Sequence record: OZ035759.1 | Reading direction: 5' to 3' (one strand) | Length of the DNA: 64,000 bases | Source of the DNA: Mosigvirus mar005p1 | Part shown: positions 1-64,000 of the stretch, piece after piece | How the letters are laid out: each line of letters begins with the position of its first letter | How positions within the stretch are numbered: the stretch's first letter is position 1 | Translations under genes and position numbers: made by a program | The notes under the pieces: model-generated | Database searches by the model: none | The model's input: the letters and a program-made list of their open reading frames with translations, nothing else | What the model was told of the DNA's origin: nothing

Positions 1-91
1 ACCTGAAGAAGAAAAGAAAGCTAAAGCTTCGGAAGACGACGCTGATGAAGGCGATGACGACGAAGACGAAGATGATGAGGACGATGAATAA
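1..91 (+). CDS. 67: prohead core protein gp67, C-terminal fragment (5' end outside window)
   Basis: Frame open to left edge; ends TAA 89-91 overlapping ATG of next gene (TAATG); very acidic tail ...[10 protein letters not shown]; position upstream of gene 68. Confidence 0.55.
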
Positions 92-516
92 TGTATCTTA
101 TCCCTGAATCTTATGAATTGGTACTCGAAAATGTCGAAGCACTTATTCCTGAAGCACAGGGCCGAATCGATGCATTGTCTTCTGCTCTCGATATTGACGA
201 TATAAATACTATTATCGAGAACATGCTTGAAACTGAAACGGATTTAGCTGTTGCAATGGCTTCCATTATTAATGAAGAACAGTTAAATGAGTTTATCGTT
301 AAACATGTTTCTTCTCGTGGTGAAGTCACCCGCACTAAAGACCGTAAAACTCGTGAACGTAACGCGTTCCAAACAACTGGTCTTTCTAAAGCAAAACGTA
401 GACAAATCGCTCGTAAGGTCGTTAAAGCTAAAAAAGCTAACCCTTCAGGCCAAGTTAAAGGCTTGCGTAAGCGTAAAAAGGCTCTTAAACGTCGTAAAGC
501 ATTAGGATTAAGCTAA
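91..516 (+). CDS. 68: prohead core protein gp68
   Basis: 141 aa ORF, same length and position as T4 gp68; basic Lys/Arg-rich C-terminus; start overlaps stop of gene 67. Confidence 0.75.
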
Positions 517-1157
517 TGAATAAACCCGAGTTACTTATTGAAACTTGGGGTCAACCCGGTGAGATTATTGATGGCGTTCCAATGTTGGAATCTCATGATG
601 GAAAAGATTCTGGCTTAAAACCAGGGCTTTATATAGAAGGTATTTTTCTTCAGGCAGAGGTTGTTAACCGAAATAAACGTTTATATCCTAAACGCGTTTT
701 GGAAAAAGCAGTAAGTGACTATATTAAAGAACAGGTCGCAACCAAACAAGCCCTTGGAGAATTAAACCATCCACCTCGCGCAAATGTTGACCCTATGCAA
801 GCCGCTATCATTATTGAAGATATGTGGTGGAAAGGAAACGATGTATATGGACGCGCTAGAATTATTGAAGGCGACCATGGTCCCGGTGATAAATTAGCTG
901 CTAATATACGAGCTGGTTGGATTCCAGGTGTTTCCTCTCGTGGTCTTGGTTCTTTAACCGACACCAATAAAGGGTACCGTATCGTGAACGAAGGATTTAA
1001 ATTAACCGTCGGCGTAGATGCCGTATGGGGACCTTCTGCTCCAGATGCTTGGGTTACTCCTAAACAAATATCAGAATCAGAAAATTCGGTGGAAATCACC
1101 AAAAACAGTGCTGACGAAGCATTTAAAGCTCTCGCAGAGAGTTTAAAAGCATTATAA
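516..1157 (+). CDS. 21: prohead core scaffold protein and protease gp21
   Basis: 213 aa (T4 gp21 212 aa); T4 order 68-21-22; start overlaps stop of 68. Confidence 0.85.
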   Translation: MNKPELLIETWGQPGEIIDGVPMLESHDGKDSGLKPGLYIEGIFLQAEVVNRNKRLYPKRVLEKAVSDYIKEQVATKQALGELNHPPRANVDPMQAAIIIEDMWWKGNDVYGRARIIEGDHGPGDKLAANIRAGWIPGVSSRGLGSLTDTNKGYRIVNEGFKLTVGVDAVWGPSAPDAWVTPKQISESENSVEITKNSADEAFKALAESLKAL

Positions 1158-1160
1158 ATA
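1153..1160 (+). promoter_or_regulatory. T4-type late promoter (TATAAATA) upstream of gene 22
   Basis: Exact TATAAATA 31 bp upstream of ATG 1191. Confidence 0.55.
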
Positions 1161-1190
1161 ATAATGTAATCTAAACCACAGGACACTAAA

Positions 1191-2003
1191 ATGATCAAAG
1201 AACAACTTTTGAAAGAAGCTCAGAACATCGAGACTTCAGTTGCTCTTAATAGTGTTTTCGAATCAGTAGAACTGTCTCCGGACGTTAAAGCTAATTTCAG
1301 CACTGTATTCGAAGCCACCGTTAAGCAGGAAGCAGTCAAACTGGCTGAATCTCATATCAAAGCTATCGCCGAAAAAGCCGAAGAAGAAGTTGAAAAGGCT
1401 AAAGAAGATGCTGAAGAGAAAGCTGATAAAAAATTGGCTGAACAAGCTTCTAAATTCCTAGACCATCTTGCAAAAGAATGGCTCGCAGAAAACCAAATCG
1501 CAGTTGATAAAGGCATTAAAGCTGATTTGTTCGAATCCATGCTTGGTGGTCTGAAAGAACTGTTTGTTGAACATAACGTTGTTGTTCCAGAAGAATCTGT
1601 AGATGTTGTAGCAGAAATGGAAGAAGAGCTGGCCGAACATAAAGAAGAAACCGCTCGTTTGTTCGAAGAAGTTACCAAACGTGATGCATATATCAATTAC
1701 GTTCAGCGTGAAACCGCTATTAATGAAAGCGTAAAAGACCTGACTGAATCTCAGAAAGAAAAAGTTATTGGCCTGGTTGAAGGTATGGATTATTCTGACG
1801 CATTTGGTACTAAGTTAACTGCTATTGTAGAAATGGTTAAAGGTTCTACTAAAGAAGAAGCCGCTATTACCGAAAGTATAAATACAGTTGACAATGACGC
1901 TGCCGGTCTTAATTTTGTTGCCGAAGCAGTTGACACTACCACAACTCAGGTAGAACAGAATTCTAATGTAAGTTTATATGCGAAAGTCGCATCTCGTTTC
2001 TAA
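1191..2003 (+). CDS. 22: prohead core scaffold protein gp22
   Basis: 270 aa (T4 gp22 269 aa); acidic Glu/Lys-rich coiled-coil-like sequence; position before gene 23. Confidence 0.85.
   Translation: MIKEQLLKEAQNIETSVALNSVFESVELSPDVKANFSTVFEATVKQEAVKLAESHIKAIAEKAEEEVEKAKEDAEEKADKKLAEQASKFLDHLAKEWLAENQIAVDKGIKADLFESMLGGLKELFVEHNVVVPEESVDVVAEMEEELAEHKEETARLFEEVTKRDAYINYVQRETAINESVKDLTESQKEKVIGLVEGMDYSDAFGTKLTAIVEMVKGSTKEEAAITESINTVDNDAAGLNFVAEAVDTTTTQVEQNSNVSLYAKVASRF
1877..1884 (+). promoter_or_regulatory. T4-type late promoter inside gene 22 (candidate P23)
   Basis: Exact TATAAATA within the 3' part of gene 22, upstream of gene 23. Confidence 0.45.
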
Positions 2004-2020
2004 TTTAAAGGTTAACACAA

Positions 2021-3589
2021 ATGACTACTATCAAAACTAAAGCTCAGCTCGTAGACAAATGGAAAGAACTGCTGGAAGGTGAAGGCCTGCCGGAAATCGC
2101 TAATAGCAAGCAGGCTATTATCGCTAAAATCTTCGAAAACCAGGAAAAAGATTTCGAAGTATCCCCTGAATATAAAGACGAGAAAATCGCTCAGGCATTT
2201 GGTTCTTTCTTGACCGAAGCTGAAATTGGTGGTGACCATGGTTATAATGCTCAGAACATCGCAGCAGGTCAAACCTCTGGTGCAGTAACCCAAATTGGGC
2301 CGGCAGTGATGGGTATGGTTCGTCGTGCTATTCCTAATCTGATCGCTTTTGATATTTGTGGTGTTCAGCCTATGAACAGCCCGACCGGTCAGGTATTTGC
2401 TCTCCGTGCAGTATATGGTAAAGACCCTATCGCTGCTGACGCTAAAGAAGCTTTCCATCCGATGTATGCTCCAGATGCGATGTTCTCTGGTCAGGGTGCT
2501 GCTAAGAAATTCCCAGCTCTGGCTGCTAGCACACAAACCGTTGTAGGTGATATCTATACTCACTTCTTCCAGGAAACTGGTACTGTGTATCTGCAAGCTT
2601 CCGCTGTAGTAACAATCGATGCCGGTGCTACTGATGCTGATAAATTAGATGCCAAAGTTAAGAAACAAATGGAAGCTGGTGCACTGGTAGAAATCGCTGA
2701 AGGTATGGCTACTTCTATCGCTGAACTCCAGGAAGGTTTCAACGGTTCTACCGATAACCCATGGAATGAAATGGGCTTCCGTATCGATAAACAAGTTATC
2801 GAAGCTAAATCTCGCCAGCTGAAAGCTGCTTACTCTATCGAATTAGCACAAGACCTCCGTGCAGTACACGGTATGGATGCTGATGCTGAACTGAGCGGTA
2901 TTCTGGCTACAGAAATTATGCTAGAAATCAACCGTGAAGTTGTTGATTGGATTAACTACTCAGCACAGGTTGGTAAATCTGGTATGACCCTGACTCCTGG
3001 TTCTAAAGCTGGTGTATTTGACTTCCAGGACCCGATTGATATCCGTGGTGCTCGTTGGGCCGGTGAAAGCTTTAAATCTCTGTTGTTCCAGATTGATAAA
3101 GAAGCAGTTGAAATTGCTCGTCAAACCGGTCGTGGTGAAGGTAACTTCATTATCGCTTCCCGTAACGTAGTTAACGTACTGGCTTCAGTTGATACTGGTA
3201 TTTCTTACGCTGCACAGGGTCTGGCTTCTGGTTTTAATACCGACACTACTAAATCTGTATTTGCCGGTGTACTTGGTGGTAAATACCGCGTATACATCGA
3301 CCAGTATGCTAAACAGGATTACTTCACCGTTGGTTACAAAGGCGCTAACGAAATGGATGCAGGTATTTACTATGCTCCTTACGTTGCACTTACCCCACTG
3401 CGTGGTTCCGATCCTAAGAACTTCCAGCCGGTAATGGGCTTTAAAACTCGTTACGGTATCGGTGTTAACCCGTTTGCTGAAAGTTCCCTGCAGGCTCCAG
3501 GTGCTCGCATCCAGTCCGGTATGCCGTCTATCCTGAACAGCCTTGGTAAGAACGCTTACTTTAGACGTGTATATGTAAAAGGCATCTAA
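2021..3589 (+). CDS. 23: major capsid protein gp23
   Basis: 522 aa (T4 gp23 521 aa); sequence recognisable as T4 gp23; between 22 and 24. Confidence 0.95.
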   Translation: MTTIKTKAQLVDKWKELLEGEGLPEIANSKQAIIAKIFENQEKDFEVSPEYKDEKIAQAFGSFLTEAEIGGDHGYNAQNIAAGQTSGAVTQIGPAVMGMVRRAIPNLIAFDICGVQPMNSPTGQVFALRAVYGKDPIAADAKEAFHPMYAPDAMFSGQGAAKKFPALAASTQTVVGDIYTHFFQETGTVYLQASAVVTIDAGATDADKLDAKVKKQMEAGALVEIAEGMATSIAELQEGFNGSTDNPWNEMGFRIDKQVIEAKSRQLKAAYSIELAQDLRAVHGMDADAELSGILATEIMLEINREVVDWINYSAQVGKSGMTLTPGSKAGVFDFQDPIDIRGARWAGESFKSLLFQIDKEAVEIARQTGRGEGNFIIASRNVVNVLASVDTGISYAAQGLASGFNTDTTKSVFAGVLGGKYRVYIDQYAKQDYFTVGYKGANEMDAGIYYAPYVALTPLRGSDPKNFQPVMGFKTRYGIGVNPFAESSLQAPGARIQSGMPSILNSLGKNAYFRRVYVKGI

Positions 3590-3613
3590 TCTTAATTGAT
3601 TAAATCTTATTTT

Positions 3614-3638
3614 GGGAGACTTCGGTCTCCCATTTTTG
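3614..3638 (+). terminator. intrinsic terminator after gene 23
   Basis: Hairpin GGGAGAC-TTCG-GTCTCCC followed by a T-run (cattttt). Confidence 0.7.
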
Positions 3639-3641
3639 GTT

Positions 3642-3911
3642 TTATTTCTGTGCAATTTCGATGTAAGTTTTCAAAATATTTTGCCAATTAGGCATACCTT
3701 CTTGGACATATGCTGGAGAACCGTCTTTGTTTTTGAATGATGCAAGTTTATCAGTGGCCCAATAACCTTTAGCTCGAGCTTCAGAATCAACTTTCATCCA
3801 TACTTTGTTGAAGGCATTACCATTAACTTTTGCACCGTATTTTTCTACTAACTTAACTGCTTCAGCTTCCAGAACTTTTAAAGTATCTCGTAAGAAACGT
3901 GCTTTAGTCAT
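3642..3911 (-). CDS. hypothetical early protein, antisense to the capsid gene block
   Basis: 89 aa ORF with GGAG SD and its own early-type promoter; occupies the 23-24 intergenic slot (segD position in T4). Confidence 0.5.
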   Translation of the reverse strand: MTKARFLRDTLKVLEAEAVKLVEKYGAKVNGNAFNKVWMKVDSEARAKGYWATDKLASFKNKDGSPAYVQEGMPNWQNILKTYIEIAQK

Positions 3912-3941
3912 TTTGTTTACTCCTCTGTAGTTGATAAGTCT

Positions 3942-3971
3942 ATAGTATCACATACCAAATACGTTGTAAAC
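3942..3971 (-). promoter_or_regulatory. T4 early-type promoter (GTTTAC -35, TGnTACTAT extended -10)
   Basis: Minus-sense GTTTAC at 3971-3966, 18 bp spacer, TACTAT at 3947-3942. Confidence 0.45.
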
Positions 3972-3977
3972 AATCTT

Positions 3978-3985
3978 TATAAATA
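3978..3985 (+). promoter_or_regulatory. T4-type late promoter upstream of gene 24
   Basis: Exact TATAAATA 28 bp upstream of ATG 4013. Confidence 0.55.
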
Positions 3986-4012
3986 ATCTATATCACATAA
4001 GGAAAAAATGCA

Positions 4013-5296
4013 ATGAGTAAAATCCAAAAATTATTGCGTGAATCTACAACGTCTACTAGCAACTCAATTGGTCGCCCAAATCTCGTTGCTTTGACTCGCG
4101 CTACGACTAAATTAATATATTCTGACATTGTAGCAACACAAAGAACTAATCAACCTGTTGCTGCTTTTTATGGTATCAAATATCTTAACCCAGATAACGA
4201 ATTCACATTTAAAACTGGTGCTACTTATGCTGGCGAAGCTGGATATGTAGACCGAGAAAAAATTACTGAGCTCACAGAAGAATCAAAAGTCACACTAAAT
4301 AAAGGTGATTTTTTCAAATATAATAATATCGTCTATAAAGTGTTAGAAGATACACCATTTGCAGATATTCAAGAAAGTGATCTAGAATTAGCTCTTCAGA
4401 TTGCAGTCGTTCATTTAAAGGTACGGTTATTTTCAGATGCAGCGGTAACAAGCAAATTTGAAAGCTCTGGTAGCGAAATTTCTGATGCAAGATTCCAGAT
4501 TAATAAATGGCAAACTTCAGTCAAATCTCGTAAACTTAAAACTGGCCTCACAGTTGAATTAGCGCAAGATTTGGAAGCGAATGGATTTGATGCCCCTAAC
4601 TTCTTAGAAGATTTGCTTGCTACTGAAATGGCTGATGAAATTAATAAAGATATTCTTCAGTCTTTAATTACTGTATCTAAACGTTATAAAGTTACTGGAA
4701 TTACTGACACCGGATTTATTGACTTGAGCTATGCATCCGCTCCAGAAGCAGGTCGTTCATTATATCGAATGGTGTGTGAAATGGTATCACACATTCAAAA
4801 AGAGACAACTTATACTGCAACGTTTTGTGTAGCCTCGGCTCGTGCAGCTGCTATTCTTGCTGCTTCCGGTTGGTTAAAACATAAGCCAGAAGATGACAAG
4901 TATCTTTCACAAAATGCTTATGGATTCTTGGCAAATGGATTACCTCTTTACTGCGATACCAACAGCCCATTAGATTATGTTATTGTGGGTGTTGTAGAAA
5001 ATCTCGGCGAAAAAGAAATTGTAGGGTCCATCTTTTATGCTCCATACACTGAAGGAGTAGATTTAGATGACCCGGAACATGTTGGTGCTTTTAAAGTTGT
5101 AGTTGATCCAGAAAGCTTGCAACCGTCTATTGGATTATTGGTTAGATATGCTTTATCGGCAAATCCTTACACAGTAGCAAAAGATGAAAAAGAAGCGAGA
5201 ATAATTGATGGCGGGGACATGGATAAAATGGCAGGACGTTCAGACTTGTCTGTTTTACTCGGTGTTAAATTGCCTAAAATTATTATAGATGAATAA
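4013..5296 (+). CDS. 24: capsid vertex protein gp24
   Basis: 427 aa (T4 gp24 427 aa); gp23-paralogue-like; position after 23. Confidence 0.9.
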   Translation: MSKIQKLLRESTTSTSNSIGRPNLVALTRATTKLIYSDIVATQRTNQPVAAFYGIKYLNPDNEFTFKTGATYAGEAGYVDREKITELTEESKVTLNKGDFFKYNNIVYKVLEDTPFADIQESDLELALQIAVVHLKVRLFSDAAVTSKFESSGSEISDARFQINKWQTSVKSRKLKTGLTVELAQDLEANGFDAPNFLEDLLATEMADEINKDILQSLITVSKRYKVTGITDTGFIDLSYASAPEAGRSLYRMVCEMVSHIQKETTYTATFCVASARAAAILAASGWLKHKPEDDKYLSQNAYGFLANGLPLYCDTNSPLDYVIVGVVENLGEKEIVGSIFYAPYTEGVDLDDPEHVGAFKVVVDPESLQPSIGLLVRYALSANPYTVAKDEKEARIIDGGDMDKMAGRSDLSVLLGVKLPKIIIDE

Positions 5297-5300
5297 ACTA

Positions 5301-5326
5301 AAAAGGGACCTTACGGTCCCTTTTTT
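5301..5326. terminator. bidirectional terminator between convergent genes 24 and rnlB
   Basis: AAAA-GGGACC-TTAC-GGTCCC-TTTTTT: hairpin flanked by A-run and T-run. Confidence 0.7.
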
Positions 5327-5328
5327 CG

Positions 5329-6327
5329 TTATGATACTAATTCAATCCATGCAGGACGCAGAACATCTTGCACCATTCGGACTAATTCTTTCTTAACAAG
5401 ATTCGGATTATCAGATGATGTTAATACAATACCTTCACGAGAAGTTTCTTCCAGAATATCTTGAACAGTCAATCCCATCACTTTGCCAAAATCTTTTGGC
5501 GTTACAGTCCCAATCTTAGAAATCACATTATTAACACGATTTAATGTAACATAACAAGCTAGAACATCAAGCAAGTTTTTGTCAATTTCGGTTAATGGAA
5601 CCTGAGTTTTAATAGGCTTATCAGACTTTTTCTTTTCACTGAATTTAGAGTTCTTGCACTTAATAGCTACACGAGTACCGTTTGGCAGCCATTTAGGGAA
5701 ACAAGGCTTCAGAACATAACCTTCTGCCGTATTATCGCCAATAACATTAGCGTCAAATACACAATTATTTGCTTCTACAAGGTCTTCTGACGCAGTAGCA
5801 TTATAAGCGGCTAAGACAGAATCAAGGTCATTTGGAATCATGATAAGAGCATCAAATGTGCCACGTCCAAGCATTGGTGCCATTTTAAAACCGAATTCAT
5901 TACAGAAATCTTGCATTTCGTAATCGGTCAAATACGTATTATCACCACTTTCTGTATTGATAAGGATATCGAACACATAAAAATCTTTTTCACCGTAGTC
6001 AACACCTTTCTGGATTCCACCACCAGCGAATTCACCGAATACTTGATATGATACGGCTCGAGCTGTGTACATGAATTCCTGAACGGCTTTAATAGCTTTA
6101 TCATACTTCTTGAGTACGATTTCATAACCATAAAAATCTTCTGCTGGAAGAATAGGGCCTGTGCGCTTGGCGCATGTGACGTTGTCACGTTCAATTATTA
6201 ACGAGAAGTTAGTCCCATGGATTTTCTCACGTGCTACCCAAACACCAGTAGTCAAACCATTAGTGTAGAGTTTTTCAATAAACTTAGAGTTGTAGTGGTT
6301 TTCAAGACTGCTGTATTTCTTAAACAT
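5329..6327 (-). CDS. rnlB: RNA ligase 2
   Basis: 332 aa (T4 Rnl2 334 aa); N-terminal nucleotidyltransferase lysine motif (EKIHGTNF); position after gene 24. Confidence 0.85.
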
Positions 6328-6446
6328 AAATCACCATTATAAATAATAATATCAAAATAATTAGCAGAGACTCTATCTCCGACCCGATGTTTAATTTGAA
6401 TGGATAGAACCTAGATTCATTATACCATCAAAAAATGTAAAGCATA

Positions 6447-6698
6447 TTAGAACTTGATTTCTATCCAGTGCCCATCACGCTGGTCGTGATTAATTTTATA
6501 CTGAAAGCCATTATCACGAAGCCATTGACCGACTTGTTCAGTTATAGTTAAATCGTTCTTTGACGGGTAGTACGTGAATTGTGTCTGGCCTTTATCAGCG
6601 GCTTTCTCTGCCATCACAGAGAAGTTAGTAATAAAATCACTCAACAAATTAGCTTTAGTGACCAGAGCCCTTTCTCTTAATTCCTGTGCAAAACTCAT
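6447..6698 (-). CDS. hypothetical protein (T4 24.x position)
   Basis: 83 aa ORF; start overlaps stop of upstream ORF. Confidence 0.45.
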   Translation of the reverse strand: MSFAQELRERALVTKANLLSDFITNFSVMAEKAADKGQTQFTYYPSKNDLTITEQVGQWLRDNGFQYKINHDQRDGHWIEIKF

Positions 6699-6901
6699 TT
6701 CTTCACCTTTTTGTTAATCAAACGTTTACGGTATACAACTTTTTCTTTTGCTTTAAACTTCGACCGAGCTGTCTCGGCTTTAGTCCATAGTAATCCAACT
6801 TCTTTAGGTTGTAAACCAATTTTTTGAGCAATTTCTACGAATGAAAATCCCGCCTCATGTAATGTATAAACTTCAACTTCAGCTCTCATAATCAATCCCA
6901 T
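6695..6901 (-). CDS. hypothetical small protein, possible helix-turn-helix
   Basis: 68 aa; segment AGFSFVEIAQKIGLQPKEVGLLW resembles an HTH; basic C-terminus. Confidence 0.4.
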   Translation of the reverse strand: MGLIMRAEVEVYTLHEAGFSFVEIAQKIGLQPKEVGLLWTKAETARSKFKAKEKVVYRKRLINKKVKK

Positions 6902-6970
6902 ATTATTTGGTTTGTGCCATTATATACATCAATCTCAAGTTGTGTTTTGTATGCTTTAAAAACGAAGAAA

Positions 6971-6984
6971 GGGGCCGAAGCCCC
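6971..6984 (-). terminator. terminator hairpin downstream of hoc
   Basis: GGGGC-TTCG-GCCCC on the minus strand followed by T-rich tract, directly after hoc stop. Confidence 0.5.
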
Positions 6985-6990
6985 TTACGA

Positions 6991-8409
6991 TTATGGATAT
7001 GTATAGATGATACCAGTTTCCAAAGCAGTTTTATGGATGATGTATCCATTACGTGATTCTTGAACATCAACTTCTGGATAGTCTTTCATCATCTTCTGAA
7101 GAGTGTAACGATGCAGGTAGTATTTACTATCTGGATCGTCAATTTTCCAATCTTTACCTTCTTCAGTCATTTTTTGGATTTCATCCATAACCCACCAACC
7201 GCACCAGATGTAAGCTGAAGTACGATGTGGAAGAGGATGAACATAAGGTAATTCACCTTCTGGTTCCGGAGCAACTTTATCAGTTACCTGAACTTGACCT
7301 TCTGCTGTGATAGTTTTGCTATCATAATCAGTAGCAGTAACGACGGCAGTCACTTCAATAGTTTGACTTCCAATAGATGAGGTATCAACGGTATATACAT
7401 TAGTTGACCCTTCTACAGGAGAAGAATCTTTCTTCCATGAATACGCAATTTGCGCTTCTTCTGGTGCATCAGTGACATTAGCGGTAAATGTGGCCGAAGC
7501 ATCTTGTTGAACATTAATAGAAGGAGGAGTCAATGTAACCTGTGGATTCATTGTCTTCTTATTAACCGTTAATGATACTTCATTCGAAGTAACTTCCTTT
7601 GCATCATAATCTGACGCGGTTACTTGGGCTACACATTTAATTCTTTTTACTCCACTTGTAGTTGGAGTATAGCTAAATGTAGAGTTAGTTTCTCCACCAA
7701 CCTGTGAATCATCTACATACCACTGATACGTAGCAGACGCTCCAACCGGTTGAGAAGCTAAGGCAGCAGTAAATTGAACTGGGGTTCCAATTACTCCAGC
7801 TGAAGGACTATTGGGAGTTACTGCCAACGTAGTTGTCTGCGTCTTTTTATTAACAGTCAGTGACACTTCATTAGAAGTAACGCTTAGTGCGTCATAATCT
7901 GCTGCGGTTACTTGAGCCACACACTTAATTCTTTTTACCCCGCTTTCGGCAGGAGTGTAATTGAATGTAGCGTTAGTTGCTTCGCCAACAGGAGAACCGT
8001 CAACGTACCATTGATAAGTAGCGTTTGCGCCTGATGGCTGCGAAGCTAAAGCGGCAGTAAATTCAATAGCTGTTCCGATTACTCCAACGCCAGGGCTATT
8101 AGGAGTTACAGCTAAGGTAGTCGTTTGTGTCTTGTTTTGAACTGTGATAGTTGTAGAAGCTTCTGCTGTTTCAGCTTCAGCTTCTGGAACTGTATTTGTT
8201 GCAACTACTTTAATAGTCTTTTGACCTGCAGGTCCTTTTAGTACATAACTAAAAGTTGCTTCAGCTCCATCTTGCGGAACATCATCTACAGTCCAAGCAT
8301 ATGTAATAGTTCCACCTCCAGTTTCACCACTGGGAGTAGCAGTAAACTGCTTAGTCTCATCTATAACTCCAGTAGGGGTTTTAGGAGTTATATCAACTGT
8401 AAAAGCCAT
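6991..8409 (-). CDS. hoc: highly immunogenic outer capsid protein Hoc, with an extra Ig-like domain
   Basis: 472 aa vs 376 aa in T4; N- and C-terminal sequence recognisable as T4 Hoc; contains a tandem internal ~96 aa repeat. Confidence 0.85.
   Translation of the reverse strand: MAFTVDITPKTPTGVIDETKQFTATPSGETGGGTITYAWTVDDVPQDGAEATFSYVLKGPAGQKTIKVVATNTVPEAEAETAEASTTITVQNKTQTTTLAVTPNSPGVGVIGTAIEFTAALASQPSGANATYQWYVDGSPVGEATNATFNYTPAESGVKRIKCVAQVTAADYDALSVTSNEVSLTVNKKTQTTTLAVTPNSPSAGVIGTPVQFTAALASQPVGASATYQWYVDDSQVGGETNSTFSYTPTTSGVKRIKCVAQVTASDYDAKEVTSNEVSLTVNKKTMNPQVTLTPPSINVQQDASATFTANVTDAPEEAQIAYSWKKDSSPVEGSTNVYTVDTSSIGSQTIEVTAVVTATDYDSKTITAEGQVQVTDKVAPEPEGELPYVHPLPHRTSAYIWCGWWVMDEIQKMTEEGKDWKIDDPDSKYYLHRYTLQKMMKDYPEVDVQESRNGYIIHKTALETGIIYTYP
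7558..8133 (-). repeat. tandem duplication of an Ig-like domain inside hoc (two ~288 bp copies)
   Basis: Protein residues 93-188 and 189-284 are near-identical (KTQTTTLAVTPNSP...RIKCVAQVTA.DYDA..VTSNEVSLTVNK); DNA copies diverged. Confidence 0.8.
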
Positions 8410-8418
8410 AAGTTATCC

Positions 8419-9087
8419 TTATTTTAATGTTACGAAAGAAGAATTACGAGTTTCACGAATTAGAACTGATCCATCGCGATTAATATAATAAATTAAGCTA
8501 AATAATGTTTGGTGAGCAGAAGCATGCACAAAACTGGTTGGGCGAGATTTCCAATCTGGAGTTTCGGCTATCCATTGATAAATCCACCAAGGAACAGTAA
8601 CATATCCCGGGCCTTTGCCTAATTTAATGAGTGTAGGACTAAAATTTTCAGGCAGAACAAATTTTACTTCTTTATTTACCTCTGACTCAGGCTCTTTTTC
8701 AGATTCAACAACCTGAGTAATTGCTTCTTCGAATTTATCATGGTCGAATTCTTTTTCTTGTTCGACAACTTCTAATACTTCAACTTGTTCTGTTGGAGAA
8801 TCAAACAACAGAATAGCTTCTTCTTTAACTTCTTCGTTGGTGAAATTAACACCGTCCACATCATCTGCGGCAGTAATTAAATCGGTGATAGATAATCCAT
8901 CAGTTTCAGGTAATGGTTCATCAGCCAGTGCGTTAAGAGCTTCTTCGATATCAATAACAATATTATCGAATGATTTTGTTTTCTTAACACTAATGCCAAA
9001 TTGTTCCGCATATTCAAACAGTTTAGCTTTGGCTTCCTTTTTATCAGAAAGAGCACGTAACTCTTCAATATAGTCTTTATCGATCAT
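8419..9087 (-). CDS. inh: inhibitor of prohead protease (Inh-like)
   Basis: 222 aa acidic protein (T4 Inh 226 aa) in the conserved slot after hoc; assignment by position and composition. Confidence 0.6.
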   Translation of the reverse strand: MIDKDYIEELRALSDKKEAKAKLFEYAEQFGISVKKTKSFDNIVIDIEEALNALADEPLPETDGLSITDLITAADDVDGVNFTNEEVKEEAILLFDSPTEQVEVLEVVEQEKEFDHDKFEEAITQVVESEKEPESEVNKEVKFVLPENFSPTLIKLGKGPGYVTVPWWIYQWIAETPDWKSRPTSFVHASAHQTLFSLIYYINRDGSVLIRETRNSSFVTLK

Positions 9088-9100
9088 GATATTTCCTCAT

Positions 9101-9108
9101 TATAAATA
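9101..9108 (+). promoter_or_regulatory. T4-type late promoter upstream of the seg-like gene and uvsW
   Basis: Exact TATAAATA 17 bp upstream of ATG 9125. Confidence 0.5.
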
Positions 9109-9124
9109 TAACTATATTTATTAC

Positions 9125-9868
9125 ATGGAAAAGAGTATGTATCACTTTGTTTATGAGACCGTAAATTTAATTAATGGTAAAAAGTACATTGGCAAACATT
9201 CTACAGAAAATTTAAATGATTCGTATCTAGGGTCAGGTGTTGCCTTAAATCGCGCTATCAAAAAATACGGAGAAGAATCATTTAAACGTTCAATAATTAA
9301 ACAATTTGAAACTTCCGCTGAAGCTTTAGAATACGAAGCTCAGTTAGTAACAGAGGATTTGGTCAAATCTAATGAGTATTATAATATGCGCCAAGGCGGT
9401 GAAGGTGGAAGGTATAAGTACACCGAAGCTGATAAGACTAAAATGTCTAATAGTGCTAAAGAACGAATAAAGAGGCTTGGTCATAATCTTTTAGGAAAAC
9501 ACAGATCGGAAGAAACAAAAAGAAAACTATCTGAAACAAATAAACGTCGATACTCTGAAGACCCAACATGCCACGGGCGGTATGGTACAGGAAAGCCAAA
9601 GATTGATAAAATTAAAGGTCCTAAAAATCCTACAACTCTAAATAAAATTTGTGTTAACAACGGTAAAGAAAACAGATTTATATCAGCCGAGGACCCGATG
9701 CCTGAAGGATTTGTAAAAGGAATGGTCCAACTTAATAGAAAATCTAGAAAGGGCTGTGAAGTAAAACCTACGACCACCGGCAGAATATGGGTAAATAACG
9801 GGGCTATAAATAAATTAGTAAATCCGTTATCCATCCCAGATGGATATGTTAAAGGCCGTTTAAGGTAA
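9125..9868 (+). CDS. GIY-YIG homing endonuclease (Seg-like) with NUMOD3 DNA-binding repeats
   Basis: N-terminal VYETVNLINGKKYIGK (GIY-YIG); C-terminal KICVNNG...PEGFVKG and RIWVNNG...PDGYVKG (NUMOD3-like); ORF track start 9086 rejected because it would contain the promoter. Confidence 0.75.
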   Translation: MEKSMYHFVYETVNLINGKKYIGKHSTENLNDSYLGSGVALNRAIKKYGEESFKRSIIKQFETSAEALEYEAQLVTEDLVKSNEYYNMRQGGEGGRYKYTEADKTKMSNSAKERIKRLGHNLLGKHRSEETKRKLSETNKRRYSEDPTCHGRYGTGKPKIDKIKGPKNPTTLNKICVNNGKENRFISAEDPMPEGFVKGMVQLNRKSRKGCEVKPTTTGRIWVNNGAINKLVNPLSIPDGYVKGRLR

Positions 9869-9873
9869 TTATT

Positions 9874-11388
9874 ATGACAGATATTAAAGTACATTTTCAT
9901 GATTTTAGCCATGTAAGAATTGAATGCGACGAAAGCGTGTTCTATGAATTACGCGACTTTTTTAGCTTTGAAGCCGATGGGTACAAATTCAACCCGCGTT
10001 ACAAATATGGGAACTGGGATGGTAGAATTCGACTTTTAGATTACAGTCGTTTGTTACCATATGGACTTGTAGGACAAATAAAAAAGTTCTGTAACAATAT
10101 GAGTTATTCTGTATGGATTGACCCTAAAATCTTTGAGACCGAAGACCTTACCAGGGAAGATTTTGACACATGGCTTTCTAAACAAGAAATTTATTCCGGC
10201 AATGCCAAAATCGAACCACATTGGTATCAAAAAGATGCAGTATATGAAGGACTAGTTAATCGTCGTCGAATTTTAAACCTTCCGACATCAGCAGGTAAAT
10301 CACTAATCCAAGCACTTTTAGCTCGGTATTATCTAGAGAACTATGAAGGTAAAATTCTCATTATCGTCCCTACAACAGCATTGACAACCCAGATGGCTAA
10401 TGATTTTGTTGATTATCGATTGTTTAGTCATTCGATGATTAAGAAAATTGGCGGTGGTGCCGATAAAGCGGACAAATCTAAAAACGACGCTCCAATTATT
10501 GTTGGCACATGGCAAACAGTAGTTAAGCAGCCTAAAGAATGGTTCTCTCAGTTCGGTATGATGATGAACGATGAATGCCACTTAGCAACAGGCAAAAGTA
10601 TTTCTTCAATCATTGCAGGATTAAATAATTGCATGTTTAAATTCGGTTTATCCGGCTCATTAAGAGACGGAAAAGCCAATGTAATGCAGTACGTAGGTAT
10701 GTTCGGCGAAATCTTCCGTCCTGTTAGCACGTCTAAATTAATGGAAGACGGTCAGGTAACTGAGCTTAAGATTAATAGTATTTTCCTTCGTTATCCAGAC
10801 GAATTCGCCACCAAATTAAAAGGTAAAACATACCAAGAAGAAGTTAAAATTATTACCGGACTAAAACGACGTACAAAGTGGATTGCTCAACTTTCAGTAA
10901 AATTGGCTAAGAAAGACGAGAACGCCTTTGTAATGTTTAAACACGTTACACACGGTAAAGAAATATTTGAAGCTATTAAAGAGCTTGGATACGAAAAAGT
11001 TTATTACGTATCAGGTGAAGTTGATACTGAAACACGTAATGCGCTTAAAGTCATGGCAGAAAATGGTAAAGGCATTATTATTGTTGCATCATATGGAGTA
11101 TTCTCTACTGGTATTTCAGTCAAGAATCTTCATCATGTTATTTTTGCCCATGGTGTTAAATCAAAAATTATCGTACTTCAAACCGTAGGTCGCGTGCTTC
11201 GTAAGCATGGTTCTAAAGCTGTTGCTACAGTTTGGGATCTCATCGACGATGCAGGTGTAAAACCTAAATCATTAAATACTAAAAAGAAGTATACTCATCT
11301 TAATTACTTGTTAAAACACGGTATTGATCGTATCCAACGTTACGCTGATGAGAAATTTAACTATGTAATGAAAACAATTAATTTATAA
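9874..11388 (+). CDS. uvsW: UvsW RNA-DNA and DNA-DNA helicase
   Basis: 504 aa; SF2 helicase motifs; sequence recognisable as T4 UvsW; followed by uvsW.1. Confidence 0.9.
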   Translation: MTDIKVHFHDFSHVRIECDESVFYELRDFFSFEADGYKFNPRYKYGNWDGRIRLLDYSRLLPYGLVGQIKKFCNNMSYSVWIDPKIFETEDLTREDFDTWLSKQEIYSGNAKIEPHWYQKDAVYEGLVNRRRILNLPTSAGKSLIQALLARYYLENYEGKILIIVPTTALTTQMANDFVDYRLFSHSMIKKIGGGADKADKSKNDAPIIVGTWQTVVKQPKEWFSQFGMMMNDECHLATGKSISSIIAGLNNCMFKFGLSGSLRDGKANVMQYVGMFGEIFRPVSTSKLMEDGQVTELKINSIFLRYPDEFATKLKGKTYQEEVKIITGLKRRTKWIAQLSVKLAKKDENAFVMFKHVTHGKEIFEAIKELGYEKVYYVSGEVDTETRNALKVMAENGKGIIIVASYGVFSTGISVKNLHHVIFAHGVKSKIIVLQTVGRVLRKHGSKAVATVWDLIDDAGVKPKSLNTKKKYTHLNYLLKHGIDRIQRYADEKFNYVMKTINL

Positions 11389-11413
11389 GGGCTTCGGCCC
11401 TTAGGAGATAAAA

Positions 11414-11647
11414 ATGGTACTTGAATTTAAACAATTTTTATACGAAGCATCTATTGACGAATTCATGGGTAAAATTGCTAGTTGTCATACCCTAGAAGGG
11501 CTTGAAGAATTGGAAGCTTATTATAAGAAACGTATAAAAGAAACGGAATTAAAAGATACAGATGATATTTCTGTCAGGGATGCCTTAGCAGGTAAGCGTG
11601 CCGAACTTGAAGGCGACGATGATGAGGATGTGGAAGAAGACTTCTAA
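11414..11647 (+). CDS. uvsW.1: UvsW.1 small acidic protein
   Basis: 77 aa (T4 76 aa) with GGAG SD; acidic C-terminus. Confidence 0.75.
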   Translation: MVLEFKQFLYEASIDEFMGKIASCHTLEGLEELEAYYKKRIKETELKDTDDISVRDALAGKRAELEGDDDEDVEEDF

Positions 11648-11650
11648 TTA

Positions 11651-11681
11651 AAAAAAAAGGCCCGACCTTTTTGGAAGGGCC
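11651..11681 (-). terminator. candidate terminator for minus-strand transcripts
   Basis: GGCCC...GGGCC inverted repeat preceded on plus strand by A9 (T-run on the minus strand). Confidence 0.4.
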
Positions 11682-11707
11682 AAAAACCATAGGCAAAAAA
11701 GGTAACA

Positions 11708-11875
11708 CTATAGTAAAAGTTGGGTTTCGTTCAATTGCTCTTCTGAACTTTCTGAAACCGGCAATTGTTGGACATAGTTATAACAAGGACCAGGATGTGC
11801 TGGGCCTTTGTCTGTTTCAACAACCAATGCAGAATCGATTGGAGTTTTACAGACAACACAAATCTTATCTGACAT
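11708..11875 (-). CDS. small Cys-containing protein (possible zinc ribbon), absent from the ORF track
   Basis: 55 aa ORF MSDKICVVCKTP...GPCYNY with strong SD AGGAGG 6 nt upstream; below the track's 60 aa cut-off; antisense plus ORF 11671..11877 is probably spurious. Confidence 0.5.
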   Translation of the reverse strand: MSDKICVVCKTPIDSALVVETDKGPAHPGPCYNYVQQLPVSESSEEQLNETQLLL

Positions 11876-11907
11876 GATTGCCTCCTAAGTTGAAATTACA
11901 TATCTAT

Positions 11908-12132
11908 TTATACAACTCTCATATGCATATCAATGCCCATATCTTTAGAATAAAAATATTCATCAAGATATCCGGCAAATTTTCCTTTAATATAAAGGAC
12001 ATCTTCGCCACAAGGATGGTCTGCCAGGATACGAATATCCTGACGACGTAGACGATACTTTTCCATTAAGAATTTAATTTCAGTTTCAAATTCTTCATCA
12101 TTATTAAAGGCATCTTCAATTGAATAACGCAT
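11908..12132 (-). CDS. hypothetical protein (uvsY.-1 position)
   Basis: 74 aa; start overlaps uvsY stop. Confidence 0.5.
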   Translation of the reverse strand: MRYSIEDAFNNDEEFETEIKFLMEKYRLRRQDIRILADHPCGEDVLYIKGKFAGYLDEYFYSKDMGIDMHMRVV

Positions 12133-12545
12133 TATTGCCCCGCTTCAAATTCTCGCATATCCTGGATATGTTTAAGTGCAAAACTACGAGATTTAACTGC
12201 GTCAAGTGCACCACTACAGAACTCAAGTAAAATTCCCCAGTATTGTAAAGTAGTCTCTATTTTAAGCACATCTTTATCTGCAGCCAGGACAGTTTTCATT
12301 TCAGATTTCTCGTATCGGTCCATACTGAATTCATCACCGTCACCTCGTCCCGAGTAGTAGTCTAATCTTGCTTTTAGAGCAGTTTTCTTCTGAGTCTCTA
12401 TACGCAACATTTCTTTACGAATAAATGAGTGCTTACGTAGCCATTTGCTGTATAACTTAACATTATTCGCTGTCTCATATTGCAACTTTGTCGTATCAAT
12501 AGCTAAGTCTGCGTCTAACTCTTCCTGTAAATCTTCCAGCTTCAT
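12132..12545 (-). CDS. uvsY: UvsY recombination mediator
   Basis: Internal ATG gives 137 aa (T4 UvsY 137 aa) starting MKLEDLQEEL; the 164 aa track ORF start lies upstream of the promoter. Confidence 0.85.
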   Translation of the reverse strand: MKLEDLQEELDADLAIDTTKLQYETANNVKLYSKWLRKHSFIRKEMLRIETQKKTALKARLDYYSGRGDGDEFSMDRYEKSEMKTVLAADKDVLKIETTLQYWGILLEFCSGALDAVKSRSFALKHIQDMREFEAGQ

Positions 12546-12600
12546 AATTTTCTCTCTTTTAACTAATAATCTCCCGGCTGTATCGGAAGGACCTAAAACC

Positions 12601-12625
12601 ATTATACATAGGTTGCCTTGAAGCA
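12601..12625 (-). promoter_or_regulatory. T4 middle promoter (MotA box plus -10) upstream of uvsY
   Basis: Minus-sense aaTGCTTCA, 12 bp, TATAAT; MotA box overlaps 3' end of gene 25. Confidence 0.5.
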
Positions 12626-13024
12626 TTACACTCTATTGCTTGATGCTAACTGAAGTTTGATTTGTTCGATATCATCAGGGTTATCTACGACCGAAAATCT
12701 AATCTCTACTATAACTGTATAGTCATCATATACTGGCGTTACACTTACAGAAAGTTTGTCGATGCGTGGCTCATAGTTACGAACAGCTGCCTGGATATTA
12801 CGCTCAATCGTATCGGCTGTAAGTGGTGTCATGTTCTCGAAAAGTTCATCAACCAAATCGCATCCAAATTCAGGATCGAAGGGGCGTGAGCCTTTTCTAG
12901 TTGTCACTATGCCAAGAAGACTATTTTTAATAGAACGAAGTCCTACAGAACGAGCAACGTCCTTGTTCCAATCCATACGCATTTCTGGGTCGATATCTGA
13001 ATAAAGTTTATTGATATTAGACAT
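12626..13024 (-). CDS. 25: baseplate wedge subunit gp25
   Basis: 132 aa (T4 gp25 132 aa). Confidence 0.9.
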   Translation of the reverse strand: MSNINKLYSDIDPEMRMDWNKDVARSVGLRSIKNSLLGIVTTRKGSRPFDPEFGCDLVDELFENMTPLTADTIERNIQAAVRNYEPRIDKLSVSVTPVYDDYTVIVEIRFSVVDNPDDIEQIKLQLASSNRV

Positions 13025-13650
13025 TATAGTAACTCAAAGAATTCTTTGAGGCCTCGTATTGTGTGAACGTGTGACGCCCCACATTTGGGACATTTAATAG
13101 GGGTTGCCAGATAAATTGATGGCGATACCAAAAGATTTTTAATATTGATCATGTCATCTTCTGTTATAAGGCCGTAAAGGTCGTTTATTTCTGCTTCAGT
13201 TAAATCTTCAACAGGGATGGACTCTCCATTGACAAAAACGGCCTCAATACATGAAGCAATCATTAATGCGATATTTTTATCGTCAAATAATTTAGGTTGA
13301 CGGAACTTAATTTTAATACCACTAAACGAATACCAGGGATCGGCCTGTTCATCTAATTGAGTGTGCAATAAATTCATATAGACTTGAAATGAATGCCCAC
13401 AGGAACAATTCCAGGTGTGTTCTTGATTCACTTCACCTAATGAATGTGCCCACAGATTTACCAACAATAGCTCGGCTTCTTGTTTAGTCAAGTTTTTAGC
13501 GTTAGAGCAATTAGTGATAATATTGTTCACTGCTGATTCAATAGTACCGGTAGCCCGCGCACCTATGAGTCCTAAATATTCTTTTAAAGTAAAGGCTCTA
13601 CAATTCACTTCTTTATCGCCTAAACGTACGGTAAACGTATATTTGTACAT
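13024..13650 (-). CDS. 26: baseplate hub subunit gp26
   Basis: 208 aa (T4 gp26 208 aa); divergent from gene 51. Confidence 0.8.
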   Translation of the reverse strand: MYKYTFTVRLGDKEVNCRAFTLKEYLGLIGARATGTIESAVNNIITNCSNAKNLTKQEAELLLVNLWAHSLGEVNQEHTWNCSCGHSFQVYMNLLHTQLDEQADPWYSFSGIKIKFRQPKLFDDKNIALMIASCIEAVFVNGESIPVEDLTEAEINDLYGLITEDDMINIKNLLVSPSIYLATPIKCPKCGASHVHTIRGLKEFFELL

Positions 13651-13668
13651 GTTAACTCCTTTATTGTG

Positions 13669-13676
13669 TATTTATA
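13669..13676 (-). promoter_or_regulatory. late promoter for gene 26 (TATAAATA on the minus strand)
   Basis: Plus TATTTATA = minus TATAAATA, 19 bp upstream of gene 26 start. Confidence 0.55.
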
Positions 13677-13680
13677 AATA
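13673..13680 (+). promoter_or_regulatory. late promoter for gene 51
   Basis: TATAAATA 18 bp upstream of ATG 13698; overlaps the divergent promoter in the palindrome TATTTATAAATA. Confidence 0.6.
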
Positions 13681-13697
13681 ATAGAAAAGGAGTAATT

Positions 13698-14450
13698 ATG
13701 GCTAATATAATTCGTTGTAAATTACCGGATGGTGTTCATCGTTTTAAGCCGTTCACTGTGGCGGATTATAGAGACTTTTTACTAGTTAGAAATGATATCG
13801 AACATCGTTCGCCGCAAGAACAAAAAGAAATAATTGCCGATCTGATTGATGATTATTTTGGCGAGTACCCTAAAACATGGCAACCATTTATATTCCTGCA
13901 AGTTTTTGCAGGCTCTATAGGCAAAACAAAAGTTCCCGTTATTTTCACTTGCCCTAAATGCTCTAAAGAAAAAACTGCACCATTTGAGATATATCAAAAA
14001 GAACTAGTCGAACCTGAACTTGATGTTGCTGGTATAAAAATACGTTTTTCTTTCCCTGAAAAGTTTTATGACAACAAGGCATTAATGATAAGTGAAAACA
14101 TAAAAGAAATATATTATAATGACAAATGGTACCCATGGAATGATTTGACTGAAGAGAACCAAATCCAAGTAATAGAAGCAATAGACATTGACTCGCTCGA
14201 GAAGGTTATTGCTTCTATGAACCCTATTAATTTGACCCTTAGATTAGGCTGTTGTGAACGACATGTTAAAACATATACTGATATCTTAGAGGTTTTTAAA
14301 TTGTTAGTTAACCCTGATGAGATTTTTACATTCTATCAGATAAACCATTCACTGGTAAAGAGTCAATACACATTGGATTCTATTATGCAAATGATTCCTG
14401 TTGAACGTGGTATTGCTTTAACATTAGTAGAAAAGGACCATAAAAAATGA
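13698..14450 (+). CDS. 51: baseplate hub assembly protein gp51
   Basis: 250 aa (T4 gp51 249 aa). Confidence 0.8.
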
Positions 14451-15619
14451 AAGTATTCCAACGTCCAGGATATCCTAACTTAAGCGTTAAATTATACCAA
14501 GATTATTCGGCTTGGCAAGAAAATAGATACGTTGAACTCGCGGCAACAATAACAACTTTAACCATGCGAGATTCGCTATATGGAAGAAATGAAGGGATTC
14601 TTCAATTTTATGACACTAAAAACATCCACACTAAAATGGACGGTAGACAGATAGTCCAAATCTCTGTTTCAAATTCAAACACACCTCTCCAAGTTAGAAC
14701 TCGAATTTACGGATGTAGACATTATTCTGTGTCTGTGGACTCAAAAGGTGACAATATTATTGCAATTGAGCTTGGAACAATACATTCTATAGAGAACCTT
14801 AAATTTGGCCGACCATTCTTCCCGGACGCAGGCGAATCTATACGTGAAATGTTAGGTGTCATATACAAAGACCGTGCGTTAATTACTCCGCCAATAAACA
14901 CTATTAATGCTTATGTTCCTGATATCCCTTGGACAAGCACATTTGATGATTATTTGGCATATGTCAGAGAATTAGGACTTGCTACAGCGAGTGATAAGTT
15001 CGTATTCGTATGGCAAGATATTTTAGGCGTAAACATGATTGACTACGATACTCTTATTGGTCAGGAAGGCATTAAGATGGTTGTAGGCGAGCCAAATACC
15101 GTAGGTCAGTATATTCAAGAGCTTGAGTATCCATTAGTATGGGATTTTACCTGGATGACTAAAGCCAACCAATTTACAAGAGACCCTATTAAAAACGCCA
15201 CGATATTCGCCCATTCATTTTTAGATACATCTATTCCGGTTATTGTTACAGGCGATGGTGATAATGCTATTGTTGTGTCAAGATCCGGTGGATATTCCGA
15301 AATGACCTATCGTAATGGATTTGAAGAAGCAAGTCGTCTTCAGACAATGGCTCAATATGACGGATATGCTAAATGCACTACTACAGGCAATTTTAACATA
15401 ACTCCTGCTACTAAAATTATATTTGTTGACCAAAAGAACCAATTCAAATCCGAATTTTACGTCGATGAAGTTATTCATGAGTTATCAAATAACAACTCAC
15501 AAACTCATCTGTACATGTTTACCAACTCAATGGTGTTAGAACCTGTTAACCCAGTTAAGGTTAAAAATGAACTTAAATCTGATTCTACCTCTAAAGAAAA
15601 TAATTCTACCACAGTCTAA
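14447..15619 (+). CDS. 27: baseplate hub subunit gp27
   Basis: 390 aa (T4 gp27 391 aa). Confidence 0.9.
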
Positions 15620-16100
15620 TAAAAAGGTAATGATTCCTAAATTAGGGCTCAAACATTATAATCTTTTAAAGGACGTTAAAGGTCCTGATGAAAACATGAA
15701 AATCTTAGCTGATTCTATTTGTAAAAATATGAGTCCTGCAGATTTTGATTTTGCATGTCTACACATATTGGAATTTAATAACAAACTTAAGTCTGAAGTT
15801 GAAAAAGACGGATTCACATATAAACTAGATGACGTCTATGTATGCCAACGAACAGAATTCCAATTCCAAGGCAATACCTTTTATTTTAGACCTCCAGGCA
15901 AATTTGAACAATTCGCTACAATCAGTGAAATGCTATCAAATTGCTTAATAAAAGTTAATGACGAAGAGAAAGAAATTTCTTTCCTTGAGATGCCTGCTTT
16001 TGTAATCAAATGGGCAGAAGACCTTTCGACAACTATTGCTATTCCAGGCCCTAATGGCCCTATTAAGGGTATAGCAGAAATTATTGGATTGCTTGAATGA
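15567..16100 (+). CDS. 28: baseplate hub distal subunit gp28
   Basis: 177 aa (T4 gp28 177 aa); overlaps 3' end of gene 27. Confidence 0.8.
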
Positions 16101-17869
16101 AACCTGAAGAAATGAAATCCATGCGTAGAAATAAGGTCATTGCCGATAATAAACCACAAAAAGTAGCTGCAACAGCAGCTACCGATTCATTAGAAGCATT
16201 GAATAACATTTCATCAAAACTAGACGATGTCCAAGCCGCGTCTGAACTCACATCACAAAGTGTAGAAGATAAAGGCAATGGAATTATTGAATCAATTGGA
16301 GACTTAAAGAATTCGACAGATAATACTGCTGAAGGCACAGAGCTTATCGCAGAAGTTATTGAAAAACAAACTGAAGTCACTAAAAGTATAAACGAAGTTT
16401 CTAGTGCAATAAGCTCTAAGTTAGACCGATTAGCTACATTATTAGAGCAAAAATTACAAACATCTACCGCTATTCAAAATACAGGAAGCACCTCTCTTGA
16501 AGTAATTGAGAACGCTATACCTGTTAAAGTGGTTGAGAACGAAACTTCTGATGAGTTGTTTAAAGCATTACCTACACCTGAAAAGATTGATAATAAGCCA
16601 GACGAAGATTTCTTCCCAGTCCCGGTTCAAGAAAGTGCTAATTCTACTTCCGATTCTAAAGGTGGAATTAACTTTAAATTGAGCGATAAAATTGCAATGC
16701 TCACCAAAACAGTTCAAACCGGGTTTAATAAATCAATATCAATTTCAGACAGAATTGCTGGAATGCTTTTCAAATACACTATAACGGCTGCTATTGAAGC
16801 AGCAAAAATGGCCGCACTTATTCTTGGTATTGTTATCGGTATTGATTTATTGATAGTCCATTTCAAATATTGGACAGACAAGTTCACTTCTGCCTGGGAT
16901 TTATTTGATGAAAACTTTACTAAATTCTCCGATGAAGCTAAAGAGTGGGGTAAATTCTTAAGTGATATATTCACTTCTATTGACTCGATAAAACAAATGT
17001 GGGAAGCTGGAGACTGGGGTGGTTTAACCGTTGCTATCGTCAAAGGTGTAGGAACAGCATTAATGAACTTAGGTGAACTAATTCAATTAGGAATGGCTAA
17101 ACTCTCTGCGTCTATATTGCGTGCTATAGGTTTTGGCGATACCGCGGACGAAATAGAAGGACGTGCTTTGGAAGGATTCCAAGAAACTACTGGGAATAAA
17201 TTAAAGAAAGAAGACCAAGAGAAAGTCGCTAAATATCAAATGAAGCGTGACGATGGGGAATTAGGAACCGTTTCTAAAGGTCTTGATATGTTACAACGCG
17301 GCAAAACATTCGTTACTAACTGGGTTCGTGGTAATGACAATAAAGAAGAGTTTAGTACAAGCGATGAGCGTGCTGCGGAATCAGCAAAATTAAAAGAGTT
17401 ACCTGAAGAGGAGCGTAAAGAGGCGTATATAAAAGCTAATGAAACTCGTGCGGCACTGGTTAGATTTGAGGATTATATCGATAAAATCGATATGACTAAT
17501 CCGGAAAATGCTAAAAACGTCGAGAAGTCTTATGCTGATTTAAGTAAACTTATTAAAGACCCTGAACTTAATAAAACTCCTGTTGTTAAAAAGGAATTAG
17601 ATGCTAGATTTGAAAAGCTAAATAATAAAATGGCTGAAGCCAAAAAGGCTCAGACAACAGTTAAGCCTGAATCTTCGTCTAAATCTCCGGAAGCAAAACA
17701 AGTTCAGTCAATAGAGAAAGGACGTGCTTCTGAATCTAAACAACAGCAACCGGTAGCGGCGATTAGTAACACAAATAATGTCGTCAAAAAGAATACCGTA
17801 GTCCAGAATATGACCCCTGTAACAAGTACAACGGCTCCTGGAATTTTCCATGCCACCGGTGTTAATTAA
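16097..17869 (+). CDS. 29: baseplate hub and tail length determinator gp29
   Basis: 590 aa (T4 gp29 590 aa). Confidence 0.9.
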   Translation: MKPEEMKSMRRNKVIADNKPQKVAATAATDSLEALNNISSKLDDVQAASELTSQSVEDKGNGIIESIGDLKNSTDNTAEGTELIAEVIEKQTEVTKSINEVSSAISSKLDRLATLLEQKLQTSTAIQNTGSTSLEVIENAIPVKVVENETSDELFKALPTPEKIDNKPDEDFFPVPVQESANSTSDSKGGINFKLSDKIAMLTKTVQTGFNKSISISDRIAGMLFKYTITAAIEAAKMAALILGIVIGIDLLIVHFKYWTDKFTSAWDLFDENFTKFSDEAKEWGKFLSDIFTSIDSIKQMWEAGDWGGLTVAIVKGVGTALMNLGELIQLGMAKLSASILRAIGFGDTADEIEGRALEGFQETTGNKLKKEDQEKVAKYQMKRDDGELGTVSKGLDMLQRGKTFVTNWVRGNDNKEEFSTSDERAAESAKLKELPEEERKEAYIKANETRAALVRFEDYIDKIDMTNPENAKNVEKSYADLSKLIKDPELNKTPVVKKELDARFEKLNNKMAEAKKAQTTVKPESSSKSPEAKQVQSIEKGRASESKQQQPVAAISNTNNVVKKNTVVQNMTPVTSTTAPGIFHATGVN

Positions 17870-17877
17870 GGATTATT

Positions 17878-18987
17878 ATGATTAGTGTAAAAGAAATAGT
17901 AGTAGATGCAAAGGATTTAAATAAAGCAATCCCGGTCTCAGAAAGTGCTGGGCAAAGCACTAAAACCGAAACAACTACTAAAACTTATGTTGCTCAATTT
18001 CCTACAGGAAGAGCAGCCGGAAATGACTCCACAGGAGACTTCCAGGTAACAGACCTTTATAAGAACGGATTATTATTTACCGCGTACAATATGTCTGCAC
18101 GCGATTCAGGATCCCTCAGGAATTTACGTCCGGCATACGCCGGGACTTCATCTAATGGTATCATATCGGATTTAACTGATAATGTGAAAGATGCGGTGAC
18201 TAAATTCTCAAATGGATTGCTTCCTGCCGGAGCTAATAAGTCTACTATAAATAAAACTCCTGTTGCTAATATCCTTTTGCCACGTTCCAAATCTGACGTT
18301 GATACAACTTCACATCGTTTTAATGATATCGGTGATAGTCTTATTACTAAAGGTGGAGGTACTGCTACAGGTGTTTTAAGTAACATTGCTTCTACTGCAG
18401 TCTTTGGTGCATTAGATTCTATTACTCAAGGGCTTATGGCTGATAACAACGAACAGATTTATACGACTTCTCGTAGTATGTATGGCGGTGCTGAGAACCG
18501 TACTAAAGTCTTTACATGGGATTTAACTCCACGTTCGACTGAAGACCTTATGGCTATTATAAACATTTACCAGTATTTTAACTATTTCTCTTATGGTGAG
18601 ACTGGTAAATCACAGTATGCCCAAGAGATTAAAAGTTATTTAGACGAATGGTACCGTTCAACGTTTATTGAGCCTATGACGCCAGATGATGCAGTAAAAA
18701 ATAAGACATTGTTTGAAAAGATTACTGCGTCATTAACAAACGTATTAGTTGTAAGCAACCCTACAATTTGGATGGTTAAAAACTTTGGTTATACATCTAA
18801 ATTTGATGGATTAACTGACGTATTTGGCCCATGTCAAATTCAAAGCGTACGTTTTGATAAAACTCCAAATGGACAATTTAATGGTCTCGCTGTTGCTCCT
18901 AACTTACCATCAACATTTACGTTAGAGATAACAATGCGAGAAATTATTACATTAAACCGTTCTTCACTTTATGCGGGGACTTTCTAA
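17878..18987 (+). CDS. 48: baseplate tail tube cap gp48
   Basis: 369 aa (T4 gp48 364 aa). Confidence 0.85.
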   Translation: MISVKEIVVDAKDLNKAIPVSESAGQSTKTETTTKTYVAQFPTGRAAGNDSTGDFQVTDLYKNGLLFTAYNMSARDSGSLRNLRPAYAGTSSNGIISDLTDNVKDAVTKFSNGLLPAGANKSTINKTPVANILLPRSKSDVDTTSHRFNDIGDSLITKGGGTATGVLSNIASTAVFGALDSITQGLMADNNEQIYTTSRSMYGGAENRTKVFTWDLTPRSTEDLMAIINIYQYFNYFSYGETGKSQYAQEIKSYLDEWYRSTFIEPMTPDDAVKNKTLFEKITASLTNVLVVSNPTIWMVKNFGYTSKFDGLTDVFGPCQIQSVRFDKTPNGQFNGLAVAPNLPSTFTLEITMREIITLNRSSLYAGTF

Positions 18988-19949
18988 TGTACTCTTTAGA
19001 AGAATTTAATAACCACGCTATAAATGCGGATTTCCAACGAAACAATATGTTTAGTTGTGTATTTGCTACTACCCCATCGACCAAATCATCTTCACTAATT
19101 TCGTCAATTGGTAGTTTTGCTTATAATAACTTAGGGTTGGATTCAGATTGGCTAGGATTGTCTCAAGGTGATATCAATCAGGGCGTAACAACCCTGATTA
19201 CAGCAGGAACACAGAAATTAGTTCGAAAATCAGGTGCAAGTAAATATCTGATTGGAGCAATGAGTCAACGTACGGTACAAAGCTTGTTAGGTGAGTTCAC
19301 AGTAGGAACTTATCTGATAGACTTCTTCAATATGGCATATAATAATACAGGTTTAATGATTTATTCTGTAAAAATGCCTGAGAACCGATTATCTTATGAA
19401 ACGGATTTCAACTATAACTCCCCGAACATCCGAATTACCGGTCGTGAAATGGACCCGTTAGTAATAAGCTTTAGAATGGATTCCGAAGCATCTAACTTTA
19501 GAGCAATGCAAGACTGGGTAAACTCAGTCCAAGACCCTGTAACAGGTCTTCGTGCTTTACCACAAGACGTCGAAGCAGATATTCAGGTTAATTTACACGC
19601 ACGAAATGGTTTACCACATACCGCTGTCATGTTCACAGGATGTATTCCTGTTAGTGTCTCTTCTCCTGAGTTAACGTATGATGGTGATAATCAGATAACA
19701 GTTTTTGATGTAACATTTGCTTATCGCGTTATGCAATCAGGTGCTGTAAATAGACAGGCTGCTTTAGAATGGCTGGAATCAGGACTTATTAGTAGTGTTT
19801 CAGGAATGTTTGGAAATAATCAGAATGATTCTGGACTAGGAAGTGCAGTATCAAGACTTTCTAGATTAGGTGGGACTGCTGGAGGTGTGTCTAATATAAA
19901 CACATTGACAGGTGTGGTGAATTCTGCGTCAAGAGTTTTAGGACTATAA
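18987..19949 (+). CDS. 54: baseplate tail tube initiator gp54
   Basis: 320 aa (T4 gp54 320 aa). Confidence 0.85.
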   Translation: MYSLEEFNNHAINADFQRNNMFSCVFATTPSTKSSSLISSIGSFAYNNLGLDSDWLGLSQGDINQGVTTLITAGTQKLVRKSGASKYLIGAMSQRTVQSLLGEFTVGTYLIDFFNMAYNNTGLMIYSVKMPENRLSYETDFNYNSPNIRITGREMDPLVISFRMDSEASNFRAMQDWVNSVQDPVTGLRALPQDVEADIQVNLHARNGLPHTAVMFTGCIPVSVSSPELTYDGDNQITVFDVTFAYRVMQSGAVNRQAALEWLESGLISSVSGMFGNNQNDSGLGSAVSRLSRLGGTAGGVSNINTLTGVVNSASRVLGL

Positions 19950-19950
19950 G

Positions 19951-19975
19951 AAAAGGGAGACGTTGTCTCCCTTTA
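19951..19975. terminator. terminator hairpin between convergent gene 54 and the alt-side ORF
   Basis: GGGAGAC-GTTG-TCTCCC followed by TTT; A-run upstream. Confidence 0.55.
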
Positions 19976-19980
19976 GGGGT

Positions 19981-20274
19981 TTATTTACGGAATGAAATGA
20001 ATGCTGGTGCTCGGAATGGAGTATCATCTTTAGAGTATTTAACTAATACGACCATTGGTACCTCTGTTTCTAAATGACCTGTCACTACACCGATAAAAAT
20101 TTGATCAGTGTGCTCAGGGTCACGAAAGTTTTTAAGAGGTTCCATAGCAATATGGAATGCACCTGGGAATAATCGATTCAATTCGTCAATCACAGCTTCG
20201 TTAAAAGCATCATCCGCTGGGATAGCATCTTCAACTACTAGTTCTTGACCATTAAAGCGAAGCATAGATTTCAT
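19981..20274 (-). CDS. hypothetical early protein downstream of alt
   Basis: Internal ATG 20274 with GAGGAAAA SD gives 97 aa; the track start 20346 lies upstream of the early promoter. Confidence 0.5.
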   Translation of the reverse strand: MKSMLRFNGQELVVEDAIPADDAFNEAVIDELNRLFPGAFHIAMEPLKNFRDPEHTDQIFIGVVTGHLETEVPMVVLVKYSKDDTPFRAPAFISFRK

Positions 20275-20303
20275 AACGTTTTCCTCATGTTGTTGATGGG
20301 ATG

Positions 20304-20333
20304 ATAGTATCACACATCCATGTGTTTGTAAAC
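20304..20333 (-). promoter_or_regulatory. T4 early-type promoter
   Basis: Minus-sense GTTTAC, 18 bp, TGaTACTAT. Confidence 0.45.
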
Positions 20334-22420
20334 TATCCTTGGACAAATTTAAACGGAACTGATTCTAAATCCATTAAAGACGCTAACAATTTCAAACCTT
20401 TAGGTGCACTAGTTTTTTCTACAAATGAGGAGAACGATACCGGCTCATCTGATTCGATTTCACCCGTCATAGCAACCACCTCGCCTGTTTCCATGAGAAC
20501 ATCACCATCGTAAATGACAGCTTCGTCCAACTGGTCCGAGGACATAACTTCAGCTTGAATAAATTTAAGGTTGGATTCTAAACCTGCACCAGTGTCAGAT
20601 GACGCATCTGTAATTTTATTTATCTGCAAGAGAATGCCTCTAGGCAAAATAATTTCTTGCTCATTAGGGTGATTACTCAACTGTCCTGGATAAATCACGT
20701 TAACTTTATGAGCGCCATCAATAGCCCATCCAACGTTAACACGGATTTGTTCTGGCGCATGCATAGCTGTTCTTACTTGACTAGGAGAAATAGTAACACC
20801 TTCGTCATTATTGTCAATGTTAAGCTCTTTGCGAACTTCTTCAGGAGCAAGTCCAAGGGCAACGTTCTCTTTAAACCCGCCGAAAATAATAGGAGCTAGT
20901 GAAGTGGAAACATAGTTTCTGAAGTAGAATACCTTATTTTTAACCATTGCTTCGTAAATAGGCATTCTGATAGACTGAGCTCTATATAATGTTAGTCCTT
21001 CAGGTAAACGGTCTCCGTTTAAAAACGCTGAATCAAGACCATCAATAGCGCGTTTAACTTCATCTTCATCTGCAACATCGTAAAAATCTGGTTTATAGCG
21101 ACCTAACAACATATTATTAATATCGGTATACGCAGAAGAGGCATATTCACGAATAGCTCGTTTTTCAACAACAGAGTATTGTTTAGGGTCCCGATTCATT
21201 GTTATATTAAAGGTGCCTCTAGCCGATTCTCGTGCATAAGTATACATCACATTAGACAAGAACGCTGATTTACGTTGTTTCCAAGTTCTTTCAGATACTT
21301 CAGCTAAAACGTCGTCGGGCAGTTGGAAATTATCACGTCTAAAATCTTCAAACCATTCGTCTCTAATAGAGTCTGCAATTTCGTTTGCAGCTTCAACAAA
21401 AGCAGCTAATGCTTTAACAGATGTTGTTTTTTCAGTTTTAATTTTCTTAGCAAACTTTTCTAAAGCCGGCTTAATAACACTACCATAAGAAACTTCATCA
21501 GCAAATCTAAAGGATTCATCAATACGATTATAAATCTTATTTTCGATATCAGCAACTAAAGTGCCTTTTGCTGTGGATGATGCTTGGGCTAGTACGATTT
21601 CATATGCTTCAGGAAGTAATTCGGCTGTAGCCGGGCCACTAACTTCTTTAGCAGAATTTTCGTATTTCTGGAATAACTCACCTTCTTGGCGGTCAGCTTC
21701 TAAAGATTGACTTGCTGCAATAGCACGACGAGAAATTTTAGTACGAGCAATAACAGGCTTATCTTTACGTTTTTCTTCTACAGCAGCAATAGAACCAGCG
21801 ATAGCCGTTTCTTTGGTGACTTTTTCGCCGGTCTTTTTACTCACATAAACTTCGCCAACATCAGAATCTACTTTCGCGTACAACTCTGTGTTAATGTTAG
21901 GGATGCCTTTAATATCTTCAATGTTGGCATTTTTACGAACCATCATCACATAGGTGTGTTTACCTGTGAATTGATACATTGCCGACAATACTTTAAAACG
22001 ACCACCTGTTTTAGTAGAAACTAGACGAGCAAGAAGAGTTTGAAGTTGTTGTCCACGTCCTTTCAATTTCTTGGTAGGGAATCGGAACAGAACTGCATCC
22101 ATACGAAGAGCTTTAACCTGTTCATACACTGTATTGAAAATGGTGTTGATTGCATCAATAGGAGCAGGACCAAGGCCATTTTTCAATTCAGCGAGATTAC
22201 CCTTTTCAGACAGACTCATAATAACAACATGAGCGTATTTATCGCCAAGTTTAACTTGTTTTACAGCATCGCCTTCAGAAAGGTAAGAGAATAAGCGAAC
22301 TACAATATTTGTATCAACATCACCAATTTTCCAGACTTGTGGAACTTTAGCTTTAGGGTTCAAATTGACGACAGGAAGACTGCCTTCAGATTCAAACACT
22401 TCATTTAATTGTTCAGACAT
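20333..22420 (-). CDS. alt: Alt ADP-ribosyltransferase (packaged, modifies host RNA polymerase)
   Basis: 695 aa (T4 Alt 682 aa); C-terminal R / S-T-S / E-x-E ADP-ribosyltransferase triad (YRAQS, YVSTSL, NEQEII). Confidence 0.85.
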   Translation of the reverse strand: MSEQLNEVFESEGSLPVVNLNPKAKVPQVWKIGDVDTNIVVRLFSYLSEGDAVKQVKLGDKYAHVVIMSLSEKGNLAELKNGLGPAPIDAINTIFNTVYEQVKALRMDAVLFRFPTKKLKGRGQQLQTLLARLVSTKTGGRFKVLSAMYQFTGKHTYVMMVRKNANIEDIKGIPNINTELYAKVDSDVGEVYVSKKTGEKVTKETAIAGSIAAVEEKRKDKPVIARTKISRRAIAASQSLEADRQEGELFQKYENSAKEVSGPATAELLPEAYEIVLAQASSTAKGTLVADIENKIYNRIDESFRFADEVSYGSVIKPALEKFAKKIKTEKTTSVKALAAFVEAANEIADSIRDEWFEDFRRDNFQLPDDVLAEVSERTWKQRKSAFLSNVMYTYARESARGTFNITMNRDPKQYSVVEKRAIREYASSAYTDINNMLLGRYKPDFYDVADEDEVKRAIDGLDSAFLNGDRLPEGLTLYRAQSIRMPIYEAMVKNKVFYFRNYVSTSLAPIIFGGFKENVALGLAPEEVRKELNIDNNDEGVTISPSQVRTAMHAPEQIRVNVGWAIDGAHKVNVIYPGQLSNHPNEQEIILPRGILLQINKITDASSDTGAGLESNLKFIQAEVMSSDQLDEAVIYDGDVLMETGEVVAMTGEIESDEPVSFSSFVEKTSAPKGLKLLASLMDLESVPFKFVQG

Positions 22421-22447
22421 AGTGTTTTCCTTTTAGTAATATCTAAT

Positions 22448-22455
22448 ATTTATGC
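22448..22455 (-). promoter_or_regulatory. near-consensus late promoter (CATAAATA) upstream of alt
   Basis: Minus-sense CATAAATA about 28 bp upstream of alt ATG; one mismatch to TATAAATA. Confidence 0.3.
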
Positions 22456-22461
22456 CAGAAA

Positions 22462-22477
22462 AGAGCCCGAAGGCTCT
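22462..22477 (-). terminator. terminator hairpin after the gene 30 operon
   Basis: AGAGCC-TTCG-GGCTCT (minus sense) followed by TTTCT. Confidence 0.5.
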
Positions 22478-22665
22478 TAATCCACAATCGGGAGCAAAGT
22501 ACGATAAACTTCAAAATTAGGGCCTTTTTCGTACTTATCAAAATTGTCCATAAAAATATGATAGGAATCGTTATTAGGAAAATCTAATATAATCTGAGAG
22601 CAAGAGGTGGAAACATCTCCACCATCCTTCTTAGCTACAATAACTGTTTCTAAATAAGCTTTCAT
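22477..22665 (-). CDS. hypothetical small protein coupled to gene 30
   Basis: Internal ATG overlapping gene 30 stop gives 62 aa; ORF track version is 69 aa. Confidence 0.4.
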   Translation of the reverse strand: MKAYLETVIVAKKDGGDVSTSCSQIILDFPNNDSYHIFMDNFDKYEKGPNFEVYRTLLPIVD

Positions 22666-24158
22666 TATAAACCTGTCTGGGACCACGGTCCAAATACGTC
22701 TTCAAACGAATCCGCTTCTGTTTTATCAAAACGGAACCCTTTAATAATTGGAAGGAAAATACCTACAGTACCTTCACGGCCTTTAGAATGAACCCAACCA
22801 TTACATTCACAATCAGCGATACGTCCAATCAATTTACCTTCACGTGCTTCCTTCATTAGTTTTTCACGGTCTAAATCATGACGCTCGTCTAAAGGAATAA
22901 GAACCTTTACATCATCAACTGTTTTATGAGTTGTATCTTTAAACCCTGAACCGCAATCGGTTGTAATACGACGACAACGTGATACGAGTTCGACACCACC
23001 TAATTTGTTAGGGTCTTTAGAGTGTTCATAGTATCCTACAACTTCTAAAGCAATATCAATAACTTCTTTAAATTTAATTAGGTTCTTAGAGCGTTTGTTT
23101 TCCCAATACGAATCACGGTTTTTAAGGATAATACCTTCAAGACCTTGGTCAACATATTTTTTATAAACCACTTTAGCTTCGTCAAGATTATGAACTAACT
23201 GATTTTCAATTGGCTCAATTCGCTTAAAGCCTTCGGCCATATTTTCAAGAGCAGCAAAACGAACATCGTATTTCTGACCTTTAATTTTGCCATCAGAATA
23301 GACTTCATCTAAAGGAACATAGTCCCAGGCTTGAAGAACCATACCTTCCGCTTCTTTAGGAGAAATAGTCCCTTGAAGAGATTTATTTGCTAAACCATTT
23401 GAAGTGCTACGGTCCGCAACTTGTACTTCTTCGGATTCTTCATTATCACCAAATAAGAACGACAGGTCATTTCCTGAGCTCACAGCCTTTTTAATATCGA
23501 ATGAATGATAAACTAATTCACCGTCGATTAAAACCCCATTAGGGTGTCTTTCACGAGCTTCTTTAGTCATTTCCATTAGTTCATCCGCTAATAGAGTAAG
23601 ACCATGGTATTCGTTACCGGCACGAGAAAAGAATTGAACACCATCATCGCGAACTTCAGCGAAACAACGAGCACCATCTGCTTTTAATTGGGCAAATGCA
23701 GGCCATTTAATATTTTTAGTAATCAATTTCTCATCATATGCAGATGCTAACATCTGTGGTTGCAATTGAATAAGTCCAGGCCACACCTTATTCGCGATAG
23801 ACACTGAAGCACCTACTTCAAGGTCGCGCATCATTACACGACGAAGGACTTCTACATCATCGGGTTTACCATCAGCGATATAACCCATGAGCTCTTTAAT
23901 TGCAGCATTACCAGTGAGTTTACGAGTGGCTAATGTGAACTCAATAAAATCCAACATGTCATCTAATTCAAGAAGTCCATACGCTTGAGACCTTTCACCC
24001 GGTCCTGGCCATTTCTTAATATAATACTGGATACCACGTGCATATGTTAAACGATACACACGTTCAAGTAATTTGTTGTCCTTATTTTTCTTAAGGATTT
24101 CTTGTTTTGTTTTAGTAGAACCGATCGCAGCTATTTGGTTTAAAATATCTAAAATCAT
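22665..24158 (-). CDS. 30: ATP-dependent DNA ligase gp30
   Basis: 497 aa (T4 ligase 487 aa); adenylation motif KADGAR. Confidence 0.9.
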   Translation of the reverse strand: MILDILNQIAAIGSTKTKQEILKKNKDNKLLERVYRLTYARGIQYYIKKWPGPGERSQAYGLLELDDMLDFIEFTLATRKLTGNAAIKELMGYIADGKPDDVEVLRRVMMRDLEVGASVSIANKVWPGLIQLQPQMLASAYDEKLITKNIKWPAFAQLKADGARCFAEVRDDGVQFFSRAGNEYHGLTLLADELMEMTKEARERHPNGVLIDGELVYHSFDIKKAVSSGNDLSFLFGDNEESEEVQVADRSTSNGLANKSLQGTISPKEAEGMVLQAWDYVPLDEVYSDGKIKGQKYDVRFAALENMAEGFKRIEPIENQLVHNLDEAKVVYKKYVDQGLEGIILKNRDSYWENKRSKNLIKFKEVIDIALEVVGYYEHSKDPNKLGGVELVSRCRRITTDCGSGFKDTTHKTVDDVKVLIPLDERHDLDREKLMKEAREGKLIGRIADCECNGWVHSKGREGTVGIFLPIIKGFRFDKTEADSFEDVFGPWSQTGL

Positions 24159-24337
24159 TTGATATCCTCGATTTTGGTTACGGTTCTATTATAAGCCACT
24201 TCATCTAGAAGCGATTTCAGCGTTTTCTGATAAGTGGTAATCCATTTACCGAGTCCTTCAACATAATATTCTGAAATGTAGATGAACCCTTGTTCAACAC
24301 ACTCTTTAAATATTTCTGCGTCTTTTACTGAACGAAA
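24155..24337 (-). CDS. hypothetical small protein (GTG start in ORF track)
   Basis: About 60 aa; track start codon is GTG; overlaps gene 30 start. Confidence 0.35.
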   Translation of the reverse strand, partial: FRSVKDAEIFKECVEQGFIYISEYYVEGLGKWITTYQKTLKSLLDEVAYNRTVTKIEDIK

Positions 24338-24433
24338 CACCGGTCAGTCTCGAAAGAACATGTTAACATGACCGTAGTCACGTGTGCTGGTTTTGCCATC
24401 TGTAATATCATGAACTACAAACATAATTAGCCC

Positions 24434-25249
24434 TTAACAATTTATAGACCAAGTCCATTTAGACGAATCTAAAGGAAAGTTTTGAATCGTCCACCATGGC
24501 TGCATATCGGTTGGTCCTGGAGTTCGCCAAGTATACGGATTCGACGGAGTGCCAATTTGATTAGGCCATGCACCTGGACTTGTTGCACCAGATTCTTTAA
24601 GCAAATCTGCCAATCGTTTTAAAAGGTCTTCACGATCTGAATCTGAATTATGCTCTGGCGGAACCAATCGAGATTCAATATCATCCCACGTGTGTACACG
24701 TTGTGCAGTACGAGGAATGGCATCACGTTCACCACGAGCCAACCAATAAATCGGTACATTAAGAATTTCTGCCGCATGGTCACAGTGATGAGCTAAATCG
24801 TCAACGTAACAAATCACGTTATATTTTGTTTTAGCTAGTTCAAATAATTGTTCCTTTGAAGAATCATGACCACACATCATTACTTCGGAGAAAGCGCCTG
24901 GGAACAAAGCATTCAAATTAAATTGTCTATTCAATCGAGCATCAATTGAATCACCTAGCGCCGTCACGGCTACAAAATTATAGTCTTCTTTTAGTTTATT
25001 GATAACTCGAAGAGCATCCGAATAAGGCGCTAAGTAACGAATAAAATCAGAGCGATTATATTTTTCTATTAATTGTTTACCAAGGTTATCGTCGGTATTG
25101 AACAGTTTACCAGGAGAAATAAATTTTTCGTCCTGAATCATTTTTAAAATATGTTCTAATGGAAGATTATATTTTTGGGCAAAATAAGGAAGTCCAGATT
25201 GCCAACTTAAACATACACCATCAATATCGGTCAAAATAGTAGGCTTCAT
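24434..25249 (-). CDS. HAD-superfamily-like protein (T4 30.2 position)
   Basis: 271 aa; N-terminal DIDGV (HAD motif I) and later CYVDDLAHH (motif IV-like); Trp-rich C-terminus. Confidence 0.5.
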   Translation of the reverse strand: MKPTILTDIDGVCLSWQSGLPYFAQKYNLPLEHILKMIQDEKFISPGKLFNTDDNLGKQLIEKYNRSDFIRYLAPYSDALRVINKLKEDYNFVAVTALGDSIDARLNRQFNLNALFPGAFSEVMMCGHDSSKEQLFELAKTKYNVICYVDDLAHHCDHAAEILNVPIYWLARGERDAIPRTAQRVHTWDDIESRLVPPEHNSDSDREDLLKRLADLLKESGATSPGAWPNQIGTPSNPYTWRTPGPTDMQPWWTIQNFPLDSSKWTWSINC

Positions 25250-25704
25250 AGAGAGTCTCTTAATAGGTTTAACACATCAATAAATTCAGCTTCGGTTAGT
25301 ATTGTATCATCTTTTGTTAGACCACTAGCCATGCTGTGCTTCAAAATTTTTCCTTTAGAGGCTTGTAAGGCATCACGAAACCCCTTGTTTTGGATCGCAG
25401 CTTCAAAATATGCATTTGTGTATAATTCTTTCCACGCTGGAGAGTATCTTGAAAACGGAACTCCAATCCAGAAGAGGGTCCCACGGTCCTGAGCTCTAGC
25501 ATAAGCTCGTCCAGCTTGTTGGGCGGCAAGCCCGGATAACCCAAATATACGTCTTTGCTGTTCAACATTTTTCACCTTACATCCTTGGAGAAATCCTTCA
25601 AGACCTCCGAATTGAATACCATCCATAACAAAAGGCCATTGAGCAAAGTTACTTAATGCACATGACGGCCACTTGAAATTACTTCTTATTTCTAATTCAG
25701 ACAT
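25246..25704 (-). CDS. YbiA/NADAR (DUF1768)-like protein
   Basis: Block CALSNFAQWPFVMDGIQFGGLEGFLQGCK parallels E. coli YbiA GDFSNFAAWPIKVDGKTWPTSEHYFQAQK; stop overlaps next ATG (ATGA). Confidence 0.6.
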   Translation of the reverse strand: MSELEIRSNFKWPSCALSNFAQWPFVMDGIQFGGLEGFLQGCKVKNVEQQRRIFGLSGLAAQQAGRAYARAQDRGTLFWIGVPFSRYSPAWKELYTNAYFEAAIQNKGFRDALQASKGKILKHSMASGLTKDDTILTEAEFIDVLNLLRDSL

Positions 25705-25915
25705 CTTTAACACTTATAATTTCAACATCAGCCCAATGACCGTATCCAGGTATACGGTCTTCGATAGATAAATTTCTGTCATTTTTAGGCATTTTAATTG
25801 ACGTAACGTATGGTTCTAAACGGTTTTCCGCGTAATATGGAAAAACGTCGGTTACACGATAAGTAACTTCAATCATTTCCGTACCAAACAATTTCTGGAT
25901 TAATTTATTCAACAT
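25697..25915 (-). CDS. hypothetical protein
   Basis: 72 aa ORF in the gene 30.x cluster. Confidence 0.4.
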   Translation of the reverse strand: MLNKLIQKLFGTEMIEVTYRVTDVFPYYAENRLEPYVTSIKMPKNDRNLSIEDRIPGYGHWADVEIISVKDV

Positions 25916-26102
25916 GTTTCAACCCTTTAATAGGAGATAACTCTTTACCCATACGTATGTCAGAAGTCCCATCAACCCATTGAACAGCATACGCTTCATT
26001 GATAATTCCAGCGGCAGTTTTAAATTCGTTGAGAACTTTAAAAATCATCCCAGGGATTCCAACACCTTTTAATTGGACTGTTTGTGCTATTAAAAATTTC
26101 AT
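25905..26102 (-). CDS. hypothetical protein
   Basis: 65 aa ORF in the gene 30.x cluster. Confidence 0.4.
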   Translation of the reverse strand: MKFLIAQTVQLKGVGIPGMIFKVLNEFKTAAGIINEAYAVQWVDGTSDIRMGKELSPIKGLKHVE

Positions 26103-26156
26103 ATTTTTCCACTTACTAAAGAAATCATTATACTCTAATCCGTCCTTGGATGTACA

Positions 26157-26771
26157 CTACTTAATGAAATTAATTTCTACCGGATGAACAACAGGTTGAG
26201 CAGTGATATATTGAGTAATTGCTTTCATGACTAGAGCTTCAGAACCAGGATTTTTCTCAACGAATTCACGTGCTAGGTTATGAGCTTCGAGTTCACTCAA
26301 TAAACCGGAACGCTGGCATCCACGGTCTTGAGTACCCTGTTCAGATAAAAGGACTACTACATATTTTTCATCGTCGTAGGGCTTAGCCAGTTGAGCAAAT
26401 GTTCCTTTACTTCCAAAAGGAGAGTTATGTCGCCACATCACGCCGTGAGGAGTTTCAACCTTCGTATATTCGTGCGGTCCATTTTTCTTAGTTTCTTGAT
26501 GTGGAACTTCATAGACCTTAGGGTTAGGACATTCAATAAAATGCTCATCTAAATCGGTCGAGAATATTAAAGTAAAACAATTACTGAATTTACCAACACC
26601 GGCCTGATAAATTTTACCTTCAGAAGTTCTAATTTCACAAACTGAGCCGGCATCAGTAACTTCTAAAACTTCAAAAGGCTCGATAAGGTCATATGAGAAC
26701 ATGTTTTTAAGGCGTGGAGTAATATCCCCATTTTTAAAATTCATTTTATAAAAAGTATTAACTTTAAACAT
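26157..26771 (-). CDS. hypothetical protein
   Basis: 204 aa from ATG 26771 (GAGG SD); track start 26801 is TTG and lies inside a hairpin. Confidence 0.5.
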   Translation of the reverse strand: MFKVNTFYKMNFKNGDITPRLKNMFSYDLIEPFEVLEVTDAGSVCEIRTSEGKIYQAGVGKFSNCFTLIFSTDLDEHFIECPNPKVYEVPHQETKKNGPHEYTKVETPHGVMWRHNSPFGSKGTFAQLAKPYDDEKYVVVLLSEQGTQDRGCQRSGLLSELEAHNLAREFVEKNPGSEALVMKAITQYITAQPVVHPVEINFIK

Positions 26772-26783
26772 AATTTCCTCAGT

Positions 26784-26799
26784 GGGAGCCGAAGCTCCC
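26784..26799 (-). other. GC stem-loop with UUCG loop between two ORFs (RNA stability or processing element, or weak terminator)
   Basis: GGGAGC-TTCG-GCTCCC on the minus strand, no T-run. Confidence 0.4.
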
Positions 26800-26806
26800 A
26801 ATTAAT

Positions 26807-27172
26807 TTAGATATCAAATTCGTTAAGAACTACATCAAAGATTGCTTCGAGATGTTCAGGTTTAGCTCGGTTACTCAGGATATGACGAATCCAAGTTTTA
26901 ACCAGAAGTTTACGATTAACACCATTCCAGCAAGGATGAGTACCTAAATCACGCTGACGGAAATCATCATCTAATGCAATTTTAAAATTTGAACCTTCCA
27001 TCGTGATTGAAACCGTGATGCCATTTTCAAATCGCATATAAACGTAATTAGGAGTCATGCACTGTTCGATTTCACAAACTGTACCGTTTTCGTGTTTCCA
27101 TAAGCAAATAACTTCAGAAGAACCAGCGATACCGTTAGAAACATATTTACGTTCGAAGTTGATGTAGTTCAT
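26807..27172 (-). CDS. hypothetical protein
   Basis: 121 aa ORF preceded by an early promoter. Confidence 0.5.
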   Translation of the reverse strand: MNYINFERKYVSNGIAGSSEVICLWKHENGTVCEIEQCMTPNYVYMRFENGITVSITMEGSNFKIALDDDFRQRDLGTHPCWNGVNRKLLVKTWIRHILSNRAKPEHLEAIFDVVLNEFDI

Positions 27173-27213
27173 TTTATTCTCCAGATGTTTAAGTTGTTTG
27201 TTGGTACAGGTCT

Positions 27214-27242
27214 ATAATAACATAACCTGTACCAAAGTAAAC
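27214..27242 (-). promoter_or_regulatory. T4 early-type promoter with -10 embedded in a perfect 10 bp inverted repeat
   Basis: Minus-sense GTTTAC, 17 bp, TATTAT; flanked by TTGGTACAGG (27201-27210) and CCTGTACCAA (27226-27235). Confidence 0.5.
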
Positions 27243-27246
27243 TGTT

Positions 27247-27615
27247 TTATGCAACTTTAATCCAATTGTCTAAATTTAAAACACCTTTGGCTTTCATTTT
27301 TTCGATCAGGTTATCTGCTGTAATGCGTCCATTTTGATACCATGTAACATCTTCAGAGTAACCAGTTTCTTCGTCAACATATGTTTCTGAACGAATTTTA
27401 CCGGTAATAATAGTTTTTAATTCGTATGTGTCACCTGTGAAAAAGTTTGCTAACACAATTTTCCAAGAGAAATCATCTGAAGGACCTTCAGGGGTCATAC
27501 AACCTACGAACTCAAATTGCTCTTTGTATAACATCCACTGGAATTCTTTAATTTCGATAGCTTTATAACCGTCGTGGTCTTTACATTTGATGTATGAGTT
27601 CAGATTGATTTTCAT
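27247..27615 (-). CDS. hypothetical protein
   Basis: 122 aa ORF preceded by an early promoter. Confidence 0.5.
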   Translation of the reverse strand: MKINLNSYIKCKDHDGYKAIEIKEFQWMLYKEQFEFVGCMTPEGPSDDFSWKIVLANFFTGDTYELKTIITGKIRSETYVDEETGYSEDVTWYQNGRITADNLIEKMKAKGVLNLDNWIKVA

Positions 27616-27657
27616 TTTGTTCTCCGGTTTGTTTTATCGATTAGGTGGTACAAGTCT

Positions 27658-27686
27658 ATAGTAACACATCCTACAGGAGAGTAAAC
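27658..27686 (-). promoter_or_regulatory. T4 early-type promoter
   Basis: Minus-sense GTTTAC, 17 bp, TGtTACTAT. Confidence 0.45.
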
Positions 27687-27710
27687 ATCTTTTTAAACTT
27701 TTTCTGCCCT

Positions 27711-27740
27711 AAACGCACAAAAGGGAGACCGAAGTCTCCC
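27711..27740 (-). terminator. intrinsic terminator
   Basis: GGGAGAC-TTCG-GTCTCCC (minus sense) followed by TTTTGTG. Confidence 0.65.
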
Positions 27741-27745
27741 TAAAA

Positions 27746-27925
27746 TTATGCAATAACCTTTCCAAAACGAGAAGCATCATCTCGAAGAACTGCACGTGCT
27801 CTGCGCATGATCTTCTCAACTGTTTGATTAATACGAGAGTTCGACCCACGCTTGTAGCCAGCGCGTTTAGAGGTACCATCAACTTTCTTTTCAACTGCTT
27901 TCTTTGCTTTAGCTTGTTTTGCCAT
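27746..27925 (-). CDS. small basic protein, absent from the ORF track
   Basis: 59 aa MAKQAKAKKAVEKK...; SD AAGAG upstream; terminator immediately downstream. Confidence 0.5.
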   Translation of the reverse strand: MAKQAKAKKAVEKKVDGTSKRAGYKRGSNSRINQTVEKIMRRARAVLRDDASRFGKVIA

Positions 27926-28220
27926 TATAAATTCTCTTTAAATGAAAATGCAGGACTTATTGGCATTGCCTGCGCAAGCCCTCAAGGGGAACATAGGTTT
28001 TGGATATTTAACGACAGGATAACCATAAACCTCGTCATCATACCAACCACGACTTAGACAGATAACCTTTTTCTGACGCGTGATAGTACAAAATACATTC
28101 AAGAGGTACACCGTAAAACTGCCGGGGTCTTAAAACTATAATGATTCGCAAATCATTAATCAGACAGTTCGACGGCTCCTCGATTTTCTAGCCGCACTAA
28201 GGTAGCGAATCACCTAAAAC

Positions 28221-28469
28221 TTATTTAAGGGTAATAACAAAATGACGTACTGCTTTACGAGCTGCAGAAGCCAAAGGCTTAGCATATTTCAGTTCATCTT
28301 TTGCTTCCAGTTCAGAGGCCAAAGCTGCCTGTACCGGGTTCAGATGTTTGAAATATCGCAGGATTTCAAGAGCTTCGGCTTCAACATCAATAGATGCGCC
28401 ATAGTTTTCATGACCATTATTCCATGCGTTTCGTTGCAGTTCAAGAGCGTGTTGTAATTGTTTAATCAT
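28221..28469 (-). CDS. rIII: rIII lysis inhibition accessory protein
   Basis: 82 aa (T4 rIII 82 aa); position beside gene 31. Confidence 0.7.
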   Translation of the reverse strand: MIKQLQHALELQRNAWNNGHENYGASIDVEAEALEILRYFKHLNPVQAALASELEAKDELKYAKPLASAARKAVRHFVITLK

Positions 28470-28585
28470 TTTAAATTCTCAATTCGAGATAATATTTAGT
28501 AGCCACGTTCGTCTGAATTTCACTTCCTTTCGACAAGTCTCTCAGTTGTAGGCTACCGCTTAGAAGAGTGTTCTCTTCATATAGT

Positions 28586-28593
28586 TATTTATA
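28586..28593 (-). promoter_or_regulatory. late promoter-like TATAAATA upstream of rIII
   Basis: Plus TATTTATA directly after gene 31 stop. Confidence 0.35.
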
Positions 28594-28926
28594 TCACTTA
28601 TAAAGACACGGAATAGCTTTATAGTGGCATGTTACGAATTTCTGTTTAATTTCTTTAGGTTGTTTAAGTCCCAAAGCCACAAATGGATGCGGAACATTTC
28701 GAATTTGTCCAACTGGTAGTGGAGTCAAATCACCGACTTCAACAAAACCTTCAGGAACATCAGGACCTACAGAATGAACTACACATAGTTCAGGAACTTC
28801 ACCTTGAACACGTTTACCAATCACAAGTCCTGATTCGGTAACTTCTTCATCACCTGCTTGAGCGGGTTCAGAAACCAGAATGACGTATTCACCAACAGCA
28901 CGAATTGGGAGTTGTACTTCAGACAT
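28594..28926 (-). CDS. 31: co-chaperonin gp31 (GroES analogue)
   Basis: 110 aa (T4 gp31 111 aa). Confidence 0.85.
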
Positions 28927-28956
28927 CTTATTTCCTTGTTGTTTGACGATAGATTA

Positions 28957-28981
28957 ATAATACCATACTATTCGTAAAGCA
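28957..28981 (-). promoter_or_regulatory. T4 middle promoter (MotA box plus -10) upstream of gene 31
   Basis: Minus-sense taTGCTTTA, 12 bp, TATTAT. Confidence 0.5.
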
Positions 28982-28983
28982 TA

Positions 28984-29292
28984 TTACATAAGAAGCAAAC
29001 GTTCTACCGGAGTACCATCAACCGAAATTACTTTATCAAGGCGGAAAGAACGCCACTGACCTAACTCGGTATCGAATGCTCGAACTGATTCACGAGGTTC
29101 AGAACGAACTTCTGTTGCTGGATTTCTATTTTCATATTTGACTTCAAGTTCATCACGGGAGGCAAACATCGTACGAACATCACCGTTAGCCTTTTCAAAT
29201 ACAACACAATGAACGCCTACAGACAGAATAGTTTTAATACGTTCACGAAGAACCATAGTTTCTTGTTCAGTTAAAATCATATTATTCACCAC
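28984..29292 (-). CDS. hypothetical protein
   Basis: 102 aa; overlaps cd stop. Confidence 0.45.
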   Translation of the reverse strand: MVNNMILTEQETMVLRERIKTILSVGVHCVVFEKANGDVRTMFASRDELEVKYENRNPATEVRSEPRESVRAFDTELGQWRSFRLDKVISVDGTPVERLLLM

Positions 29293-29863
29293 AAAAGTTT
29301 CGAATTTGTTCCCAATTCAGAGAACGAAGATTATTACGAGAGTACTGAATTACTTCAATACCAGCTTGTTTAAGAATGTCTGTCCAATTTTCAGGAGACC
29401 GGTCATATAATTCTGCATATACAACCTTTTTAATGCCTGACTGTGTGATAGCTTTAGTGCAATCAGGACACGGAGAAAGCGTAGTATATAACGTAGCACC
29501 TTCAATAGAATTACCTTTACGAGCAGCAAACAAAATTGCATTCAATTCCGCATGGATTTCGTTATTAGCAGACCATGCACTATGAGCGGCCCGATGTTCT
29601 TTAGCCAAAACAAAATTATCTGCCCGTCCAAATGCTGTAGTGCCTTCTTTATGCCCAGCAACGATGACCGGGCTTGGTTTATTCTTCAACCAACCTTGTT
29701 CGGTAGCATGGTCACAACAGTTTGTACCACCTGAAGGAGACCCATTATAACCCGTAGAGATAATGCGCCCATCTTTTTCAATGACGGCACCAACTTTCCA
29801 TGAACAACATTTTGATTCTTGAGAAATCAGATATGCAATCTGAAGGTATGTGCTAGCTTTCAT
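29282..29863 (-). CDS. cd: dCMP deaminase
   Basis: 193 aa (T4 Cd 193 aa); cytidine/dCMP deaminase zinc motifs HAELNAI and PCPDC. Confidence 0.9.
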   Translation of the reverse strand: MKASTYLQIAYLISQESKCCSWKVGAVIEKDGRIISTGYNGSPSGGTNCCDHATEQGWLKNKPSPVIVAGHKEGTTAFGRADNFVLAKEHRAAHSAWSANNEIHAELNAILFAARKGNSIEGATLYTTLSPCPDCTKAITQSGIKKVVYAELYDRSPENWTDILKQAGIEVIQYSRNNLRSLNWEQIRNFCGE

Positions 29864-30855
29864 TATTGAACCTTATTAATATAAGTTAACAGCTCTTTAG
29901 TTTGTTCCCAACTGATGCACGCATCGGTAACGGAAACGCCATAGGACATATTATCAGAAATTTTTTGATTTCCTTCATGTAGGAATGATTCTATCATAAT
30001 TCCTTTGACCAAATCATTAGCTGCTAAATTTTTACCAATACCAATTTGATTGCTATAATGCCCAGCAGCGTTTGCATGGCTACAGTCAACCATTACATAA
30101 TGATTCAGACCTACTGCACTTGCTTTGTTAGAAGCTTCTTGAATATCAGAAGAATGATAGTTCGGGCCGTTGGTCCCGCCACGCAATACGATATGCGTAT
30201 TCTGATTACCTTCAGCTTCAACAATGCCTACAGTACCATCGACGTCCATACCCATATACCGATGAGGCCAGGCGGCACTATACATCGCGTCTGTAGCTAC
30301 TTTAATAGAACCATTGGTTGCGTTCTTGAAGCCTACGCACATCGGTAGACCTGAAGCAATTTCACGATGTGTCTGACTTTCAGTCGTACGGGCGCCAATA
30401 GCAACCCATGAGAAAATACCAGAAAGATACTTAATCGTGAATGGGTCTAATACTTCAGTTGCTAATGGAAGTCCCATACGTAGAAGTTTACGACACAATG
30501 TTCGTGCAACTATAAGACCGTGGTTCATATCAAAACTTCCGTCAAGATATGGATCATTTACAAGACCTTTCCAACCTACGGTAGTTCGAGGCTTTTCAAA
30601 ATAAACGCGCATCACTAACAGAACATTAGGAAGACGAGTTTGAAGTTCAGCCAGACGTTTGCCGTATTCAACAGCAGCAATAGGGTCATGAATTGAACAA
30701 GGACCTACAACAATAAGTTTGCGTGGGTCTTCACCGTTCATAATCGAATTAACTTGTTCGCGATGAGAAGCCACTTGTGATGCGTAAGCTTCCGACAAAG
30801 GAATAATCTCAGCCAGTTCTTTTGGAGAAATAAGTTTTCCGACGACAGGTAACAT
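29863..30855 (-). CDS. 3-deoxy-D-arabino-heptulosonate 7-phosphate (DAHP) synthase, class I (AroG/AroF/AroH-like)
   Basis: 330 aa; conserved blocks LIVVGPCSIHDP, VMRVYFEKPRTTVGWKGL, AIGARTTESQTHRE, IVLRGG, DCSHAN, ESFLHEGNQ; stop overlaps cd ATG (TAATG). Confidence 0.85.
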   Translation of the reverse strand: MLPVVGKLISPKELAEIIPLSEAYASQVASHREQVNSIMNGEDPRKLIVVGPCSIHDPIAAVEYGKRLAELQTRLPNVLLVMRVYFEKPRTTVGWKGLVNDPYLDGSFDMNHGLIVARTLCRKLLRMGLPLATEVLDPFTIKYLSGIFSWVAIGARTTESQTHREIASGLPMCVGFKNATNGSIKVATDAMYSAAWPHRYMGMDVDGTVGIVEAEGNQNTHIVLRGGTNGPNYHSSDIQEASNKASAVGLNHYVMVDCSHANAAGHYSNQIGIGKNLAANDLVKGIMIESFLHEGNQKISDNMSYGVSVTDACISWEQTKELLTYINKVQ

Positions 30856-30975
30856 AACAATCCTTAGGAGATATAAACAGATTCTGATTCAACAATACCT
30901 TTAACCGGATTAGACAGGCTAAGTTGGTAGTGCTCAGATTTATGACCATTCTCGATAGTAATGAGATAGCTCTCA

Positions 30976-31212
30976 TTATAGTGTTCCATATACTCGAGTT
31001 GCTTCAACTAAACCGTCACTGCCTAATTTAAGGCTAGTAATCTGGTCACCATCTTTAGGATTAACGATTATGAGAAAAGAACGTGGAGATTCTTGAATAA
31101 CTCGTAATGTTGCATCCTGGAAACGTTCAGACACTTTATTGATGAGTGCTTGAGCAAATTCTTTTACTTTAATCTGAAATTCGTGTACTGTAATTGGATT
31201 TTCACTTAGCAT
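30976..31212 (-). CDS. hypothetical protein
   Basis: 78 aa; first gene after an early promoter, upstream of the DAHP synthase gene. Confidence 0.45.
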   Translation of the reverse strand: MLSENPITVHEFQIKVKEFAQALINKVSERFQDATLRVIQESPRSFLIIVNPKDGDQITSLKLGSDGLVEATRVYGTL

Positions 31213-31240
31213 TTCGATTTCCTCATTTGTTGGTAGAGTT

Positions 31241-31270
31241 ATAGTATCACAACTCCACCATGTTGTAAAC
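31241..31270 (-). promoter_or_regulatory. T4 early-type promoter
   Basis: Minus-sense GTTTAC, 18 bp, TGaTACTAT; flanked by imperfect inverted repeat GGTAGAGTT / AACTCCACC. Confidence 0.45.
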
Positions 31271-31272
31271 CA

Positions 31273-31548
31273 TTAAATTGCTTTGCATTCAATTTTTTGT
31301 GTACCGAAATTGATATCACATTGGATAACTAAATCGCCGTCAAGATCAAATACCACTATGACGTGTGCAGACCCAGGGAGAAGAGTAATAGCAATAGAAT
31401 CTACTTGGTCTGGGAGCAAAGCATTGAGTACATGAGTTAGTTGAGCATGAACTCTGAGTTCGGCTGCATTATCAAGCACTTCAAACATATTATTAGCAAT
31501 AATCTGACTGAAGACTACCTTTACAATTTCAGAATAAGTTGGGAACAT
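31273..31548 (-). CDS. hypothetical protein
   Basis: 91 aa ORF. Confidence 0.45.
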   Translation of the reverse strand: MFPTYSEIVKVVFSQIIANNMFEVLDNAAELRVHAQLTHVLNALLPDQVDSIAITLLPGSAHVIVVFDLDGDLVIQCDINFGTQKIECKAI

Positions 31549-31555
31549 AATTACC

Positions 31556-31780
31556 TCAGTGTACAGTATTTACTTTAACTCGAACAACAAATCGCTCGGT
31601 CGGTTCACCTACAGGAACAAACTCTACATGATATTCACCTTTGTAACGAGTATTCAGATCATTACGAATTCCTGCGAGTTTGTTGATTAATGTAGGACTC
31701 ATATTAAGTCCCACTAGTTTACGAAGCATTTTGTATGCTTCATCTTCGATTTCATGATGTTTATCGTACATAGTTTTCAT
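31556..31780 (-). CDS. hypothetical protein
   Basis: 74 aa ORF. Confidence 0.45.
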   Translation of the reverse strand: MKTMYDKHHEIEDEAYKMLRKLVGLNMSPTLINKLAGIRNDLNTRYKGEYHVEFVPVGEPTERFVVRVKVNTVH

Positions 31781-31951
31781 TTAACCATTCAATTGCTTGG
31801 TCGACGTTATCAAATATACCACCGTCCAAACGTTCTTCATGCTCATAGTCCAGCACATCAATACCGAACTGTCCATTTACTAAAGGCCAGGCTACAAACA
31901 AATATTCTTTATGCTGTTCGATGGCCTCAATCACTTCATATAATCGTTTCA

Positions 31952-31952
<1 letters not shown>
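31761..31952 (-). CDS. hypothetical protein
   Basis: 63 aa; start overlaps pseT stop. Confidence 0.4.
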
Positions 31953-33038
<1,086 letters not shown>

Positions 33039-33039
<1 letters not shown>

Positions 33040-33338
33040 TATTTTATTCCTAAGAAAGTTTCAAGAATACGAATGTTATGCTCGCGCCGGTCTTTATTAA
33101 TTTCAGCAACGTTTTTATTAATTGACGTACTTCTAACGTTTGAAGAAATAAATTTAATCATATGACTTTTGAGTTGTTGCAAATCCAACCCTTTTTCTTT
33201 AGCAGCTTTACGAAGAGCTTTACCTGCTTCATCTAGTGCTTTTGCCGCATCTTTATCATAATTGCCAAGTGACATTCCGCGGCAGATATCAATATACTCA
33301 TCAGACCGTTTGACGTAATTCTCTAGTAATGTTTTCAT
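33039..33338 (-). CDS. hypothetical protein
   Basis: 99 aa; first gene after an early promoter. Confidence 0.45.
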
Positions 33339-33366
33339 TTAGATTTCCTCAATTATCCATAGGAGC

Positions 33367-33396
33367 ATTATACTCTGCTCCCGAGAGTTTGTAAAC
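33367..33396 (-). promoter_or_regulatory. T4 early-type promoter
   Basis: Minus-sense GTTTAC, 18 bp, TATAAT; -10 flanked by GGAGC / GCTCC. Confidence 0.45.
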
Positions 33397-33620
33397 TATT
33401 TTACTAAAGATTCAATATACTCATGAAGAGCTTTAGTCGCTACTGCCCACTTATTCTGATATTCATTTTTCAGATTAGCACGAGACTGAACTAACAAGCG
33501 GTCATTAGTCGGAGGCAAAGATTCTAATCGTTGAATCTGGCGCCCATAAATCATAGCCGCCATTTCAGATTCATAGATAAGCCCTTTAATGTATTCATGC
33601 TGTTCTTTAGTCATTGGCAT
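33396..33620 (-). CDS. hypothetical protein
   Basis: 74 aa ORF. Confidence 0.45.
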   Translation of the reverse strand: MPMTKEQHEYIKGLIYESEMAAMIYGRQIQRLESLPPTNDRLLVQSRANLKNEYQNKWAVATKALHEYIESLVK

Positions 33621-33901
33621 TTTTCCTCTTTTAAACCACTACGATAATAACATAACATAGTCTTCTGGTCATGTATATATCTTTTTACGTCGTTTAACCA
33701 GATACGAAATTCTTGAGAGTCTTCAAATGGCATTCCAACCCACGGATTACCATCAATAACCTTTACTTGCCATTTCTGGTTGTATTCGGAAATAGGCGTA
33801 GGCCATGAAGGATGTAAAGTTTCTTTAGGGCTTACTGGCACATCCTGAGTACATCCAACTAGGAGACCAATAGATAATACAACTGCGGTTAATTTAATCA
33901 T
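33611..33901 (-). CDS. outer-membrane lipoprotein, o-spanin candidate (T4 pseT.2 position)
   Basis: Signal peptide with lipobox LVGC at the N-terminus; Cys-containing periplasmic part; overlaps the upstream ORF by 4 nt. Confidence 0.6.
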   Translation of the reverse strand: MIKLTAVVLSIGLLVGCTQDVPVSPKETLHPSWPTPISEYNQKWQVKVIDGNPWVGMPFEDSQEFRIWLNDVKRYIHDQKTMLCYYRSGLKEEKCQ

Positions 33902-34254
33902 TCCGAGAGCTTCCTGAGGTCTTCTGCAAAGGAATCGAAGGACCTGTTGATTTGTTTTTCGACCAATCCTGGCTTACTTGCCACCACGTTCTTCTTCTTC
34001 GAATCCTTACGGAGCTTTTCATTTTCAGCCTTAAGTTGGTCAACTAAAACACGGTTCTTATAAGTCATTTCTTCGATTGACTGATATTGAATCTTGAAGT
34101 CGTCTAATACTTTAGCATTGTTTTTAGCAGTCTCTTTAACAGAAGCCAATTCAGTATTCAGCGAATCGACTTTATGGTTCAGAAATGCTATTGTTACAGT
34201 AGCAACAACTGCAAAAGCTGCCACTACAATATATGATGCATTTACTTTAAGCAT
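33898..34254 (-). CDS. inner-membrane i-spanin candidate (T4 pseT.3 position)
   Basis: N-terminal hydrophobic helix followed by a charged coiled-coil-like domain; directly upstream of the lipoprotein. Confidence 0.6.
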   Translation of the reverse strand: MLKVNASYIVVAAFAVVATVTIAFLNHKVDSLNTELASVKETAKNNAKVLDDFKIQYQSIEEMTYKNRVLVDQLKAENEKLRKDSKKKNVVASKPGLVEKQINRSFDSFAEDLRKLSE

Positions 34255-34742
34255 GTTTGAATAATCTCAATGATTTCGTCTCGGGATAATCCATTGATAA
34301 GAACTGTTTTAGGCCCGTCAGTTTGGATTTTGTATGATTCAAACAATACACACAACTCTTCTGCTGTATGATATGGGCTTGAGATTCCGAGACGGTTGAA
34401 TTTGTCGGTAAGAGGGTCGCAAATAATATAGAATTTGATACCTGCGATATGTACGTTTGGTTGACTAATATTAATGAACACATTAGCGTCATATTTAGTC
34501 AAATTGTTTTGAAGAAATTCTACCATAGCATTAACTGCTTCTGGCATCGCTTCGCGTTTCTCTTCAGCGTATCGGGTTGAATACTCTTTTTGTTTTACTT
34601 TCTTTTTAAGATTTTTGGCCAGTGTAACACGTAGGTCAGTAAGATAACCAACTGGACGTCCTTTCTTAAAGACCCGGATTCCGTCAGTTGTGTCTCCAAA
34701 AGCGTTTACGACCATATCGTTAGTAATCAATTGCATATTCAT
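34242..34742 (-). CDS. alc: Alc-like inhibitor of host transcription
   Basis: Internal ATG 34742 (MNMQLITNDM) gives 166 aa (T4 Alc 167 aa); track start 34784 lies upstream of the early promoter; position between the spanins and rnlA. Confidence 0.55.
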   Translation of the reverse strand: MNMQLITNDMVVNAFGDTTDGIRVFKKGRPVGYLTDLRVTLAKNLKKKVKQKEYSTRYAEEKREAMPEAVNAMVEFLQNNLTKYDANVFINISQPNVHIAGIKFYIICDPLTDKFNRLGISSPYHTAEELCVLFESYKIQTDGPKTVLINGLSRDEIIEIIQTCLK

Positions 34743-34771
34743 AATTTTCTCCTCGTGTTGTTGATAAACCC

Positions 34772-34801
34772 ATAGTATCACCATCCTTGGTGTTTGTAAA
34801 C
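34772..34801 (-). promoter_or_regulatory. T4 early-type promoter
   Basis: Minus-sense GTTTAC, 18 bp, TGaTACTAT. Confidence 0.45.
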
Positions 34802-34803
34802 CG

Positions 34804-35937
<1,134 letters not shown>

Positions 35938-35954
35938 TCAGTTAGTTTTTTTAA

Positions 35955-35984
35955 ATTGTACCACAATCCTTGTGGCGTGTAAAC
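35955..35984 (-). promoter_or_regulatory. T4 early-type promoter
   Basis: Minus-sense GTTTAC, 18 bp, TGgTACAAT. Confidence 0.45.
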
Positions 35985-36394
35985 TACTTTTTCTTATGTT
36001 GGATATTCCAAGGCGGGTTGAACTTTTTGATAAAAAGCGGTTCTTCAAGGTCCATTGTTGCGATGGTCATTGAACCAAGTTCGTTGGTGACTGAAAGGTC
36101 AAAACATTGGCGGGCCCAGAATTCAACCTTTTTGCCTTGCATTAAGGCATCCAAAATCATAAGTGATTTTCTTGAATCTGAAGTCTGGTCTTTTCGATTT
36201 ATGGCTGTTCGATAATAGTTAATGCGTTTCTTTAAATTCTTGGTTTTACCAATATACACAAGTTCGTCATCTATAGCAATAGCATATATGACATTTTTCT
36301 TATTAGGGACATCAACTGTTTTAATTGTTGCATCTTCTAATAGCTCCAATTCTGTATATTTAATAAAGGAATATTCGGCGGCGATATCTTTCAT
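35984..36394 (-). CDS. denA: endonuclease II (GIY-YIG family)
   Basis: 136 aa (T4 EndoII 136 aa); VIYAIAIDDELVYIGKT GIY-YIG-like motif; between nrdB and rnlA. Confidence 0.7.
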   Translation of the reverse strand: MKDIAAEYSFIKYTELELLEDATIKTVDVPNKKNVIYAIAIDDELVYIGKTKNLKKRINYYRTAINRKDQTSDSRKSLMILDALMQGKKVEFWARQCFDLSVTNELGSMTIATMDLEEPLFIKKFNPPWNIQHKKK

Positions 36395-36402
36395 AATAAA
36401 GT

Positions 36403-36416
36403 GGGACCGAAGTCCC
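36403..36416 (-). other. GC stem-loop with UUCG loop between nrdB and denA
   Basis: GGGAC-TTCG-GTCCC on the minus strand directly after nrdB stop. Confidence 0.4.
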
Positions 36417-36420
36417 GTCC

Positions 36421-37599
36421 TTAGAAATATTTTTTGTATGAATTGATTACATTTTGGTCTACATCATTATCAATTTGTGCGACAAGATAAGAACTGATTT
36501 CAACTTCCTGAGGAGCTGCTTGAACTAAATCAGAGTTCAGATATTCACGAATCCAAGGATACGGATGCTTGGTCGGAGCATCAGTGATTGGGCATGGCAA
36601 ACCACACTGTTTCATACGAGACACAGTCAAGTAATCAACAAAAGCGCACATACTCTGCGTATTGATACCTGGACATGTACCATCTTTAAAGAGGTGTGCA
36701 GCCCATTCCTTCTCTTGACTATTTACTTCCATAAAAATGTCAACTGCTTCTTGTTCACATTCTTTAGCAATTTGAACCCACTCATCACCGTCAGTACCAG
36801 ATTGAAGTTGACGGATAATGTACTGAGTACCCTTGAGATGGAGTTGTTCGTCACGAGCAATGAACTTCATAATCTTTGCATTACCTTCCATAATTTCCAT
36901 ATTTTTATGGAAGTTGAAAGTACATGCAAATGATACATAAAAACGAATAGCTTCTAAGGCGTTAATAACGTGTAAGCAGAGATAAAGAGACTTCATTAAT
37001 GCACGTTTACATTCTTCCACATGCATAAGACTATTTGAATATGCATCCAAATCATATTCATTTTCGGAAAAACATTTAAAAATTTCTTTAGCATTTTCCC
37101 ATTCACGTGTTTTAACTAGAACATCATCATAATATTTGCCGATTGATTCCGCACGTTTCATAATTGCTTCATCTAATACAATCTCATCAAATACCTTCGA
37201 TGGATCAGTATAAAGATTTCGCATGATATGAGTATATGAACGAGAGTGAATGGTTTCACTGAATGTCCATGTAGCAACCCATGTATCTAATGAAGGGTCG
37301 GAAAGCAATGCCATAAGTACCGCAGATGGTGCCCTGCCTTGGATAGAATCCAATAATGATTGATACTTAAGGTTGTTCGTAAAGATGTTCTGTTGGAACT
37401 GTGGAAGCTTATTGAACTGCGCAGAGTCCAACATCAAGTTTACCTCTTCAGGGCGCCAAAAAAATGACAATTGCTTTTCAATAAGCTCTTCAAAAACTTT
37501 ATGGCGTTGAATATCGTAACGCGCCAGACCAAGACCGGAACCAAAGAACATTGGTTCATTCAAAACATCAACTTTTTGGGTATTAAAAACTGTACTCAT
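36421..37599 (-). CDS. nrdB: ribonucleotide reductase small subunit, uninterrupted
   Basis: 392 aa continuous ORF (T4 NrdB 388 aa); no intron. Confidence 0.9.
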   Translation of the reverse strand: MSTVFNTQKVDVLNEPMFFGSGLGLARYDIQRHKVFEELIEKQLSFFWRPEEVNLMLDSAQFNKLPQFQQNIFTNNLKYQSLLDSIQGRAPSAVLMALLSDPSLDTWVATWTFSETIHSRSYTHIMRNLYTDPSKVFDEIVLDEAIMKRAESIGKYYDDVLVKTREWENAKEIFKCFSENEYDLDAYSNSLMHVEECKRALMKSLYLCLHVINALEAIRFYVSFACTFNFHKNMEIMEGNAKIMKFIARDEQLHLKGTQYIIRQLQSGTDGDEWVQIAKECEQEAVDIFMEVNSQEKEWAAHLFKDGTCPGINTQSMCAFVDYLTVSRMKQCGLPCPITDAPTKHPYPWIREYLNSDLVQAAPQEVEISSYLVAQIDNDVDQNVINSYKKYF

Positions 37600-37615
37600 T
37601 ATATTCTCTCAATAG

Positions 37616-37633
37616 TGACTCATCCATGAGTCA
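37616..37633 (-). promoter_or_regulatory. 18 bp palindrome in the nrdB 5' leader
   Basis: TGACTCAT-CC-ATGAGTCA, 17-34 nt upstream of nrdB ATG. Confidence 0.4.
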
Positions 37634-37649
37634 ATTATAAACAAAATTC

Positions 37650-39905
37650 TTAAAGCTTACAAGCGGAGCAATCTTCAGCTTTAGGCGTTTCTAACTCATA
37701 GTCATCTGTACCAGAACCATCTCGAGTGTTATGATAGTAAAGGTTTTTACCACCAAAGTACCAGAAGTAAAGCAGATCGTCAAGCATTACAGACATTGGC
37801 ACTTTGCCTTTCTCAAAGACTGAAGGGTCGTAGTATGTATTAGCAGAAGCAGATTGGCACACCCATTTCAACATGATAGCAACTTGGGTCAAATAAGGTT
37901 TATTACCTTTCTTAGCAAGTTTCCACGCGTAGTCGTAAAGATTCATGTTATGTTCGATATTAGGAACAACCTGTCGGAAGTTGCCTTCTTTAGATTCTTT
38001 AATACTTACTGGACCACGTGGTGGCTCAATCCCGTTTGTAGAGTTTGATACTTGACTGCTTGACTCACAAGGCATGAGTGCAGACAACGTTGAGTTACGA
38101 ATTCCATGTTCTTTGAGTTCAGCTCGAAGTTCTTCCCAGTCACAGACGTAGTTCGGGGCTGCGATTTGGTCAATCTTTTTATTGTACCAGTCGATAGGTA
38201 ATTCGCCTCTAGACCATTTAGTGTCTGAATAATACTCGCAACATCCTTTTTCTTTGGCGAGTTTGATTGAAGCTTTGATAAGGCCATATTGCAATCTCTC
38301 AAACAATTCATGAGTCAAATCGTTAGCGTCTTCATATGAAGCGAAGTTAGAAGCTAACCATGCAGCATAGTTCGTAACACCAACACCAAGATTACGTCGC
38401 TTTTTAGCTTTTAAAGCTTCTGGAACCGGATAATCTTGATAGTCTAACAGGTTATCAAGTGCACGTACTTGTACTTCAGCCAGTTCATTAATTTTATCTT
38501 GGTCTTGCCAATCAAATTTATCTAATACAAAAGCGGATAACGTGCATAAACCAATTTCAGCGTCAGGACCATTCACATCATTAGTTGGAATAGCGATTTC
38601 ACAACATAAGTTACTCTGACGAATTGGAGCTTTTTCACGAATAAATGGAGTGTAGTTGTTCGTGTTATCAACAAACTGTGGATAAATTCGAGCAGTACCA
38701 GAACGTTCAGTCATGAACAATTCAAAGAGTTCTAGTGCTTTGATTCTTTTCTTTCTGATTGTTGGGTCTTTTTCAGCTTTCTCATAAAGCTCACGGAATT
38801 TATCTTGATCTTCAAAGAACGAGTAATATAGTTCGCCTGACATTTCGTGAGGGCTAAATAAAGTAATATAATCATTTTTGCCAAGGCGTTCCATCATGAG
38901 GTCATTAATCTGAATTCCATAGTCCATATGTCGAATACGGTTTTCATCCACGCCTTTGTTATTTTTCAGAACTAATAGGTTCTCTACTTCTAAGTGCCAC
39001 ATCGGATAATACGCTGTAGCAGCACCACCACGAATACCGCCTTGAGAACAAGATTTTACTGCAGTTTGGAAATGTTTCCAGAATGGAATAACACCCGTAT
39101 GTCGAACTTCACCCATACCGATCTTAGAACCTTCTGCACGAAGCATACCAACGTTGATACCAATACCAGCTCGTTTAGAAATATATTCAATAATTGATGC
39201 TGAAGTTTTGTTAATAGATTTTAACGAATCACCGGCTTCAATAACTACACAACTAGAGAACTGGCGAGTTGGAGTACGAGCACCTGCCATAATTGGAGTA
39301 GGCAATGAAACTTGATGAGTAGAAACGGCGTCATAAAAACGAATAATATGTTTCAAACGGTCATGAGTTTCGTCTTGATGTAAGGCCATGCCAATAGCCA
39401 TGATAGCAAACTGTGGAGTTTCATAAATCTTCCCAGTCGTTTTATCTTTAACTAGATATTTTTCTTTAAGCTGCATAGCACCAGCGTAAGTCAGGTCAAA
39501 GTCTCGTTCATGTTTAATCTGTGAATCGAGATAAATGATTTCTTCTGCTGAATATTGAGACAACAGCTCAGGGTCATATTTGCCTTCATTAACACAGTAA
39601 GAAATATGGTCGATAAAAGCAGGCGGTTCAAACTGCCCATATACATCTTTACGAAGTGCAAACATTAGCCCTTTAGCGGCGACATACTGATAATCAGGTT
39701 CTTCGACAGAAATCGAGTTAGCTGCAACTTTAATACAAATCTTCTGAATATCTTTGGTGCTCATCCCATCGACAAGATGGGTCTTAATTTCTTCGTACAA
39801 TTCATATGGGTCGATTTGTGTTCCTTCACATTGCCAAGTTAAGACTTGAATAATTTTCTGTGCATCAAAATTTTGGGATACACCACTGCTCTTAGTTACT
39901 TGCAT
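37650..39905 (-). CDS. nrdA: ribonucleotide reductase large subunit
   Basis: 751 aa (T4 NrdA 754 aa); ATP-cone N-terminus and class I RNR catalytic region. Confidence 0.9.
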   Translation of the reverse strand: MQVTKSSGVSQNFDAQKIIQVLTWQCEGTQIDPYELYEEIKTHLVDGMSTKDIQKICIKVAANSISVEEPDYQYVAAKGLMFALRKDVYGQFEPPAFIDHISYCVNEGKYDPELLSQYSAEEIIYLDSQIKHERDFDLTYAGAMQLKEKYLVKDKTTGKIYETPQFAIMAIGMALHQDETHDRLKHIIRFYDAVSTHQVSLPTPIMAGARTPTRQFSSCVVIEAGDSLKSINKTSASIIEYISKRAGIGINVGMLRAEGSKIGMGEVRHTGVIPFWKHFQTAVKSCSQGGIRGGAATAYYPMWHLEVENLLVLKNNKGVDENRIRHMDYGIQINDLMMERLGKNDYITLFSPHEMSGELYYSFFEDQDKFRELYEKAEKDPTIRKKRIKALELFELFMTERSGTARIYPQFVDNTNNYTPFIREKAPIRQSNLCCEIAIPTNDVNGPDAEIGLCTLSAFVLDKFDWQDQDKINELAEVQVRALDNLLDYQDYPVPEALKAKKRRNLGVGVTNYAAWLASNFASYEDANDLTHELFERLQYGLIKASIKLAKEKGCCEYYSDTKWSRGELPIDWYNKKIDQIAAPNYVCDWEELRAELKEHGIRNSTLSALMPCESSSQVSNSTNGIEPPRGPVSIKESKEGNFRQVVPNIEHNMNLYDYAWKLAKKGNKPYLTQVAIMLKWVCQSASANTYYDPSVFEKGKVPMSVMLDDLLYFWYFGGKNLYYHNTRDGSGTDDYELETPKAEDCSACKL

Positions 39906-39941
39906 ATATTCCTCAGTATAGGTTGATAGACATTACTCCAA

Positions 39942-39962
39942 ACGGGATAGTATTTATCCCGT
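39942..39962 (-). promoter_or_regulatory. hairpin / palindrome in the nrdA 5' leader
   Basis: ACGGGATA-gtatt-TATCCCGT, perfect 8 bp arms, 37-57 nt upstream of nrdA ATG. Confidence 0.4.
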
Positions 39963-39992
39963 TAATTTATTATACACTTTTAAACTGAAGTG

Positions 39993-40247
39993 TTAATTAT
40001 CCTTAGCAATAATTTCTTCATATTCTTTAGGTGTCAAGACCGTGATATTAAAATAAACCAACGGTTCTTTTTCTATACCGAATCCACCACAGAATTCACG
40101 ATATTCATAAATTCGTTCATGTGAATAACAAATGAATCGTTCACCTTTAACTGTGATTTCACTATTCGGTGAAGGGATATCCAGTTCGGTAGGATTTTTC
40201 ATTTCAAAAATTGTGGTGCCATATGAATTAATAAAACGTAAAATCAT
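39993..40247 (-). CDS. hypothetical protein
   Basis: 84 aa ORF abutting the td stop. Confidence 0.45.
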   Translation of the reverse strand: MILRFINSYGTTIFEMKNPTELDIPSPNSEITVKGERFICYSHERIYEYREFCGGFGIEKEPLVYFNITVLTPKEYEEIIAKDN

Positions 40248-41108
40248 TTATACCGCCATTTTAGCTTTGATAGTTGGATGAGATTCGTAATTTTTAAGAA
40301 CGAAATCAGAATGTGTCATCGTTCCAGTAACCCAGTCCATTTGGATTTTTGTAGGCCAATTCTCAAAATTACTAGGCCAATTAATTTCAAGAGAACATAA
40401 CTCTTTAGGTTCACGACTAAGAACTTCTTTGCATTGTTCTACATGATTGCTGTAGATATGAGTGTTGCCGCCTGAGAACACTAAATCACCTGGGATAAGG
40501 TTACACATCTTCGCTACAATATGCGCCAAGGCGGCGTACGAGGCAATGTTGAACGGCAGGCCCAAGAAAACATCTACACTGCGTTGATACCATTGTAAAT
40601 CAAGATGTCCATTACGCACATTAAATTGATAGAACATATGACAAGGAGGAAGAGCCATTTGGTCAATTTCGGCTGGGTTCCATGCAGAAACTATTTGACG
40701 ACGATCATTAGGAAGAGCTTTAATACGGTCGATAGTTTTGACCAATTGGTCTACACCACCAAAATCACGCCATTGCTTACCATAAATAGGACCAAGTTCA
40801 CCACTATGATATCCAAGGTCTTTTGCCTGATTTTCATAGTTGTCGTCCCAAATAGTTTTACCTTGAATAAGACTACCATGAGTACGAATACGCAAATCAT
40901 TAACATTGGTAGAACCAGACATGAACCACAGTAACTCGGCAATACAAGCTTTCCATGCTAATTTCTTAGTTGTTACTGCAGGGAATCCTTTAGTCAGATC
41001 CCAACGTAATTTAGTTCCGAATAGAGCAATTGTTCCTGTGCCTGTACGGTCGTCAGTTTCATAACCATTTTCTAGGATATCATTAATCAGGTATTGGTAT
41101 TGTTTCAT
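40248..41108 (-). CDS. td: thymidylate synthase, uninterrupted
   Basis: 286 aa continuous ORF (T4 Td 286 aa after splicing); no intron. Confidence 0.9.
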   Translation of the reverse strand: MKQYQYLINDILENGYETDDRTGTGTIALFGTKLRWDLTKGFPAVTTKKLAWKACIAELLWFMSGSTNVNDLRIRTHGSLIQGKTIWDDNYENQAKDLGYHSGELGPIYGKQWRDFGGVDQLVKTIDRIKALPNDRRQIVSAWNPAEIDQMALPPCHMFYQFNVRNGHLDLQWYQRSVDVFLGLPFNIASYAALAHIVAKMCNLIPGDLVFSGGNTHIYSNHVEQCKEVLSREPKELCSLEINWPSNFENWPTKIQMDWVTGTMTHSDFVLKNYESHPTIKAKMAV

Positions 41109-41692
41109 TTATATACGCTCTCAGTAATTTCGGTGAGTTCATCGATTCTATAGTAATGAGATTCTACCATAGAACGTTGAAGCATAATATCTTGGATGAA
41201 ATCTTTATCAAGCTGAACGTCTGAATTAACACGACATTTCTTAATGATTTTAGTCATCACGATTTCATCGGCATAAGGCAGTGCTTGTTTTAATAAAGCC
41301 GGGCCACCAATAACAGATACATCAACATGTTCAGTAGAAAGTTTAAACGGTACATCAGTTGCAGGGCTAAACAGGTTAATTTCACAACCTGTTACCAAGG
41401 TAATAAATTCAGATTGGGTGATATAGAACCGTGCAAGTTCATCAGTTTTAGTCCTAGGCAGTTTTCTGGCCATATCAGTGACAACCACATGAGTACGATC
41501 CGGGAGTAGACGAGGTAATGATGCAAAAGTCTTAGCACCCATAACCATTACAGTGTTTTTAGTGCGAGCAACAAAGTTACTCATATCTTGTTTGATATGC
41601 TTCCATGGAAGTCCATCACCTAATCCAAAAGCATATTCAAGTTTATCATCAACTGTTTTAGACGGTGCGCATGCGAATACTAATTTAAGCAT
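41105..41692 (-). CDS. frd: dihydrofolate reductase
   Basis: 195 aa (T4 Frd 193 aa); overlaps td start by 4 nt. Confidence 0.85.
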   Translation of the reverse strand: MLKLVFACAPSKTVDDKLEYAFGLGDGLPWKHIKQDMSNFVARTKNTVMVMGAKTFASLPRLLPDRTHVVVTDMARKLPRTKTDELARFYITQSEFITLVTGCEINLFSPATDVPFKLSTEHVDVSVIGGPALLKQALPYADEIVMTKIIKKCRVNSDVQLDKDFIQDIMLQRSMVESHYYRIDELTEITESVYK

Positions 41693-41694
41693 TT

Positions 41695-41943
41695 TTATTT
41701 CCTCAGATTTTTCTTAACAACTTTCCAATCAGCTTTAAACGATTCAACATCAGAGTGGTGAATCCAGAATCCTGCGCTTTCACCATCTTCGTAGAGTGGA
41801 CATCCATCACATTCTTCGTTCCAACCAATTTCACGTAAAGCTTCTTCAGCTTGTTCAAGGAGTTTAGCGTCTTTACCAACGATGTTGAAGTACCATTTAC
41901 CTTTAACTTCAGAATCGTTAATGCTTTGGCGTTGTAATCTCAT
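41695..41943 (-). CDS. hypothetical protein (frd.1 position)
   Basis: 82 aa; first gene after an early promoter. Confidence 0.5.
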   Translation of the reverse strand: MRLQRQSINDSEVKGKWYFNIVGKDAKLLEQAEEALREIGWNEECDGCPLYEDGESAGFWIHHSDVESFKADWKVVKKNLRK

Positions 41944-41969
41944 TTTATTCTCCTCTTGATGATAGGACC

Positions 41970-41999
41970 ACTATAACATAGCCCTATCATGGTGTAAAC
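41970..41999 (-). promoter_or_regulatory. T4 early-type promoter with flanking inverted repeat
   Basis: Minus-sense GTTTAC, 18 bp, TGtTATAGT; -10 flanked by ATGATAGG (41959-41966) and CCTATCAT (41983-41990). Confidence 0.45.
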
Positions 42000-42385
42000 T
42001 ACTTTTTAAAAGTTTTTTGTAAAAGTTCAATGATTTCATCGACGTTGGTTTTATCTACAACACAATGAATTTTTGTTACACCCAAATCTATACCTTCGTT
42101 AACCTGTTGAGGCTTTTCTAATGTTACCTCGGTAAAGTATTTGAATTCTTCAGAATAAATCTCAAAATACGTCTCAAGTGGTCCACCTGCGCTGTATTCA
42201 GTGCCATCTTCCATAGTTACACGTACCACACATTCACCGGCGCAATCGTCACTTTCTATTTCGTTGACAACAAAACTAGGTCCGTGCTTCTCTATTAATT
42301 TTAGCATCATTGCGTTGCAACGGCATTCGTTGGCAAAGTCATCTTTAAATAAAGGGTTAATGATATAAGATTTTCCGATTTCCAT
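41999..42385 (-). CDS. hypothetical protein (frd.2 / frd.3 position)
   Basis: 128 aa ORF. Confidence 0.5.
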   Translation of the reverse strand: MEIGKSYIINPLFKDDFANECRCNAMMLKLIEKHGPSFVVNEIESDDCAGECVVRVTMEDGTEYSAGGPLETYFEIYSEEFKYFTEVTLEKPQQVNEGIDLGVTKIHCVVDKTNVDEIIELLQKTFKK

Positions 42386-42414
42386 TTTGATTTCCTCATG
42401 TTGTTGATAGGTCT

Positions 42415-42443
42415 ATACTAACACATCCAGGGAAGAAGTAAAC
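42415..42443 (-). promoter_or_regulatory. T4 early-type promoter
   Basis: Minus-sense GTTTAC, 17 bp, TGtTAGTAT. Confidence 0.4.
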
Positions 42444-42461
42444 AACTTTTTTGGCAATTTA

Positions 42462-42492
42462 CAGATACTCAAAAGGGAGACCGAAGTCTCCC
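42462..42492 (-). terminator. intrinsic terminator after gene 32
   Basis: GGGAGAC-TTCG-GTCTCCC (minus sense) followed by TTTTGAG. Confidence 0.65.
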
Positions 42493-42498
42493 AATTTA

Positions 42499-43398
42499 TT
42501 ATAGACCAGCTAACAGGTCATCGAGGTCGCCATCGTCAGAAGACGAGGAACTCATGAAGTCATCTTCAGTTTTTGCAGAACCAAAGGCTTCCATGTCTTT
42601 ATCAAAATCATCAAGGTCAGAAGCAACTTTATCTGCAACAGAAGCTGCTGCGGCTGCTGCACCACCAAGAGCGGCAGTACCAAGAACCTTAGCGAAAGAT
42701 TCGTTTAATTTTTCAAAGGATTTGAACTGGTCTTTAGCCGTCAAAGTAGTAAGGTCTACCATCTGGTCATATAGTTCTTTCTGGAATGCTTCGTCATTAA
42801 TACGAGGAATTTCAGATTGACCCAAGAATTTAGATTCGTCATAGTTGCTAAAACCAGAAACCTGCTTAGCTTTCAGAACGAAGTTGGCACCTTCAAACGG
42901 ACAAGTAACATCAACTGGAGTTTCACCCATTTCGGTATCAACAGCAATCATTGCATTGATTTTGTCCCAAATCTTTTTACCGAAACGATATTTAAATACT
43001 TTACCTTCGTTATCTGGAGCTTGAGGGTCTTTAACAACCAGAATATTAGCCCAATAAGAAGTTTTACGTTTCAGTTGAGAATATTCATTTTTGTTGGTAT
43101 TGTACAGGTCATTTTTACTAATGTACTGACATACAGGACAAGAGTCGTAATCACCGTGTGTAGAAGAGCAATTTTCAATATACCATTTACCATTTTTCTT
43201 GAAACCGTGGTTAACAAGAATTGCAAATGGTAGTGCATCATCAGTTTTTGCTGGCAAGAAACGAATTACCGCTTGACCATTACCTGATGCATCTAGCTTC
43301 AGCTTCCATTCGCCTTTATCTTCTGAAGAGAAACCTTTGTTACCGTTCAGTTTAGCCATTTGAGCAGCGAGGTCAGCAGTAGATTTACGTTTAAACAT
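42499..43398 (-). CDS. 32: single-stranded DNA-binding protein gp32
   Basis: 299 aa (T4 gp32 301 aa); acidic C-terminal tail. Confidence 0.9.
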
Positions 43399-43467
43399 TA
43401 TATTTACCTTTATTTAGATTATTTAATTTATTTACAGTTGGTTGCTACGACACTTATACCTCGTAGC
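43399..43467 (-). promoter_or_regulatory. gene 32 5' leader: candidate autoregulatory translational operator
   Basis: Hairpin GCTACGA...TCGTAGC 46-69 nt upstream of ATG, followed by an AU-rich tract with repeated UUAAA/UAAAUA elements. Confidence 0.45.
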
Positions 43468-43477
43468 TGGTATGATT

Positions 43478-43485
43478 TATTTATA
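43478..43485 (-). promoter_or_regulatory. late promoter (TATAAATA) upstream of gene 32
   Basis: Plus TATTTATA = minus TATAAATA, about 80 bp upstream of gene 32 ATG. Confidence 0.45.
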
Positions 43486-43514
43486 AAGTAATTTTAACAC
43501 ACAAGAAATAAAGC

Positions 43515-44168
43515 TTAATACTTACATGATTTGATTGTTTCTATGAACAATTTCTTAGCAGCATTTCCATCGATTTGAAGTATTTTTCGATATGCCTTTA
43601 ATTTGGTAGAATAATTTTGCCAGACTAAATTGTCGGTAAGTTCGTCATGCTTATCTATAATATTCAAGAATGAATCCAACAATAAGAAAGTTTCAAATGA
43701 AATTATATTGCTTTGTAGCAATTTAAATATGTAGCTCGACTGAACTTTATTATTATAATCAAATATCTCTTGAAGCGCACTAACTTCCACTTTCTTACTG
43801 AAATAGTAGATGTTACGTACGTCTTCAGCAAACGTCTCCTTGGCTTGTTTGAGACGTCCAATATATTCCCTATAGAAAACTAATGCATCAGCGTCTGATA
43901 TCTCACCAATCCACGCATCTTGGTTAGCAACTAAGTTACTGATGAATATCAAGGTGAGTTCCTTTAACTTATATTTCTCTGCTAGTTTCTCAAAGAAATA
44001 TTTATCTCGGCGTTTTTGATACGCATTATCCGAAACACGCATGCACCAGTTATATTTGATTACGTCATACCGACCATTAAAATGTTGTTTGCACATCAAG
44101 TATAGTTTGTATACCGATTTTCCGTTAATATAACGTTCTCCATCAGGAGGCATGCGTATTTTAATCAT
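43515..44168 (-). CDS. 59: helicase loader gp59
   Basis: 217 aa (T4 gp59 217 aa). Confidence 0.85.
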   Translation of the reverse strand: MIKIRMPPDGERYINGKSVYKLYLMCKQHFNGRYDVIKYNWCMRVSDNAYQKRRDKYFFEKLAEKYKLKELTLIFISNLVANQDAWIGEISDADALVFYREYIGRLKQAKETFAEDVRNIYYFSKKVEVSALQEIFDYNNKVQSSYIFKLLQSNIISFETFLLLDSFLNIIDKHDELTDNLVWQNYSTKLKAYRKILQIDGNAAKKLFIETIKSCKY

Positions 44169-44503
44169 AATAAGAAATCTAAAGTATTAGTTTTTTCACC
44201 ACGAGCAACTGATGGGCGAAGCATGTTTTCGTCAATTGCTTCGCTTGTAATTTTTTCAACAATTCCTGTAGGAATAAATTTAGCAAATTGTGTTTCTGGA
44301 ATAGAATTTTCTTCCAAGAAAGCAGTTGTTGCTTCTAAATAAGACATACCAAATTGTTCAACCATGGATTCGATAATGAATCCGTTTTCTTGTCGGTCAA
44401 GCAATTTAGCGATATCATCTTTATCGTGTTTTACTGCTAATTCTTGTTCAGATAAACCGGCCTCATCAACCGGTTTAATATCACTTAGTGAAAACTGTGT
44501 CAT
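44165..44503 (-). CDS. 33: late transcription co-activator gp33
   Basis: 112 aa (T4 gp33 112 aa); overlaps gene 59 start. Confidence 0.8.
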   Translation of the reverse strand: MTQFSLSDIKPVDEAGLSEQELAVKHDKDDIAKLLDRQENGFIIESMVEQFGMSYLEATTAFLEENSIPETQFAKFIPTGIVEKITSEAIDENMLRPSVARGEKTNTLDFLL

Positions 44504-44750
44504 AAAGCTCGACTACCTCTTCGTTTTCAGCTTCAAATTGATCACGAGCGTCTTTATGATAAAGAGCTAACAAACGATTAAACATTTTTCCATCAACGCC
44601 AAGCTCTTCTTTAGCACGAGTACGAATGTCTTTAATCAGTTCATTATAACCAGAAATTTTAAGTTTGTTATCGGAAGCTTCCTTGACTAGTTTAGCCAGT
44701 TCTTCACCATGCACATCTTGATTAAATTCAACTGCTTCTTTCTTAGCCAT
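44481..44750 (-). CDS. dsbA: dsDNA-binding protein DsbA
   Basis: Internal ATG gives 89 aa (T4 DsbA 89 aa) starting MAKKEAVEF. Confidence 0.7.
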   Translation of the reverse strand: MAKKEAVEFNQDVHGEELAKLVKEASDNKLKISGYNELIKDIRTRAKEELGVDGKMFNRLLALYHKDARDQFEAENEEVVELYDTVFTK

Positions 44751-44757
44751 GTTTACC

Positions 44758-45675
44758 TCAGAATTCATTAATTACACTTGTTAATTTAGAAAGACCAGAT
44801 TTTACAAAGTATGAATAAATCTTGCCTTTAGGTTGTGGTTTATATGAGTTATAATACTCTATAATGGTTGAAGCAATATTATCAGGGATATAATCAAAAT
44901 CAATGAGAACCAAATTTTCTTGATACCGTTTATATTCTTCTGCACTTAATAATACTTCAGCTTGAGAACGGTCGTTAGCAATTGCTTCAATAATTGATGT
45001 TTTCATGCTTGGAGTTCGTTCACCTTCAACTCGAGTAAACCAGAAGTCACCACGAACTCGAACAGATGCAACACCATCCTTACGGTCGCCTTTAAGAATT
45101 TTAGTCATGCAATCAATTTCAGCAGAACCGTTCTTAATTTTAACCCATTTTTTCTGTGGTGGCGACCACTGTTTAACGTTAGGATATTTGTGTAATTGTG
45201 TAAAGTCACCATCTGATGCAACAATACATACCTTATGACCAGCTAATGACAAATATTTAGTTAATACACCGATATGGTCGTCAGCTTCATACTTGTCAAT
45301 ATCCATTACAACGTATGGCATATATTTCTTAATCTCATCAACAACTTGATGGAGTGCAGTAAAATATCCTTCCCAATCCCACTTTGAAGCTTCACGATCG
45401 GTTTTACGATTTTTCTTGTAATAGTAAGCAAAGTCACGACGCCAATAACCCGAAGTAGCATTATCCATACACAACACAAATTTTGTATAGCCTTGCTTAC
45501 GGAACATCACGACATTTTTACGAATTGAATTCAAGATTACATGGCGAACCATCGGAACAGTAATTTTATCGCCGTCTTCAAAGTTGTTTAATGCGGCTGC
45601 CAATGCAATGTTACTAAAGTCGGCAAGTGCAATACCTTCTTTGTAATCTTCATCCAACATCATTTCTAAATCCAT
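44758..45675 (-). CDS. rnh: RNase H (5'-3' exonuclease / flap endonuclease)
   Basis: 305 aa (T4 RNase H 305 aa). Confidence 0.9.
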   Translation of the reverse strand: MDLEMMLDEDYKEGIALADFSNIALAAALNNFEDGDKITVPMVRHVILNSIRKNVVMFRKQGYTKFVLCMDNATSGYWRRDFAYYYKKNRKTDREASKWDWEGYFTALHQVVDEIKKYMPYVVMDIDKYEADDHIGVLTKYLSLAGHKVCIVASDGDFTQLHKYPNVKQWSPPQKKWVKIKNGSAEIDCMTKILKGDRKDGVASVRVRGDFWFTRVEGERTPSMKTSIIEAIANDRSQAEVLLSAEEYKRYQENLVLIDFDYIPDNIASTIIEYYNSYKPQPKGKIYSYFVKSGLSKLTSVINEF

Positions 45676-45707
45676 ATGAACCTCTTGTTCAGTTAGTCAA
45701 CTTGTCT

Positions 45708-45737
45708 ATAGTAACACACTCATTTGAAAGCGTAAAC
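45708..45737 (-). promoter_or_regulatory. T4 early-type promoter for rnh
   Basis: Minus-sense GTTTAC, 18 bp, TGtTACTAT. Confidence 0.45.
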
Positions 45738-45740
45738 TGG

Positions 45741-45748
45741 TATAAATA
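45741..45748 (+). promoter_or_regulatory. T4-type late promoter upstream of gene 34
   Basis: Exact TATAAATA 31 bp upstream of ATG 45779. Confidence 0.6.
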
Positions 45749-45778
45749 AGTATTATTGAAACAATAAAGGAAAAACGA

Positions 45779-48700
45779 ATGGCCGACATCAAACGTAAGT
45801 TCAGAGCCGAAGACGGTCTGGACGCCGGTGGCGACAAGATTGTTAACGTAGCATTAGCCGACCGTACAGTAGGTACTGATGGCGTAAACGTTGACTTCCT
45901 GGTACAAGAAAACACCGTTCAAGTATATGATTCTACGCGTGGATATAACAAAGGATTTGTTGTTCTTTATGACAACCGTTTATATCAAGCAATAAATGAT
46001 ATCGTGTCTCCTTCCGGGGCATTTAACCTTTTACAATGGCGTGCAGTTCGTACCGATGCACAATGGATAACTGTAGCTTCTGGGACTTATCAACTTTCTT
46101 CAGGTGAATCGATTTCGGTTAACACTGGTGCCGGCAATGATATGGTTTTCACGTTGCCAAATGCGCCGGTTGATGGTGACACTATTGTTTTGGCTGATAT
46201 TGGTGGAAGAACCGGGGCAGTTAAAGTACAGATTAACGCGTCTGTGCAGAGTATTTTAAACTTTAGAGGCGAACAAGTTCGTACAGTTTTAATGACGCGT
46301 CCGCGTTCACAACTAGTGTTTGTGTTTAGTAATCGTTTGTGGCAGATGTATATCATTGATTACGGTAAAGAATCAATCACTGTTACACCTGCTACACCAT
46401 ATCAAGCGCAAGCAAACGATTTTATTGTTCTTCGTTTTACTAGTGCAGCACCAATCAACATTACACTTCCACGTAATGCTAACAATGGTGATATAATCAG
46501 CCTAGTTGATTTAGATAAATTAAACCCACTGTATCATACGATTATTAAAACATTTGATGATACAACGTCTATTGGCGAAGTCGGGACTCATATCGTCGAA
46601 GGTAGAACTTCTTCTGACGCGTTTTTTGTTTTTGATGCTGCAAATAGTTTATGGCGTATATGGGAAGGCGACCAGAAATCACGTCTTCGTATTATCCGTA
46701 CAGATTCAAATATTCGCCCAAATGAAGAAGTTCTTATTTTTGGTACAAATAACGCTACAGCAGAAACTATTAACCTTACGCTTCCTACAGGAATTTTGAC
46801 CGGTGACACTGTTAAAATTTCAATGAACTACATGCGTAAAGGCCAAACAGTAAAAATTAAAGCTGCCGAAGGTGATACAATTGCTTCTTCTGTTGCATTA
46901 CTTCAGTTCCCTAAACGTTCTGAATATCCACCTGATGCTCAATGGGTCTCTGTTACTGAACTAGAATTCAATGGCACTACTTCATATGTTCCTGTATTAG
47001 AATTAGCATATGTTGAAGACACCGATTCTGACACTCGTTATTGGGTTGTGCAACAGAATGTCCCTACAGTAGAACGTGTTGATGCCGGAACTGATGCTAC
47101 ACGAGCTCGTTTAGGTGTTATTGCTCTTGCTACTCAAGCGCAAGCAAATGCTGATTTAGAGAATACTCCAGCTAAAGAAGTGGCTATTACTCCTGAAACG
47201 TTGGCAAATCGTACAGCAACTGAAGCTCGACGTGGTATCGCTAAAATTGCTACAACAGCACAGGTTAATCAGAATTCCACTGCAGCATTTGTGGATGATA
47301 CTATTATTACGCCTAAAAAATTAAATGAGCGTACAGCAACCGAAACTCGTCGTGGTCTTGCTGAAATTGCTACTCAGGCTGAAACTGATGCCGGTCTTGA
47401 TGACACAACGATTATTACACCTAAGAAATTGCAGGCACGTCAGGGTTCTGAAACACTATCTGGTATAGTTAAATATGTATCAACTACTTCTGCTACACCT
47501 GCCGCGACTCGTGGAGCTGCAGGCACTAACGTTTATAATAAAACCGTAAATAATTTAACTATTTCTCCTAAAGCCCTTGACCAATATAAAGCAACTTATG
47601 CTCAACAAGGTGCAGTAATTTTAGCTGTTGATAGTGAAGTAATTGCTGGACAATCTCAAGCAGGTTATTCTCACGCTGTAGTAACTCCTGAAACACTACA
47701 TAAGAAAACTTCTACTGATGGACGTATTGGTTTAATTGAAATTGCTACGCAAGCAGAAACTAATGCTGGGACTGATTATACACGTGCAGTAACGCCTAAG
47801 ACATTAAATGATAGGAGAGCGACGGAAGGATTATCCGGCATAGCCGAACTTGCTACGCAAGTTGAATTTGATACTGGAACTGATGATACTCGTATCTCGA
47901 CTCCACTGAAAATTAAAACTCATTTTGATTCTTCTGACCGTACCAGTGTTAATTCTGATTCCGGACTTATTGAAGAAGGAACCTTGTGGAACCATTATAC
48001 TCTTGATATTTCTAAAGCAAATGAAACACAACGTGGTACACTTCGCGTAGCGACCCAGGCAGAATCTAATGCAGGAACTTTAGATGATGTTCTTATTACT
48101 CCTAAAAAGCTTTTAGGGACTAAGTCCACTGAAACGTCTGAAGGCGTAATTAAGGTTGCTACTCGTGATGAAACTGTAACAGGAACATCAGCAAATACTG
48201 CTGTATCTCCAAAAAATTTAAAATGGATTGTGCAGAGTGAACCTACCTGGGCAGCTACTACTGCGATAAGGGGATTTGTTAAAACTTCATCTGGTTCAAT
48301 TACGTTCGTTGGTAATGATACAGCCGGTTCAACACAACCTTTAGAATCATATGAAAAAAATAGCTATGCGGTATCACCATATGAATTAAACCGTGTATTA
48401 GCAAATTATTTGCCATTGAAAGCTAAAGCCGTAGATAGTAATTTATTAGATGGTCTAGATTCATCTCAGTTCATTCGTAGGGACATTGCACAGACGGTTA
48501 ATGGTTCACTAACCTTAACCCAACAAACTAATCTGAGTGCCCCTCTTGTATCATCTAGTACTGCTACGTTTGGTGGTTCGGTATCTGCTAATAGTACACT
48601 GACTATTTCTAATACTGGAACGGCAACTCGTCTGATTTTTGAGAAAGGACCTCAGACTGGAACTAACCCAGCACAGACGATGTCTATCAGAGTTTGGGGA

Positions 48701-49654
48701 AATGAATTTGGTGATGGTTCAGATACAACACGTTCTACTGTATTTGAAGTTGGTGATGAAACATCTAATCACTTTTATTCTCAACGTAATAAAGCTGGGA
48801 ATATAACGTTTAGCATTAATGGTACTGTGATGCCAATAAATGTTAACGCTTCAGGCACGTTAAATGCGAATGGTGTAGCAACATTTGGTCGTTCAGTTAC
48901 AGCCAATGGTGAATTCATTAGCAAGTCTGCAAATGCTTTCAGAGCAATTAGTGGTGATTACGGATTCTTTATTCGCAATGATGGCAGTAGCACCTATTTT
49001 TTGCTCACCGCAGCCGGTGACCAAACTGGTGGTTTTAATGGATTACGCCCATTATTAATTAATAATCAATCCGGTCAGATTACAATTGGTGAAGGCTTAA
49101 TCATTGCCAAAGGTGTTACTATAAATTCAGGTGGTTTATCTGTTTACTCGAGAATTCGTTCTCAGGGTAATAAAACATCTGATTTATATACCCGTGCGCC
49201 AACATCTGATACTGTAGGATTCTGGTCAATTGATATTAACGATTCAGCCACTTATAACCAGTTCCCGGGTTATTTTAAAATGGATGAAAAAACTAATGAA
49301 GTGACTGGACTTCCATACTTAGAGCGCGGTGAAGAAGTTAAATCTCCTGGTACATTGACTCAGTTTGGTAATACGCTTGATTCTCTTTACCAAGATTGGA
49401 TTACTTATCCAACGACACCAGAAGCACGTACCACTCGCTGGACACGTACATGGCAGAAAACTAAAAATTCTTGGTCAAGTTTTGTTCAGGTATTTGATGG
49501 TGGAAACCCTCCTCAACCTTCTGATATTGGTGCTTTACCTTCTGATAATGCAACAATCGGAAACTTGACAATAAGGGATTTCTTAAGGATTGGTAATGTC
49601 CGCATTATTCCAGACCCTGTGAATAAATCTGTTAAATTCGAGTGGATTGAATAA
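45779..49654 (+). CDS. 34: long tail fibre proximal subunit gp34
   Basis: 1291 aa (T4 gp34 1289 aa). Confidence 0.9.
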   Translation: MADIKRKFRAEDGLDAGGDKIVNVALADRTVGTDGVNVDFLVQENTVQVYDSTRGYNKGFVVLYDNRLYQAINDIVSPSGAFNLLQWRAVRTDAQWITVASGTYQLSSGESISVNTGAGNDMVFTLPNAPVDGDTIVLADIGGRTGAVKVQINASVQSILNFRGEQVRTVLMTRPRSQLVFVFSNRLWQMYIIDYGKESITVTPATPYQAQANDFIVLRFTSAAPINITLPRNANNGDIISLVDLDKLNPLYHTIIKTFDDTTSIGEVGTHIVEGRTSSDAFFVFDAANSLWRIWEGDQKSRLRIIRTDSNIRPNEEVLIFGTNNATAETINLTLPTGILTGDTVKISMNYMRKGQTVKIKAAEGDTIASSVALLQFPKRSEYPPDAQWVSVTELEFNGTTSYVPVLELAYVEDTDSDTRYWVVQQNVPTVERVDAGTDATRARLGVIALATQAQANADLENTPAKEVAITPETLANRTATEARRGIAKIATTAQVNQNSTAAFVDDTIITPKKLNERTATETRRGLAEIATQAETDAGLDDTTIITPKKLQARQGSETLSGIVKYVSTTSATPAATRGAAGTNVYNKTVNNLTISPKALDQYKATYAQQGAVILAVDSEVIAGQSQAGYSHAVVTPETLHKKTSTDGRIGLIEIATQAETNAGTDYTRAVTPKTLNDRRATEGLSGIAELATQVEFDTGTDDTRISTPLKIKTHFDSSDRTSVNSDSGLIEEGTLWNHYTLDISKANETQRGTLRVATQAESNAGTLDDVLITPKKLLGTKSTETSEGVIKVATRDETVTGTSANTAVSPKNLKWIVQSEPTWAATTAIRGFVKTSSGSITFVGNDTAGSTQPLESYEKNSYAVSPYELNRVLANYLPLKAKAVDSNLLDGLDSSQFIRRDIAQTVNGSLTLTQQTNLSAPLVSSSTATFGGSVSANSTLTISNTGTATRLIFEKGPQTGTNPAQTMSIRVWGNEFGDGSDTTRSTVFEVGDETSNHFYSQRNKAGNITFSINGTVMPINVNASGTLNANGVATFGRSVTANGEFISKSANAFRAISGDYGFFIRNDGSSTYFLLTAAGDQTGGFNGLRPLLINNQSGQITIGEGLIIAKGVTINSGGLSVYSRIRSQGNKTSDLYTRAPTSDTVGFWSIDINDSATYNQFPGYFKMDEKTNEVTGLPYLERGEEVKSPGTLTQFGNTLDSLYQDWITYPTTPEARTTRWTRTWQKTKNSWSSFVQVFDGGNPPQPSDIGALPSDNATIGNLTIRDFLRIGNVRIIPDPVNKSVKFEWIE

Positions 49655-49662
49655 GAGGTATT

Positions 49663-50790
49663 ATGGAAAAATTTATGGCTAAGTTTGGACAAGGATACGT
49701 CCAAACGCCATTTTTATCGGAAAGCAATTCAGTACGATTTAAATTAAGCATAGCGGGCTCTTGTCCGCTATCAACATCTCCTACTTATATTAAGTTCCAA
49801 GATAATCCACTTGGGTCCCAGGTTTTTTCTGTTGGATTAAACGTTCGTGTAATAAATCCTACAACAGGTGCAGTAGTTGAATCTAAGTCATATAATTTCT
49901 CTACTGAAAACGACGCCACGTCAAGTGCATTTGTTACTTTCATGGACACATATGCTTCAAATTTTATATTTGCTCTTGTTACTAACGCTAAAACAAACTT
50001 TCCACCCGAAGTTCTTACATGGTTTAATAAAGCCGGGAGTTCTGCTATTCCATTAGCTCAACAAGTTTTAAATATAGTGGACATTTCTTATTCTGCGTTT
50101 TATATTTCTGGTAAGAATGCTATAGCACTAGAACATATTAAGTATAGTAATAAGAAAACTTCAACCGACTATAGTACACCACTTGATGTTGTGTACGACA
50201 CGATCGATGATATTGGTGCTACCGGCTTCCCTAGACGTACGTACGAATCGACAGACACATTTTTATCTGCTGTTGGAGGTGCTAATAATGAAATTAAAAG
50301 GATGCCTACAACATCCATTATTACACCTCTCGCTGGGTATAAATTGAAGCCTGGAGATTTCCTTTATATGAAATTCCAACTAATGGCCGATGCTGATTTG
50401 TTAGCACAAGGGACGACACGACTTTCTATTCGTTTCTTTAAATCTCCTTCTACTTCACCTATTTCATTTAAGGATATAAACTTTGATGGGGCTGCAGGCG
50501 AATGGAAGATATATGAAGACTACATAGAAATTCCTGCTGGTGCTGACGGGTTCACGATTTATTGTTATCGTACAGCTCCAGTCGGGCAAGGTGGATTAAG
50601 AAACGTTATATTCACTGAAGTATCATGTAATGGAAGCGTTTCAAAACCTGCCGAGTTTGGTATAAATGGTATTCGTGTAAATTATGTTTCAGAATCTTTA
50701 AGTGCCCCAGACATAATGACATTACCTACTCAATCTTCAACCGATACTGGTAAGGTATTTGGTCAAGAATTTAAAGAAGCATCAGAATAA
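49663..50790 (+). CDS. 35: long tail fibre hinge connector gp35
   Basis: 375 aa (T4 gp35 372 aa). Confidence 0.85.
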   Translation: MEKFMAKFGQGYVQTPFLSESNSVRFKLSIAGSCPLSTSPTYIKFQDNPLGSQVFSVGLNVRVINPTTGAVVESKSYNFSTENDATSSAFVTFMDTYASNFIFALVTNAKTNFPPEVLTWFNKAGSSAIPLAQQVLNIVDISYSAFYISGKNAIALEHIKYSNKKTSTDYSTPLDVVYDTIDDIGATGFPRRTYESTDTFLSAVGGANNEIKRMPTTSIITPLAGYKLKPGDFLYMKFQLMADADLLAQGTTRLSIRFFKSPSTSPISFKDINFDGAAGEWKIYEDYIEIPAGADGFTIYCYRTAPVGQGGLRNVIFTEVSCNGSVSKPAEFGINGIRVNYVSESLSAPDIMTLPTQSSTDTGKVFGQEFKEASE

Positions 50791-50795
50791 ATTTA

Positions 50796-50819
50796 GGGAG
50801 ACTTCGGTCTCCCATTTTT
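50796..50819 (+). terminator. intrinsic terminator after gene 35
   Basis: GGGAGAC-TTCG-GTCTCCC followed by ATTTTTG. Confidence 0.75.
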
Positions 50820-50820
50820 G

Positions 50821-50828
50821 TATAAATA
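50821..50828 (+). promoter_or_regulatory. T4-type late promoter upstream of gene 36
   Basis: Exact TATAAATA 25 bp upstream of ATG 50853. Confidence 0.6.
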
Positions 50829-50852
50829 TGGTATACATATAAGGAGACAACT

Positions 50853-51518
50853 ATGGCCGATTTAAAAGCTGGTAGTACAACTGGCGGTGCTGTCATATGG
50901 CATCAAGGTAATTTCCCTTTAATGCCAGCAGGTGATGACGTCCTGTATAAAACGTTTAAACTCTATTCAGAATATAATAAACCACAAGCTGCTGATAACG
51001 ATTTCGTTTCTAAAGCTAATGGTGGTACGTATGCCGCTCGAGTAACATTTAATAATGGTGTGCAAGTACCTTATGCCGTAAATAACACGAATCAAAGTGG
51101 TATTTATCCTGGCAATGGCGATGCTGCTACTTTTGATACAGCAAATATTGATATTGTTTCATGGTATGGCATTGGTTTTAAATCATCACAAGGATCTGCA
51201 GGTAGAACTGTTGTTGTTAACACTCGTACTGGTGATATCAGCACTAAAGGTGGTATTTATGCAACTGGTCCTGTCCGTTCTAACGCTACTGCTCCGGTTG
51301 CAGCAAATGATCTCACAAGAAAAGATTATGTTGATGGACGAATAAATATTGTTACGGATAACGCAAATTCCCGTGTATTGCGTAAAGGCGATACCATGAC
51401 TGGTACTTTAACAGCACCAAACTTTTTCTCACAGAATCCGGCGTCTGAGGCTAATCATGTTCCTCGTTTCGACCAGATTGTAATTAAAGATTCTGTTCAA
51501 GATTTCGGCTATTATTAA
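50853..51518 (+). CDS. 36: long tail fibre distal connector gp36
   Basis: 221 aa (T4 gp36 221 aa). Confidence 0.85.
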
Positions 51519-51526
51519 GAGGACTT

Positions 51527-54500
51527 ATGGCTACATTAAAACAGATACAATTTAAAAGAAGCAAAGTAGCAGGAGTTAATCCTACTGCAGCACAATTAGC
51601 CGAAGGCGAATTAGCGATAAACTTAAAAGATCGAACTCTTTTTACTAAAGATGACCTCGGTAATATTATTAGCCTAGGCTTTGCTAAGGGTGGGGATATT
51701 AACGGTAATGTAACTCAAACTGGTGATTATTTACAAAACGGCACATATAATCTCAATGGAAATCAGTTTGTTTATGCAGGAAAATACATTGAATTTTTAC
51801 CTAAAACCACTGGAAATGGCGCTTGGGCTAACCAACATTCGAATAAAGCCCCTATCTTTACAGATTTAAGTTCAACTACTTCTGTTTCAGAATACCACCC
51901 TTTGATTAAGCAACGTTATAAAGACGGTACTTTTTCAGTAGGTACACTAGTAAGCGAAGGCTCATTTAGAGTTCATTATATTGATTCTACAGCTCCAGAC
52001 AATTCTAAACACTGGGTCTTTAACCGTAATGGTAATTTTATTGTAGATTCTGGTAGTATTGAGGTCCGCGCAGGTAATATTTCTGCATCAGGCAATATTA
52101 ACTCTGCCAATGGTATAGTTTCTGCTCCACAAGTTAATACGAAAACCATTGTTTTGGACACAAAAGCATTCGGACAATATGATTCACAATCATTAGTTCA
52201 ATATGTTTATCCTGGAACAGGCGAAGAAAATGGTGTAAACTATCTTCGTAAAGTTCGCGCTAAATCAGGCGGAACTATTTACCATGAAATCGCTTCAGCT
52301 CAAACCGGTAAAAATGATGAAATTTCTTGGTGGACCGGAAATACACTTACTACTAAATTAATGGGTCTTCGTAATGATGGCGCAATGGTATTACGTCGTT
52401 CACTTGCTATTGGCACAATTACCACTGACGAAAATACTAACAACTATGGTTCTCCTACTCCAATGGGAGAAAGATATATTGCTTTGGGTGATGCTGCCAC
52501 TGGTTTAAAATACATTAAGCAGGGTGTTTATGATTTAGTAGGTAATTGGAATTCTGTTGCTTCTATTACTCCTGACAGTTTCCGCAGTACTCGTAAAGGA
52601 TTATTTGGACGTTCCGAGGACCAAGGCGGAACGTGGATTATGCCTGGAACCAACGCTGCTCTCTTGTCTGTTCAAACCCAGGCAGATGTGAATAACGCAG
52701 GTGATGGACAAACTCATATCGGTTATAACTCCGGTGGGAAAATGTCCCACTATTTCCGCGGTAAAGGCCAAACCAACATTAATACTCAAGAAGGCATGGA
52801 AATTAACCCGGGTATTTTAAAATTGGTAACTGGCTCTAATAACGTACAGTTTTATGCTAACGGAACAGTATCTTCAATACAAAGAATTAAATTTGATAAC
52901 GGATTAGTTCTTACTGGTGCTAGACCTGACGGTATTCAACTTGACGCTCCTACAGCAGTAAATGGCACTAAAACTATACTGTGGGCTGGTGGTACTCGCG
53001 AAGGCCAGAATAAAAGTTATGTATCTATTAAAGCGTGGGGTAACTCATTTAACGCATCTGGCGATCGTACTCGTGAAACGGTTTTTGAAGTAGCTGATGG
53101 ACATGGTTATTATTTCTACGCTCAACGTACTAATCCTGCGTCAGGTCAAACAGCAGGTCCGGTTAACTTTAAATTTAACGGAACTATCGAAACAGGCCAT
53201 ATCATAGGCCTTGGTAATATAAGTGCCTCCGGTACAGGTTCTTTTGGTGGCAATGTTACCATGACTAATGGCCTGTTTGTCCAAGGTGGTTCTTCTATTA
53301 CAGGCCAAGTTAAAATTGGTGGAACAGCTGATGCATTAAGAATTTGGAATGCTGAATACGGTGCTATTTTCCGTCGTTCTGAAGATAAGCTTTATATTAT
53401 TCCAACCCCGCAGAATGCTGGCGAATCAGGTGGTATTTCTAATTTACGTCCGTTCTATATTGCATTAAGTAACGGTAAAGTTTCCATGGACCATGATGTA
53501 GATATCGGAGGCGGTAGATTTAAAGTAGAAGCGGCTGGAACTACTTCTAATCAACGTATAACAATAAATATGGCATCAGATGCTATTAGAATAAATGCTC
53601 CAACACAAGAGTCTTCTAACTTTATCCAAGGACGTAAAGCAGATGTTACAAAATGGTATTTAGGTATTGGCGATGGCGGCAACGTCGTTCGTATGCATAG
53701 TTACACCTATTCACATGGTATTGCACTGAATTCTGATACTGTCGATATTACTAAACCATTAAAAGTTGGTAATGCTCAATTCGGTACTGATGGTAATATC
53801 ACTGGTGGTTCTGGTAATTTTGCTAACTTGAATACCACAATAAATAACCTTAAGACAGATATTGTCTCAAGTTATCCAATTGGTGCTCCGATTCCTTGGC
53901 CTACTGATACACCTCCTGAAGGTTATGCCATAATGGAAGGCCAGACGTTTGATACTGACTTGTATCCTAAGTTAGCTGCGGTGTATCCTTCCGGCGCTCT
54001 GCCTGATATGCGGGGTCAAACTATCAAGGGTAAACCATCTGGGCGTGATGTATTAAGTACAGAAGCAGACGGTGTTAAGTCACATAGCCATAGTGCAAGT
54101 GCGTCAAGCACGGATTTAGGTACTAAGACCACTTCTAGTTTTGATTACGGTAGCAAAACGACTTCAAGCTTTGATTATGGTACTAAAACCAGTAATACTA
54201 CTGGTAACCATAACCATACAGTGAGTGGTAATACTAGTGCCGCTGGTAACCACCAGCACTCACAGACAGGCCCAAGAGGACCTAGTAACCAACCGACCGG
54301 GATATTTCCTAATGGGGCTACTCTAATTAGTGGGTCTCAGGTTGTTGGTTTTGGCCTAAGCAACGGTGTCGTGCCTGGTACAAGCCAATATATTGCAAAG
54401 TCGTCAACAGAAGGTAATCATACTCATACTTGGTCTGGTACTACTAGCTCTACGGGTAACCATGCTCACACGGTAGGTATCGGTGCTCACACTCACACGG

Positions 54501-54631
54501 TAGGTATCGGTGCTCACTCGCATTCAGTAGCAATTGGTTCACACGGCCATACCATCACTGTAAATAGTACAGGTAATACAGAAAACACGGTTAAAAACAT
54601 TGCTTTTAACTATATCGTTCGTTTAGCATAA
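51527..54631 (+). CDS. 37: long tail fibre distal subunit gp37 (receptor-binding tip with His-box repeats)
   Basis: 1034 aa (T4 gp37 1026 aa); C-terminus ...[11 protein letters not shown]; H-x-H repeats (GNHNHT, GNHTHT, GAHTHT, GAHSHS, GSHGHT). Confidence 0.9.
54467..54517 (+). repeat. tandem 27 bp direct repeat inside gene 37
   Basis: CACACGGTAGGTATCGGTGCTCAC occurs twice 27 bp apart, encoding the repeated HTVGIGAH motif. Confidence 0.6.
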
Positions 54632-54637
54632 GGAGAA

Positions 54638-54656
54638 GGGACTTCGGTCCCTTTTT
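54638..54656 (+). promoter_or_regulatory. stem-loop between the SD and start codon of gene 38 (split ribosome-binding site), possibly also a partial terminator
   Basis: AAGGAG at 54631-54636, hairpin GGGAC-TTCG-GTCCC, TTTTT, then ATG 54662. Confidence 0.5.
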
Positions 54657-54661
54657 ATAAT

Positions 54662-55213
54662 ATGAAACTCTATCATTATTATTTTGACACTAAAGAATTT
54701 TACAAAGAAGAAAATTATAAACCATTAAAAGGCGTAGGATTTCCAGCTCATTCGACACCAAAAAAACCTTTAGACCCTAAAGAAGGCTATGCTGTTGTAT
54801 TTGATGAACGCAAACAAGAATGGGTATATGTTGAAGACCATCGTGGAAAAACAGTATGGACTTATGATAAACAAAAAATTGTTATTGACACTCCAGGTGC
54901 TCTTCAAAATGTTACTACAGAAGAACCTGGTGAATTTGACGTTTGGACCGACGACGGGTGGAAGGAAGACGAAGCATATAAACGCGTAGTTCAACGTGAT
55001 AAGAAAATTCATGAACTCTATAAATTATTCAGTGTTTTAAGTTCTCTTATTGACGCAGAGGTTGCTAATAGAGAAGAAAAACGAAAATTTAAAGAGCTCA
55101 AAAAATTCTTTGCCCTTTTAGAAAAACATGAACATCTCGGCGGTGAATTCCCTAAATTCCCTGACCTTGAAAAAAAATCTATTGTCAAAGCGATTATAAA
55201 TATCTTTAAGTAA
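54662..55213 (+). CDS. 38: gp38 tail fibre assembly chaperone (T4-type)
   Basis: 183 aa (T4 gp38 183 aa); no glycine-rich adhesin repeats. Confidence 0.85.
   Translation: MKLYHYYFDTKEFYKEENYKPLKGVGFPAHSTPKKPLDPKEGYAVVFDERKQEWVYVEDHRGKTVWTYDKQKIVIDTPGALQNVTTEEPGEFDVWTDDGWKEDEAYKRVVQRDKKIHELYKLFSVLSSLIDAEVANREEKRKFKELKKFFALLEKHEHLGGEFPKFPDLEKKSIVKAIINIFK
55195..55202 (+). promoter_or_regulatory. T4-type late promoter upstream of holin t
   Basis: Exact TATAAATA 21 bp upstream of ATG 55223, inside the 3' end of gene 38. Confidence 0.55.
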
Positions 55214-55222
55214 GGAGGTATT

Positions 55223-55882
55223 ATGGCAACACCAAAAGTGTCATTTTCGCCTAGTGATATTCTATTTGGGTTGCTAGATCGTATTTTCAAAGATAACGCT
55301 ACTGGAAAGGTTTTAATGTCCCGAGTAGCGGTAATTATTCTTTTGTTCCTAATGGCACTAATATGGTACAAAGGAAGTATTTTGCTGGATTATTATGTAA
55401 GAGCTAAGTATGATACTTATACCGAAATAATCCAAAAAGAACGAGCTTTACGTTTTGAATCTGCGGCTCTAGAACAACTGCAAATAGTTCATATCTCATC
55501 TGGTGCAGATTTTAGTGCTGTGTATTCTTTCAGACCTAAAAACTTAAATTATTTTGTCGACCTTATAGCTTATGAAGGCAAACTACCTAGCACAATTTCT
55601 GAAAAGTCCCTCGGCGGATTCCCAGTGGATAAAACGGCCAATGAATATATAATTCATTTAAGTGGCCGTCATTTCTCATCTAAAACAGAATTTGCATTTT
55701 TGCCTACAAAATCTAAGACTGCCGAACTTTCTTATATGTATAGTTGTCCATACTTTAATTTGGATAACATCTATGCTGGAACTGTGACGATGTATTGGTA
55801 TAAGGGGAATAATATACTTGAGGAAGATCGCTTAGCGGCTATATGCAACCAAGCGGTCCGAATACTAGGAAGGGCTAAATAA
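55223..55882 (+). CDS. t: holin T
   Basis: 219 aa (T4 T 218 aa); N-terminal TM segment and large periplasmic domain. Confidence 0.85.
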   Translation: MATPKVSFSPSDILFGLLDRIFKDNATGKVLMSRVAVIILLFLMALIWYKGSILLDYYVRAKYDTYTEIIQKERALRFESAALEQLQIVHISSGADFSAVYSFRPKNLNYFVDLIAYEGKLPSTISEKSLGGFPVDKTANEYIIHLSGRHFSSKTEFAFLPTKSKTAELSYMYSCPYFNLDNIYAGTVTMYWYKGNNILEEDRLAAICNQAVRILGRAK

Positions 55883-56155
55883 TTAGTTGTTAGAATACAT
55901 CGCTAAATGACGATAAATATTTTCAAAACCTTCATTGAATTCACTAATCAGTGTTTTCTTTTCTTCGGCAGTTAAATTTGTAATTAGTTTTCTGAACGAA
56001 TTCTGATTTAGCTGCCGACCATCTTTTTTAATTCCAATCTCATTCAAGAATCCGATGAAACTTGCTCGGTCTTCAACAATATCTTCCCTAGAGAATTTAA
56101 TCAAAATAGAAGCAATAGTAATAATTTCACGTACGATTTCAATGTCTTTATTCAT
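55883..56155 (-). CDS. asiA: anti-sigma-70 factor AsiA
   Basis: 90 aa (T4 AsiA 90 aa); sequence recognisable as T4 AsiA. Confidence 0.85.
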   Translation of the reverse strand: MNKDIEIVREIITIASILIKFSREDIVEDRASFIGFLNEIGIKKDGRQLNQNSFRKLITNLTAEEKKTLISEFNEGFENIYRHLAMYSNN

Positions 56156-56189
56156 AACGTTTTATTCATTCCACTTAGTTGATATGGAT

Positions 56190-56219
56190 ATAGTACCATT
56201 ATCAGTGTTGATTGTAAAC
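56190..56219 (-). promoter_or_regulatory. T4 early-type promoter for asiA
   Basis: Minus-sense GTTTAC, 18 bp, TGgTACTAT. Confidence 0.45.
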
Positions 56220-56363
56220 GGCTTTTTCTACGCTTTTAACGTAATCAATGTAGTCTTCCTGTTCATACGAGTGTAAGGCTAAGAACAGAGCTAATAATTC
56301 ATTATAGACTAAGGCCTCACGCTCACGTTCGGCCTCTACTACGTTCTGAAGATTATGACTCAT
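56202..56363 (-). CDS. hypothetical small protein
   Basis: Internal ATG gives 53 aa; overlaps the upstream ORF and contains the asiA promoter. Confidence 0.3.
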   Translation of the reverse strand: MSHNLQNVVEAEREREALVYNELLALFLALHSYEQEDYIDYVKSVEKAVYNQH

Positions 56364-56739
56364 ATCGTTCCTTATAACTATCAATGTAATCCTGTATGTC
56401 AAAGAATGACATTTCATATTCTAGGACATTAAGAGCCCGTTCTTCAGTATAGTCAGAACCAAAGACGATAGTGATTTCACCAGGCTTCATGTGATTGAAA
56501 TCGACACTAAAAGGAATACGAGAACATACTTCGTCTGCCATATCTACGATAACACTACGACACACTTCTCGGTTAACCTGATAAAGCTCTGCAAGTTCTT
56601 CACATCGAATAACAAGTTCAGTGGCAGGATTTTCTTTGATTTTAGTAAGCATAGTCTTTACCCTTATGTTTTTGTTTACGTTTAGATTGAAGTTCTGATT
56701 TCTTCTTGTCCTTATGGATAGAAGCCTTATTGAAATCAT
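56353..56739 (-). CDS. hypothetical acidic protein (arn cluster position)
   Basis: 128 aa; ATG overlaps stop of upstream ORF (ATGA); acidic C-terminal half. Confidence 0.45.
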   Translation of the reverse strand: MISIRLLSIRTRRNQNFNLNVNKNIRVKTMLTKIKENPATELVIRCEELAELYQVNREVCRSVIVDMADEVCSRIPFSVDFNHMKPGEITIVFGSDYTEERALNVLEYEMSFFDIQDYIDSYKERYES

Positions 56740-56954
56740 GTTTTGCTACAAGATTGTTCATAATGATTTATAACCTCGTTTAAACATTTGTCTGTGAAAG
56801 AAAACTTTTTAGCCACAGAACATTCTATAATGTGCTCTTTCAAATCTTTAGAGTCAGTATAACCCATCTCAGTAATAAAGTGGCGAATTAAAGCTTTATT
56901 CTTATCATTAACAGAATTAAAATAATCTGCTTTAGAATCAATTATTCTCATCAT
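56736..56954 (-). CDS. hypothetical protein
   Basis: 72 aa ORF in the asiA-motA cluster. Confidence 0.4.
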   Translation of the reverse strand: MMRIIDSKADYFNSVNDKNKALIRHFITEMGYTDSKDLKEHIIECSVAKKFSFTDKCLNEVINHYEQSCSKT

Positions 56955-57219
56955 CTAATTTCCTTAATTGATATTGCAACGAGTCAATAATTTCTTCGTT
57001 CATTTTAATATACATGTCGCGCAAGAAAGGTTTTAACCCATCACGAATAATTGCTAACGTATCACCTTTACATAAATTAACCAAATAAGGATGGTCTAAA
57101 GCATCCCAACCAGGCTGATTAGCATACATACCATAATTTTCTTCCATCATAGCATTCAGGCGTTTGATATGATTAATGTGAGCTTCAATAGCATCAATCT
57201 GGAGTTGTTTAAGATTCAT
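56938..57219 (-). CDS. hypothetical protein
   Basis: 93 aa ORF in the asiA-motA cluster. Confidence 0.4.
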   Translation of the reverse strand: MNLKQLQIDAIEAHINHIKRLNAMMEENYGMYANQPGWDALDHPYLVNLCKGDTLAIIRDGLKPFLRDMYIKMNEEIIDSLQYQLRKLDDENN

Positions 57220-57680
57220 TAGTAAAGGTCCTCAGAGTAAAGTTCTTTTTCATTACCACCACGTTCAATACGTACTTGTCCAGCATAAGTTGCAATAATC
57301 ATTGCTTCTTCACGTGTCCAATAATTACTATATTGGTCAATAAACCCTTGGTCATCATCACAAACTTGTTGAGTAACTAATTGAGGTTTAACTACATCTA
57401 AAACTTCTGCCATATCTTTAGAATAATGACGAGCACCTGGAATAATAAGAGTTCGTCCATCTTTTAATTTAAACCGGTTGGCTGCGCAGACAATTCGTCG
57501 TTGATACTTTTGGTTTTCATCCCAATACAGAGTCTGCCAACAGATTTCAGGAACTTCATCTAAAACATTTTGTTCTGTATATTCACCGCCGTAAGAAGCT
57601 AATTTAGCAGCCAGACTTTCCGGAGTCTCACGCGTCAAAGCTTTATCTAACAGAGCTAAACGTTCTTTAAAAGTTTTCAT
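57219..57680 (-). CDS. hypothetical protein
   Basis: 153 aa; stop/start overlap with neighbours. Confidence 0.45.
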
Positions 57681-58006
57681 TTAAACCATCCTTTAATACG
57701 TTGCCAAATAGATTTTTGTGCTTGTTTATTTACACCAATCGAACGAATAACCGGTTGTGACTGCTGATATTCTTTATAATCTTCTTTATAGATTTCGTAA
57801 GCTGCATCAACAAATGAACTGATCGCTGCCATGTAGTTTTTACGAAGGCCAAATGGCGCGTCATTATTTTCACGAATAACCGTATATTGGCCTGCTTTAA
57901 TCTTTACAATTGTCCCTAAATAAGCCCCGTGGTACCAAATATCCCATCCTTCCTGAGTAGGTTCTGCACATTTACGAAGTTCGTTAATAATATTCAGCTT
58001 ATTCAT
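57677..58006 (-). CDS. hypothetical protein (motA.1 position)
   Basis: 109 aa ORF. Confidence 0.45.
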
Positions 58007-58016
58007 TATGTATTCC

Positions 58017-58649
58017 TCACAGTACGTTAGTTACAAGGGTAATGATTTCTTTGGACACATTAGGGAAGTCAATGTAAGTATATTTACCACCGATCTTAAT
58101 CTTAACATCATTTTCAAGAGAAGTAAACAGCTTTGATTCAGTTTCTGACATGTTGTATGCAAAGATTCTAAGAGAACCATCTCGACGAATTTCGATCTGA
58201 CGAATACCTAGAACTCGTTTTGCAAATCGAACTTCCAAATTACTACGGTTTTCACCAATTTCTTTAACTTCAACTTTATCTTTAATATTTTCAAAAACAA
58301 AGTTTGCTAGTTCATGCATTTCAGGAGTAACTCCACGGGCTTTTCTGGTGTTACGTTTCTGAAGAAGTTCTGGAGTATTTTCTTGGGCAAAGAGGTCTGC
58401 AGCTTTTTGGATAATATCCATTGCTTCGCCTGTTGCTACAAGTCCATCACCGGATTTTTCGACTAAACCTTTCTTAATCAATACACCAATGTTAGAGTTA
58501 ACAACTGATGCATTGTATTCTGCTTCCAGAGCTTCACGGACATTGGCAGCAGTGGTGAAGTTGTTCTTAATGATATAAACCATTATTGTGGCAGTTTTTT
58601 CATTCAGAGCGTTTTCAGAAGCTTTGATGATGTAAGTAACTTTAGACAT
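58017..58649 (-). CDS. motA: MotA middle-transcription activator
   Basis: 210 aa (T4 MotA 211 aa); N-terminal region recognisable as T4 MotA. Confidence 0.85.
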   Translation of the reverse strand: MSKVTYIIKASENALNEKTATIMVYIIKNNFTTAANVREALEAEYNASVVNSNIGVLIKKGLVEKSGDGLVATGEAMDIIQKAADLFAQENTPELLQKRNTRKARGVTPEMHELANFVFENIKDKVEVKEIGENRSNLEVRFAKRVLGIRQIEIRRDGSLRIFAYNMSETESKLFTSLENDVKIKIGGKYTYIDFPNVSKEIITLVTNVL

Positions 58650-58688
58650 TTTATTTCTCCAATTTGGTTGTTTTGTTTTGATAGGTCT

Positions 58689-58717
58689 ATAATATCATGT
58701 TTGAAGCATGTGTAAAC
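58689..58717 (-). promoter_or_regulatory. T4 early-type promoter for motA
   Basis: Minus-sense GTTTAC, 17 bp, TGaTATTAT. Confidence 0.45.
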
Positions 58718-58742
58718 TGTTTTGTGAGAAAAATGCACAAAA

Positions 58743-58758
58743 GGGAGCCGAAGCTCCC
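58743..58758 (-). terminator. terminator hairpin between gene 52 and motA
   Basis: GGGAGC-TTCG-GCTCCC (minus sense) followed by TTTTGTG. Confidence 0.55.
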
Positions 58759-58834
58759 TAATCATGTTTGTCCAACCAATACAGCCAAATCACTAGTGCA
58801 GCTATTGCACCGAGAAATCCTAAGGCTAGGGCAC

Positions 58835-60160
58835 TCAAAGTGCCTCCAAGTCTTTAGTGTACTCTGTCACAACATCAGTAGACTTCCAATACTCATTTTC
58901 TTCTTTCTTAGCTTTAGCTTCTTCTGCTAGTTTACGTGCTTCATCGGAAGTGATATGGAAGATGTTAAGACCTACCAGTTTATCGACATGTTCTTTATAC
59001 ATTTCGATTTGTGCTAGCTCTTCAGTCAAAGCTTTACGAGTCTTGCCTTGAATCACAATTTCACCGTTGATAACTTTTTTGATGAAGTGTGCCTTAGCAA
59101 AAGCAAGTTTAAATGCTTTTTCAGATTCAAGGATTTTGTTGTCAATACGTTTCTGAACGTAAGTCTTACGGACTTCAACAAAATCTTTGATTAAGTCCAC
59201 TACGTTATCGTAGACAGCTAATTTACCCTTTTCATTAATCACTGTGATGTTTTGTGAACGACGTTCGATGAGACTAAAATCTTTCATGATTTTTTCATGA
59301 CGTAGCTCTTCATCATCAGGAAGCGAGTACTCTTTACGGAACTTCACCTTAAACCCAAAGCCGTGTTCACCACAATCATCTTCCCATGAGATTAGACCTT
59401 TATCTTCCAACGGGTCGAGAACCTTACTCACATACGTTTCACGGTCGAATTTATATGGGATTTCAGTTATCTGCATTTGAGTGCGAGATGTGAACTTATA
59501 TGTTCCGTGAATCTCATAACGCCCATCAACTTCATGTACTTCACCACGGAATTCCGGGAATTCAACTTTTGGCTTAGTGACATTTTTACCTTGAAGAGCT
59601 TGTAATACGGCCTTTTTGACTGATTTAAAACTATGAGGCAGAATATTTGTTGCGTAACCGGTTGCAATACCAGATACACCATTCAAAAGAACTGTCGGAA
59701 TAATAGGAAGATAGAATTTTGGTGGAATGTGTTCTTTATCTTCATGAGCTGGAGCATATTCAGTATCTTTATATACGTTATAGAAATTTTTACTTACACG
59801 AGCAAAAATATAACGAGATGCTGCAGCTTTTTGGACTGTTCTAGAACCAAAGTTGCCTTGGCCATCTAACAGTGGATAGTTGTTGTTCCATGTGTTAGCC
59901 ATCAATGCACCTGCATCTTGTGCAGAAGATTCACCATGGTGATAACCTAAATCTGCAACACCGCCTGCAATTGACGCAAGTTTATGAAATTTTTCTTTAT
60001 TACCACGAGCCAAATCTAACGCACGATGAACCACAAAACGTTGAACCGGCTTAAATCCATCAATCATGTTTGGGATTGCACGGTTTTCAACGGTGTACAT
60101 CGCATATGCTAAGGCTTCGTTATCAATAATACTTTTTAGATTACGAGAATTCAATTGCAT
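58835..60160 (-). CDS. 52: DNA topoisomerase II medium subunit gp52
   Basis: 441 aa (T4 gp52 442 aa); GyrA-like breakage-reunion domain. Confidence 0.9.
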   Translation of the reverse strand: MQLNSRNLKSIIDNEALAYAMYTVENRAIPNMIDGFKPVQRFVVHRALDLARGNKEKFHKLASIAGGVADLGYHHGESSAQDAGALMANTWNNNYPLLDGQGNFGSRTVQKAAASRYIFARVSKNFYNVYKDTEYAPAHEDKEHIPPKFYLPIIPTVLLNGVSGIATGYATNILPHSFKSVKKAVLQALQGKNVTKPKVEFPEFRGEVHEVDGRYEIHGTYKFTSRTQMQITEIPYKFDRETYVSKVLDPLEDKGLISWEDDCGEHGFGFKVKFRKEYSLPDDEELRHEKIMKDFSLIERRSQNITVINEKGKLAVYDNVVDLIKDFVEVRKTYVQKRIDNKILESEKAFKLAFAKAHFIKKVINGEIVIQGKTRKALTEELAQIEMYKEHVDKLVGLNIFHITSDEARKLAEEAKAKKEENEYWKSTDVVTEYTKDLEAL

Positions 60161-60164
60161 ATTT

Positions 60165-60305
60165 TCACCATATTAATGAACGAATAACCATTATAACATC
60201 TGAAATGAAAAGCACTACTTGGATTAGCCCAAACATCACACCGTAGTACAGAACCGTAAGCAACAACAAGAGCCCGAAGGCTCCTGCTAAGATTTTCTTA
60301 ATCAT
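60165..60305 (-). CDS. small hydrophobic membrane protein (ac / stp slot)
   Basis: 46 aa MIKKILAGAFGLLLLLTVLYYGVMFGLIQ...; stop 4 nt before gene 52 ATG; below track cut-off. Confidence 0.4.
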   Translation of the reverse strand: MIKKILAGAFGLLLLLTVLYYGVMFGLIQVVLFISDVIMVIRSLIW

Positions 60306-60451
60306 TACTCGCCTTTTAACACGTTAAGAAGAGCTAAGACCGCTAAGGTACCTTGTGATACGGCCTGTTGAAATACTGTTGTTTCGCCTGTAACTAAAGT
60401 GTTAACGAATAAAAACGACCAACATAGCAATGCAATAATCCATGCTACCAT
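60305..60451 (-). CDS. small hydrophobic membrane protein (ac / stp slot)
   Basis: 48 aa MVAWIIALLCWSFLFVNTLV...; 1-nt overlap with the next small ORF; below track cut-off. Confidence 0.4.
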   Translation of the reverse strand: MVAWIIALLCWSFLFVNTLVTGETTVFQQAVSQGTLAVLALLNVLKGE

Positions 60452-60503
60452 TTTAATTACCTCAAAAATAAATTAAAGGCCTAACTTAATAGGCCTATAT
60501 AAA

Positions 60504-60950
60504 TTAGTAACTCTGCAGAATGAATTTGAAATTATCAGCCAGAAGACGGTTCATTTCAGTGAGTGTTTGATATTCTGATGTATGGTTGCGAGTGAATGCT
60601 AGAGCCAATTGACCTTTACCATAACCGGTTGTCAGTGGTTTCATGTTCTTAGCTGCAACAAAGATTACATCATATTCAATATTGTTAGTGCCCATGGTAC
60701 GGGCTAGTTGCGAACGGCCTTGACGAATGTGAGAAAGAATTGCATCCAACCCCTGTTTAGAACGTTGACGTCCTACAAAGAATCGTGCTGCTACTTGTCG
60801 CCAATCAGACGAACCTTTAACGAAGAAGTAAAAACCTTCACGAGAACGAAACTCTTTAGAAACTTCAGAACCGTATTCGCCATTACGAACTACTGCAACA
60901 ACTTCACCGCCAACTGCCAGAAGGTCTTTACGAGTTAAATATTTGGACAT
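60504..60950 (-). CDS. ndd: nucleoid disruption protein Ndd
   Basis: 148 aa (T4 Ndd 151 aa); C-terminal half recognisable as T4 Ndd. Confidence 0.8.
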
Positions 60951-60994
60951 GCTAATTTCCTCAATTGATTAATGTTTTTGTAATCCATGAGAGC

Positions 60995-61024
60995 ATTATA
61001 CTCTGCTCTCAAGAGTTTGTACAA
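60995..61024 (-). promoter_or_regulatory. early-type promoter variant upstream of ndd
   Basis: Minus-sense TTGTAC, 18 bp, TATAAT; -10 flanked by TGAGAGC / GCTCTCA. Confidence 0.4.
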
Positions 61025-61026
61025 TT

Positions 61027-61227
61027 TTATTCGGCCATATCAGAACGTTCAAAAAGCTCTTCAACAGTTAAACATTCAGTGTCATCTTCAATAAAGAATC
61101 GAGTCCAACACGTTGGGGCGATACAGTTATGAGTTTGTCCGGCGATAGAAGCTACACGAATAAGCTGCTGACCATTATTCAGAACAAATTTTTCGCCAAT
61201 TTCAACGTCTTTAAAAAGCTTAGCCAT
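61027..61227 (-). CDS. hypothetical protein
   Basis: 66 aa; first gene after an early promoter. Confidence 0.45.
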   Translation of the reverse strand: MAKLFKDVEIGEKFVLNNGQQLIRVASIAGQTHNCIAPTCWTRFFIEDDTECLTVEELFERSDMAE

Positions 61228-61255
61228 TTTGTGTTCCTCATGTTTCAGTAGGACT

Positions 61256-61285
61256 ACTATACCATAATCCTACCGTGATGTAAAC
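61256..61285 (-). promoter_or_regulatory. T4 early-type promoter
   Basis: Minus-sense GTTTAC, 18 bp, TGgTATAGT; -10 flanked by GTAGGA / TCCTAC. Confidence 0.45.
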
Positions 61286-61287
61286 AA

Positions 61288-61398
61288 TTAAATTACATTA
61301 AAATATGTTAAAGCCAACCATGTTCCAGTGAACGAACATGCAATGTAAAAACCCGTATCACAAATTGTTCTTAGTACAATAAGAAGTGCATTTTTCAT
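61288..61398 (-). CDS. tiny hydrophobic peptide ORF
   Basis: 36 aa MKNALLIVLRTICDTGFYIACSF...; ATG overlaps upstream stop (ATGA); not in ORF track. Confidence 0.3.
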   Translation of the reverse strand: MKNALLIVLRTICDTGFYIACSFTGTWLALTYFNVI

Positions 61399-61481
61399 AA
61401 GTACCTCAACACAATTGAAAATATTATACAAATCATTGGGATACTAAGCAACCATATTCCTATCCACATTTTAGAGCTCAT
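61395..61481 (-). CDS. tiny hydrophobic peptide ORF
   Basis: 28 aa MSSKMWIGIWLLSIPMICIIFSIVLRYL; ATG overlaps stop of the 87 aa ORF (ATGA); not in ORF track. Confidence 0.3.
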   Translation of the reverse strand: MSSKMWIGIWLLSIPMICIIFSIVLRYL

Positions 61482-61741
61482 ATCTCAACTTCCGCGAGTT
61501 CCATATATCCTTTGTTGATAACCTCTTTAAGGTCTTTAGAAAGAATAACACTAAAATGGTCGTTCATATGTCCATTAACTAAACGAGTTATTTCGGCTTC
61601 AGATGACATATAAGGCACGTCTGAGTCCCAATGAGATAGACCCAAATGGGTATAAATCATCCCTTCGTCATCTGCGGTGTTGTACATTGAAACAAATTCG
61701 CCTGTTACTTTATGTTTTGCGTAGAAAAATTTAAATTTCAT
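61478..61741 (-). CDS. hypothetical protein
   Basis: 87 aa; first gene after an early promoter. Confidence 0.45.
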   Translation of the reverse strand: MKFKFFYAKHKVTGEFVSMYNTADDEGMIYTHLGLSHWDSDVPYMSSEAEITRLVNGHMNDHFSVILSKDLKEVINKGYMELAEVEI

Positions 61742-61767
61742 GATGTTATCCTCTTTTAGATAGGACT

Positions 61768-61797
61768 ACTATATCATAGTCCTACTTAGTTGTAAAC
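61768..61797 (-). promoter_or_regulatory. T4 early-type promoter with flanking inverted repeat
   Basis: Minus-sense GTTTAC, 18 bp, TGaTATAGT; flanked by TAGGACTA (61761-61768) and TAGTCCTA (61777-61784). Confidence 0.45.
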
Positions 61798-61809
61798 ACT
61801 TTTGTGAAA

Positions 61810-62286
61810 TTAAAGATGAAGATACCACCCGTTGTAGTTGCTCTTGCGGACGATTTTCTTTAGGTCTTCATGGTCTCCCACGAACTTTATAGAATAAGAG
61901 AAGACGTCAGGTGAGGTTTCTTTGACATCTAATATAATAATGCAATCTGCGACTCGATGATTCAAGAAGGGCCCTATATTGATTCCATTACCACCTGGGT
62001 AATCACCGCTGTATCCTGTGGTAACGGAAATCCATTTAGAATCTATCTGGTGCGTCTTGACTTCTACACGAATTCCACAATACTTGGGATGGGCTAACAC
62101 GTCCCATGCATACGTGTACGGGTCTTCTACATCTTCAATACCTTTATTAACATATCCGTCTAGCCAATTTGCTACTACATACTCTGCAAAGACCGCAACC
62201 TTACAACGTCGAACAACGTCTTCTTTTATTTGTCCTGGATCTTGTTTCAACGAGTACCGAGCAGTATCAGCGATCTTAACCTTCAT
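61810..62286 (-). CDS. hypothetical protein in the denB slot
   Basis: Internal ATG gives 158 aa (track version 206 aa overlaps the upstream ORF); sits where T4 has denB but no motif recognised. Confidence 0.4.
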   Translation of the reverse strand: MKVKIADTARYSLKQDPGQIKEDVVRRCKVAVFAEYVVANWLDGYVNKGIEDVEDPYTYAWDVLAHPKYCGIRVEVKTHQIDSKWISVTTGYSGDYPGGNGINIGPFLNHRVADCIIILDVKETSPDVFSYSIKFVGDHEDLKKIVRKSNYNGWYLHL

Positions 62287-62302
62287 TTCGCTAGTCAAAA
62301 AC

Positions 62303-62590
62303 TCATTCGACAGGATAAATGTCGGAAGACTCTTCAGCCTCAACAGCCCCAAGTTCGTCTTTACCATAGATACCTCTGATGTGTAGTTCGCCAAAATAAA
62401 TGCGGTCTCCTTCTTCAAGATATTCTGCATCTACCGGTGGGATTTCAATAACAACTTCGTCGCATTCTAACCAGCCGTAGTGTGCATCGCCAGGATGTTT
62501 TACCAATTTAGCACAATAAACTGATTTACACTTATGATGACCACGAAGATTAGCAATTTTGGATTCTGATACGTCAAATGGATGAATCAT
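62303..62590 (-). CDS. hypothetical protein
   Basis: 95 aa ORF downstream of rIIB. Confidence 0.45.
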   Translation of the reverse strand: MIHPFDVSESKIANLRGHHKCKSVYCAKLVKHPGDAHYGWLECDEVVIEIPPVDAEYLEEGDRIYFGELHIRGIYGKDELGAVEAEESSDIYPVE

Positions 62591-62600
62591 AATTACCCCT

Positions 62601-62626
62601 AAAGAAAAAAGGGGACCGAAGTCCCC
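62601..62626 (-). terminator. intrinsic terminator after rIIB
   Basis: GGGGAC-TTCG-GTCCCC (minus sense) followed by TTTTTTT. Confidence 0.7.
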
Positions 62627-62631
62627 AATTA

Positions 62632-63579
62632 TTATTCTGCAAATAATTCAGTAACGTCTGAAATTACTTCATAACGACAAGTACGCATCTTGGCATCACC
62701 ATAGTCAACCGGGATGGATACAACATCACGTGGATGAACTTTAACCTTAACAACTTTATCTGAGCTAGAACCAAAGTAACGAATATATGATTTAGCACAA
62801 ACATGTAGACCACGGGAGCAGGTTTGAGTATCATCATCGTTAACACGAGTACGAGGCATTGAAACAACTTTACCAGGCGAGTTATCAAATGTACCGCTAT
62901 AACAATCTAAATAGTCTTTACGAACTACTTTCCACGCGTAGAAATGCCCATCTTCAGTGATTTCAATATCATTTGCAACCAAGAAGTCGAATAAACGTTG
63001 TACAGCTTTTTCGCTTGGGTTTTCTAACAGGTTTTCAAGGAATGGCAGATAGAATTTAAAGTCTTCACCTTTTTCCATGGAATCAATAATACGGTTAACC
63101 AGCCCTGAACGAATCTCTATACCTTGATAAAATAAACTACCGCCTTCAATAGTAACATTACCATCAACAAACTTAGTAATAGCTTTCTTGACGTTAATAA
63201 GTTCGACAGCTTTACTAAGGTTTCCTGCGACCAGATTAGCTTTAATTTCTTCAAAATTTGCATGACTTGATGGAGTCGCATTGTATGCTACGCGTCCTTC
63301 AATAATTGAAATAAATTTAGATGACGCATTCCATACGATTTCAGGACGATGTCCGCCGATAATAGGTTCATCATTTTCTGGAACTTCTTCGATTACATAA
63401 GAGGCATCGTTTGCTTCAGGGACAACGCCTTCTGCTTTAAAATTCTTAACAATCTTACGAAGAGTATCTGTTGAAATGTCGAAGTAATCGGCAATTTCTT
63501 TACGAGTCCATTTGCCTGATTCAACCAGGCCGTAAGCTTCTAACTGTTCTTCTTGGGACAAGCATTTAATATTGTACAT
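62632..63579 (-). CDS. rIIB: rIIB rapid-lysis protein
   Basis: 315 aa (T4 rIIB 312 aa); N-terminus MYNIKCL and C-terminal half recognisable as T4 rIIB. Confidence 0.85.
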   Translation of the reverse strand: MYNIKCLSQEEQLEAYGLVESGKWTRKEIADYFDISTDTLRKIVKNFKAEGVVPEANDASYVIEEVPENDEPIIGGHRPEIVWNASSKFISIIEGRVAYNATPSSHANFEEIKANLVAGNLSKAVELINVKKAITKFVDGNVTIEGGSLFYQGIEIRSGLVNRIIDSMEKGEDFKFYLPFLENLLENPSEKAVQRLFDFLVANDIEITEDGHFYAWKVVRKDYLDCYSGTFDNSPGKVVSMPRTRVNDDDTQTCSRGLHVCAKSYIRYFGSSSDKVVKVKVHPRDVVSIPVDYGDAKMRTCRYEVISDVTELFAE

Positions 63580-63588
63580 AATGTTTCC

Positions 63589-64000
63589 TTATTTGGCCGC
63601 TTCCACGGCCTTCATGAATTTAACGATTTGAGCGACCTGTTCTTTGGAAAGAGTACCACGTCGTCCCATGTATTCTGACACAATATGATAATTGGTTTCG
63701 AATTCAATAACCATTTTATCATCATTATCGTAAGCATTATCTTTAAGCTTATCGAAAATTTTAGCACACAATTCTAACTTCTTATTCAGGTCTGTATTAG
63801 TAGCACCTGCGAATCGATTCCATCCCCAGCGATTATTTACTGTTGAGAGTTTTGCAAAATCTTTACTGATTTCTTTGTTTTTAGAGCTAAAATACTTACT
63901 AAGGAAGTTAAGCTCTTCATTACGAGTAATATGATTCAAATAAGGCTGTGCTCTACGACTTGGTGATACATACTCATCATAATCTACTTTATCGATTAGC
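63589..64000 (-). CDS. rIIA: rIIA, C-terminal fragment (5' end outside window)
   Basis: Frame open to the right edge; ends 10 nt upstream of rIIB; T4 order rIIA-rIIB. Confidence 0.65.
   Translation of the reverse strand, partial: LIDKVDYDEYVSPSRRAQPYLNHITRNEELNFLSKYFSSKNKEISKDFAKLSTVNNRWGWNRFAGATNTDLNKKLELCAKIFDKLKDNAYDNDDKMVIEFETNYHIVSEYMGRRGTLSKEQVAQIVKFMKAVEAAK

Follow-up and report, generated by a model that had tools for sequence, protein, structure and literature searches.

A tandemly repeated second Ig-like domain in Hoc of Mosigvirus mar005p1, a common copy-number polymorphism of T4-like coliphages

The hoc locus

The 64,000-nt stretch of Mosigvirus mar005p1 DNA analyzed here (sequence record OZ035759.1; henceforth termed the window) carries gp24, rnlB, 24.2, 24.3, hoc, inh, a segE-like gene and uvsW in the order known from T4 (T4T was compared). 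Its hoc gene (6991..8409, minus strand) codes for 472 aa before the stop codon; the product consists of four Ig-like domains followed by a capsid-binding domain at the C-terminus. Genes for a gp24-like vertex protein (4013-5296) and for Rnl2 (rnlB, 5329-6327) lie nearby, with the small ORFs 24.2 and 24.3/DUF2774 between Rnl2 and hoc. Directly upstream of hoc, inh (8419..9087, minus strand) encodes the prohead-protease inhibitor (phrog_1051, E 4.4e-91), and its stop codon is separated from the hoc start by 9 nt. A consensus scan located a hairpin resembling a terminator, AAGGGGCTTCGGCCCCTT and then a T run, shortly 3' of the hoc stop (6969..6986, minus strand), and the record of phage WFbE185 has a terminator annotated at the matching place after hoc. 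No T4 late promoter motif TATAAATA was detected within the 160 nt upstream of hoc (window positions 8410-8569, minus strand). To judge from the sequence, hoc is probably co-transcribed with inh.

The gap between inh and uvsW contains an ORF for a SegE-like GIY-YIG homing endonuclease (9086..9868, plus strand; Pfam SegE_GIY-YIG and GIY-YIG), which lies about 0.7 kb from hoc and shares 49% identity with T4 SegE, with a 51-aa insertion. Since it is 100% identical to the corresponding ORF of phage NicPhage from Met14 on, its real start is probably at 9125. The gene is absent in WFbE185, the holder of the closest hoc allele. SegE homing is reported to co-convert flanking DNA (PMC2330249), so this ORF may drive allele exchange at hoc.

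Profile and sequence searches consistently point to the Hoc of T4-like phages, and by these criteria the protein is Hoc. T4 Hoc chains in the PDB (5VF3, 8T1X and others) align with it end to end at E 1e-220, the HMMER alignment pairing aa 1-106 with T4 residues 1-106 and aa 189-472 with T4 residues 93-376; RB49 Hoc (3SHS) was not among the PDB sequence matches of this query at E <= 0.001. The protein also matches the PHROG families of Hoc (phrog_1149, termed 'Hoc-like head decoration', at E 7.6e-138). Three Pfam models, PKD, Ig_2 and PKD_3, score over their cut-offs, PKD with 43.1 bits where 23.5 are required and with its best stretch at aa 195-254. With a pI of 4.53 and a net charge of -23 at pH 7 the protein is acidic, as Hoc proteins are described to be (pI about 4-5; PMC10385173). 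An earlier note on this DNA had put the length of Hoc at 472 aa compared with 376 aa in T4, and both the ORF list and the comparison with T4 bear this out.

All five domains are encoded on the minus strand. Ig-like domain 1 (aa 1-92; 8134..8409) aligns with T4 Hoc aa 1-106, is predicted by AlphaFold2 (AF2) to form beta strands at a pLDDT of about 81-93, and is 98.6% identical at the nucleotide level to its counterpart in NicPhage and 89% to that in T4. It is followed by two repeat units, namely Ig-like domain 2a (unit 1, aa 93-188; 7846..8133), which we term type 1 after its centre GSPVGEA (seven strands, AF2 pLDDT 82-94), and Ig-like domain 2b (unit 2, aa 189-284; 7558..7845), termed type 2, with the centre DSQVGGE (pLDDT 91-96), which is the counterpart of T4 domain 2 (D2). 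Ig-like domain 3 (D3; aa 285-378; 7276..7557) aligns with T4 D3, with AF2 strands at pLDDT 80-93, and contains a Pfam Ig_3 / I-set stretch at aa 289-373 that scores under the cut-off. The domain at the C-terminus that binds the capsid (aa 379-472; 6994..7275; phrog_21694, E 3.9e-41) is nearly identical to T4 Hoc aa 283-376.

Repeat structure and predicted fold

The two units, for which the coordinates given in the earlier note proved exact, align in register over 96 aa each, and pairwise alignment at both the DNA and the protein level upheld the reported repeat. Of their 96 residues, 78 are identical (81%), as are 215 of their 288 nt (74.7%), and the frame is intact throughout. The 73 nucleotide differences are distributed 13/12/48 over the three codon positions, and the codon differences comprise 39 synonymous and 18 non-synonymous ones. 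The repeat itself thus stands, while its description as 'near-identical' was slightly generous. Tandem Repeats Finder reported a single array with a period of 288, 2.0 copies, 75% matches and no indels, and a second repeat search returned the same pair. At an offset of 288 nt, identity at hoc is 0.747; over the window as a whole it averages 0.281 (sd 0.041), and its highest value outside hoc is 0.389. The hoc repeat thus lies about 11 sd over the window background, which places it far beyond chance.

An AF2 model built on a 35-sequence alignment (mean pLDDT 83.8) contains four beta-sandwich domains, mostly with pLDDT >90. Both repeat units are predicted to adopt a seven-strand Ig-like beta-sandwich, again mostly at pLDDT >90. 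In unit 1 the predicted strands cover residues 99-102, 115-121, 129-136, 148-151, 157-168, 175-178 and 182-187, a pattern that recurs 96 residues on. Foldseek searches of the PDB with this model returned strings of four Ig domains as top matches (Dscam1 Ig1-4, Sidekick Ig1-4 and ICAM-5 D1-D4, E about 1e-12), and the best match in BFVD was a 568-aa Hoc (E 7e-72). The linker and the C-terminal domain are modelled weakly (pLDDT 37-66), and the overall geometry of the fibre is not established by the model. The earlier note had named failure of the unit to fold as an Ig-like domain as an observation that would count against it; the model predicts the opposite for both copies, and nothing was found against reading them as two Ig-like units.

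Divergence and age of the two units

Between unit 1 and unit 2 we obtained a dN of 0.13 and a dS of 1.5 (NG86), corresponding to a dN/dS of about 0.09; exact matches in register reach 14 nt at most. Saturation of synonymous sites together with conservation of the protein indicates that the duplication is old and that both copies are under purifying selection. Comparison across phages gives a matching picture. Unit 1 of the window is 98% identical at the nucleotide level to unit 1 of WFbE185 and 86% to unit 1 of phage RB30, but just 75-78% to unit 2 or T4 D2. Unit 2 is 98% identical to unit 2 of WFbE185, 97% to the single D2 of NicPhage, 91% to unit 2 of RB30 and 92% to T4 D2, whereas unit 1 and unit 2 are 74-76% identical in each phage compared. 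On these identities, each unit is orthologous to its positional counterpart in other phages and not to its own neighbour.

These data also bear on whether the second unit could have been created by an assembler that mis-expanded the repeat. Repeats in hoc do disturb assemblies, as an N run inside the region in the RefSeq record of phage KNP5 and split or frameshifted hoc CDSs in several other records illustrate. The copies in the window, however, differ chiefly at third codon positions within an intact frame, and an orthologous two-unit layout occurs in many independent isolates, including RB30, whose hoc was deposited in 2002 as a single-gene record (AY101183). We therefore regard an assembly artefact as vanishingly improbable. 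The claim in the earlier note that diverged DNA copies argue against recent slippage or an artefact is well founded, since both the dS of about 1.5 and the recurrence of the two-unit structure in independent genomes exclude these explanations.

Copy number among T4-like phages

A megablast search of the window hoc against 50,697 phage records matched 658 records. Among 51 full-length hoc genes taken at even steps down the megablast ranking, 22 have a length of 1419 nt and 29 of about 1131 nt, the long form occurring in RB27, RB30, PST, phiD1 and HP3 and the short form in T4 and T2. The tandemly duplicated Ig-like domain is real, as the earlier note had it, yet the domain is 'extra' only relative to T4, since the long form is found in about 43% of the related phage records. 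At the protein level, we counted lengths in the best 120 protein clusters of a 5.8-billion-protein collection, which yielded 79 clusters with a Hoc of 376 aa, 29 with 472 aa, eight with 568-570 aa and one with 567 aa. Splitting of the proteins at the unit boundary revealed that lengths of 376, 472 and 568 aa correspond to one, two and three occurrences of the 96-aa unit. Comparison with T4 and its relatives, which had been proposed as a check, thus finds the unit once, twice or thrice even among close relatives. The three-copy forms, represented by UGKSEcP1, UGKSEcP2 and relatives with a Hoc of 568-570 aa, share the 96-aa unit and the flanking domains of the window protein and differ from it in having three tandem units.

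A two-copy Hoc of this kind has been annotated before. The hoc gene of RB30 (AY101183.1, protein AAM52483.1) is 91.1% identical to that of the window over the whole gene, and its record annotates five domains as well as a repeat_region with the comment 'intragenic repeat led to appearance of additional immunoglobulin-like domain'. RB30 Hoc resembles the window protein in its length of 472 aa and in its two 96-aa units in matching order; the repeat domains annotated at CDS aa 95-190 and 191-286 are those of the window in a register 2 aa apart. The differences are allelic only (units 1 and 2 are 86% and 91% identical at the nucleotide level), and the backbone of the window is Mosigvirus-like and not that of RB30. 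A search of the available literature retrieved no paper describing the RB30-type repeat; the GenBank record itself is the earlier description that we located. Given this annotation and the presence of the long form in roughly four in ten related genomes, the D2-duplicated Hoc is no discovery but an ordinary, already known copy-number polymorphism common among T4-like coliphages.

The order of unit types is strongly conserved in two-copy proteins: the first unit has the centre GSPV.EA and the second DSQVGGE in 19 of 25 two-copy forms. Single-copy forms, again among the best 120 clusters, are of type 1 in 54 clusters and of type 2 in 11, T4 included, the rest being hybrids. Only three columns are cleanly diagnostic of the two types (unit aa 48, 51 and 52), and the others are shuffled among alleles, so gain and loss are not polarised by these data. 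As single-copy type 1, type 2 and hybrid alleles all exist, the sequences would fit a gain in the lineage of the window as well as a loss in T4 and its relatives.

Variation in Hoc domain number extends beyond D2. Fokine et al. (2023) describe about 650 Hoc homologues as a conserved C-terminal anchor bearing a string of Ig-like domains in variable number (PMC10385173), and numbers of Ig-like domains reported in that article and in PMC11853027 are one (PG7), two (PNJ-9), three (T4 and RB49) and ten (Muldoon). Phage PNJ-9, a T4-like phage described by Fu et al. (2024), has a Hoc without D3 (PMC11853027). In the portions available of both papers, the 472-aa D2-duplicated form is not singled out. 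A scan of IMG/VR for DNA of close relatives returned 21 loci, few of them close, and was the source of a second duplication, found in the Hoc of Klebsiella phage Marfa (MN044033; positions 1201-2616 of locus L012, a 100% match to that record). In this 471-aa protein, too, an Ig-like domain is duplicated in tandem and in frame, but the domain affected is D3 and not D2. The Marfa D3 units (94 aa, 80% identical in aa and 76% in nt) are close in divergence to the D2 pair of the window, and a 377-aa relative of Marfa (L014) has exactly one D3 unit fewer. The Marfa Hoc lineage is only about 50% identical to the window Hoc, and this duplication was an independent event, indicating that tandem duplication of Ig-like domains is a recurrent mode of Hoc evolution.

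Two further observations concern other lineages. Related Klebsiella phages appear variable for the D3 unit, with match spans either in one piece or about 280 nt shorter, as far as match spans alone can indicate. In a 567-aa Hoc, seen in Escherichia phage CCU7 (locus L002, 1501-3204) and as protein P0053, one type-1-like D2 is followed by two much more divergent Ig-like domains and a D3-equivalent that is also divergent; its route to six domains differs from that of 568-aa three-copy forms such as UGKSEcP1.

Mosaicism of hoc and its neighbourhood

The backbone of the window is Mosigvirus-like, Mosigvirus being the classification of both NicPhage and WFbE185. Its closest relatives over the first 20 kb are NicPhage, NBG1, JM17 and p000y at about 98% identity. 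A short hoc was confirmed in NicPhage and p000y, while NBG1 and JM17 each match in two pieces and fall about 295 nt short of the query, which is consistent with the same indel. The closest hoc alleles reside instead in WFbE185, vB_EQ1 and moskry (96.6-97.4% identity), the genomes of which are slightly less similar to the window, and the gene is also 87-97% identical to the hoc of many Tequatrovirus phages. T4 itself has an alike hoc neighbourhood and differs in having one D2 unit (376-aa Hoc; PDB 5VF3, 8T1X, 8T9R and others) instead of the two in the window. A Mosigvirus-like backbone, nearest genomes with a short hoc and an allele shared with Tequatrovirus phages together indicate that the locus is mosaic.

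The hoc genes of the window and NicPhage are distinguished by one clean in-frame indel of 288 nt with its junction in the conserved GTAACTCC at the unit start. Diagnostic positions assign the single D2 of NicPhage to unit 1 over nt 1-24 and to unit 2 over nt 33-288, i.e., the pattern of a deletion product that joins the 5' part of unit 1 to the 3' part of unit 2. In T4, most of D2 is of type 2, but nt 247-261 form a type-1 patch, and this patch near its 3' end rules out the same simple deletion as the origin of the T4 domain; CCU7 D2 is mostly type 1. As read from these sequences, the mosaic pattern of D2 fits repeated in-register recombination combined with exchange of alleles.

Such mosaicism raises the question of whether a duplication ever occurred within one gene. 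In the alternative scenario, the tandem was assembled in a mixed infection, by unequal recombination between a type 1 and a type 2 allele that were each single-copy and had already diverged. Both types do circulate as single-copy alleles in the numbers given above, with T4 itself of type 2; the units and their flanks are heavily mosaic; a Mosigvirus-like backbone here carries a hoc shared with Tequatrovirus phages; and a SegE-like homing endonuclease of a family for which co-conversion of flanking DNA is known (PMC2330249) is encoded close by. However, an identical pattern is predicted if a single old duplication was followed by loss of one unit or the other, and the nearly fixed order of type 1 before type 2 in two-copy forms suggests a single origin. 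We consider assembly from two diverged alleles unlikely, although the data fit either scenario.

Proposed origin and function

The reading that we prefer, with a probability of roughly 88%, is an old duplication of D2 that has been kept under purifying selection, now segregates as a recombining polymorphism of one, two and three copies, and would give rise to a longer fibre with a doubled D2 surface. Both units would have been retained by purifying selection while their synonymous sites became saturated. One-, two- and three-copy states would interconvert by in-register recombination at the conserved unit boundaries, and these states would in turn pass between phages by recombination.

At the capsid, the near identity of the C-terminal domain to that of T4 implies that the window Hoc should bind at the centre of the gp23 hexamer, where this domain would anchor the fibre as it does in T4 (PMC10385173). 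The T4 Hoc fibre is given a length of 180 A, and with one additional Ig domain the fibre of the window phage would project roughly 40-45 A beyond that. The D2 surface would then be displayed twice, including the NEVSLT motif, which occurs once in each unit (aa 180 and aa 276) and includes the conserved S-L-T of the last D2 strand. The duplicated domain is the counterpart of PNJ-9 D2, whose residues S183, L184 and T185 bind MUC2, and NEVSLT is reported as a MUC2-fucose-binding motif in PNJ-9 (PMC11853027). A second copy could hence let the fibre reach further or bind mucin or glycans of the cell surface with greater avidity. The part in adhesion and mucus binding that the earlier note had ascribed to Hoc Ig domains is indeed found in the literature (PMC10385173, PMC11853027), and a longer reach with a doubled mucin-binding surface is plausible for the window protein.

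The polymorphism might, on the other hand, have no adaptive meaning. If the additional domain were a selectively neutral passenger, its number would drift by recombination and tune neither adhesion nor any other property. Hoc is dispensable in the laboratory (PMC9958956), which favours such neutrality, and forms with one, two and three copies coexist, with 98%-identical genomes differing at hoc only by a 288-nt indel. The similar frequencies of long and short forms, even between genomes this close, would be equally compatible with near-neutrality. The low dN/dS, in contrast, reflects strong purifying selection on both copies and implies that each is maintained as a folded domain. In addition, a different Hoc domain was independently duplicated and retained in Klebsiella phages at similar divergence, and published data assign mucin binding to D2 (PMC11853027). 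On balance, we judge a purely neutral domain number somewhat unlikely and favour retention of both units by selection.

A more speculative extension, which we hold to be quite unlikely as it stands, would be that the copy number of Ig domains acts as a recombination-driven, selectable switch for fibre reach or glycan avidity in which just diverged repeats persist. Fresher copies would be deleted by the very active recombination system of the phage, and the neighbouring SegE-type homing endonuclease could help exchange. The repeats that persist would be those whose DNA is about 75% identical and whose exact matches in register stay within about 14 nt. Selective persistence of diverged repeats would explain why the D2 pair of the window and the D3 pair of Marfa are both found at 75-76% nt and 80-81% aa identity.

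As a discovery the long Hoc carries little weight: hundreds of sequenced coliphages have it, and it agrees with the view, already published, of Hoc as a modular fibre in which the number of Ig-like domains varies. Its value lies in a natural allelic series of near-isogenic phages with one, two or three copies of a domain reported to bind MUC2. The window phage and NicPhage, with their clean local 288-nt indel, form a pair that suits direct tests of domain number, for which effects on mucus adherence, aggregation, immunogenicity and the geometry of phage display are testable. The series is relevant to phage therapy as well as to T4 display platforms.

Annotation of hoc repeats in public records

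Several public records of hoc are irregular. In Shigella phage KNP5 (NC_055713, locus at about 1730-2900), a long N run lies in the hoc repeat and a CDS is annotated for the 3' part only; the repeat evidently broke this assembly. In MZ234025, PQ511148, MZ234041 and MZ234018, hoc is either annotated as two or three CDSs or has a span one base off (1418 or 1420 nt), which suggests frameshift errors or pseudogenes in a repeat-containing gene.

Follow-up and report, generated by a model that had tools for sequence, protein, structure and literature searches.

Between inh and uvsW of a T-even phage of the RB69-like (Mosigvirus) kind lies a compact open reading frame, which raises the questions of what the gene is, whether it can still move and how uvsW keeps its late expression beside it. 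The window analyzed here is a stretch of 64,000 nucleotides from Mosigvirus mar005p1 (OZ035759.1), and the features of the locus are collected in Table 1. Comparison with relatives points, with high probability, to positions 9137-9868 as a SegE-family free-standing GIY-YIG homing endonuclease gene in a Mosigvirus, which would home by way of a cut in the 5' end of uvsW.

Table 1 Features of the inh-uvsW locus (positions in the window)
Feature	Position	Strand	Basis
inh (prohead protease inhibitor), left neighbor	8419..9087	-	ORF; relatives' annotation as inh
T4-type late promoter octamer TATAAATA, resident uvsW promoter	9101..9108	+	sequence; identical in empty-site Mosigviruses
Late-promoter-like octamer AATAAATA (7 of 8), facing inh	9115..9122	-	read from sequence
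737-bp insert absent from empty-site phages	9129..9865	+	alignments with OLB35, RB69 and six other empty-site Mosigviruses
SegE-type homing endonuclease CDS, 243 aa	9137..9868	+	49% identity to T4 SegE, identical N-terminus; relatives' annotated starts
GIY-YIG catalytic domain (aa 1-92)	9137..9412	+	Pfam; profile match to I-TevI 1MK0; AF2/Foldseek
NUMOD3-like two-helix element (aa 93-132 of 243-aa form)	9413..9532	+	Pfam below cut-off; predicted helices
C-terminal repeat copy 1 (aa 165-198, PTTLNKICVNNGKENRFISAEDPMPEGFVKGMVQ), presumed DNA-binding	9629..9730	+	internal repeat; conserved in T4 SegE
C-terminal repeat copy 2 (aa 211-243, PTTTGRIWVNNGAINKLVNPLSIPDGYVKGRLR), presumed DNA-binding beta-hairpin	9767..9865	+	internal repeat
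Second TATAAATA, candidate late promoter for uvsW	9805..9812	+	codons A-I-N-K of repeat 2; 61 nt upstream of uvsW ATG
Insert-linked tract: uvsW ribosome-binding region and first 15 codons	9866..9918	+	fixed-difference scan
uvsW helicase gene, right neighbor, inferred target gene	9874..11388	+	ORF; annotation in relatives

A sequence-only reading of the same DNA had recognized, between inh and uvsW, a free-standing GIY-YIG gene of the T4 Seg type, and Pfam, PHROG, homology to T4 SegE and the ORF map all agree with it. Specifically, the protein matches Pfam SegE_GIY-YIG (PF19835; 29.7 bits, gathering cut-off 25), Pfam GIY-YIG (PF01541; 25.8 bits, cut-off 22.6, aa 20-88 of the 260-aa form) and PHROG 314, 'homing endonuclease' (E=3e-43). 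BLASTP aligns residues 1-242 with T4 SegE (E=8e-77) with one 51-residue gap in SegE; identity is 66% in the GIY-YIG domain, 67% in the C-terminal two-repeat region and 49% overall. The reading had overlooked the canonical segE locus: in T4, segE (formerly hoc.2; NP_049795; PF19835) fills the same inh (hoc.1)/uvsW gap (PMC2988022, Table 1) in the same orientation; it too lies 49 nt from the inh start and has a left junction homologous to the one here, in a Tequatrovirus rather than a Mosigvirus. PMC2330249 and PMC2988022, both citing Kadyrov 1997, report that RB30 and RB52 are cleaved by T4 SegE in their inh(hoc.1)/uvsW region, the target being the 5' region of uvsW in phages without segE, and that SegE homes at nearly 100% efficiency with co-conversion of the flanks. 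Because T4 segE shares both gap and geometry and its homing there is published, the gene is best read as a SegE homologue at the known segE position rather than as a novel placement. In the window, the coding sequence begins 49 nt from the inh start and ends 5 nt short of uvsW; no terminator-like site was found between the endonuclease gene and uvsW, and a tblastn search of the 64 kb with the protein, looking for paralogues, matched only the gene itself.

The catalytic domain places the protein firmly in the GIY-YIG superfamily. While a single-sequence search of the PDB returned nothing relevant beyond HSP70 noise, a profile of 11 sequences found the catalytic domain of I-TevI (1MK0, E=9e-13). 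The AF2 model has pLDDT >97 over aa 1-80, its top Foldseek matches are I-TevI 1MK0 and 1LN0 (probability 1.0, TM 0.63 on target), and both analyses recover the superfamily's fold of a three-stranded sheet plus helices. The motif tyrosines Y6 (FVY) and Y17 (KYIG) align to Y6 and Y17 of I-TevI and are invariant in 43 Seg-like homologues, as are E67, which falls one column off I-TevI E75 in the ungapped HMM alignment, and N83, which aligns to N90; indeed, all residues invariant across the 43 are present in the window protein. The exception is the arginine. In the column of I-TevI R27, the protein has S29 and T4 SegE G29, and residues 24-34 of the model form a loop where I-TevI has the R27-bearing helix alpha1. 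The sequence-only reading had named the absence of the catalytic Arg or Glu as grounds for refutation; the Glu is there as E67, and the Arg has no counterpart. As a refutation, this absence misleads, because the biochemically active T4 SegE has Gly and the 43 homologues share no invariant Arg. S29 is thus a weak objection to activity, since active T4 SegE shares the non-Arg state, which is a mark of the subfamily and not evidence of inactivity. A literature search on how Arg27 is treated in Seg proteins gave nothing usable. The suggested alignment with I-TevI and the Seg proteins therefore succeeds for the Tyr, Glu and Asn of I-TevI (by profile) but not for Arg27, and for SegE over nearly the whole protein, while the other Seg proteins align at about 30-42% identity over the N-terminal half only. 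The gene is real and probably active, a diverged relative of phage T4 SegE.

The DNA-binding modules differ from those first proposed, which were two C-terminal NUMOD3-like motifs. Pfam NUMOD3 (PF07460) gives only one, in mid-protein and below its cut-off of 20.4 bits (17.1 bits for the whole protein, 19.3 for the fragment); many homologues aligning at this stretch carry precomputed PF07460 matches, and AF2 predicts helices there at 97-114 and 125-141. The element lies, with a Pro/Gly/Lys-rich spacer, inside the stretch opposite the 51-residue gap of T4 SegE, and this linker difference could alter spacing or specificity; conversely, the window protein is missing a 12-aa C-terminal tail found in T4 SegE. 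The C-terminal repeat is another motif, PTTxxxIxVNNGxxN...P[ED]G[FY]VKG, and its two copies give an internal repeat score of 71 as compared with 19+-4 for shuffles. Copy 1 has low pLDDT, and copy 2 has high pLDDT with strands at 217-220 and 225-228. Searched in isolation, the C-terminal repeats matched no Pfam family, and their sole match among the PHROGs is copy 2 to PHROG 10820 (HNH endonuclease C-terminus).

Comparison of the junction with insert-less relatives, which the sequence-only reading had recommended, defines an optional insert of 737 bp. Its boundaries (...ACATGG|AAAAGAG...TTTAAGG|TAATT) carry a 2-nt GG ambiguity; with 8 nt ahead of the ATG and its end at the last sense codon, it is essentially the ORF alone, and it separates the resident late promoter of uvsW from that gene's ribosome-binding site. 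The insert is rare. Of 667 matching phage records, 10 cover it, and the site is empty in RB69 and in most of the rest; at >=95% identity the count is 10 of 157 records, and 28 of 31 IMG/VR T4-like loci are empty at inh/uvsW. The ORF is nonetheless intact in all eight carriers (the window and seven other phages), in which 18 codon differences are synonymous and 2 non-synonymous, and it is under purifying selection. Near-identical copies are annotated 'homing endonuclease' in about ten GenBank phages.

The same empty sites bear on the promoters. A late promoter octamer, TATAAATA, does stand at 9101-9108 as first noted, but it is not the endonuclease's own, as the reading had it: the same TATAAATA is found in every empty-site phage examined, and its position is conserved as GTATAAATAT in 30 T4-like loci. 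Empty sites across T4-like genera carry the octamer; it is a pre-existing resident promoter belonging to the divergent inh/uvsW pair, and the insert landed downstream of it. Most other T4-like genera have a perfect TATAAATA (TATTTATA when read on the + strand) at the equivalent of 9115-9122, the partner octamer in this back-to-back pair of divergent promoters. The further claim that uvsW lacks a late promoter nearby holds for the 5-nt gap only, since the ORF contains a perfect TATAAATA at 9805-9812. Five of five SegE-type alleles examined, T4 included, have [T/A]ATAAATA at these A-I-N-K codons; T4 reads AATAAATA in place of the perfect TATAAATA seen here. A lone TATAAATA can occur by chance in AT-rich DNA; the window holds 16 where 7.2 are expected. 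In T4, UvsW is expressed from a late promoter (PMC3016281), and a T4 review states that segE contains an embedded promoter for the downstream gene, arguing that such promoters favor keeping the endonuclease gene (PMC2988022).

A natural signature of homing lies in the flanks. All fixed differences between eight insert-bearing and eight empty genomes are confined to 9866-9918, where the groups differ from each other by 9-11 changes per 55 nt and vary within themselves by 0-3; in carriers, this tract has about 9 mostly synonymous substitutions. Distance matrices of the right flank link uvsW 9921-10400 to the insert and lose the linkage by 10401-10890, whereas on the left, insert-bearing and empty phages are intermixed at inh, the window being nearest to the empty-site phage AV116. 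Linkage thus extends ~500 nt into uvsW and not at all into inh, the pattern that homing from a cut in uvsW would leave. T4 and RB5, compared with four closely similar empty-site Tequatrovirus contigs (AV120 was left out, its anchor string not being found), repeat this pattern, their carrier-specific substitutions crowding on one side only, in the 5' end of uvsW. OLB35, which is without the insert, has the carriers' right-flank haplotype; linkage is therefore not absolute, and ordinary recombination also shapes the region. We infer that 9866-9918 is, or adjoins, the recognition or cleavage site for homing and makes the carrier refractory, though it could instead have hitch-hiked from the original donor and play no part in immunity. 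The expectation that the locus is a likely site of marker exclusion is accepted as part of the correct core of the sequence-only reading.

These data are compatible with a model in which the endonuclease gene would be transcribed late in infection from the TATAAATA at 9101-9108. Upon co-infection with an insert-less relative, the enzyme would bind through its NUMOD3-like helices and the two C-terminal NNG...PxGxVKG repeats and introduce a double-strand break into the 5' end of that phage's uvsW. Repair by recombination with the carrier genome would then copy the endonuclease gene together with a variable part of uvsW into the recipient, an intronless homing that would be visible as localized marker exclusion. 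The carrier itself would be spared, or less well cut, through the substitutions in its own uvsW 5' end (9866-9918), and late expression of uvsW would be kept by read-through from 9101-9108 together with the embedded octamer at 9805-9812.

The ATG-started ORF does run from 9086 to 9868 on the + strand (260 aa), as the sequence-only reading stated, and 9086 is the first ATG in the ORF track, so the long form might be the true product, overlapping the inh start and expressed by a non-late promoter. That is very improbable, however: its first 17 codons are the conserved divergent promoter region, unchanged in empty-site phages; a transcript from the octamer at 9101-9108 would begin downstream of 9086; and T4 SegE and other family members start at the 9137 position or within a few codons of it, the T4 start codon being the exact equivalent, with an identical MYHFVYET. 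The GenBank relatives examined are annotated from 9137 or 9125, none from 9086, in keeping with the two starts that the reading had favored. The best reading is 9137-9868, with the in-frame ATG at 9125 as an alternative start, and the 5' extension from 9086 is rejected as not real; the divergent overlap of its ATG (9086-9088) with the inh start codon (CAT, 9085-9087), also noted earlier, is there and trivial. That the gene is a group I intron-encoded endonuclease, the label 'group I intron endonuclease' given to it in one GenBank relative (KAW3E185), deserves practically no credence, even though the catalytic domain is homologous to that of I-TevI. Both neighboring genes are complete and the insert interrupts neither of them, empty sites show an insert that is essentially ORF alone, and Rfam families including group I introns gave no match at E<=1 across 8300-11800; the intron assignment was rejected on this anatomy.

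A weightier alternative, albeit an unlikely one, is a gene that is retained but immobile, having lost site-specific cleavage and being kept for the promoter and ribosome-binding context of uvsW or for another role such as DNA binding or regulation. The canonical Arg that cannot be aligned, the rarity of the insert at >=95% identity and the uvsW late-promoter octamer embedded at 9805-9812, of the kind that the review holds to favor retention (PMC2988022), would all fit such a history. Against it, T4 SegE is active without the same Arg (PMC2330249), and every residue invariant in the Seg-like homologues is kept. Additionally, the excess of synonymous over non-synonymous differences spans the whole ORF, nuclease domain included; the upstream promoter is kept in empty sites, so uvsW would survive a precise deletion; and the combination of unrelated inh haplotypes with a common uvsW tract in carriers is hard to explain without recent mobility. 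A homing SegE-type endonuclease therefore remains the preferred reading.

Known systems help to place such an enzyme. Seg endonucleases carry out intronless homing, and SegF and SegG cause marker exclusion. Like the window gene, T4 SegA-SegG are free-standing in intergenic gaps of conserved genes, carry DNA-binding modules behind a GIY-YIG domain, rely on phage promoters that are resident or embedded and are accompanied by flank co-conversion (PMC2988022). Their loci and targets are different ones (uvsX, the tRNA region, genes 56 and 32). I-TevI, the td intron endonuclease, shares the fold, the Tyr/Glu/Asn catalytic-site residues, the modular nuclease-linker-DNA-binding design and late-promoter expression; it differs in being intron-encoded, in its zinc finger and helix-turn-helix and in carrying Arg27 on helix alpha1. 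It also represses itself at an operator resembling its homing site; when positions 9089-9140 were compared with the putative RB69 homing site in search of an operator of this style, similarity scores fell below shuffle means.

Discovery value is small, given that homing by SegE at inh/uvsW was already known in the 1990s and the kind of gene is ordinary. The results do correct the annotation (start at 9137, no intron endonuclease, an upstream promoter that is not the gene's own) and furnish a clean natural example of one-sided co-conversion from sequence data, which predicts a cut in the uvsW 5' end and possibly protective substitutions. Furthermore, four SegE-type genes (three alleles) from other phages sit in the same inh/uvsW gap: P0003 (Mosigvirus-like contig L065), P0006 (Yersinia phage MHG19), and P0007 and L045/L047 (Salmonella-phage-like). 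P0003 is 86% identical to the window protein over aa 1-92 and 84% over the NUMOD3-like region (aa 93-135), and its left junction is identical; P0003 and P0006 have one C-terminal repeat each as against two here, and P0007 and L045 are T4-like, without NUMOD3. The window allele thus combines a P0003-like N-terminal half with a T4-like two-repeat C-terminus, and the SegE family proves to keep to one site in several T4-like lineages even as its DNA-binding modules are shuffled, which could help the engineering of modular GIY-YIG nucleases or the reading of uvsW mosaicism in therapeutic T-even phages.

More speculatively, and with rather low probability, the gap may be contested by different SegE alleles (T4 type, single-repeat NUMOD3, and mosaic NUMOD3 with two repeats), each tied to its own synonymous variants in the uvsW 5' end. 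If these variants are allele-specific immunity marks and the swapped modules retune specificity, alleles could cleave and displace each other, beyond invading empty sites, and the contested gap would offer a natural series for the study of modular GIY-YIG retargeting. One example of such allele-tied variants is the codon for Arg-15 of uvsW, which is AGA in window-type carriers and CGC in their empty relatives, whereas in the T4 system the two are reversed, T4 having CGC and its empty relatives AGA.

The window comes from an RB69-like T-even phage (genus Mosigvirus); its 8400-10400 segment (2 kb) shares 98.3-99.2% identity with ten Escherichia/Shigella phage records, e.g. vB_EcoM_NBG1. The sequence-only reading had placed a GIY-YIG homing endonuclease ORF at 9086-9868. 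This ORF is present in the ORF listing, and its protein matches Pfam SegE_GIY-YIG (29.7 bits, cut-off 25), Pfam GIY-YIG (25.8 bits, cut-off 22.6) and PHROG 314 'homing endonuclease' (E=3e-43). The general interpretation is right, and the observation largely correct: a SegE-type GIY-YIG homing endonuclease gene occupies the inh-uvsW gap. It is the familiar SegE system, here in another T-even genus, and the gene counts as a new, uncharacterized SegE-family member with a mosaic domain make-up. Near-identical genes in GenBank already carry homing endonuclease annotation; across MK373782 (KAW3E185), OY726582 (NicPhage), MK047718 (p000y) and PQ480333 (NRG-P0074), the same gene is labelled 'group I intron endonuclease', 'hypothetical protein' or 'homing endonuclease'. 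The intron label, used in one record, is ruled out by the gene anatomy and by an Rfam search of the locus, which gave no match.

Features of the inh-uvsW locus and of the endonuclease it encodes
Feature	Position	Strand	Remark
hoc	6991-8409	-	
inh	8419-9087	-	left neighbour of endonuclease ORF
endonuclease ORF as listed	9086-9868	+	between inh and uvsW
inh-facing octamer AATAAATA	9122-9115	-	partner of the 9101-9108 octamer
uvsW	9874-11388	+	right neighbour, followed by uvsW.1
GIY-YIG domain	aa 1-92		
NUMOD3-like stretch	aa 93-132		Pfam below threshold
C-terminal repeat, two copies of ~34 residues	aa 165-198, 211-243		PTTxxxIxVNNGxxN...P[ED]G[FY]VKG

In T4 too, segE is flanked by inh and uvsW, and its start is 49 nt away from the start codon of inh; the window ATG at 9137 is at the same distance. 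The N-terminus MYHFVYET is identical, full-length identity is 49% (E=8e-77), and the sole large difference is a 51-residue gap on the T4 SegE side of the alignment. The left junction is homologous at the DNA level, with ACATGG followed by AAAAGAGTATG in the window and ACTCGG followed by AAAATAGTATG in T4. PMC2330249 and PMC2988022, both citing Kadyrov et al. 1997, place segE in the hoc.1(inh)-uvsW gap (Table 1 in the latter), and state that SegE cleaves this region in RB30 and RB52, phages without segE, and homes with an efficiency of almost 100%, with co-conversion of the flanks.

Alignments with phages that lack the insert (OLB35, RB69, AV116, ZQ3, Mizar, pEK20, JS09 and ST0) define it as 9129-9865 (737 bp, with a GG ambiguity). 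At least 80% of the 2-kb query is covered by only 10 of 667 matching phage records, the others matching the two flanks only. Among 31 IMG/VR loci from diverse T4-like phages, recovered with the Inh protein, 28 have an empty inh-uvsW gap of ~50 nt, one has a window-type insert and two carry a third SegE variant. A protein search added three homologues, P0003 (a Mosigvirus-like contig), P0006 (Yersinia phage MHG19) and P0007 (Salmonella-phage-like contigs); these three also lie between inh and uvsW, so the family is faithful to this site. In two Salmonella-phage-like contigs (L066 3133-5630; L067 1246-3743), uvsW is in pieces with Hint/Intein_splicing Pfam matches, a 291-aa ORF lies between the pieces and a T4-type segE homologue adjoins; this looks like an intein-interrupted uvsW beside a free-standing homing endonuclease gene.

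Translation from 9086 is not credible, as codons 1-17 would cross an intergenic promoter region that is unchanged in empty sites. The proposed alternatives, 9125 or 9137, agree with the annotation of GenBank relatives, which start at the 9137 equivalent in five records and at the in-frame 9125 in two. We favour 9137 because it matches the T4 SegE start, because the 9125 ATG is part of the pre-existing ACATGG of empty sites (T4 has ACTCGG and no ATG there), and because a GGA 7 nt upstream is kept in T4, with nothing purine-rich ahead of 9125. In empty phages (e.g. RB69, 5745-5760, corresponding to window 9125-9128 joined to 9866 onward), a 3-codon mini-ORF, ATGGTAATTTGA, directly precedes the uvsW ribosome-binding region and overlaps it; in carriers the insert interrupts this mini-ORF, and its ATG becomes the upstream ATG at 9125.

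In a profile search with the protein plus ten relatives, the catalytic domain of I-TevI is matched (1MK0, E=9e-13), and 1MK0 is also the best structural match of the AlphaFold model (probability 1.0, TM 0.63 on target; pLDDT >97 in the GIY-YIG domain). Y6, Y17 and N83 correspond to I-TevI Y6, Y17 and N90, and E67 to E75 (one column off in an ungapped alignment); none of the four varies across an alignment of 43 sequences. By contrast, I-TevI Arg27 aligns with Ser29 in this protein and with Gly29 in T4 SegE. In place of the Arg-bearing helix there is a loop, which carries the subfamily signature H21...Y30-x-G-S-G, and the 43-sequence alignment contains no invariant Arg. Lack of the catalytic Arg had been named as grounds for rejecting activity; the residue is indeed missing, but T4 SegE is demonstrably active without it, so its absence cannot serve to refute activity.

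The two C-terminal NUMOD3-like motifs of the sequence-only reading need revision. The NUMOD3-like element is central and sub-threshold (17.1 against a cut-off of 20.4 for the ORF protein; 19.3 bits on the fragment), with two helices predicted by AlphaFold at 97-114 and 125-141, and is followed by a low-confidence Pro/Gly/Lys-rich spacer. The C-terminal repeat is another motif: it scores 71 in self-alignment versus 19+-4 for shuffles, has no Pfam family, and its sole match is the C-terminal part of an HNH endonuclease PHROG. Three architectures occupy the same site: the T4 type with two repeats and a basic tail without NUMOD3, the P0003/P0006 type with NUMOD3 and one repeat, and the window type, which joins a P0003-like N-terminal half to a T4 SegE-like two-repeat C-terminus. 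P0003 is 86% identical to the window protein in aa 1-92 and 84% in aa 93-135, whereas T4 SegE is 67% identical in aa 170-243, where P0003 has no comparable match. Such mosaicism agrees with the modular make-up known for GIY-YIG homing endonucleases.

A fixed-difference scan compared eight carriers with eight empty Mosigviruses. All fixed differences fall in 9866-9918, which holds the ribosome-binding region and the first 15 codons of uvsW; a 'fixed' column at 9302, inside the insert, is an alignment artefact. Over 9866-9920 (55 nt), the distance matrix gives 9-11 differences between groups and 0-3 within them. The fixed changes are synonymous (ACA/ACT, GAT/GAC, AGC/AGT, CAT/CAC, GTA/GTG, AGA/CGC). 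The only amino-acid-changing site, uvsW codon 9 (9898-9900), is polymorphic, not fixed: carriers mostly have His (CAT/CAC), with Arg (CGC) in LF82-41, and empties have Tyr in seven and His in AV116; T4 has His, and Tyr (TAT) occurs in nearly all empties of both genera. On the other side, inh contains no fixed carrier/empty differences, its haplotypes are intermixed, and the empty phage AV116 is nearest to the window (4 differences). Further left, hoc is the long 472-aa form in the window, as in RB69, Mizar and pEK20, and a 376-aa form in six of seven other carriers examined, with a split annotation in NRG-P0074; the region just left of inh is thus mosaic among carriers. To the right, the carriers' common haplotype spans 9921-10400, and the association is lost by 10401-10890. 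OLB35 lacks the insert and has an empty-type uvsW 5' tract, yet shares the carriers' 9921-10400 haplotype (5-8 differences versus 13-33 for the remaining empties); this phage either is a recombinant from which the insert has been lost or represents the type of background first entered by it.

Such one-sidedness is expected if homing starts from a break inside uvsW: whatever lies between insert and break would always be co-converted, sequence beyond the break variably so, and the far side of the insert could recombine freely. The same asymmetry is seen in T4, whose system has been characterized by experiment: fixed differences between T4/RB5 and four empty Tequatrovirus contigs, a small control sample, are concentrated in about the first 135 nt of uvsW. 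From both patterns we infer that the enzyme probably targets the 5' end of uvsW in Mosigviruses without the insert. The carrier variants there may reduce self-cleavage, although they might instead be hitch-hiking donor sequence. That the gene is retained in an inactive state seems improbable: the ORF is intact in 8/8 carriers, its codon differences from the window (18 synonymous, 2 non-synonymous) indicate purifying selection, and the carriers' mixed inh backgrounds likewise count against inactivity.

The late-promoter octamer TATAAATA is present at 9101-9108 as claimed, but the gene does not own it: the insert did not bring it, and it is identical in 8/8 empty Mosigviruses. It is conserved as GTATAAATAT in 30 loci of other T4-like genera, paired back-to-back with an opposite-strand late-promoter octamer facing inh. 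This compact divergent pair, GTATAAATAT..TATTTATAAC (window 9089-9124; ~3950-4000, reverse strand, in L022-L051), is kept in ~30 T4-like loci of several genera amid otherwise diverging sequence; the octamer that faces inh reads AATAAATA instead of TATAAATA in the window, T4 and RB69. Because the octamer is resident in empties and a late promoter is known to drive UvsW expression in T4 (PMC3016281), the endonuclease gene sits between the uvsW late promoter and the uvsW ribosome-binding site, and is probably transcribed from that resident promoter.

For uvsW, proposed to have no late promoter of its own in its short upstream region, there is a candidate second, embedded promoter: a perfect TATAAATA within the ORF (9805-9812) that precedes the uvsW ATG by 61 nt. 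It is encoded by GCT-ATA-AAT-AAA (A-I-N-K) of the last C-terminal repeat, and [T/A]ATAAATA recurs at these codons in 5/5 SegE-type alleles examined, as TATAAATA in the window, the P0003 contig and locus L064, and as AATAAATA in T4 and L066. According to a T4 review, segE is one of the endonuclease genes in which a promoter for the next gene downstream is embedded (PMC2988022). The suggested read-through into uvsW is also plausible, since no terminator-like site was found between the two genes. An I-TevI-like autorepressor operator was sought and not found. In AT-rich DNA one octamer by itself does not prove a promoter: TATAAATA occurs 16 times in the window on both strands, against 7.2+-2.8 expected from shuffles. 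The 16 copies are consistent with a late-gene-rich T-even region, and at 13669-13680 two of them overlap on opposite strands.

Follow-up and report, generated by a model that had tools for sequence, protein, structure and literature searches.

Resistance of T-even phages to the DarTG1 system has been mapped to gene 30.3, which was renamed adfN for "anti-DarT factor NADAR" (Johannesman et al., Nat Commun 2025, PMC11825919). T4 and T2 lacking adfN form no plaques on DarTG1 hosts, and ectopic expression of the gene restores plaquing of RB69 on DarTG1; for resistance to DarTG1 the gene is both necessary and sufficient (PMC11825919). Purified T4 AdfN strips ADP-ribose from DarT1-modified DNA and its E36A variant does not, while variants E36A and K43A give partial rescue only; the protein does not bind DarT1, barely rescues T5 and Bas25, and offers no protection against the thymine-modifying DarTG2 (PMC11825919). 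Removal of ADP-ribose from guanosine by T4 gp30.3 in vitro was demonstrated independently (Toxins 2024, PMC11125620), and the T4 enzyme was found to remove guanine-ADPr and not cytidine-ADPr (Toxins 2026, PMC12945103), with thymidine-ADPr likewise left in place (PMC11125620, PMC12945103). In the methods of the Toxins 2024 study, 'residues 1-208' are given for the T4 gp30.3 construct, more than the 152 aa that the T4 gene specifies. Transposon sequencing of T4 returned a log2FC of -7.25 (adjusted P 0) for 30.3 on DarTG1 in Data S6 and of +0.03 in the DarTG2 table (10.1101/2025.11.20.689424). An earlier bioinformatic report had described T4-like 30.3 as a NADAR expressed alongside ARTs (PMC9503650).

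Several other systems serve for comparison. The NADARs of DarG1 antitoxins, for example those of Geobacter/Trichlorobacter lovleyi (PDB 8BAT) and E. coli C7, were reported in the AdfN publication as the closest relatives of AdfN, and differ from it in that T4 AdfN fails to neutralize DarT1 in uninfected cells (PMC11825919, PMC11125620). YbiA of E. coli (PDB 2B3W) is the product of a host gene whose operon is under LexA control, and it has been reported to act in riboflavin metabolism and in swarming (PMC11125620, PMC12945103). AdfN-Bas32 (T5-like) and AdfN-Bas60 (Vequintavirinae) are, like AdfN, phage orphan NADARs that are guanine-specific and counteract DarTG1. Unlike the T4-type protein, they were acquired independently from other NADAR branches, and they function both in uninfected cells and for unrelated phages, whereas the T4 type is fully effective only in T-even infection. 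AdfA (gp61.2), AdfB (ICP1) and AdfM (the tk.4 macrodomain) share the purpose of escape from DarT and none of them is a NADAR; AdfM, a macrodomain, is directed at the thymine-modifying DarTG2.

The stretch of DNA analyzed here (the window) comprises 64,000 nucleotides of Mosigvirus mar005p1 (OZ035759.1) and carries at 25246..25704, on the minus strand, the orthologue of T4 gene 30.3, a predicted phage-type NADAR DNA ADP-ribosylglycohydrolase of 152 aa. An ORF had been placed at these positions by a sequence-only reading of the window, and sequence and ORF list agree on its bounds, with ATG at 25704 and TGA at 25248-25246 on the minus strand. In the program-made ORF list the gene starts at a GTG at 25713, three codons before this ATG; the T4 annotation starts gene 30.3 at the ATG, and we follow it here for adfN. 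Over the full 152 residues and without gaps, the window protein is identical to T4 gp30.3 at 147 positions (97%), and the five substitutions (K11R, A67S, I80L, I120V and M125I) are all conservative. With 24 synonymous and 5 non-synonymous codon differences from T4, the gene appears to be under purifying selection. The order of genes on the minus strand, 30.4 - 30.3 - 30.2 - 30.1 - 30 (ligase) - alt, matches that of the T4 reference AF158101. Thus the window allele shares with T4 AdfN the slot between 30.4 and 30.2, overlaps of 8 and 4 nt with these two genes, residues E36, K43 and H123, and the C-terminal helix; it differs in the five substitutions and in flanking genes that are far more diverged. 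We are highly confident that the gene is adfN, and that it encodes an orphan T-even NADAR ADP-ribosylglycohydrolase that would reverse the DarT1-catalyzed ADP-ribosylation of guanine in phage DNA.

Conservation across the cluster is uneven. Over 22665..27615 (minus strand), identity to the T4 locus (L001) is 97% for gp30.3, 93% for gp30.7, 75% for the ligase, 70% for gp30.2, 64% for gp30.5, 53% for both gp30.1 and gp30.4, and 37% for gp30.8; at the DNA level adfN is 93% identical to T4 and the surrounding stretch ~79%. The far greater divergence of the flanking genes marks the window phage as a different relative of T4, and the pattern suggests either a recent exchange of adfN between T-even phages or a much stronger constraint on adfN than on its neighbors. 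The best DNA matches to the region are ~97% identical (vB_EQ1, vB_Eco_F27 and others), with 696 phage records matching. In the slot of the 95-aa gene 30.6 of T4, the window carries an ORF of 204-214 aa (26157..26801, minus strand; phrog_17531, E=2e-146) that has no Pfam match and whose counterpart was found, among 80 viral loci, only in L005. A further ORF lies within adfN itself: 30.3', 75 aa in another frame (25341..25568, minus strand), known from the T4 annotation and matching Pfam DUF2883 at E=4e-42. Of 15 T-even alleles, 14 keep its frame open over 76 codons; some (L002, L007) lack the ATG, and in L012 a stop codon interrupts the frame. On account of the lost ATG and this stop its coding status is doubtful, and 30.3' as a real overlapping gene is not supported. 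Some database proteins (P0014, P0016) are frameshift chimeras of the 30.3 and 30.3' frames.

The sequence-only reading had likened the N-terminal block of the protein to the core of YbiA (DUF1768/NADAR). This block, CALSNFAQWPFVMDGIQFGGLEGFLQGCK, comprises adfN residues 15-43 (C15-K43, ALSNF...EGFLQ..K; 25576..25662, minus strand) and aligns to the YbiA stretch FSNF...EHYFQAQK; the YbiA block quoted in that reading, from FSNF to AQK, agrees with PDB chain 2b3w_A over the stretch displayed. In a single pairwise BLASTP comparison the adfN protein is identical to the YbiA fragment at 19 of 53 positions (E=4e-7), and overall the two proteins are ~20% identical. Searches with the single sequence failed, phmmer against PDB returning a chance match only (E=1.1), the NCBIfam models no match, and Pfam NADAR (PF08719) no match at E up to 1, so that the link had to be sought with a family profile and by structure prediction. 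To this end 110 homologues were gathered, of which 73 full-length ones were aligned with the window protein (74 sequences). Searched against PDB, a profile of 75 gp30.3 relatives gave YbiA (2b3w) as its sole match at E<0.01 (E=0.0067, in the N-terminal block), and 13 of the 74 gp30.3-family sequences singly match PF08719 (best E=1.5e-7). Membership of PF08719 by sequence is therefore transitive only, running to NADAR and YbiA through these 13 relatives and the family profile. The HMM search for NADAR/DUF1768 proposed in the sequence-only reading thus had a divided outcome: PF08719 is without a direct match, and the sister family PF08010 (Phage_30_3) is matched over profile positions 1-138 of 138 with a score of 231.6 bits (E=2.9e-69; cutoff 36). 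In phrog_652, which has 296 positions, the protein matches positions 126-272 only. Several gp30.3 homologues are named "YbiA (DUF1768 family)" by JGI.

Structure prediction, likewise proposed beforehand as a comparison with YbiA, bore the likeness out. Significant structural matches of the predicted adfN fold are limited to NADAR structures, with scores in the fold comparison of 12.1 for the Phytophthora NADAR with ADP-ribose (8bau), 11.4 for E. coli YbiA (2b3w) and 9.6 for the DarT-associated NADAR of Geobacter lovleyi (8bat), the next best, unrelated structure scoring 4.1. The YbiA fold, a helical core with small flanking β-hairpins, is present in the adfN model, and the resemblance of the adfN protein to YbiA exceeds chance. 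That the match to YbiA is nearly as good as those to DNA-acting NADARs, and that the gene occurs in about 1,500 phage records, were counted in favor of a main role that is metabolic or signal-quenching, in which soluble N-glycosides (ADP-ribose-derived immune signals, or intermediates of the riboflavin pathway, the latter being reported substrates of YbiA-type enzymes) are the substrates and activity against DarT1 is secondary. We hold such a role to be very unlikely, as DarTG1 is the one condition under which a phenotype of T4 30.3 was found, and there it is complete (log2FC -7.25), T4 can do without the gene on plain K-12, ADP-ribosylated DNA is a substrate of the T4 protein in vitro, and the phage clade has His where YbiA-type proteins have Glu.

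Among the residues invariant across the 74 aligned sequences are A16, L17, S18, N19, F20, F25, E36, G37, F38, Q40, K43 and H123. The catalytic residues E36 (codon 25599-25597, minus strand) and K43 (codon 25578-25576, minus strand) align to the YbiA EHYFQAQK motif (E-x-x-F/Y-Q-x-x-K), whose Glu and Lys contact ADP-ribose, and H123 (codon 25336..25338, minus strand) adjoins model strand 120-122. At this last-strand position His is typical of phage gp30.3-type NADARs, Glu of the YbiA type and Asp of the DarG1 type (PMC11125620, PMC12945103). Besides its Asp, DarG1 possesses an extra N-terminal helix and sheets, in contrast to the window adfN, which has His and consists of the core domain only. 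The genomic setting differs as well: DarG1 antitoxins adjoin darT1, whereas the window adfN is an orphan flanked by 30.4 and 30.2, with no DarT-like Pfam match among its neighbors at 20.3-27.6 kb.

The C-terminal helix (~residues 138-152; 25249..25293, minus strand) is intact and appears in the model as a helix at 138-151. Its state bears on whether the window allele could be an inactive relic like that of RB69, in which a frameshift removes the last 15 residues of 30.3; T4 AdfN cut at the RB69 truncation point has reduced activity (PMC11825919). Truncated or frameshifted 30.3 is common in databases, as proteins of 86-126 aa and as chimeras with the 30.3' frame, which would favor the relic reading. 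The window allele, in contrast, has its full 152 aa, its C-terminus LTKDDTILTEAEFIDVLNLLRDSL is the same as in T4, its last 32 residues are identical to those of active T4 AdfN, all invariant residues are present, and the ratio of synonymous to non-synonymous changes points to purifying selection, so that we give a relic practically no credence. The window adfN is apparently a well-conserved, functional allele of a characterized counter-defence gene, and we infer its activity from the 97%-identical T4 protein. Full length together with E36, K43 and H123 makes a simple test for a functional adfN allele.

Upstream of adfN lies gene 30.4 (25697..25915, minus strand; an ORF of 72 aa, phrog_2042), whose stop and the adfN start share 8 nt (ATGTCTGA), and the junction sequence holds no Shine-Dalgarno-like sequence before the adfN ATG. 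The 8-nt overlap occurs in 13 of 14 T-even-type loci, with no upstream ORF detected in the remaining one (L006); among gp30.3-family loci outside the T-even group, a recurrent small upstream ORF was not found. In the T4 transposon data 30.4 is mildly depleted on DarTG1 (log2FC -1.79, adjusted P 0.014) and unaffected on DarTG2 (-0.03), and in the rows of the DarTG1 table from gene 26 to its end, 30.3 and 30.4 alone have an adjusted P<0.05 (10.1101/2025.11.20.689424). The main text of the preprint does not mention 30.4, and its authors make the case that polarity is not widespread in the transposon data (10.1101/2025.11.20.689424). Since an 8-nt overlap lacking a Shine-Dalgarno sequence would mean less adfN translation when 30.4 is disrupted, the simplest reading of the mild depletion is probably translational coupling, with 30.4 delivering ribosomes to adfN. 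Beyond this, gp30.4 might be a T-even-specific helper for T4-type AdfN, for which speak its place as the sole other significant gene in those rows, its indifference to DarTG2 and the authors' case against widespread polarity. We consider a helper unlikely, given the overlap without Shine-Dalgarno sequence and the conservation of gp30.4 relative to T4, 53% against 97% for AdfN. If true, a gp30.4 helper would explain the failure of AdfN in uninfected cells and in T5 and Bas25 infections.

Downstream, the ATG of gene 30.2 (24434..25249, minus strand) overlaps the adfN stop in an ATGA, the plus strand reading TCAT at 25246-25249, just as the sequence-only reading had described. T-even-type loci retain this overlap, the first base of 30.2 coinciding there with the final base of the 30.3 coding match. 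The same reading had called the neighbor HAD-like, and rightly so, the gene encoding a capped HAD-fold phosphatase-like protein of 271 aa with a Rossmannoid HAD fold in which motifs I (DxD), II (T/S), III (K) and IV (DD) are all present. The assignment rests on fold and motifs because a profile search of gp30.2 against PDB sequences gave no significant match (best E=0.29). Some sources name gp30.2 a 5'(3')-deoxyribonucleotidase or an FMN phosphatase. Its C-terminal tail of ~50 aa is disordered and highly variable, and the family appears confined to T4-type phages, adjoining the DNA ligase gene in 18 of 18 carrying loci.

Gene 30.2 is co-transcribed with and coupled to adfN, but T4 does not depend on it to resist DarTG1: insertions in it are neutral on this system (log2FC -0.12; 10.1101/2025.11.20.689424). 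Among 80 viral loci, ~18 have 30.2 no more than 6 kb downstream of the NADAR; these are all T4-type loci with the ligase close by, and the ~60 more distant gp30.3-family loci lack 30.2 at this range. As a T-even partner of AdfN it was rejected on the neutral insertions and this narrow co-occurrence. Clustering of the ORFs within 4 kb in the 80 loci revealed no other conserved neighbor beyond T-even synteny. Insertions in AdfA and NudE are neutral on DarTG1 in T4 as well (10.1101/2025.11.20.689424), and because of such neutrality gp30.2, Alt, AdfA and NudE are set aside as non-redundant T4 helpers. Scanned for promoters and terminators, the interval 24.0-29.5 kb gave 20 promoter-like hits versus 15.7 +/- 4.1 in shuffled sequence, and 3 terminator-like hits versus 3.6; these counts do not exceed the shuffled expectation, and no inference on promoters or terminators in this interval is drawn from them.

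Some 2.8 kb downstream of adfN and on the same strand, the window encodes an Alt-type ADP-ribosyltransferase of 695 aa (20333..22420, minus strand; PF03496, E=1.3e-27). Across T-even-type loci Alt shows 38-73% identity to the window copy and thus varies much more than adfN does. The targets of Alt-type enzymes (PF03496) are arginines in proteins. The proximity of alt favors a reading in which the NADAR acts as an eraser of modifications made by ARTs of the phage itself (Alt, and ModA and ModB from other parts of the genome), trimming self-inflicted ADP-ribosylation or RNAylation. Against it, the bonds that NADARs have been shown to cleave are N-glycosidic bonds of guanine, and the T4 enzyme spares thymidine-ADPr and cytidine-ADPr; in none of the examined loci outside the T-even group does a NADAR lie near alt; and T4 insertions in alt (log2FC -0.01), modA and modB are neutral on DarTG1 (10.1101/2025.11.20.689424). 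We regard a self-directed eraser as extremely improbable. The sequence-only reading had taken Alt as a sign that ADP-ribose chemistry is a theme of this genome; Alt is indeed encoded in the window, and given the neutral alt insertions in T4, its tie to adfN is thematic only.

The reading we prefer, AdfN as an enzyme that repairs DarT1 damage, can be set out as follows. The DarT1 toxin of DarTG1 would place ADP-ribose on guanine in single-stranded phage DNA, blocking replication. AdfN would be produced from the early/middle 30.x cluster, probably by way of translational coupling to the upstream 30.4, and would cut the N-glycosidic bond between guanine and ADP-ribose, by which normal DNA is restored and replication may continue. 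Its mode of action is thus envisaged as enzymatic and directed at modified DNA, rather than as binding of the toxin. The candidate ADP-ribose hydrolase with an anti-DarT role put forward in the sequence-only reading corresponds to the demonstrated activity and role of T4 gp30.3, to which the window protein is 97% identical (PMC11825919, PMC11125620). Its protection against DarTG-like defence needs narrowing, since in the T4 data it holds for the guanine-modifying DarTG1 and not for the thymine-modifying DarTG2; AdfN, being specific for guanine adducts, is of no help where thymine is modified. The failure of AdfN in uninfected cells and the weak rescue of T5 and Bas25 indicate that the picture of a self-sufficient enzyme is incomplete, and the T4-type protein appears to have a further, T-even-specific requirement.

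The identity, activity and phenotype of adfN were already published in 2024-2025, and in this respect the present analysis brings the field nothing new. The practical value lies in annotation. By tblastn a gp30.3 homologue is found in 1,510 of 50,697 phage records, 600 of these at 95-99% identity and 780 below 60%, the latter in Klebsiella, Aeromonas, Acinetobacter, Vibrio and other T4-superfamily phages. Some metagenomic relatives (P0029, P0031, P0034) are 201 aa long and have an N-terminal extension of ~55 aa. Among 25 records sampled across the tblastn ranking, 19 label the gene "hypothetical protein". Recognition of a functional adfN is useful for predicting the growth of a T4-like phage, such as a therapeutic candidate, on DarTG1 strains. 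For the biology of these phages, it appears that they have recruited an enzyme of the bacterial antitoxin type to undo an immune attack at the level of DNA.

Follow-up and report, generated by a model that had tools for sequence, protein, structure and literature searches.

Mosigvirus mar005p1 (sequence record OZ035759.1) carries, between cd and pseT, a gene for a DAHP synthase, and the reading that we favour, and hold to be reasonably likely as a whole, is that its product is a catalytically competent, AroF-derived phage enzyme that is expressed early and is insensitive to Tyr, Phe and Trp. DAHP synthase joins PEP and erythrose-4-phosphate (E4P) to form DAHP and so opens the shikimate pathway. 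The presence of this synthase in phages has already been catalogued, and the possible value of the present analysis lies in the regulatory signature of the enzyme, the residues of its inhibitor site being replaced throughout the phage clade. The window, by which is meant the whole stretch of 64,000 nucleotides that was analysed, is that of a Mosigvirus (RB69-like) phage.

Gene and locus

The gene and its surroundings comprise the following features:

29863..30855, minus strand: DAHP synthase coding sequence with ATG start, 330 aa, type I-alpha, AroF-like lineage (from the ORF, family profiles and predicted structure)
29282..29863, minus strand: cd (dCMP deaminase), whose start codon shares TAATG with the synthase stop
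30856..30976, minus strand: spacer of 120 nt that separates cd.2 from the synthase; its stretch 30976-30961 repeats, in degenerate form, the region of the cd start codon
30861..30865, minus strand: Shine-Dalgarno-like AAGGA, 5 nt 5' of the synthase ATG, as read from the sequence
31952-32851: pseT, separated from the synthase by four small ORFs

Both the location between cd and pseT and the TAATG overlap agree with the original prediction, whose seven motif blocks are all found in the ORF translation; the overlap had been taken as a sign of coupling to cd, and translational coupling of the two genes is indeed probable. The spacer opens (30976-30961) with ATGAGAGCTATCTCAT, to be compared with ATGAAAGCTAGCACAT at the cd start, and in LR027386, a Mosigvirus without the synthase, the stop codon of cd.2 directly overlaps the ATG of cd. 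Upstream of the synthase ATG an in-frame TGA is read at 30891-30889 with no start codon between the two, so the short N-terminus of the protein (see below) is real. As had been proposed from its AT-rich third codon positions, the gene resembles its phage neighbours: its GC3 of 0.293 is that of the phage background (0.287 +/- 0.045 for the long ORFs of the window) and not that of E. coli aroF/G/H (0.50-0.57, with aroF at 0.50).

Family, fold and catalytic residues

Judged by its sequence, the gene product is a type I-alpha (AroF/G/H-type) metal-dependent DAHP synthase, in keeping with the class I identity first assigned to it. Pfam PF00793 gives a single match, over residues 36-323 (E 7e-75, 251.8 bits against a cutoff of 25.5), and the NCBIfam aroFGH equivalog TIGR00034 scores 427 bits against a cutoff of 173.2. 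Among the NCBIfam isozyme and subfamily models scored, only the generically named PRK12755 lies above its cutoff (455 bits versus 343), the AroG equivalog NF006723 reaching 364 bits against 568 and the AroH equivalog NF009396 385 bits against 463. Identity is 51% to AroF, 47% to AroG and 44% to AroH of E. coli, and the best solved relative is also E. coli AroF (6agm, 353 bits). The AF2 model of the protein (pLDDT 94.9) is a (beta/alpha)8 barrel with an inserted beta6a/6b hairpin (strands 198-203 and 209-214), an architecture shared with the Phe-sensitive AroG and N. meningitidis DAH7PS (1kfl, 1gg1, 8e0u, 4hsn; TM 0.96, rmsd 1.3 A).

Alignment to E. coli AroG, AroF and AroH, mapped column by column, places the catalytic residues as follows:

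29923..30699, minus strand: span of the catalytic residues
30699-30697, minus strand: metal ligand Cys53 (AroG Cys61)
30078-30076, minus strand: metal ligand His260 (AroG His268)
29991-29989, minus strand: metal ligand Glu289 (AroG Glu302)
29925-29923, minus strand: metal ligand Asp311 (AroG Asp326)

All four metal ligands are thus intact, and the ten PEP/E4P residues (AroG R92, K97, P98, R99, T100, G163, A164, R165, K186 and R234, which include the KPRT motif) are all kept, as phage Arg83, Lys88-Pro-Arg-Thr91, Gly154-Ala-Arg156, Lys177 and Arg225. The metal ligands, together with R92, K97, R99, R165, K186 and R234, show no variation across the ~120 homologues tabulated. With these residues in place, the synthase is predicted to be catalytically competent. 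The type I-alpha fold, metal ligands, PEP/E4P residues and KPRT are also those of the Tyr-sensitive E. coli AroF (6agm/6agl), with which the phage enzyme further shares a Gly aligned with AroG residue 211 and a Pro aligned with AroF residue 148; it is 26 residues shorter than AroF, lacking 9 residues at the N-terminus and 9 at the C-terminus, and carrying internal deletions of 5 and 3 residues.

Distribution and origin

The novelty of the gene had been overrated. Proteins 99-100% identical are annotated in many GenBank/RefSeq phage records as DAHP synthase or phospho-2-dehydro-3-deoxyheptonate aldolase (for instance the Straboviridae entry Shf125875 YP_009100756, which is the same gene at the same locus), and the protein matches PHROG 5045, whose category is auxiliary metabolic gene, with E 9e-182 (residues 1-330 on profile positions 8-337 of 341). 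The existence of the gene is therefore already known, both from PHROG 5045 and from 212 phage records with a homologue, which they usually annotate as such; the Mosigvirus and Straboviridae database records give the name alone and are silent on regulation. The gene is not universal: 894 phage records have the neighbouring cd.3, against the 212 with the synthase. T4 and RB69 are without it, as are ~11 of 150 close Mosigvirus records, and the T4 slot is taken by cd.1, much as the original prediction had it. The slot between cd.2 and cd is occupied by the synthase in Mosigvirus, Kanagawavirus, Marfavirus, Winklervirus, Bragavirus and a metagenomic T4-like contig. The full-text literature searched yielded no functional work on DAHP synthases of phages. 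Its sole mention of one is a paragraph in which the synthase of a Klebsiella Kanagawavirus is called an auxiliary metabolic gene (PMC11845039); two recent Mosigvirus genome papers leave the synthase unmentioned.

NJ bootstraps recover the phage clade as monophyletic in 30/30 cases, and its members lie on phage contigs only; among 8000 proteins scored, no cellular one exceeds 55% identity. This low identity and the phage codon usage rule out a recent capture from the host and bear out the old, integrated acquisition that had been suggested. P0118/P0108, the NJ sister of the clade, has a bacterial context, but with a distance-based tree and a biased sample it was not relied on to identify the donor. 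The synthase is under purifying selection, with dN/dS of 0.14-0.20 between genera, a ratio that is uninformative within Mosigvirus, where divergence inside the gene is only ~0.4%.

These observations bear on the idea that the gene is a passenger without a role in infection, or that it encodes an aldolase of other specificity, such as a KDO8P synthase. The gene is dispensable, being absent from the phages named above, and the PF00793 family is one that we take to include KDO8P synthases as well; nevertheless, the idea is most improbable in view of the dN/dS values and the invariance of the tabulated catalytic residues, of an ORF that is full-length in 212/212 records (each with at least 80% of the query covered), of an aroFGH equivalog score far over its cutoff, of the E4P-binding KPRT and metal-binding Cys, and of a single locus held across at least five genera.

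The inhibitor site

The region that distinguishes the phage enzymes is the following:

30214..30435, minus strand: remodelled allosteric-site segment, containing Ile141, Lys142, Gly146, Ile147, Pro171, Tyr200 and Ala214

In an unbiased scan of 350 alignment columns, only 7 tell the phage clade and the cellular enzymes apart. In AroG numbering these are P150I, Q151K, D155G, L156I, S180P, F209Y and T223A, which correspond in order to the phage residues listed above, and all seven fall inside the inhibitor-site segments 144-156, 175-181 and 202-223; read against AroF, the changes include P151 to Ile, Q152 to Lys, D156 to Gly, S181 to Pro and F210 to Tyr. Four of the seven columns are exact published feedback-resistance or inhibitor-contact positions (hypergeometric P ~1e-5). 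AroG P150L has full resistance to Phe, and S180F and F209A/S also confer resistance; the main chain of the inhibitor is bound by Q151/Q152 and S180/S181 in AroG and AroF, and D155 makes a stabilising salt bridge, although equivalent substitutions may act differently between isozymes (PMC9529685). The residues introduced in the phage differ from the published ones, with Ile in place of Leu at 150, Pro in place of Phe at 180 and Tyr in place of Ala or Ser at 209.

Within the phage clade the seven replaced residues are invariant or nearly so: Lys142, Pro171, Ile141 and Tyr200 are shared by 23-24 of the 24 members scored, whereas 95-96 of 98 cellular relatives keep Q151 and S180. The signature is present in 25/25 clade members, P0020 and P0022 carrying minor variants of it, and in 10/10 T4-like IMG/VR loci; it was not found in ~95 cellular homologues, save for a partial variant in P0118, nor in ~55 other viral-contig homologues. 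A general viral feature is ruled out, since the canonical residues persist in the homologues on giant-virus MAG and other IMG/VR contigs classed as viral. These proteins, and that of Aeromonas phage HJ05, are type I-alpha as well, but just 35-53% identical to the phage synthase, and the IMG/VR copies have, with few exceptions, P150, Q151, D155, S180 and F209 along with a full-length N-terminus; they are unrelated acquisitions or, possibly, cellular contamination. Other elements of the site are kept in the phage synthase, namely the regulatory beta-hairpin, D146, the AroF-type Pro at 147, L179 and the Tyr-type Gly211. The pocket-lining positions (AroG 144, 146-151, 155, 175, 176, 179-181, 202, 207, 209 and 211) show little or no variation in a clade that is 57-99% identical overall and has 34% of its columns invariant. 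Pocket residues that are frozen in this way, with no drift, would also suit a functional ligand site of new specificity.

The N-terminal arm

30826..30855, minus strand: shortened N-terminus MLPVVGKLIS..., without the first 8-9 residues of AroG/AroF

AroG Ile10 and phage Leu2 share an alignment column, which confirms the deficit of about 8 residues noted in the original prediction: the phage N-terminus is 8 residues shorter than that of AroG and 9 shorter than that of AroF, and AroG residues 1-8, Asp6 and Asp7 included, have no phage counterpart. The number of residues before AroG position 20 is 9-13 in all clade members, versus 17-54 in cellular enzymes. In the AF2 model residues 1-10 are coil and do not form a full N-terminal extension, which is partly retained as helices 11-17 and 22-39. 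This extension is a component of the allosteric machinery in type I-alpha enzymes; together with the beta-hairpin it supplies the Phe site, and the inhibitor pocket is located in the tight-dimer interface (PMC4735112).

Since the pocket is rewritten and the N-terminal arm shortened, the phage synthase is probably insensitive to Tyr, Phe and Trp. Insensitivity had originally been proposed from the truncation, and the clade-wide substitutions of inhibitor contacts now provide stronger evidence for it than the truncation alone. According to this reading, an AroF-like (Tyr-type) ancestor would have given rise to a lineage carried on T4-like phage contigs only, in which the inhibitor pocket, lying in the tight-dimer interface, has been rewritten and the arm that closes it clipped. 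Zhang et al. reportedly altered the N-terminal element in 2014 to abolish DAHP synthase inhibition. Engineered or selected feedback-resistant enzymes (AroG P150L, S180F, F209A and D146N, and N-terminal-domain variants) are altered at the same positions 150, 151, 180 and 209 and in the N-terminal element (PMC9529685); unlike these, the phage changes are natural, multiple and fixed clade-wide, they introduce other residues, and their effect is a predicted one.

An ordinary Tyr-regulated AroF-type synthase, of which the phage would merely supply more and in which the substitutions would be neutral or structural, would account for the proximity to AroF in identity and in solved structure, for the PRK12755 score and for the retained Gly211, D146, Pro147, L179 and hairpin. 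It is nonetheless unlikely, because the inhibitor-binding Q151 and S180 are Lys and Pro across the clade, P150, whose replacement by Leu fully abolishes inhibition of AroG, is Ile, the arm is truncated, and neutral drift would not place 7/7 discriminating columns in the allosteric segments.

We regard it as similarly unlikely that the pocket has been re-specified for another effector (a nucleotide-pool or phage-specific metabolite, say), with allostery kept under a new signal. The near-invariance of the pocket positions in so varied a clade does suggest constraint on the site, not decay, the change from Gln to Lys adds a new charge beside a retained hairpin, and the neighbours are nucleotide-metabolism genes (cd, with td, frd and nrd close by in T4-like genomes). 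However, as the pocket lies in the tight-dimer interface, subunit packing alone can explain its conservation; a candidate ligand is indicated by none of the results, and losing the N-terminal arm takes away part of the site and does not reshape it. A low but appreciable likelihood attaches to a natural, ancient, de- or re-regulated subtype, whose pocket (I150, K151, G155, I156, P180, Y209 and A223, with the clipped arm) was rewritten and then frozen, and which would either sense a non-aromatic, infection-specific effector or act as an unregulated E4P/PEP sink towards pentose phosphates and nucleotides.

Expression and neighbouring ORFs

31241..31269, minus strand: sigma-70/early-promoter-like TTTACA-17-TACTAT, TG-extended, between cd.3 and cd.2 (9/12 match)

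This site is a candidate promoter for cd.2-DAHPS-cd, and the T4 record annotates an early promoter at the equivalent place, between cd.2 and cd.3. A sigma-70 scan of the region returned 14 sites versus 14.3 expected from shuffles, with no enrichment, and the assignment thus draws on the analogy with T4. A dedicated synthase promoter was rejected, the 120-nt spacer containing no sigma-70-like or MotA-box-like site. The synthase is probably cotranscribed with cd.2 and cd, in what we infer to be the early/middle period.

The small ORFs upstream are cd.2 (DUF7320), cd.3 (DUF7355), RB69ORF227c and cd.4, all of which belong to PHROGs of unknown function. It had been suggested that they are co-expressed partners of the synthase; co-transcription is likely, but specific partnership is ruled out, because these are ordinary genes that occur in T4, RB69 or both, and hence in phages without the synthase.

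Role in infection

In the favoured reading of an insensitive enzyme, the synthase would be transcribed within the early/middle cd.2-DAHPS-cd run and coupled in translation to cd, and because of this timing and coupling, together with insensitivity, entry to chorismate synthesis could be held open once host gene expression stops. The phage might benefit through aromatic amino acids or chorismate-derived cofactors, or through a sink for E4P and PEP.

Transketolase converts F6P and G3P to E4P and Xu5P, and from this textbook stoichiometry it may be reasoned that an unregulated E4P/PEP sink would pull the non-oxidative pentose-phosphate reactions towards pentose phosphates for nucleotides. As the purpose of the gene this is very unlikely, even though deregulation would suit such a sink and the synthase is coupled to dCMP deaminase, within a block of nucleotide and nucleic-acid metabolism, in every genus examined: PEP is a costly co-substrate, the window examined holds no other pentose-phosphate genes, and the position may just mark a tolerated insertion in a variable region (occupied by cd.1 in T4 and elsewhere by homing endonucleases and small ORFs). 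The sink purpose is compatible with the mechanism of the favoured reading.

Should that reading, of a competent and feedback-insensitive synthase, be true, T4-like enterobacterial phages would carry a naturally deregulated gatekeeper of the shikimate pathway. This would be a clear case in which a virus overrides the host's control of metabolism through the removal of allostery, beyond the addition of an enzyme, and would offer a ready-made, evolution-tested DAHP synthase for engineering the production of aromatic compounds. The patchy spread of the gene, which most Mosigvirus genomes carry and RB69 and T4 lack, supplies natural plus/minus pairs for its contribution to a lytic coliphage.

A DAHP synthase gene overlapping cd

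Between cd.2 and cd, translation of the window reveals the following gene:

29863-30855, minus strand: DAHP synthase ORF, 330 codons, ATG start

The original prediction had described here a DAHP synthase gene whose stop overlaps the cd start, and it was right on both counts; all of the motif blocks that it quoted are present in the translation. The N-terminus cannot be longer, since an in-frame TGA (30891-30889) lies upstream of the ATG with no start codon in between, and AAGGA is found 5 nt upstream of this ATG. The synthase stop and the ATG of the downstream dCMP deaminase gene (cd, Pfam PF00383) overlap as TAATG, an arrangement that probably couples the two genes in translation. On the upstream side, four small ORFs separate the synthase from the polynucleotide kinase gene pseT, which starts with GTG in the window. 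Homologues of RB69ORF227c and cd.4 (31556-31780 and 31761-31952, minus strand) overlap each other by 20 nt and belong to PHROGs 3609 and 2360 (function unknown), and neither ORF has a Pfam match.

The synthase probably belongs to a run of same-strand genes expressed at early/middle times. At 31269-31241, a promoter-like site occupies a position matching an annotated T4 early promoter. The window contains 15 copies of the MotA-box-like middle-promoter pattern TGCTTNA-N11-13-TANNNT, versus 3.9 expected from shuffles, for example at:

28957-28981, minus strand: MotA-box-like site before gene 31
32235-32259, minus strand: MotA-box-like site inside pseT

The whole-window scan detected no such pattern directly upstream of the synthase.

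Family, catalytic residues and fold

Membership in the class I family, for which a profile search and alignment to AroG, AroF and AroH had been proposed, is confirmed by both. The protein matches Pfam DAHP_synth_1 (E 7e-75), the NCBIfam aroFGH equivalog TIGR00034 (427 bits, cutoff 173) and subfamily PRK12755 (455 bits, cutoff 343), and scores below the cutoffs of both the AroG- and AroH-specific NCBIfam models. Its best solved relative is the Tyr-sensitive AroF of E. coli (6agm, 353 bits), and identity amounts to 51% with K-12 AroF, 47% with AroG and 44% with AroH. All four metal ligands (AroG C61, H268, E302 and D326) are kept, as phage C53, H260, E289 and D311, and R92, K97-P-R-T100, G163-A-R165, K186 and R234 (AroG numbering) are all present. 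An AlphaFold2 model built from a 36-sequence alignment (mean pLDDT 94.9) can be overlaid on E. coli AroG and on N. meningitidis DAH7PS with a TM score of 0.96 and an rmsd of 1.3 A, and it retains the beta6a/6b regulatory hairpin. Judged by sequence and modelled fold, the phage protein is a competent DAHP synthase of type I-alpha, and that it catalyzes the reaction is very probable.

A rewritten inhibitor site

In type I-alpha enzymes the inhibitor site lies at the tight-dimer interface, and is built by an N-terminal extension together with a beta-hairpin (PMC4735112). In E. coli AroG, Phe inhibition is lost in D146N and P150L, and resistance is also seen with S180F, L175D, L179A, F209A/S and V221A; the main chain of the inhibitor is bound by Q151 (AroF Q152) and S180 (AroF S181), and D155 forms a stabilising salt bridge, with the caution that equivalent changes may act differently in different isozymes (PMC9529685). 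The phage protein carries Ile 150, Lys 151, Gly 155, Pro 180 and Tyr 209 (AroG numbering), and lacks anything equivalent to AroG residues 1-8. The same pattern and truncation are seen across the 25 members of the T4-like phage clade, with minor variants in two basal ones (Pro150 in P0022, Arg151 in P0020), whereas P, Q, D, S and F are retained at these positions by 89-96 of 98 cellular relatives. The phage residues at resistance positions differ from those of the laboratory AroG variants.

When 350 alignment columns were scanned for those in which at least 90% of the clade shares one residue and at least 85% of cellular enzymes another, seven passed (150, 151, 155, 156, 180, 209 and 223), all within segments 144-156, 175-181 and 202-223. 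Four are the very positions published for resistance or inhibitor contact (hypergeometric P ~1e-5, in a post hoc test). About 55 other homologues on IMG/VR contigs, many of these named as giant-virus MAGs, lack the signature; in some 35 such loci with GVMAG in the contig name (L032-L083), the type I-alpha homologues are 40-47% identical, and every one keeps the canonical inhibitor-site residues and a full N-terminus. P0022, encoded on metagenomic T4-like contigs away from cd (L014 2517-3515, L015 2010-3008), keeps Pro150 and already has Lys151, Pro180 and Tyr209; this may mark an intermediate stage in the evolution of the remodelled pocket.

Most pocket positions are invariant within the clade, versus 34% of all columns, a freezing that could equally reflect dimer packing or the binding of a new ligand. 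The best-supported mechanism on these comparisons is a DAHP synthase whose rewritten site would leave it free of aromatic amino-acid feedback. The feedback insensitivity raised in the original prediction thus gains support from the clade-wide substitutions and the missing residues 1-8. Catalysis is very likely and the predicted deregulation likely, and the two together make a reasonably probable reading. The phage could gain aromatic amino acids, chorismate-derived cofactors (folate, quinones) or an E4P/PEP sink favouring pentose phosphates. As far as searches show, clade-wide rewriting of this allosteric site is undescribed, and it is directly testable.

Distribution and age of the gene

Of 50,697 phage records searched by tblastn, 212 carry a synthase homologue.

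Synthase homologues in phage records
Records; identity; phages
139 of 212; at least 95%; Mosigvirus
47 of 212; 60-80%; phages of Klebsiella, Enterobacter, Edwardsiella, Serratia and Erwinia, and EcS1
26 of 212; below 60%; Proteus, then Acinetobacter, Aeromonas HJ05 and gut contigs

The neighbouring cd.3 is found in 894 records, so that roughly a fifth of the phages sharing the locus have the synthase, which is widespread among them, not universal. In T4, cd.1 sits in the slot; in RB69, cd.2 abuts cd; and the gene is missing from a few closely related Mosigvirus genomes, vB_Eco_mar005P1 among them.

Many of the 212 records already name the gene DAHP synthase, AroF or AroG, and PHROG 5045 ('moron, auxiliary metabolic gene and host takeover') gives a full-length match to it (E 9e-182). 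In Shigella phage Shf125875 (Mosigvirus), where the region is collinear at ~97.5% DNA identity, it is called phospho-2-dehydro-3-deoxyheptonate aldolase. The novelty originally claimed was therefore overstated; apart from this and the small ORFs, whose proposed role as synthase partners found no support, that interpretation was mostly right. Full-text literature searches returned no functional study of a phage DAHP synthase, the only mention found being a paragraph on one Kanagawavirus of Klebsiella (PMC11845039). Cluster P0001 (99% identical) is named '3-deoxy-7-phosphoheptulonate synthase [Escherichia coli]' at NCBI, and its longest contig is phage-genome-sized (170,875 bp); it is probably phage sequence deposited under the host name.

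The slot is constant, with pseT and cd.2 upstream, cd downstream and at times an additional small ORF or two, in Mosigvirus, Kanagawavirus (PEi26), Marfavirus (PhiKpNIH-6), Winklervirus (X20), Bragavirus (PM2) and a metagenomic T4-like contig. Of 8000 homologues scored, the best ~24 (57-99% identity, 319-343 aa) either bear phage names or come from contigs whose size or content is that of a phage, and the next-ranked are cellular (at most 55%, 341-388 aa). This short clade was monophyletic in 30 of 30 neighbour-joining bootstraps; both basal members checked lie on T4-like contigs, and the nearest outgroup is located among bacterial genes. The proposed codon-usage comparison gave a GC3 of 0.293, like the window's long ORFs (0.287 +/- 0.045, versus 0.50-0.57 in E. 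coli aroF/G/H), with a mid-distribution rank for synonymous codon usage, and dN/dS between genera is 0.14-0.20, with synonymous sites saturated. Slot, monophyly, composition and dN/dS therefore identify an old, phage-adapted gene under selection, and recent capture is ruled out.

Outside this clade, Aeromonas phage HJ05 (OQ594355; 79 kb, not T4-like) encodes a 38% identical homologue (L010 2899-4062), annotated only as a hypothetical protein and probably an independent acquisition.

A candidate insertion scar

In Mosigvirus, a 120-nt spacer (30856-30975, minus strand) separates cd.2 from the synthase, whereas in genomes of the genus without the synthase the cd.2 stop directly overlaps the cd ATG. 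Right after the cd.2 stop, ATGAGAGCTATCTCAT (30961-30976, minus strand) repeats in degenerate form the cd start found at 29863, ATGAAAGCTAGCACAT, and looks like a scar left by recombination when a ~1.1-kb cassette was inserted. The pseT-cd interval is variable: T4 has cd.1 and cd.5, Serratia phage X20 has one extra ORF between synthase and cd (L008 3498-3839), and in Proteus phage PM2 a homing endonuclease is present along with two additional small ORFs (L009 1106-1822).
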